Shown here: one piece after another, positions 1 to 29,378 of the stretch | Layout of the letters: each line of letters starts with the position of its first letter | Numbering within the stretch: the first letter of the stretch is position 1 | From: Chlamydiota bacterium | GTDB lineage: Bacteria > Chlamydiota > Chlamydiia > Chlamydiales > Rhabdochlamydiaceae | DNA length: 29,378 nucleotides | Direction: 5' to 3' | Assembly (NCBI GenBank): GCA_011065225.1 | Contig: JAAKFC010000001.1 | Span: 1 to 29,378 of the forward strand | Made by a program: the position numbers and the translations under genes | Notes under the pieces: generated by a model | The model's input: the letters and a program-made list of their open reading frames with translations, nothing else | Told to the model about the DNA's origin: nothing | Database searches by the model: none

Positions 1-684
1 AGCTATAGCTGCTCTTGCAATAACTGTAAGATTCGCGAGAATTCCCTTGCTACACAGAATAAGTAGCATTTGTACAGATGGCTTAAAGCTGGATAATCCT
101 ATCAAGCTACTGATAGAGTAAATTGATGTTTCTTGGACACTTCCATCCAATAATATTTCTTTAGCGAGAAAGACAGCAAATATTCCCATGAAAGAAGCAA
201 ATAGCAAGGATTTTCTTCTACTGAAGCAATCAGACAAAAATCCTTGAATTGGTGAAAATAGTGCCTGACACACCAGGAATCCAAGAAAAATCCAGATAGG
301 GGAAATGGAAGTTTGTAATGCTATATGTATCAAAATTACATCAACGACTATATCAGTGCAAAACATGAGCAATGAAATCAGTACATTGGGATGAGAAAGC
401 AAAGATCGATCGATTACTGATCGCCAACTAGTGAGCTCTTCTTTTAAATTTATTCTTTTTTTGAAGTAATTCCAAAATAACCATTCGCCTAGTAGTTTTG
501 CGCCAATAGTAAATATAACTAAAAAGGATATATAATTCGGAGGGAGTCCAATAGTTAAGAAAAAAACCATCGTAAAAATATGGGGAAGTAAGCCGATTCC
601 TGTAAAAATTCCGCTTATATATCCAAATGGAGGGCTTGAAATTTTCATAAGACACCAGCTTTTTCTACATATGTGGCTAAACAT
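1..684 (-). CDS. MFS transporter, 5' part (runs off the left edge; not in the ORF track)
   Basis: Manual translation from ATG at 684 is open to position 1 (228 codons). It has several hydrophobic helices, the MFS motif A variant PIQGFLSDCFSRRKSLL, and a TM4/5-like KGILANLTVIARAAIA. Confidence 0.8.
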   Translation of the reverse strand, partial: MFSHICRKSWCLMKISSPPFGYISGIFTGIGLLPHIFTMVFFLTIGLPPNYISFLVIFTIGAKLLGEWLFWNYFKKRINLKEELTSWRSVIDRSLLSHPNVLISLLMFCTDIVVDVILIHIALQTSISPIWIFLGFLVCQALFSPIQGFLSDCFSRRKSLLFASFMGIFAVFLAKEILLDGSVQETSIYSISSLIGLSSFKPSVQMLLILCSKGILANLTVIARAAIA

Positions 685-914
685 TTATCCACTAATGGAT
701 GTAAAAATCTATTTTAAGCAGGGGGCTCTTTAGGAGTCAAATACCTTGAGGTTTTTCCTGGACTTGCTCAAAGGGTACAAGTAGTTTCATGATGTGAAAG
801 AACATCTCATATGTAGACATAATTCTCAGTTCTAATTTTTGGGACAATTTTCTCTTCACTTACAAAATATCTTGAACTATCATCGGCTCTTCTCATTCGA
901 CATGGAGGTGACCG

Positions 915-3900
915 ATGCGTGCTCTATCTGCTGCTTTATCTTTAATCTTTGTTGTAATTTTTGGTTTTGCAGATGAACCTCCTCCTGAAGAAGGACTTGT
1001 CCTTTCAACTCCTGAAGAGGTGGGAAGTCAAAATACTAGTTTTTTGATTAGAGGGCTTATTAGTCCCTTAAGCGGAAATCTCTCATTAAGGCAAACAGAC
1101 CTCATTGTTCGAGGTGCTCAGGAAATTCGTCTTGAACGGATTTACACACCGCCTCGTATTCCAAGTCCTTTACATGATAAAGAAAAGCATAGGAAAAGTT
1201 GGGATGAACATTATCTTTATAAGCATCTCTCAAAAAACCACAAAGGCTGGCAATTTTTTCCTCATTTGCGTCTTCAAGTTTACACTCGTGATCGAATTGT
1301 GCGTGTCTGTGACGGAAACGGGATGACTCTCGATTTTCAGATTACCAAAACAGGGACTAGACTTATTTCTGACTCTTTTGGAATGAGCAATGTTGCAGGA
1401 GATACTCCTGGAGGAAAATATGATCCCCGCAATACTAAAATCTTCATAGAGGAAGATGGTTCCAAAATAGAAGTGCGATCACCTGATGGCAGCTCGAGAA
1501 TTTACCGATATAAAGGGGAAGGGGACCAACAGGCCAATTTCTGTTATTTAGAAAAGGAAGTTCTTCCCAATGGAAAAATCCTCAAATATCATTTTCAAAA
1601 CAGTCAATTGAACTATGTTGAGAGTTTAAGCCCTAATGAGAGCGTAGTCTATGCAAGCCTTCGTCTAGAGGGATTGCCTTCGGGTGGAGAATGTAAATTC
1701 ACTTCTTCTTCCCATGATACAGCGACATACGCCTACGAAAACAGACACATTGATATCGAGGTGAGAGAAAAGTTAAAAAAAGGGCAATATAGAGAAAAAA
1801 TCAGTAATCATTTTCCTCCAATTTTAAAACACGTGGGCTCGCCTTTTTACCGAAATGAAAGTTTAAGTTATTCGGATAGATTTTTATTAGATCATTACGA
1901 AGGGAAAGAGGAATTTTTTCAGTGTCAGTATAAAGTTTTTGGTCCCCGAGGTTCTAGGCATTATAAATTAGAAAAGCTCCTTTTTCCGATTGGCTCAGAA
2001 GGCTCATTCCAAGATGTTTGCTCAGTAGATTACAGCCCAGCAGCTCCTGGAGTTAAAGAAGGGATCACAACTGTCAAAAATGCAGATGGGACCAAAACGA
2101 TTTATCGATTCACCAAGAATCTTCTAACAAAAGTTGTTGAAACCTACGATACAAATGGAAGCCTCAAGCTGCAAAAACCCTTCTCATGGACTGAGAAGGG
2201 ATGGCTCGCATCTGTAGAAATTTTAGATGGGGAAGGGAACTTATTTTCTAAAAAATCCTATGAATATGACACATTTGGCAATCCCATTTTAGAAACTATC
2301 ACCGGGGATTTAACAGGGAGTGAAAATAGCGAGAGCTACGCAATAAAAAGAGAATACTCCCAAGAGGGAAGAAATCTCCTTCTCAGAGAAGAAAATGAAG
2401 AAAGCAAGGTCACCCTTTTTGACTATTTGCCCAAAACCAATCTCCTAACAGCAAAATTCACGCAAAATCAAAATCAGATTCTCATCCGAGAATTTTACGT
2501 CTACGACAAGTGGAACAATCTGGTGCAAAAGATTGTCGATGATGGTCAAAACAACAATCTCAATGATCTCTATGGGGTCACTCAGAGAACTTGGACACAG
2601 ATCACCCTTAGGAAAGAAGCTCCGTTCATTCATATGCCAGAATGGATGGAAGAGAAATATTTGGAAAATGGCGAAGAGAAACTCGCTAAACGGACCCATA
2701 TTACCTACGACAGGTGGGGAAATATTGCCCAAGAAGATGTCTATGATAGTAAAGGAGAATTTTCCTATAGCATCTACAAAACATACAACGAAAGAGGAAA
2801 TCTTCTCTCAGAAACAAATGCACTTGGCCAGGAGAGAACTTTTGCTTATGACAGCAAAGGTCGGCCCATTCACTCGATTAATTATTCTAGTAGACTCCAC
2901 AAAGCCAAAATTTACGACCCAAAGGGGCGCCTTATTCAGGAAGATCAGCTTGGAGTGGATGGGAGTAAAAAAGAATTTTCTTATGATTATGATGCCAATG
3001 ATGATCTGGTTAAAAAAGTTGATGAATATAAAAATCCCACTCAATACATGTATGATCCCATCACTCATAAACCCATCACCTGTGATTTCCCAAAAGCCCT
3101 TTCAACTGAAAAAAAGCCCCTTTCCGTTACAACGCATTTTGCTTACGATCCCTTGGGTAGAGAAATAACCAAAATAGATCCGAATGGCAATACCACCCAT
3201 TTTAAATACAATGCTCGCGGAGATAAAACACAAATCCTTTATCCAAATGGCTCAAAAGAGACCTATCACTATTACAAGAATGGCAAATGCAAAAAACACG
3301 TGAACCAAGAAGGATTGGCCATTTTTTATGAGTATGATGTCTTAGGACGAGTCATTACCAAAAAATACTATTCTGATGAGCAAATTGCAGAGGAGGCTTT
3401 TGCCTACAATGCCCTCCATCTTCTTTCTGTAATAGACAAAGAAGGGAATCTCACAAAGTATTCTTATGATGGACTAGGGAGAAAGATAGCAAAAGATTTT
3501 TGTGGCCGTGTTGTTGCATATCGATATGATGCACTTGGCCGGCTTCAAACTACAGTTCAGAATAATGGTGGCAATACTCTTCTCACAAGCTTTAAAAGAG
3601 ATCTATTGGATCGAATCACATCTAAAAACAAAACCGATATTTTGGGCAATCTTCTCTATAAGATTTCTTACAGTTACGATGAAGATGGAAATCAAAAAAC
3701 AATCACTCGTTACATCAATAATGAGCCCAATACTGAATTTTTCACACATGACTCTTTTGGCCGCATTACAGAACAGAAGGATGCTTTAGGTTTTATAACG
3801 CGAGTGACTTATGATGACCAGTACTTAAATCCAATAAGCCAAAAGGTTCTGCAAAAAACGATAACAGATCCTAAGGGAACTCAAATTGTCAAAACCTATG

Positions 3901-6014
3901 ACTCTTTTAAGAGGGTCGTAAAGCAAGAAGTATTAAATCCAAATGGAAACACCCTCGCCAGTAAAGAATTATCCTTTGACCCCTGCGGCAATCTTCTTCT
4001 CGAGAAAGACCACATTTACAAGAATACAGAATATCAAAAGACGCAGGCCATTTGCTATCGTTACAATCCCAGCAATCTGCTTGAGAGCTTTACTAGAGGA
4101 TGTGGGACGTATAATGAAAGAACAACATTTTACACCTATACACCATCTGGGAAGATTGCCTCAAAGACTTTACCAAATGAGATTCAACTGCATTATGGAT
4201 ATCACCCCCTTGGGTTTGGAACGAGCCTTTCCTCTTCCGATGGAACCATTGACTACAGGTTTGAAAGAAATCTCCTAGGCAACCTTTTATGGGCCTCTGA
4301 TCAAGTGAGCAACATCAAAATAGAACGAGAGATTGATTCTTTTGGAAATGTTCTCAGTGAAGCATTTTCGACGGGGTTATCGATCGAAAAAAGCTACGAT
4401 GCATTCAATCGTCCTCTATCGGTTAAAATTGCAAATCAGGGACAAGTAGATTACAGCTATGATCCTCTCTATCTGAGAGGAGTAGCTCGTATTTCACCAT
4501 CTGGAACCCTTCAATATTCTCACAAGTACAAAACCTATGATCATGATGGAAATTTACACCAAGAAGAGCTAATTGGAGAATGTGGCTCTATTGTTCATCA
4601 AACAGACCCAAAAGGGCGAAAAGCTGCTCTTCTAAGTCCCTATCTAAGGCAAATCATTTCCTACGATGCATGCGATAATCTTATTTCTATAGAGGAAGAC
4701 GACCAACCCTTTGCCTTTGCATATGATGGACTGGATCAGTTAGTCGCAGAAACAAGACCCCATCACAACTCTTCATATGCATATGATTCCAATTACAACC
4801 GAGTTGAAAAAGACAAAGAACATATCGAGCTGAATGAGCTTGATGAGCTTCAATCCCTTGGATCTATCAGTTGTGATTATGATCTTAATGGAAATCTGAT
4901 TACCAAAAAAACTCCAAAGGGAACAACTCATTTTACCTATGATGCCTTGAACCAGCTGGTCGAAGCAAAAAATGAAAATAGGACGATCAAATTCACATAC
5001 GATCCTTTAAGTCGAAGGCTCTCAAAAGTTGTTCAAGAACAAACAAGTTTTGGACGAAGCGAGACTTGGAAAGAGTTCTACCTGTGGGATGGGCGAGAGG
5101 AAATTGGAGCCTTTGCTGAAAGTGGAAGCTGTAACAATCTCAAAATTTTAGGCACTGGCTATCCTGTTGTTATTGAGTTGGGTGAGAAACCATTCGCTCC
5201 CATAATTGATGTGCAAGGGAATATTCATCATTTAATTAATTTAGTTGCCAAGTCTCAAGAAATTAGTTATAATTTCACTGCATTTGGTGAAGGAAATCCA
5301 TCAGTACTGAATCCCTGGGGCTATGCGAGTAAAAGATGGGACCCAGAGTTAGGCTTAAGTTATTTTGGTAAGCGTTATTATGACCCACAGCTAGCAAAAT
5401 GGCTGACACTTGATCCTTCTGGATTTGTAGATGGTACGAATCTTTATCAGTATGCTTTGAATAATCCCTTCAGGTATCAAGATCCCGAAGGTGAAAATTT
5501 GGTTGGCTTCTGTTTAGGAATTGGACAGATATTAGCTGGTGGAGCACTAATAGCTTCAGGGACAGTTATTGAGATTGCCACATTTGGAGGATATACGATT
5601 TGTTTTGGGATTCAAGCTCAGGCTGGAGCTGCTTTAATCACTAGCGGCCTTGCAATGTCAACGTATCATGCTAAGGATATTTCTTTTGATACTCGCTCAA
5701 CAAGCTCGGTTATCTGGAAAAATACGGATGTGTATGTGCCTGATAGACCATTGCCTGCTAATGAACATGGTGAGCCTATTCCAGATACAGATAGCTCACA
5801 CACTCAGCTTGGAACGAGGAATGGATCTAAAGGGAAATATCCAAAAGCCCGCGAGTTCGATTCTCAAGGAAAACCAGTTCGCGACATAGAGTTTACAGAT
5901 CATGGAAGACCTCATGATCATCCAAACCCACACCAACATAGGCGAGAGGATAACTCAACGGGTGGAACAAAATCGAAGGAAGATGCCGAACCTCTACCAG
6001 AATGGAAGGATTAA
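915..6014 (+). CDS. Rhs/YD-repeat polymorphic toxin with N-terminal signal peptide and C-terminal toxin domain
   Basis: RBS GGAGGTG at 904-910. Signal-peptide-like MRALSAALSLIFVVIFGFA. Many YD repeats (YDxxGR/N). Rhs core end GLSYFGKRYYDPQLAKWLTLDP...NLYQYALNNPFRYQDPEG (DPEG at 5481-5492), then a Gly/Ala-rich hydrophobic segment and a His-rich C-terminal domain. Confidence 0.95.
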   Translation: MRALSAALSLIFVVIFGFADEPPPEEGLVLSTPEEVGSQNTSFLIRGLISPLSGNLSLRQTDLIVRGAQEIRLERIYTPPRIPSPLHDKEKHRKSWDEHYLYKHLSKNHKGWQFFPHLRLQVYTRDRIVRVCDGNGMTLDFQITKTGTRLISDSFGMSNVAGDTPGGKYDPRNTKIFIEEDGSKIEVRSPDGSSRIYRYKGEGDQQANFCYLEKEVLPNGKILKYHFQNSQLNYVESLSPNESVVYASLRLEGLPSGGECKFTSSSHDTATYAYENRHIDIEVREKLKKGQYREKISNHFPPILKHVGSPFYRNESLSYSDRFLLDHYEGKEEFFQCQYKVFGPRGSRHYKLEKLLFPIGSEGSFQDVCSVDYSPAAPGVKEGITTVKNADGTKTIYRFTKNLLTKVVETYDTNGSLKLQKPFSWTEKGWLASVEILDGEGNLFSKKSYEYDTFGNPILETITGDLTGSENSESYAIKREYSQEGRNLLLREENEESKVTLFDYLPKTNLLTAKFTQNQNQILIREFYVYDKWNNLVQKIVDDGQNNNLNDLYGVTQRTWTQITLRKEAPFIHMPEWMEEKYLENGEEKLAKRTHITYDRWGNIAQEDVYDSKGEFSYSIYKTYNERGNLLSETNALGQERTFAYDSKGRPIHSINYSSRLHKAKIYDPKGRLIQEDQLGVDGSKKEFSYDYDANDDLVKKVDEYKNPTQYMYDPITHKPITCDFPKALSTEKKPLSVTTHFAYDPLGREITKIDPNGNTTHFKYNARGDKTQILYPNGSKETYHYYKNGKCKKHVNQEGLAIFYEYDVLGRVITKKYYSDEQIAEEAFAYNALHLLSVIDKEGNLTKYSYDGLGRKIAKDFCGRVVAYRYDALGRLQTTVQNNGGNTLLTSFKRDLLDRITSKNKTDILGNLLYKISYSYDEDGNQKTITRYINNEPNTEFFTHDSFGRITEQKDALGFITRVTYDDQYLNPISQKVLQKTITDPKGTQIVKTYDSFKRVVKQEVLNPNGNTLASKELSFDPCGNLLLEKDHIYKNTEYQKTQAICYRYNPSNLLESFTRGCGTYNERTTFYTYTPSGKIASKTLPNEIQLHYGYHPLGFGTSLSSSDGTIDYRFERNLLGNLLWASDQVSNIKIEREIDSFGNVLSEAFSTGLSIEKSYDAFNRPLSVKIANQGQVDYSYDPLYLRGVARISPSGTLQYSHKYKTYDHDGNLHQEELIGECGSIVHQTDPKGRKAALLSPYLRQIISYDACDNLISIEEDDQPFAFAYDGLDQLVAETRPHHNSSYAYDSNYNRVEKDKEHIELNELDELQSLGSISCDYDLNGNLITKKTPKGTTHFTYDALNQLVEAKNENRTIKFTYDPLSRRLSKVVQEQTSFGRSETWKEFYLWDGREEIGAFAESGSCNNLKILGTGYPVVIELGEKPFAPIIDVQGNIHHLINLVAKSQEISYNFTAFGEGNPSVLNPWGYASKRWDPELGLSYFGKRYYDPQLAKWLTLDPSGFVDGTNLYQYALNNPFRYQDPEGENLVGFCLGIGQILAGGALIASGTVIEIATFGGYTICFGIQAQAGAALITSGLAMSTYHAKDISFDTRSTSSVIWKNTDVYVPDRPLPANEHGEPIPDTDSSHTQLGTRNGSKGKYPKAREFDSQGKPVRDIEFTDHGRPHDHPNPHQHRREDNSTGGTKSKEDAEPLPEWKD

Positions 6015-6466
6015 TGTCTAAAGGAATACGTATTTTAGATAAAAAAAACAGAATTGTATCTGTGGAACTCCAGGATATATTGAAAGAAATTAATTATGGA
6101 GGTCAGTTGGAATGGTCAATTTTATATTTACAGACAACTGGCAACCTAGGGGAAGGCCGATCTATGCCAGTTTTTGAACAGCAAATCATCGATGCTGAAA
6201 AGGGATTGTTTATTACGTGGAAAGAGTTGAACGACTTATCTCAAAAATTTTGGGATTTAATGGATATAATCATTATAGGCTGTAAGGATCGAAGTTCATT
6301 GCGTCGCTATGAGAAAGACCAGGAAATGTACGAAACTTGTGATATTACTATTGAAATGGTTGATAGCGGATATTGGGAGGTTTTTGCAGAAAACGAAGAG
6401 CTAATTAATAAATTTGCAAAAAAGTTTAAAGAAGTTGAATTTTTGGAAGCAGATTTTGAAAAATAA
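6014..6466 (+). CDS. Cognate immunity protein (putative), 150 aa
   Basis: The ATG overlaps the toxin stop (TAATG at 6012-6016), which I prefer over the track start at 6002. Small acidic protein directly after an Rhs toxin, the standard toxin-immunity layout. Confidence 0.8.
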   Translation: MSKGIRILDKKNRIVSVELQDILKEINYGGQLEWSILYLQTTGNLGEGRSMPVFEQQIIDAEKGLFITWKELNDLSQKFWDLMDIIIIGCKDRSSLRRYEKDQEMYETCDITIEMVDSGYWEVFAENEELINKFAKKFKEVEFLEADFEK

Positions 6467-6499
6467 ATTTACTTGGGGTGCAGGTCAAGGTGCTCCTTT

Positions 6500-6811
6500 T
6501 TATGTACATAATGAGCATTGCCCTTTTAACCAACAGTAAATAGCATAAGTACTAAACATGAAAAAAGTGATTATAGTAGTATTAATTGGAGGAACTGCTA
6601 AAATGATCACAATTATTGATACAGTTGTAAAGAGCCCAAAAGTTTTTGCAGAAGCACAAATAGCAAGATATGCAAAATATGGTGTTGCAAAAAATGCTAC
6701 GAAACAAGCAATAGAAAAAACCTTACGGCATATTTCTTCGATTGTTTTTTTATTAAAACAAAAATGATGTAAACATTCTTTTGTTCCGAAATTACGAGAA
6801 TTAACTTCCAT
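6500..6811 (-). CDS. Small membrane protein with long bilobed hydrophobic segment
   Basis: RBS AGGAG a few nt upstream of the ATG on the minus strand; about 60 residues of near-continuous hydrophobic sequence. Confidence 0.65.
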   Translation of the reverse strand: MEVNSRNFGTKECLHHFCFNKKTIEEICRKVFSIACFVAFFATPYFAYLAICASAKTFGLFTTVSIIVIILAVPPINTTIITFFMFSTYAIYCWLKGQCSLCT

Positions 6812-6859
6812 TTTTGCGACTCCTAGTTAATAGTTCAAGTTTAATAAAAGAAATTTTCT

Positions 6860-7309
6860 TCATCGAATTTGTTCGATAACCGCATTTGTATCCTTCAATA
6901 AAACATTGATTCTTTCAAGTTCTCCAAATCCCTGCCATTCTTCCCGGAATGGATTCCATTTCAGACCCAAATTTTTTAGTTTCGATTCTAGTTCCTTTGA
7001 AGGAGGGGAGGGGAAAGAGATAATGAGGGCTGATTGTTTTGCTGCTTTTTCTATTTGGTTTTGGCCTTTTTTTTGCCAATTCTCAAGAGCATCTTTACCA
7101 GAGGATTTTTCCTTGATTTCAGAAAGAGCTCCTTTTAGGACAACTTCATCTAAAGAACTTAAATCTGCATCATTGATAAGCTTTCCAAGATTGATGAGCT
7201 TTTGAATTTTTTTCTTTCGCTCTTCGGTCTTTAACTTTTGACCCTTTCGCAGCAACCTTGCTTTTTGCTGATCGAGCCTTTCTTTTTTTTCTTCTAATGT
7301 TAGTGGCAT
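6860..7309 (-). CDS. traD: Ti-type conjugal transfer accessory protein TraD/TraC-like
   Basis: Coiled-coil QKARLLRKGQKLKTEERKKKIQKLINLGKLI...DEVVLKGAL resembles Ti-plasmid TraD, and the gene is divergent from traA. Start ATG 7309 preferred; the track extends it to 7366. Confidence 0.7.
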   Translation of the reverse strand: MPLTLEEKKERLDQQKARLLRKGQKLKTEERKKKIQKLINLGKLINDADLSSLDEVVLKGALSEIKEKSSGKDALENWQKKGQNQIEKAAKQSALIISFPSPPSKELESKLKNLGLKWNPFREEWQGFGELERINVLLKDTNAVIEQIR

Positions 7310-7445
7310 GGCACCATCATATCTGAGAGGTAATATTTTGATCAACCTAACCTCCACGGGTTCCATTTAAGGAACCGTTAATTTTCAGAGGGCAAGCTTA
7401 CTAAACATACGTCATTAGGTAGCTGCAGAAAAATTATTAGACACA

Positions 7446-7470
7446 TACGCAATATGCAAACTACGTTTGC
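7446..7470. other. Candidate oriT/nic site (MOBQ type)
   Basis: Hairpin GCAAAC-TAC-GTTTGC (7456-7470) is followed on the minus strand by ATATTGCG, the hairpin-plus-TAAGTGCG-like layout of MOBQ nic sites. It lies between divergent traD and traA. Confidence 0.5.
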
Positions 7471-7529
7471 TTGCTTTGGATCTCATCAAGTTGTATACTT
7501 AAGACAAGTTAAAAAATGGATGAAACCTA

Positions 7530-10500
7530 ATGGCGATCGAGTTTGCAAGATTAGAATATGTGAGCCGAAGTAATGGAGGGAATAGCTGCCGTAAAGGAGC
7601 CTATAACGGCAGGCAAAGGATATATTGTGAAAAGGAAGGAATTACATTTGATTTTTCTCATGAAGCAGATAGTGGACATCATGAGATCCTGTTACCTGAA
7701 GGAGCCTCGAACAAATTTGCCAAGTCATCAGTTTTGTGGAATGCTGTTGAGTTCCGAGAAACACGGAAAAACTCTCAGCTGGCAAAAGAACTAGTACTAG
7801 CTTTACCGGATGATCCCCAAATCGCTCTGGAGGATAAAGTACATTTAGCCAAAAGCTTTATCCAAAAGCATTTCGTTGGTAAGGGACTTGCAGCTCAAAT
7901 TGATATCCATGAGCCACATAATAAAAAAGATCACAACTGGCATGCGCATGTCCTTATCACAACGCGAAGATTTACTCACAACGGGCTTTCTTTTGGGGAG
8001 AAAGCACGAGATTTAGACGCTTCTGTCCGCAAAGGCAAGGTAATAGAAGCAGAAAGATGGGGAAAGCTATGGAGGACCCATCAAAACGAATATTTTGAAG
8101 ATAAAGGCCTAGATCTTCGTGTAGATCCAACAGGGGTTGTTCCTCAGGAGCATCTTGGTCCAGTTCGGATGAGGGCGCGTGCGTTTGCTTTGTTGAACGA
8201 GCATGTGCAGAGAATAGAAGAGAATGCCTCTCTTTCAGTGCAGCCTGATCAAATCTTGGCAAAATTAACGGAGAAGCAAAGTCTTTTTACAAAATCCGAT
8301 CTGGAAAGCTTTTTGCAAAAGCACGTTGCTACTGAAGATATAGCCGCAACCCGCACTGCTTTTTGGAGCCAAGGGGGTTTACTACAGCTTATTGATCAAA
8401 ATTCTGGTGAACAGCTAGAAAAGTTTACTTCTACTGCTGTTCGGGATGAAGAAAACCGCATTATCAGACTAGCGGACCGAATTCATTATAAGAGGGCGAT
8501 TTCTGTTAGGCAGAAAATACAGGGAAAAGTTCTCGCGTCTTCACAATTAAATGATGAACAATCTGTGGCTTATCGATCGATATTTTCGGGGAAGCGCCTA
8601 AATTGTATAGAAGGTCGAGCTGGAACCGGGAAGAGCCATCTTCTTGGCGCAATTCGTGAAGCATATGAATCAGCAGGTTATCGAGTAAGAGGTTTTGCTC
8701 CTACAAGTGAAGTAGCAAAAGACCTTGAAAAACGAGGATTCTCCAATTCAGAAAATCTCCATCGCTTTCTTTTTGCGCATAAGCATGGATCTCGAAAAAT
8801 GCAAGGAAGAGAAGTATGGATCCTAGACGAGGCGGCAATGGTGGGGAATCGAGCAGTGCAGGAGTTTCTAAGAGAGGGGTGGAAAAATGGCTGCCAGGTG
8901 ATCTTAGTCGGAGATTCTCGGCAACTGCCTTCCATCGAACGTGGGGGAATGTTTGAGGTTTTCTGCCAAAAATATGGAGCAGCGCAATTAGAGCGGATTC
9001 AGCGTCAACAAAAAGAGCCTCAAAGAGAGATGGCATCATTGGCCTCGAAGGGGAGAATGGCTGAAGCTGTCAATCAACTTGAAAAGAATGGGGGATTACA
9101 TTGGAGCCCAACAAAGCAAGAAGCGATGGAAAATCTAGTAAAGAAATGGGACGCAGATCAGCGGGCATTCCCTGGCCATACATCTCTTATCATGGAGCAT
9201 CGCAATCGTTATGCCAAAGTTCTCAATGAGATTATCCATGAGTTGCGATTTTCAAGAGGGGAGTTGGGAAAAGAGGAATTCAAATGCGAAACTTTTTTGG
9301 GGACAGTCTTTGTGAGTGAGGGAGATCGTTTGCAATTTCGGGCGAATGATCGAGAAAGAGGGATTACAAATGGTCAGTTAGGATCACTTGTCAAAGCTTC
9401 CTCAGATGAATTTATCGTTCGGCTTGATCAAGGGAAAGAAATTCACTTTAACCCCCAAGAATTCCATCGATATCAGCTGGGATACGCCGGAACGGTTCAT
9501 CGATCTCAGGGAAAGACGGTTGATCGTGCTTATGCCTTGCATAGCCCTTGGATGAACCAAAATCTATTTTACGTTGCTCTTACAAGGCATCGGAAGCAAT
9601 TTGATTACTTTGTTTCAAAGGAAGAAGCAGCCAATCTTTCAGAGCTAAAATTCCAGGCTTCTCGTGATGGTGGCAAGGAAACAACCCTTTCCTATCAAAC
9701 AGATGTCGATAAAAAAGAGAAAAATGGTCGTTTTTCTGTTGATCAGATGTGGCAGAGAGCCAGAGAAAATTTGGGGGATTTTTTTCATAGGAATCCAGAT
9801 TTTTATAAGGTTAAGGATTCCGAAGAGACATTTCGGGATTCTTTCCAAGTTCTGAAAGTCGACCCTAAGATTACTCAAGAGGAACCGAAGAAGAGCAGTC
9901 CCGCTCCTTATAAGCATCAGAGCCAAAACGATTCTTCACAGACTATGGTCCAAAGATATCTATCACTTGAAGATGAAGTGTGCTTACGTAAGGAGGTCTT
10001 CGATAAAGAGGTTGAAGAGACGGGTAAAGAACTTCGTTCAGGAAAAAGATTTCAAGCGTGGCAAGAGGTTATTCAAGGGAGAAATCAGCTTGCAAAAGAG
10101 ATCAATAAATGCCTTTCTCCTCAGGAGAAAAAGCAACTTTTGACCTCTAAGATGATAGTGAATATCGAGTCGCAAGCAGAGAAATTCTCTCAGAATCAGA
10201 AACGATTAGAAAAGCATCTGAAAACAAGCTCAGATCGAGAGTTGTATGGAAATCTCAATGACAGAGTCGAGGAACTATGTTTACGGCTTTTTCCTGAGGG
10301 GCCTTCTCATCGATCACATAAGGAATGGAGATTTCGATCGAACCGCTCGCTTGCTGTTGTTGTGAGAGGGGAGAGCTCAGGGTCTTATTATGATTTTGCT
10401 GAAGGGGAAGGAGGGGGCCTTCTTCAGCTTATTCAGAAAGAAATGCAGTTAGAAACTAAAGAGGCAATTGCATGGGCAAATGGATTTCTAGAGCAGGCGC

Positions 10501-18628: not shown

Positions 18629-18656
18629 ACGTCTGATAATGTATCTTATGTTGCGT
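18629..18656 (+). other. dif-like (XerC/XerD) recombination site
   Basis: ACGTCTGATAA TGTATC TTATGTTGCGT vs E. coli dif GGTGCGCATAA TGTATA TTATGTTAAAT. The central ATAATGTATxTTATGTT matches at 16/17 positions, with 11-6-11 geometry and symmetric ACG/CGT ends. Confidence 0.6.
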
Positions 18657-18729
18657 AAACCAATGAATCCGTAGGACTTAAGTCCATTTTAGCCTTCTTC
18701 ATTATTCAGAGCAACAATTGGTTTTTTGG

Positions 18730-18751
18730 TTGGTGCACAGCTGTGCACCAA
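18730..18751. repeat. Perfect 22-bp palindrome TTGGTGCACAGCTGTGCACCAA
   Basis: Read directly from the sequence. No U-tract follows on either strand, so it is not a canonical intrinsic terminator. Confidence 0.85.
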
Positions 18752-18760
18752 ATGTATAAG

Positions 18761-20380
18761 TTAAGACCTTACCAAATGAAAACGGTTCTTAATATATTCG
18801 AGTTGTTTTTGACCTTCCAATTTATCTGTTGCGGGGTTTGTCCTAACATAAAAATCACTTTCTTTTAAAAAACAAGGGTTTTGAGAAGGTTTGCATTCAA
18901 TATGCAATAGATTTTTACCATCGATTAGCAAAATGTTTGAATCTATAAATGGGTAAAATTGTTCGCCAATTTGACTTTTAATTAAATTTTTCCAATGAAG
19001 TAGATAATTATCAGTGTTTTTATTAAATTTTTGCATTTCAGAATCTATACCGATAATAGTTTTTTCGTCACTGACGCCAATTATTAAATGACCTCCATCT
19101 GTATTGAGAAATGCGACTATTGTTTTAAGAGCAGATAGTTCGATATAATCCGCTTTTATTTGTTTTCTTACATCTAGGCTTAACGTTTCTTTGAATTCAG
19201 AAGTTTTAGTTTCTCCTTGATGAATGATTTGTTTGACCCTATCCGAATGAGTTAATTTTCCGACAACTTCAAGCATTTCATTTAATTGAGTTAAAATTGA
19301 CTCTCCGTAGCTTGGGTTTATGCAAAATTCTGAATCAAAAAATTTAATTTGATTATTTAGAGAAGTGAGTTTTTTTGCAATTTGGACTATAAAATTCTGT
19401 ATCTCAAGACTTGGTACAGGAAGAATGAGATTTTGAACTCTCTCCATTTGAAGCCCACAGGGAGGTGTAACTGATTGGAGCACTAATTTTCCCAAAGTAG
19501 AGTTGAAAAAAGTCGAAATATATTTATTTGTTACTATTTCACTATTTAATACTAATTGAATGTAAGAGCAATGGGTAGCCTCGGGCGGAAGCGAAATGAC
19601 TGCATTTGCTGGAAATATAGGGAGATAGATTGCATTTTCTTGATCATCAAAATGATGCCATGCATTAATGGGAAGGCTATTTATAGAAATGGCCAGTTCT
19701 TCGAGCCTATATTGTTTGTAAGTTTTATAATGTGTTTCAATCCACTCAATTTTTTGAGAGGCATTTAACTGTTCAAAGCCGTAAAAACTATTTCGTTCAA
19801 TTAAATTAATGTTGTTTTTGTTGTTATTAGGTAATAAATACGAATAAATTGCATCTCTTGTACTCTTTCCAGTTTTAAGTATGTCAATATATATTTCATT
19901 GGTCTCCTTTCTAGATATATGAGCAAGTACGGGATTTATTATTGGATCTGGGAATTCTCCGGAATCTAGTAAAATCAGATTCAATTCAGTATCGAATAAC
20001 GCATTGGTATAAAAATCATTATTATTCAATAGATTTTCAAATCCGGACATATAATGAAAGTCCAATGAGTTTGACATAAATAGGCAATCACCATTAGAAG
20101 ATAAATAGGGCAGTACCTCTAATAAGGTGAGCCAATGCTTTCTCGCTTTAATTGTTCTTCCACGATCTACATATTCAATAAACCCGATTTCTGTCGGGAT
20201 ATCCAGGAGAATTAGATCGAACGTTTTATGAGAGGGTATCTCTTCGATTTTAGATATACGTTCAGAAGATTCGGTCAAATGAAACAAGCTTGTAATTGAT
20301 TGGTCAATATGTAAAATGCTTTTAGATTCTCTTGCTTCAGCCCATTCTTTAACAAATAATTTTATAACATGTTTATTCAT
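18761..20380 (-). CDS. Fusion of degenerate N6-methylase-like domain, HsdS-like specificity region and Schlafen (AlbA_2) domain
   Basis: C-terminal GETKTSEFKETL...SALKTIVAFLNTDGGHLIIGVSD (AlbA_2). Middle region KYISTFFNSTLGK...NLILPVPSLEIQNFIV (HsdS TRD end/helix). N-terminal FDLILLDIP and LLEVLPYLSSNGDCLF resemble the HsdM DxxxxNPP / LxxLKxGG region. Confidence 0.75.
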   Translation of the reverse strand: MNKHVIKLFVKEWAEARESKSILHIDQSITSLFHLTESSERISKIEEIPSHKTFDLILLDIPTEIGFIEYVDRGRTIKARKHWLTLLEVLPYLSSNGDCLFMSNSLDFHYMSGFENLLNNNDFYTNALFDTELNLILLDSGEFPDPIINPVLAHISRKETNEIYIDILKTGKSTRDAIYSYLLPNNNKNNINLIERNSFYGFEQLNASQKIEWIETHYKTYKQYRLEELAISINSLPINAWHHFDDQENAIYLPIFPANAVISLPPEATHCSYIQLVLNSEIVTNKYISTFFNSTLGKLVLQSVTPPCGLQMERVQNLILPVPSLEIQNFIVQIAKKLTSLNNQIKFFDSEFCINPSYGESILTQLNEMLEVVGKLTHSDRVKQIIHQGETKTSEFKETLSLDVRKQIKADYIELSALKTIVAFLNTDGGHLIIGVSDEKTIIGIDSEMQKFNKNTDNYLLHWKNLIKSQIGEQFYPFIDSNILLIDGKNLLHIECKPSQNPCFLKESDFYVRTNPATDKLEGQKQLEYIKNRFHLVRS

Positions 20381-20475
20381 AATATTTATATCGATTAATT
20401 TTAAGGTAATTGAATGTAATTATCCAATATTGTTATAATTAAAATAAACATAAAAAAATAATTTGGGGTTTATCT

Positions 20476-21258
20476 GTGAAAAAAAGGTTGTTTGATCCAG
20501 ACTCGACTGAGTCTTTTCTTTTAAGTCGCTCTAAAATTGACTTATTTTGTCAATGTCCTAGGTGTTTCTATCTGGATAGAAAACTTGGAGTCTCTCCTCC
20601 AGGATCGGCTCCTTACACTCTCAATAACGCAGTAGATGCCCTCCTCAAAATGGAATTTGATGAGTACAGAGTCAAGGGATCTGTCCACCCATTTACTGAA
20701 AAAATGGGTTTGAATGCCGTCCCTTTTTCCCATCCAAACCTTGAAAATTGGAGAAACAATAGAATTGGAATCCAGTACTTTTGTCCTAAGACCAATTTTC
20801 TTCTTTATGGGGCGATTGATGATGTTTGGCAACTTCCCTCAGGCAAGCTTGTGATTGTCGACTACAAAGCTAAGGCAACGCAAAATGAGATCACTCTTAA
20901 GCCAAAGAGGAAGAAAAATGGCGAGATTGTCAAAACTGATAGGTACCTTATCAGCTATGCAAAGCAAATTGAATTTTACCAGTGGCTATTTCGAATGAAT
21001 GGCTTTGAGGTGTCTAATACCGGGTATTTTGTTTTTGCAAATGCATTGAAAGATCGAGATTCGTTTGATGATCGATTGGATTTTAAAAAGGTGCATATCC
21101 CCTACGAAGGGAATGACTCTTGGGTCGAGCCTACACTTTTTTCCATTTTGGAATGTTTGAAAAGTGAAACTCTGCCAGCGATTTGTGAGGGGTGTGATCA
21201 TTGCACCTACCGCATCGCTTCTCAGGCTTTTGAGAGCACTGCATTGACTATTGGCTAG
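20476..21258 (+). CDS. PD-(D/E)XK nuclease (RecB/AddB/Cas4-like, probable Fe-S cysteines)
   Basis: LSRSKIDLFCQCPRCFY; GAIDD...IVDYKAK; QIEFY; terminal CEGCDHC. Confidence 0.88.
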   Translation: MKKRLFDPDSTESFLLSRSKIDLFCQCPRCFYLDRKLGVSPPGSAPYTLNNAVDALLKMEFDEYRVKGSVHPFTEKMGLNAVPFSHPNLENWRNNRIGIQYFCPKTNFLLYGAIDDVWQLPSGKLVIVDYKAKATQNEITLKPKRKKNGEIVKTDRYLISYAKQIEFYQWLFRMNGFEVSNTGYFVFANALKDRDSFDDRLDFKKVHIPYEGNDSWVEPTLFSILECLKSETLPAICEGCDHCTYRIASQAFESTALTIG

Positions 21259-21293
21259 CTTTCTGTCACGTAAAGGAAGTAGAGGTCCAGAGA

Positions 21294-21557
21294 TCATTTT
21301 TTGCGCAATTGTTTATGGAGATTCTTTTGCAATTCAAGAATTTCCATTCTCAGCAGCTTGTCATGCTTCCTTAGTTTTAGAGAATATTTTGTCTTCTTCC
21401 CATGTTTAATTGGTGTTTTCCCTCCGTGTTTAGAGCATCGCAAGGAAGGAAGCCTGGGAGCATTTTTACAGGGGCTCCCATGGCGGGTTTCCGCTCCACA
21501 GGTTTCTGGTAGCTCAAGATTCCGAGATAGAAATTGCTCGTACATGGGGTATGGCAT
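21294..21557 (-). CDS. HGGxSTG-type small Cys/His protein (possibly frameshifted at 5' end)
   Basis: CGAETRHGSPCKN...RCSKHGGKT followed by KHG. An upstream MKMKNPEK in another frame joins across an A7 run. Confidence 0.6.
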   Translation of the reverse strand: MPYPMYEQFLSRNLELPETCGAETRHGSPCKNAPRLPSLRCSKHGGKTPIKHGKKTKYSLKLRKHDKLLRMEILELQKNLHKQLRKK

Positions 21558-21730
21558 TTTTTTCAGGATTTTTCATTTTCATGGCCGTGTAACGGATGAG
21601 GAGCTCACTTGCCCGGAAGCTAAGGTTAGTAAAGGATGTGAAGCTATTTCCTTTTGCCAGTCTTTCGGTACTCAAAAGGTAACCGATAATAAACTGGAGA
21701 ATCAGAAGTGAAATGAGGTGCTTAGGGAAA

Positions 21731-21772
21731 TGGGGCAAGCTGGACTTGAACCAGCGACCGGCGGGTTATGAG
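21731..21772 (-). tRNA. 3' fragment of tRNA with CAT anticodon (Ile2/Met); att-site scar, not a functional gene
   Basis: Minus strand reads CTCATAACCCGCCGGTCGCTGGTTCAAGTCCAGCTTGCCCCA: anticodon loop, T-arm GCTGG-TTCAAGT-CCAGC, 3' acceptor strand. The upstream sequence cannot form the anticodon stem, D-arm or acceptor stem. Confidence 0.85.
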
Positions 21773-22039
21773 GGAGGGAGAACCCCATTTCCACCAGCAC
21801 CATCCAACATTTATGAGTGTAAGCATAAAGTACTTGCTTGATGGATGCAACGGGTTTTTGCGGGTCCAAACCGACAAAAATTGATGCGCGGTGCACCGTC
21901 AGTGCACCATTTTTGTCTCCAAAATATTTTAATTAATAATTTTCGATCAAATATTAAAAATAAATTTCGAGTTGAGTTTAATGTAGGTTTTGTTTACTGT
22001 TTTTATTGTATCTTTAAATAAAAATTGGTTTTTATAGAA

Positions 22040-22600
22040 ATGTCTAAAAAAATAGATTATTACAATATTATTTTTCACATAAATTATGATCCCATTGAAG
22101 AATTGTATTATTGCGGTGTACCAGGCTATTCTATTCCAACAATTTTTGTTGGAAAGTCCGAAAAGGAAGTGCAAGACTCAATGGAAGACTTATTAACCTC
22201 TTATCTTGATTTTTGTCATGACCAAGGTTCATGTCGCGAAACGGAAATTACTTATAATGTGATGGAGGCGTATTCCACTGGATGGATTATACGGGAAGCG
22301 GGTTCAAAAATTACTGATAGTTTTGAAGAACAAAAAGAAGAATATCTTCAAAAGATAATTATTAAAGAATTTTTAAAAAACACCGACATTAATGATCCAT
22401 ATCACTCTGAAGTTATTAGCATTGCTGATGAACAAGAAAATATTGAACAAGTTTTGGCCGATCTTTCAGAAAGAAAACAACTCAACCGAATGGAAATTAT
22501 ACAAAAAGCAAAGGAAGCTGGACACTCAAAGATTAGGATAGGAGAAATGGAGGTGCTCAGGGTAAATAGATTGGGAATATCACCCTCTGATCATACATGA
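22040..22600 (+). CDS. HicB-like N-terminal domain protein with acidic C-terminal extension
   Basis: IFHINYDPIEELYYCGVPGYSIPTIFVGKSEKEVQDSMEDLLTSYL fits the HicB partial RNase-H fold pattern. ATG 22040 preferred over 22025. Confidence 0.55.
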   Translation: MSKKIDYYNIIFHINYDPIEELYYCGVPGYSIPTIFVGKSEKEVQDSMEDLLTSYLDFCHDQGSCRETEITYNVMEAYSTGWIIREAGSKITDSFEEQKEEYLQKIIIKEFLKNTDINDPYHSEVISIADEQENIEQVLADLSERKQLNRMEIIQKAKEAGHSKIRIGEMEVLRVNRLGISPSDHT

Positions 22601-22648
22601 TATCACTAGTTTTTTTGAAAGTTGGTTTTCTTCTTTTATTTAATAAAA

Positions 22649-25600
22649 ATGCATAAAAAAAATGGTTCCTATTTTTATTCTCCTTCAGATTTGATACAGT
22701 TTGTTGAAAGTCCTTTTGCATCATGGATGGATCGATATAGCCTTGATTATCCAGATGTCAGTTCCGTGAAAGATGTACCGGATCCCATGAAAGATTCACT
22801 TCGTCGAAAAGGGATTGCTCATGAAATAAGAATCAAAGAGGGTTTTAAAGAGCAGGGGCTAGATGTTGTTCAGATTCAGGCCGAAGATATTGAGGAAAGT
22901 TACAAAGCTACTTTTTCTGAAATGGAGAAAGGTAGAGATGTGATTCACCAAGCTCGACTTGAAATGGGTGAATTTGCAGGATTTGCTGATTTTCTCGTTA
23001 AAGTTCCTGGAGCAAGTGATCTGGGCGAATATCATTATGAAGTTTGGGATGCAAAACATTCTAAACACCTTAAACCCTCTCATGTTGTACAGCTATGTTG
23101 CTATGCTGAGATGCTGGAAATAGTACAAGGTAGATCCCCTGAGCAGATTGTTGTCGTTTTGGGTACGGGTGAAAAAAAGATTTTGCGAGCTAAGAATTAT
23201 TTCTACTACTACCGAGAGATCAAACAAAACTTTCTTAAGACTCAAAATAATTTCAATCCAAAAAACATGCCTAATCCCGCTGATTCTAAAGGCTGGGGGG
23301 ATTGGTCATCACATGCAAACAATCTGCTAATAGAAAGAGACCACCTACTTCAAATAGCTGGAATTACCCGTAGTCAAATTAAGAAGTTAAATCAAATGGA
23401 TATTTGGACTATGTGGCAATTAATTGAAACAGATGTACAAAATGTTAAATGGATAAATCACTCTATTTTTATGGGTCTAAAAAAACAGGCAACTATCCAA
23501 AAAATTAGCTCTAGCCAAAGTAAGCCCCATTATGAAGTATTGATTCCTTTGGATGATGAAAAGCGTGGATTATCTTTGTTGCCTCCTCATTCATCATTAG
23601 ATGTTTTCTTTGATATTGAAGGATTTCCTTATCACGAAAATGGATTAGAATATTTGTTGGGCTGTGTATATTTCGATGATTTAGGAAATAGGGATTATAA
23701 AGACTTCTGGGCTCATTCTAGAGAGCAGGAACGGGAAGCTTTTCGAGAGTTTATTACTTGGGTTTATGATCGTTGGTTACGAGATCCAAGTATGCACATC
23801 TATCATTATGCTAAATATGAAATTGATGCTTGTCGTAGATTAATGGGTCGTTTTGGTATTTGCGAAAATGAGGTTGATCAATTATTGCGCAATGAAGTGT
23901 TCGTTGATCTTTATAAAGTTGTTAAAGGTGGGGTTGTAATTGGGGAAACACGCTATTCCATTAAAAATGTAGAGCGTCTTTATCGAGGAAAAAGAAGAAC
24001 AGAAGTTGGTAGCGGTAGTGAGTCTGTAGTCTTATATGAGAAGTGGGATAATCTTCATGAGAACTGTAAAGAAGTAGATGCCTGGCGGGCGTCGAAGCTT
24101 CTCAATGACATTCGTGACTACAATATTGATGATTGCGAATCTACCCAAGAGCTTGTCTTATGGTTACGAAAACGTCAAAAGGAGTTTAATATCACTTATC
24201 GAGGAAAAGTAGAGGTGTGTAAGCCGGAAGTTCAAGAGGAAATCACCGAGACCATAAAACTAAGAGATAAATTACTTTTTAGAGCATCTACATCTACCAA
24301 CGCTAGATTTACTGATTTAGAAAATAATCTTGCTGGAATGCTGGAATTTCATCGACGAGAATCCAAACCAGTGTTTTGGCGCATGTATGATAGGCTTGGA
24401 CTTAGTGATGAAGAATTGCTGGATGATGATGATTGTTTAGCTTTTTGTAAGCGTACAAAAAGGGAGGCGTTTAAGCCTTCTGCGCGAGCAAGGAATCTAG
24501 CCTATGAATATAGTTTTGATATTTTGCAAGAATTTAAAGGGGCCACAAAAAAATTTTTTGTTTTGGGTGTAGAAAATACCAATGGCGAGACTGATAGAGT
24601 TACATATGTTTCGGAAATGAGCGATTTAGAAAGTGGCTTGATAGTTGTACAATCCAAACAAGAGCCCAAACCAAATATCTCTTTAGTCCCCTATGAATTT
24701 GTTAGTCCGAAGCCTATTCCTCAAGCACTTTATGAAATTGCGGCTGCTTATGAGTCTGGACAGTTGCAACGCTGTGCCATTATTGACTTTCTTGCGCGCT
24801 CAAAACCAGTTATTAAAGATCACCAAGGCGGTCCAATAGCTGCTAGTAAACATCCAGTTGAGAAGATGGATCAGATACTCAAAGCTATTAGAAATTTAAA
24901 CAATAGTTATTTGACGATTCAAGGACCTCCTGGATCAGGGAAGTCTTATACGGGAAAGTTTATGATTGCCGAACTGGTAAAAGATGGGTTCAAGGTGGGG
25001 ATATCAAGTAATAGTCACAAAGCGATTAACAATCTTCTCCTTTTAACTGCGAAGCACTGCAAAGAAAAAGAAATCGAAGCAACTTTTGCATGTACTAAGG
25101 AAACAGAACCTTCATTAATTGATGAAGGAATCGCTATCATCAAAAATGAAGATTTAGCAGATTCCATTAAGCCTGGATGTGTATTAGGGACCACAGCTTG
25201 GGGCTTTGCTCGTGAAGATATGGTCAATCAATTGGATTATCTTTTCATTGATGAAGCTGGTCAGGTGGGGGTAGCGAACCTGGTTGCAATGAGCCGTTGT
25301 GCAAAAAATTTTATTCTAATGGGTGACCAGATGCAGTTAGGGCAGCCCACTCAAGGAGATCACCCAGCGGATAGTGGTCTTTCGGCTTTGGATTACCTGC
25401 TAAAAAATGCTCCTACCATTTCAGAGGAAATGGGGGTTTTTTTAGGCACTACTTACCGTATGCATAGCGCTATAAATGATTTCATTAGTGAATATATCTA
25501 TGAAGGCAAGCTTACATCACACCCGAATAATGAGCGGCGAATAATAGAGTTACCATCTGGATATGATGGGAAGCTTAACAAGGAAGCTGGCATTATCTAT

Positions 25601-26086
25601 GTTCCCGTTATTCATAAGGGCAATACTCAGGCATCAGATGAGGAAGTAGCTGAAATTGCAAGTCTAACTAAAGAATTGATTGGTCGAATTTTTAGAGGGA
25701 ATGATGGACAAAAGCGAATAGTTGACTGGAACGATATTCTTTTTGTAGCTCCTTACAACTTCCAAGTTCGAAAACTTAAGAAAGCCTTGGGAGAGCAGGC
25801 TAAAGTGGGAAGTATTGATAAATTTCAAGGCCAAGAAGCTCCAATTGTATTTCTTAGCATGTGCTCCAGCGATGCTGGTGAATCACCTAGAGGGTTAAAA
25901 TTTTTGTTAGATAAGCATCGTATTAATGTAGCTATCTCCAGAGCGCAAAGCCTTGTTATTGTGGTGGGTAGCCCAAGTCTTGGCAATGCTGTGGTTGGAA
26001 ATGTCGAGGAATTAGAGTTAGTTAGTTTATTTCAGTCCCTATGCTCTATTGGTTCGGCCAAGCCAACGTTTTCTAATCAGGCTTAG
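22649..26086 (+). CDS. TM0106-family RecB-like nuclease + RNase H-like domain + Upf1/DNA2-like SF1 helicase
   Basis: YSPSDL; GFADFL...EVWDAKHSK...VQLCCY; FFDIEG, YHYAKYE, FVDLY, YSIKNVE, YNIDDC; IQGPPGSGKS, DEAGQ, GDQMQL, TYRMH, SIDKFQGQE, RINVAISRA. ATG 22649 preferred. Confidence 0.93.
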   Translation: MHKKNGSYFYSPSDLIQFVESPFASWMDRYSLDYPDVSSVKDVPDPMKDSLRRKGIAHEIRIKEGFKEQGLDVVQIQAEDIEESYKATFSEMEKGRDVIHQARLEMGEFAGFADFLVKVPGASDLGEYHYEVWDAKHSKHLKPSHVVQLCCYAEMLEIVQGRSPEQIVVVLGTGEKKILRAKNYFYYYREIKQNFLKTQNNFNPKNMPNPADSKGWGDWSSHANNLLIERDHLLQIAGITRSQIKKLNQMDIWTMWQLIETDVQNVKWINHSIFMGLKKQATIQKISSSQSKPHYEVLIPLDDEKRGLSLLPPHSSLDVFFDIEGFPYHENGLEYLLGCVYFDDLGNRDYKDFWAHSREQEREAFREFITWVYDRWLRDPSMHIYHYAKYEIDACRRLMGRFGICENEVDQLLRNEVFVDLYKVVKGGVVIGETRYSIKNVERLYRGKRRTEVGSGSESVVLYEKWDNLHENCKEVDAWRASKLLNDIRDYNIDDCESTQELVLWLRKRQKEFNITYRGKVEVCKPEVQEEITETIKLRDKLLFRASTSTNARFTDLENNLAGMLEFHRRESKPVFWRMYDRLGLSDEELLDDDDCLAFCKRTKREAFKPSARARNLAYEYSFDILQEFKGATKKFFVLGVENTNGETDRVTYVSEMSDLESGLIVVQSKQEPKPNISLVPYEFVSPKPIPQALYEIAAAYESGQLQRCAIIDFLARSKPVIKDHQGGPIAASKHPVEKMDQILKAIRNLNNSYLTIQGPPGSGKSYTGKFMIAELVKDGFKVGISSNSHKAINNLLLLTAKHCKEKEIEATFACTKETEPSLIDEGIAIIKNEDLADSIKPGCVLGTTAWGFAREDMVNQLDYLFIDEAGQVGVANLVAMSRCAKNFILMGDQMQLGQPTQGDHPADSGLSALDYLLKNAPTISEEMGVFLGTTYRMHSAINDFISEYIYEGKLTSHPNNERRIIELPSGYDGKLNKEAGIIYVPVIHKGNTQASDEEVAEIASLTKELIGRIFRGNDGQKRIVDWNDILFVAPYNFQVRKLKKALGEQAKVGSIDKFQGQEAPIVFLSMCSSDAGESPRGLKFLLDKHRINVAISRAQSLVIVVGSPSLGNAVVGNVEELELVSLFQSLCSIGSAKPTFSNQA

Positions 26087-26345
26087 AGTCAACAATTTTC
26101 AGGATACTAAGAGCATTTTCATTACCTATTAAAGCCTCTTGAACGATTCTTGTATCAAGCTTCCATGGCTTCTCATATTGAGCCAAAATCGCTACAGCAT
26201 ATTTACTACCCTAAATAGCCTCAGTGACTAGAAGGTCTTTGATTGTGAATTCCTTCCATGCCATGTATCCAGCAAATGAGATTAATACTGCCAATATCAG
26301 GATGGGGAAGGAGAAATATTTAAGAATTTTTCGAAAGTTTTCCAT
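26073..26345 (-). pseudogene. Small membrane-anchored protein with internal stop
   Basis: Manual translation MENFRKILKYFSFPILILAVLISFAGYMAWKEF...EAI*GSKYAV...KIVDSKPD*, with a single internal TAG at 26211-26213. Confidence 0.4.
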
Positions 26346-26540
26346 AGATAGCCCTTTTTACAAGTTGTAGTGGGATTATGGCTAAGATCTGATTTTGTAG
26401 TAAGATGTAGGTTGTTTTTAAACTCCCATTTGTTCACGGACTTTGACTATCATAGTGGTATTTGCAGCTTTTGGGCTTCCCTCCATGTAGAATCTGGTGC
26501 TGGAAGCCCTCAATGCCAATTTTTACGAAACGAACCCATT

Positions 26541-29378: not shown

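Follow-up and report, generated by a model that had tools for sequence, protein, structure and literature searches.

Sequence analysis of a chlamydial contig raised the question of why a Schlafen-type nuclease should be joined, in one polypeptide, to what looks like the remains of a type I restriction-modification (R-M) enzyme, and what such a protein could respond to. The gene lies on contig JAAKFC010000001.1 of assembly GCA_011065225.1 (Chlamydiota, Rhabdochlamydiaceae), and the window referred to below is the whole stretch of 29,378 nucleotides that was analysed. Its product is designated P0001, and the proteins that share its architecture are referred to as the P0001 family.

Domain organisation of the fusion protein

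P0001 is encoded by a single open reading frame of 539 amino acids, which starts with ATG and shows no internal stops on translation (Table 1). The initial annotation had divided this frame into three modules. That anatomy was borne out by the sequence, the family profile and the predicted fold, in which the corresponding residues superpose on MTase, TRD and AlbA_2 folds (AlphaFold2, mean pLDDT 89.7), and P0001 is confirmed as a dead-HsdM/half-HsdS/Schlafen fusion protein.

Table 1. Features of the P0001 gene, its product and its upstream region, with positions in the window.
Feature	Residues	Position	Strand	Basis
Whole P0001 gene (539 codons; stop at 18761-18763)		18761..20380	(-)	ORF list, translation
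HsdM-like domain, truncated, gamma N6-adenine MTase fold	1-195	19796..20380	(-)	hhalign, superposition, motif tally
DLILLDIP: strand beta-4 and degenerate motif IV	55-62	20195..20218	(-)	translation, alignment
HsdS-type leading helix and single TRD	196-322	19415..19795	(-)	profile, PADLOC, superposition
Two long helices resembling the HsdS conserved-region coiled coil	323-385	19226..19414	(-)	model, profile alignment
Schlafen/AlbA_2 nuclease domain	386-539	18764..19225	(-)	Pfam, profile, superposition
ETKTSEFK (E-x4-E-x-K: E390, E395, K397)	390-397	19190-19213	(-)	translation
GVSD (D438)	435-438	19067-19078	(-)	translation
Divergent intergenic region (95 bp) between the P0001 gene and a PD-(D/E)XK gene at 20476-21258 (+)		20381..20475

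At the C-terminus, the Pfam model SLFN_AlbA_2 (PF04326) matched residues 390-521 with an E-value of 7.8e-19 and 68.8 bits, against a curated cut-off of 25.3. Across 99 homologues, the three residues of the E-x4-E-x-K motif are invariant and the aspartate of the GVxD motif is 98% conserved; both motifs, which had been reported as retained, are intact in P0001. Furthermore, the P0001-family profile matched SLFN12 (E 4.8e-5), SLFN5, SLFN11 and SLFN14, and model residues 376-535 were superposed on the AlbA_2 domains of DIP2311 and the SAMD9 tRNase domain with Z scores of 12-13. In the pSlfn and SLFN proteins tested, E-x4-(E/D)-x-K is catalytic (PMC13056530), and RNase activity is predicted for P0001 from its intact motif. 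Because AlbA_2 domains can also bind DNA, as in the SAMD9 DBD-DNA structure found among the superposition matches, RNA is put forward here as the probable target of the nuclease.

A putative sensor module derived from type I restriction-modification

With the single P0001 sequence, a Pfam search left residues 1-190 blank, with no match to PF02384 or PF12161, and an NCBIfam search gave no matches; the HsdM-like domain was recognised only with family profiles. The alignment of the P0001 family with Schlafen fusions that carry an intact HsdM (described below) gave an hhalign probability of 100 and an E-value of 8e-57, with the homology beginning only at motif IV. HsdM_N and motifs I-III are missing from P0001, where just ~50 residues precede motif IV. 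The family profile, built from 99 sequences, also matched the type I MTase 7eew (E 3.5e-5). Model residues 2-210 were superposed on the HsdM catalytic domains of EcoKI, EcoR124I, PacII and StySJI with Z scores of 11-13 and an rmsd of 3.6-3.9 A, and residues 1-348 on the single-chain MTase+TRD enzymes M.TaqI and CamA with a Z score of 13.6 (Foldseek E 1e-7 to 1e-8).

The initial annotation had located DLILLDIP at the position of the catalytic motif. This position is correct: in the profile-profile alignment, D60-I61-P62-T63 falls on the NPPF of the intact HsdM fusions, setting DLILLDIP against FDxvxsNPPF. When P0120 was aligned to the family by MAFFT, D-L-P fell on the downstream GRFPYG of HsdM; this placement was dropped in favour of the profile-profile alignment. 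In the motif tally, the family shows D-[LFI]-P-[LFI] at this site, with P62 invariant and D60 conserved in more than 90% of members. No GxG loop is present at motif I, where the family consensus reads S-x-L-x-I-x-x-S-x-F, so that the SAM-binding GxG reported as lacking is indeed absent, together with the entire SAM-binding half of the domain. Given the ~50 residues before motif IV, the lack of the motif I GxG and the replacement of NPPF by DIPT, the loss of methylase catalysis in P0001 is supported at the level of sequence, and the derivation of the sensor from a type I R-M enzyme is well supported.

The TRD gave weak matches from the P0001 sequence alone (Pfam Methylase_S, E 0.078; PADLOC Specificity_I, E 1.1e-5) and a clear one with the 99-sequence family profile (EcoKI HsdS, E 1.2e-9). 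P0001 contains one TRD, equivalent to half of an S subunit (half-S), and model residues 209-361 were superposed on the half-HsdS homodimer Esub1 with a Z score of 12.5. The coiled-coil helices, modelled at residues 325-352 and 356-373, start at the conserved P323-x4-Q328 and run straight into the nuclease domain; the alignment of the family profile to HsdS takes in the corresponding LPsleeQ stretch. The structural neighbours of P0001 include M-S modules solved with Ocr or ArdA (7eew, EcoR124I, EcoKI and BrxX/PglX).

Within the P0001 family, the mean pairwise identity is 0.50 in the TRD, as against 0.36 in the dead methylase domain, and polar or aromatic TRD positions (N249, Y252, H270, N272 and Q275) are conserved. 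Canonical HsdS proteins from the same loci have a mean pairwise identity of 0.20. The TRD of the family is therefore not hypervariable, which argues for a constant ligand and not for diversifying DNA motifs. Together with P0002, its nearest relative, P0001 makes up a divergent branch in which 10 of the 20 otherwise at least 90%-conserved methylase-like positions are lost; because of these losses, the P0001 sensor may differ from the norm of its family or be relaxed. Many of the positions at which P0001 deviates are common to P0002.

Family distribution and sister fusions

P0001 belongs to a large family that had not been named before, and is one of its divergent members. At E<=1e-30 the family comprises 477 clusters at 50% identity from many phyla, and full-length homologues with 33-45% identity to P0001 are likewise found in many phyla. 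Using HMMs built for this analysis, the dead domain, TRD and Slfn domain were detected together in 117 of the 143 top cluster representatives. Four candidates for an alternative effector on the same sensor, all missed by the HMMs, were rejected or set aside: three (P0142, P0193 and P0256) carry a divergent Schlafen domain by Pfam, and the fourth (P0198, 489 aa), in which Pfam detected no Schlafen domain, is probably truncated. The remaining representatives are mostly fragments shorter than 440 aa. Across the family, sensor and Schlafen effector are obligately coupled.

Members were observed both on mobile elements and in defence islands, and their neighbours include Mrr, GmrSD, toxin-antitoxin and R-M genes. 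Twenty-four loci had flanks of 8 kb or more; eight of these are co-oriented inside or beside complete hsdMSR operons, and about two thirds of the adequately flanked loci lack type I genes over 8-10 kb. When the flanks of 30 family loci were compared all against all by BLAST, hsdM, hsdS and hsdR were the only conserved accessory genes identified. The initial annotation had considered that homologues might prove to be mostly active methylases within complete R-M operons; the full-length homologues surveyed overwhelmingly have the dead architecture, and two thirds lie away from R-M operons.

The same Schlafen clade was found in two further arrangements. In 10 loci it is attached, with its catalytic motif intact, to the C-terminus of HsdR (L039, L050, L062, L066, L067, L074, L075, L076, L082 and L083). 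In seven cases it is joined to proteins with HsdM_N, N6_Mtase and TRD domains, among them P0120, P0240, L022, L031, L033 and L035. Five of these HsdM fusions were aligned, with P0240 left out of the motif check; motif I is intact in all five, and NPPF/Y/W was read in 4-5 of them, P0120 having QPPF. P0120 is 45% identical to P0001 over 61% of its length. The tree of dead and intact forms is star-like with weak support and does not give the order of events.

Genomic setting of P0001

The host seems to be a chlamydia-like organism that lives inside cells, and the P0001 gene is carried there by a conjugative element. A search of 40 related genomes detected neither the gene nor a full-length homologue, so its distribution is sporadic, consistent with horizontal transfer, and P0001 would mark the conjugative element of this chlamydia-like symbiont as a bearer of horizontally acquired defence cargo. 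Sigma-70-like hexamers were detected on both strands of the divergent intergenic region, in numbers not above those expected from shuffled sequence. In a defence-family search, the PD-(D/E)XK neighbour gave a weak Cas4-like hit, and a nuclease-helicase located ~2 kb from P0001 gave partial matches to the Mokosh MkoA helicase; for the other immediate neighbours in the window the search returned no matches.

P0001 is an orphan with respect to type I genes. The absence of hsdR or an intact hsdM nearby, noted in the initial annotation, held in a tblastn search of the window, which detected no hsdM, hsdS or hsdR. In the assembled part of the genome, which is 78.8% complete and to which the Pfam search was confined, there was no match to PF02384 or PF04313, and the sole PF01420 match was P0001 itself.

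Proposed mechanism and alternative readings

The most probable role of P0001 is that of a suicide switch against phages, made of a single protein. Half-HsdS proteins and single-chain M-S enzymes suggest, by analogy, that the dead HsdM remnant and the HsdS half would homodimerise into a pseudo-M2S1 clamp, predicted to have lost both SAM binding and methylation. Joined directly to the coiled coil, the Schlafen/AlbA_2 RNase at the C-terminus would be held latent until a DNA-like ligand filled the clamp, and the resulting closure or rearrangement would turn the RNase on. The active enzyme would then cut tRNA or other RNA and stop translation, and the infected cell would abort the infection.

The ligand that we favour, tentatively and at somewhat less than even chances, is a DNA-mimic anti-restriction protein of phage or plasmid origin, of the Ocr or ArdA type, for which the module would act as a decoy. 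The protein as a whole may accordingly be described, with the same reserve, as a pSlfn that acts on its own in abortive infection and whose sensor stems from type I R-M. The decoy idea draws comparative support from the presence of the same Schlafen clade on HsdR and on intact HsdM with half-HsdS within type I operons. It is weakened by the absence of any detected type I system in the P0001 genome, since the decoy would guard nothing resident there. A co-fold of two copies of the P0001 sensor (from alignment A3) with the dimer of T7 Ocr yielded no verdict (score 0.00, without control runs) and weighs neither way. Should the decoy reading be true, the family would represent a compact and widespread single-gene means of punishing anti-restriction proteins, and would link two topics that have opened up recently, bacterial Schlafen RNases and decoy or guard immunity made from R-M parts.

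A more speculative extension concerns the origin of the family. Type I enzymes may first have gained a covalent Schlafen back-up (HsdR-Slfn and HsdM-half-HsdS-Slfn) and then shed restriction and methylation. This would have yielded, across many phyla, P0001-type single-chain "pseudo-restriction enzymes" that serve solely as bait for DNA-mimic anti-restriction proteins and answer by tRNA cleavage, an analogue of Ronin and PrrC. We regard this scenario as possible but rather doubtful.

The strongest competing explanation, itself doubtful and less favoured by us than a decoy for DNA mimics, is that the dead M-S clamp binds DNA directly, whether as a fixed sequence, as a flipped modified base in the D-x-P-x pocket or as a DNA form specific to entry, and that this binding turns on the RNase and leads to abortive infection. 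M and S subunits that bind DNA are homologues of the module, and the best structural matches of its model are DNA-bound MTase+TRD enzymes. The motif IV remnant is conserved and not randomised, as expected if a base-binding pocket had been kept, the TRD retains its polar and aromatic positions, and the sister fusions with intact HsdM and the same TRD presumably bind DNA. However, a fixed motif without a cognate methylase would strike self DNA in orphan hosts, and no N6_Mtase was found in the searched part of this genome; a sequence-specific family should, moreover, diversify its TRD, which the P0001 family does not. If true, this reading would provide the first example of a methylase/TRD fold recruited purely to sense infection on behalf of a Schlafen effector.

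P0001 could also be an obligate PrrC-like accessory that docks on a resident HsdM/HsdS/HsdR complex and monitors it, and thus a non-functional or decaying passenger in this genome, which we consider improbable. The third of family loci embedded in complete hsdMSR operons, the covalent attachment of the same Schlafen clade to HsdR and intact HsdM-S, and the many conserved sensor positions lost in P0001 would fit such a role. Against it stand the two thirds of adequately flanked loci that have no type I genes nearby and the loss of HsdM_N, the domain expected to touch type I partners. The frame of P0001 is also intact and its catalytic motif perfect, and the deviations that it has in common with P0002 point to lineage divergence under retention and not to recent decay.

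Similarly unlikely is a targeting role, in which the M-S relic would place AlbA_2 on DNA, as a restriction-like DNase without a methylase, or bind an RNA substrate, leaving a nuclease that is constitutive or differently regulated. The order of MTase-like domain, TRD and nuclease does resemble that of type IIG/IIB single-chain R-M enzymes, with BpuSI and BsaXI among the structure matches, and DNA binding by AlbA_2 has its precedent in SAMD9. Yet the characterised Schlafen/AlbA_2 nucleases with E-x4-(E/D)-x-K are RNases acting on tRNA or rRNA (PMC13056530, PMC13462974); a DNA-directed nuclease without a protective methylase would be self-toxic, and in the sister systems HsdR already provides a DNase. 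Finally, the absence of any defence role (regulatory or housekeeping RNA processing, or an inert relic on a mobile element) is improbable: 30% of pSlfn genes lie away from known defence genes (PMC13056530) and the immediate neighbours of P0001 have only weak Cas4-like and partial MkoA matches, but the sporadic, horizontally transferred distribution, the setting of the family on mobile elements and in defence islands, and the strictly intact frame and catalytic residues all speak against it.

Comparison with known systems

The initial annotation had presented P0001 as a candidate undescribed system. This was overstated, as both sensor-Schlafen defence fusions (an established class; PMC13056530) and R-M decoys or guards that sense anti-restriction proteins, namely Ronin and PrrC (10.1101/2023.04.06.535777), have been published. 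A literature search found no description of a dead-HsdM/half-HsdS/Schlafen fusion and no experiment on that architecture.

The pSlfn proteins RorSlfn5 and EcoSlfn7 (PMC13056530) and the CRISPR-associated Schlafen Cash (PMC13462974) combine, like P0001, an AlbA_2 effector bearing E-x4-(E/D)-x-K with a variable sensor in one polypeptide, and pSlfn genes also lie on mobile elements or in defence islands (PMC13056530). P0001 has the features that characterise a pSlfn: PF04326 above threshold, the catalytic motif and a non-nuclease domain (residues 1-385) in the same polypeptide. By this likeness, the output expected of P0001 would be trigger-dependent tRNA cleavage and abortive infection. The pSlfn papers count 55 composition classes, and the fusions named in the main text of PMC13056530 comprise HisKinase, HTH, DUF5929, Ig-like, DUF262 and TBP-like domains; a sensor made of a dead HsdM remnant and half-HsdS, as in P0001, is not mentioned in that main text. 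For BREX loci, too, Schlafen RNases have been described, there as a suicidal back-up (PMC12839542).

Ronin consists of hsdS and hsdM without hsdR, together with the 61-aa toxin RonA. Its methyltransferase activity is dispensable, it is proposed to bind ArdA, Ocr and Aop1 and thereby to release a suicide effector, and most E. coli that carry it have no type I restriction enzyme (10.1101/2023.04.06.535777). P0001 is similar in having an M/S-like module, in its case with dead motifs, and no detected hsdR. Whereas Ronin has separate full-length HsdM and HsdS subunits and a small membrane toxin, P0001 is a single chain with a truncated M part and an RNase-type effector, and neither a RonA-like gene nor any conserved small neighbour was found across 30 P0001-family loci. 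PrrC, an anticodon nuclease directed at tRNA, is kept latent under the guard of the type I enzyme EcoPrrI (10.1101/2023.04.06.535777). Like prrC, about one third of P0001-family loci and both types of sister fusion are embedded in hsd operons. P0001 differs from PrrC in its AlbA_2 fold, with no PrrC-type NTPase/ACNase domain detected by Pfam or NCBIfam, in its covalent coupling as opposed to non-covalent masking, and in the lack of a detected resident type I enzyme.

Among proteins of known structure, the best Foldseek match of the P0001 model (E 1.6e-10) is 7eew, a single-chain HsdM-half-HsdS methyltransferase of Vibrio vulnificus YJ016 solved with Ocr, and the P0001-family profile matches both its M and S parts. 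Both proteins have the order MTase domain, one TRD and coiled-coil helices; unlike P0001, 7eew keeps the N-terminal half of HsdM, has SAH bound and lacks a nuclease domain. The half-S protein Esub1 (PDB 8vsq), which dimerises via the equivalent helix and is bound by the phage protein Prx (PMC11754733), lacks both MTase and nuclease domains. M.TaqI, CamA and the type IIG/IIB enzymes resemble P0001 in placing an MTase fold before a TRD in one chain, whereas in P0001 motifs I and IV are absent and degenerate, respectively.

Also close to P0001 are the sister fusions, of which the HsdM type has the same Schlafen clade, TRD and coiled coil as P0001 and the HsdR type the same Schlafen clade; in contrast to P0001, they retain HsdM or HsdR in full and are located in type I operons. 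The three architectures, with the Schlafen domain on HsdR, on intact HsdM-S or on the dead M-S module, form a comparative set for studying the control of an RNase by a restriction complex and the way in which a guard becomes independent of what it guards. Sensor-Schlafen fusions and R-M decoys are already known as classes; what appears to be new in P0001 is the sensor composed of a dead HsdM and a half-HsdS.

Domain architecture of the fusion protein

The fusion gene is a single, uninterrupted open reading frame of 539 codons with an ATG start, and in the translation of its product, P0001, the motifs DLILLDIP, ETKTSEFK and GVSD lie exactly where the initial annotation had placed them. Pfam matched SLFN_AlbA_2 to residues 390-521 (E 7.8e-19) and, below threshold, Methylase_S to residues 185-345, while PADLOC type I specificity models matched residues 232-345 (E 1e-5). 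An NCBIfam search with P0001 gave no match, and residues 1-190, searched as a single sequence, matched no domain.

Features of the window and of fusions carrying the same Schlafen clade (Slfn) in other loci
Feature	Location	Strand	Residues or size	Remarks
P0001 gene	18761-20380	-	539 codons	
DLILLDIP	20195-20218	-	55-62	from translation
ETKTSEFK	19190-19213	-	390-397	from translation
GVSD		-	435-438	from translation
Ti-type TraA relaxase	7530-11807	+		closest relatives: Simkania negevensis (43% identity) and Protochlamydia naegleriophila (39%) plasmids
Coupling-protein region	26541-27008, 27045-27173	-	155 aa open	TrwB/TraD-type fragment only, profile positions 68-207 of 387
PD-(D/E)XK gene	20476-21258	+		PDDEXK_1, weakly Cas4-like; divergent from the Schlafen fusion, 95-bp spacer
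RNase_H_2 + SF1 helicase (AAA_11/AAA_12)	22622-26086	+	1154 aa	
HsdM_N+N6_Mtase+TRD+Slfn	P0120 (L004:6349-8739), P0240, L022:1823-4708, L031:8633-11002, L033:4456-6984, L035:8687-11053		788-961 aa	
HsdR with C-terminal Slfn	L039, L050, L062, L066, L067, L074, L075, L076, L082, L083; about 6.9-10.5 kb in each		1155-1260 aa	
Cache/PDC-type domain + Slfn	L052:8906-10468, L064:9008-10489, L085:8891-10459		about 500 aa	

A word-indexed search retrieved about 195 proteins, mostly of 540-560 aa, which align with P0001 over the full length at 33-45% identity. Sources, so far as the records named them, include Chlorobium, Halobacteriota, Electrothrix, Sphaerochaeta and Latescibacterota. A profile made from an alignment of 99 homologues and run against the PDB matched representatives of all three module types: EcoKI HsdS (E 1.2e-9) and two further HsdS proteins (about 8e-7), both the M and S parts of the V. 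vulnificus type I methyltransferase 7eew (3.5e-5), and human SLFN12 (4.8e-5), with weaker matches to SLFN5, SLFN11 and SLFN14.

The AlphaFold2 model built on this alignment had a mean pLDDT of 89.7. Its best Foldseek match in the PDB was again 7eew (E 1.6e-10), a single-chain M-S enzyme whose structure was solved with Ocr, followed by CamA, M.TaqI, BrxX/PglX, M.BseCI and BsaXI. Domain boundaries were drawn from VIA re-alignment of the structural matches, in which residues 2-210 superposed on the catalytic domains of HsdM from EcoKI, EcoR124I, PacII and StySJI (Z 11-13, rmsd 3.6-3.9 Å), residues 1-348 on MTase+TRD enzymes (Z 13.6), residues 209-361 on the half-HsdS homodimer Esub1 (Z 12.5), and residues 376-535 on AlbA_2 domains, including the SAMD9 tRNase domain (Z 12-13). 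M-S modules of the same fold with Ocr or ArdA bound were also among the matches. The proposed three-module anatomy is borne out by the Pfam and PADLOC models, the family profile, the predicted structure and the Foldseek and VIA superpositions.

Loss of the methylase and conservation of the nuclease

The family consensus at the DLILLDIP stretch is [FY]-D-[LF]-[IV]-[LV]-[GA]-D-[LFI]-P-[LFI]-G-[ML], a motif IV remnant in which P62 is invariant and D60 is more than 90% conserved. Opposite this remnant, the HMMER alignment places Y-D-F-V-I-S-G-V-P-F-G, not N-P-P-F, in 7eew (chain A, about residues 249-265). Profile-profile alignment with the HsdM-bearing sister fusions (probability 100, E 8e-57) sets D-[LI]-P-x on their N-P-P-F, and from that point the two groups remain homologous across the second, C-terminal half of HsdM's catalytic domain, the TRD and the coiled coil. 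Ahead of motif IV, the family has about 50 residues lacking the glycine loop, modelled as one helix and two short strands without Rossmann helices. Since homology begins at motif IV behind this short segment, HsdM_N and motifs I-III are, to judge from the alignments, gone, and we take the family to have lost both SAM binding and methyl transfer. The dead methylase of the initial annotation agrees with both the placement of D-[LI]-P-x on NPPF and the missing glycine loop.

All 99 homologues retain E390, E395 and K397, and D438 is conserved in 98%. The three invariant residues make up E-x4-(E/D)-x-K, whose catalytic role has been shown in Schlafens of both humans and bacteria (PMC13056530). Of the three modules, the Schlafen domain is the best conserved, with a mean pairwise identity of 0.65, against 0.50 for the TRD and 0.36 for the methylase remnant. 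Within the same loci, the mean is 0.20 for canonical HsdS proteins and 0.32 for the TRD plus coiled coil of the family.

Sister fusions, effector coupling and genomic neighbourhood

ORF and Pfam analysis revealed the same Schlafen clade, motif intact, in two sister architectures. In the first, a full HsdM precedes the same cassette of one TRD, coiled coil and Schlafen domain; all five aligned HsdM fusions carry Y-D-P-x-x-G-[ST]-[GA]-G as motif I, and motif IV is NPPF/Y/W in four of them and QPPF in P0120. The P0120 gene lies immediately upstream of a second, complete hsdM-hsdS-hsdR set. In the second, found as single ORFs within hsdMSR operons in 10 loci, HsdR bears a C-terminal Schlafen domain with intact E-x4-E-x-K (domain content confirmed by Pfam for L062 and L083), suggesting that a restriction subunit can carry a covalently attached RNase. 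Phylogenetically, the shared cassette gives a star-like tree from which no order of dead and intact forms can be read. Separately, the Cache/PDC-type fusions represent a further candidate sensor class (small-molecule) on this clade.

A sensor-only profile (residues 1-378), searched against 1.84 billion cluster representatives, matched 477 at E<=1e-30. HMMs built for this analysis identified the dead domain, TRD and Schlafen domain together in 117 of the top 143 representatives, the rest being fragments for the most part. Pfam assigned divergent Schlafen domains to three of four long exceptions, and the fourth, P0198, looks truncated. No different effector on this sensor was found among the top 143; sensor and effector are obligatorily coupled.

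When the flanks of 30 loci were compared all against all, hsdM, hsdS and hsdR were the only recurrent neighbours, with no conserved partner gene beyond these. Flanks of 8 kb or more were available for 24 family loci. In eight of them the family member neighbours a type I operon that is complete or nearly so, and in six of the eight it shares the operon's orientation, lying immediately 3' of hsdR in L006, L018 and L034, and immediately 5' of hsdM in L007, L017 and L030. L001 retains only an N6_Mtase fragment, and type I genes are absent from the remaining 15. Residence in type I operons is facultative. In Sphaerochaeta, the family member (L006:9673-10911) lies between hsdMSR on its upstream side and a type IV restriction gene (GmrSD_N+HNH) on its downstream side, in a compact defence island.

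Genomic context and divergence of P0001

The window belongs to a conjugative element with a Ti-type TraA relaxase, TraD and a coupling-protein fragment. Together with the relaxase's closeness to Simkania and Protochlamydia plasmids and the size and completeness of the host assembly, these genes suggest a chlamydia-like symbiont as host. The element appears partly pseudogenised, because the coupling protein is open only as a fragment. The PD-(D/E)XK gene is not conserved as a neighbour of the fusion in other family loci. The helicase part of the 1154-aa protein matched PADLOC Mokosh MkoA models (E 5e-38, over partial model length), and this protein is possibly a nuclease-helicase of defence type in its own right, carried by the same element.

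The host assembly (1.66 Mb, 78.8% complete) contains no match to N6_Mtase (PF02384) or HSDR_N (PF04313), and the P0001 gene provides its sole Methylase_S and AlbA_2 matches; the missing 21% of the genome may carry such genes. Forty related genomes contain no full-length homologue, so the gene is horizontally gained cargo; they yielded only weak AlbA_2-domain matches (E 1e-4 to 1e-7) in open frames that are mostly about 460 aa long (e.g. L100-L104) and probably encode another Schlafen-type protein, one common in this bacterial family through vertical descent.

P0001 groups with P0002, its nearest relative (45% identity), in a divergent branch with strong support. Of the positions otherwise conserved in at least 90% of the family, P0001 differs at 10 of 20 in the methylase-like domain and at only 7 of 63 in the Schlafen domain, and P0002 shares many of the deviating residues. 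By its sequence, this sensor looks like a case of lineage-specific divergence, not recent decay; relaxed constraint on it is possible.

Proposed mechanism and alternative explanations

P0001 combines a catalytically gutted M-S module with an intact Schlafen RNase joined to the end of an HsdS-type coiled coil, and its sister proteins are fusions to functional type I subunits. Of the interpretation initially proposed, the anatomy, the dead methylase and the intact RNase motif are supported; the mechanism is one that we infer. The half-S Esub1 homodimerises through its helices (PMC11754733), and we assume that 7eew does likewise. By analogy, the half-S of P0001 would dimerise through its helices into a pseudo-M2S1 clamp. 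A ligand bound in the DNA cleft would alter the arrangement of the coiled coil and so activate the RNase; tRNA cleavage and abortive infection would follow.

We tentatively favour a DNA-mimic anti-restriction protein as this ligand because the Schlafen clade is attached to HsdR and to intact HsdM-S, recalling the logic of PrrC, in which a type I enzyme holds an RNase; because Ronin's HsdMS, independent of methylation, can act purely as bait (10.1101/2023.04.06.535777); because same-fold M-S modules have been solved with Ocr and ArdA bound; and because the TRD is not hypervariable. A constant ligand would fit this TRD conservation better than diversifying DNA motifs. Direct sensing of DNA by the M-S module, the main rival, is somewhat less probable: recognition of a fixed DNA feature could just as well be the role of the conserved D-x-P remnant and the conserved polar positions of the TRD, but an orphan without a cognate methylase would meet self DNA. 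It is improbable that the protein is an obligate accessory of type I systems, that the M-S relic is a targeting module for a DNase, or that this is a non-defence or relic gene.

Comparison with known systems

The initial annotation's suggestion of an undescribed system is too broad. Schlafen nucleases fused to varied sensors are published as anti-phage proteins with trigger-dependent tRNA cleavage (PMC13056530), are also active in type III CRISPR immunity (PMC13462974), and are described in BREX loci as back-up suicidal effectors (PMC12839542). The sensor-Schlafen class is therefore already known, as is the use of R-M parts as decoys or guards in Ronin and PrrC. In the literature outside the pSlfn supplementary tables, which may list such a composition, we found no description of a dead M-S sensor, of the fixed dead-M/half-S/Slfn architecture or of the type I-Schlafen fusion series. 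The family lends itself to an inexpensive, clear-cut test, and the type I-Schlafen fusions make up a set for comparison.
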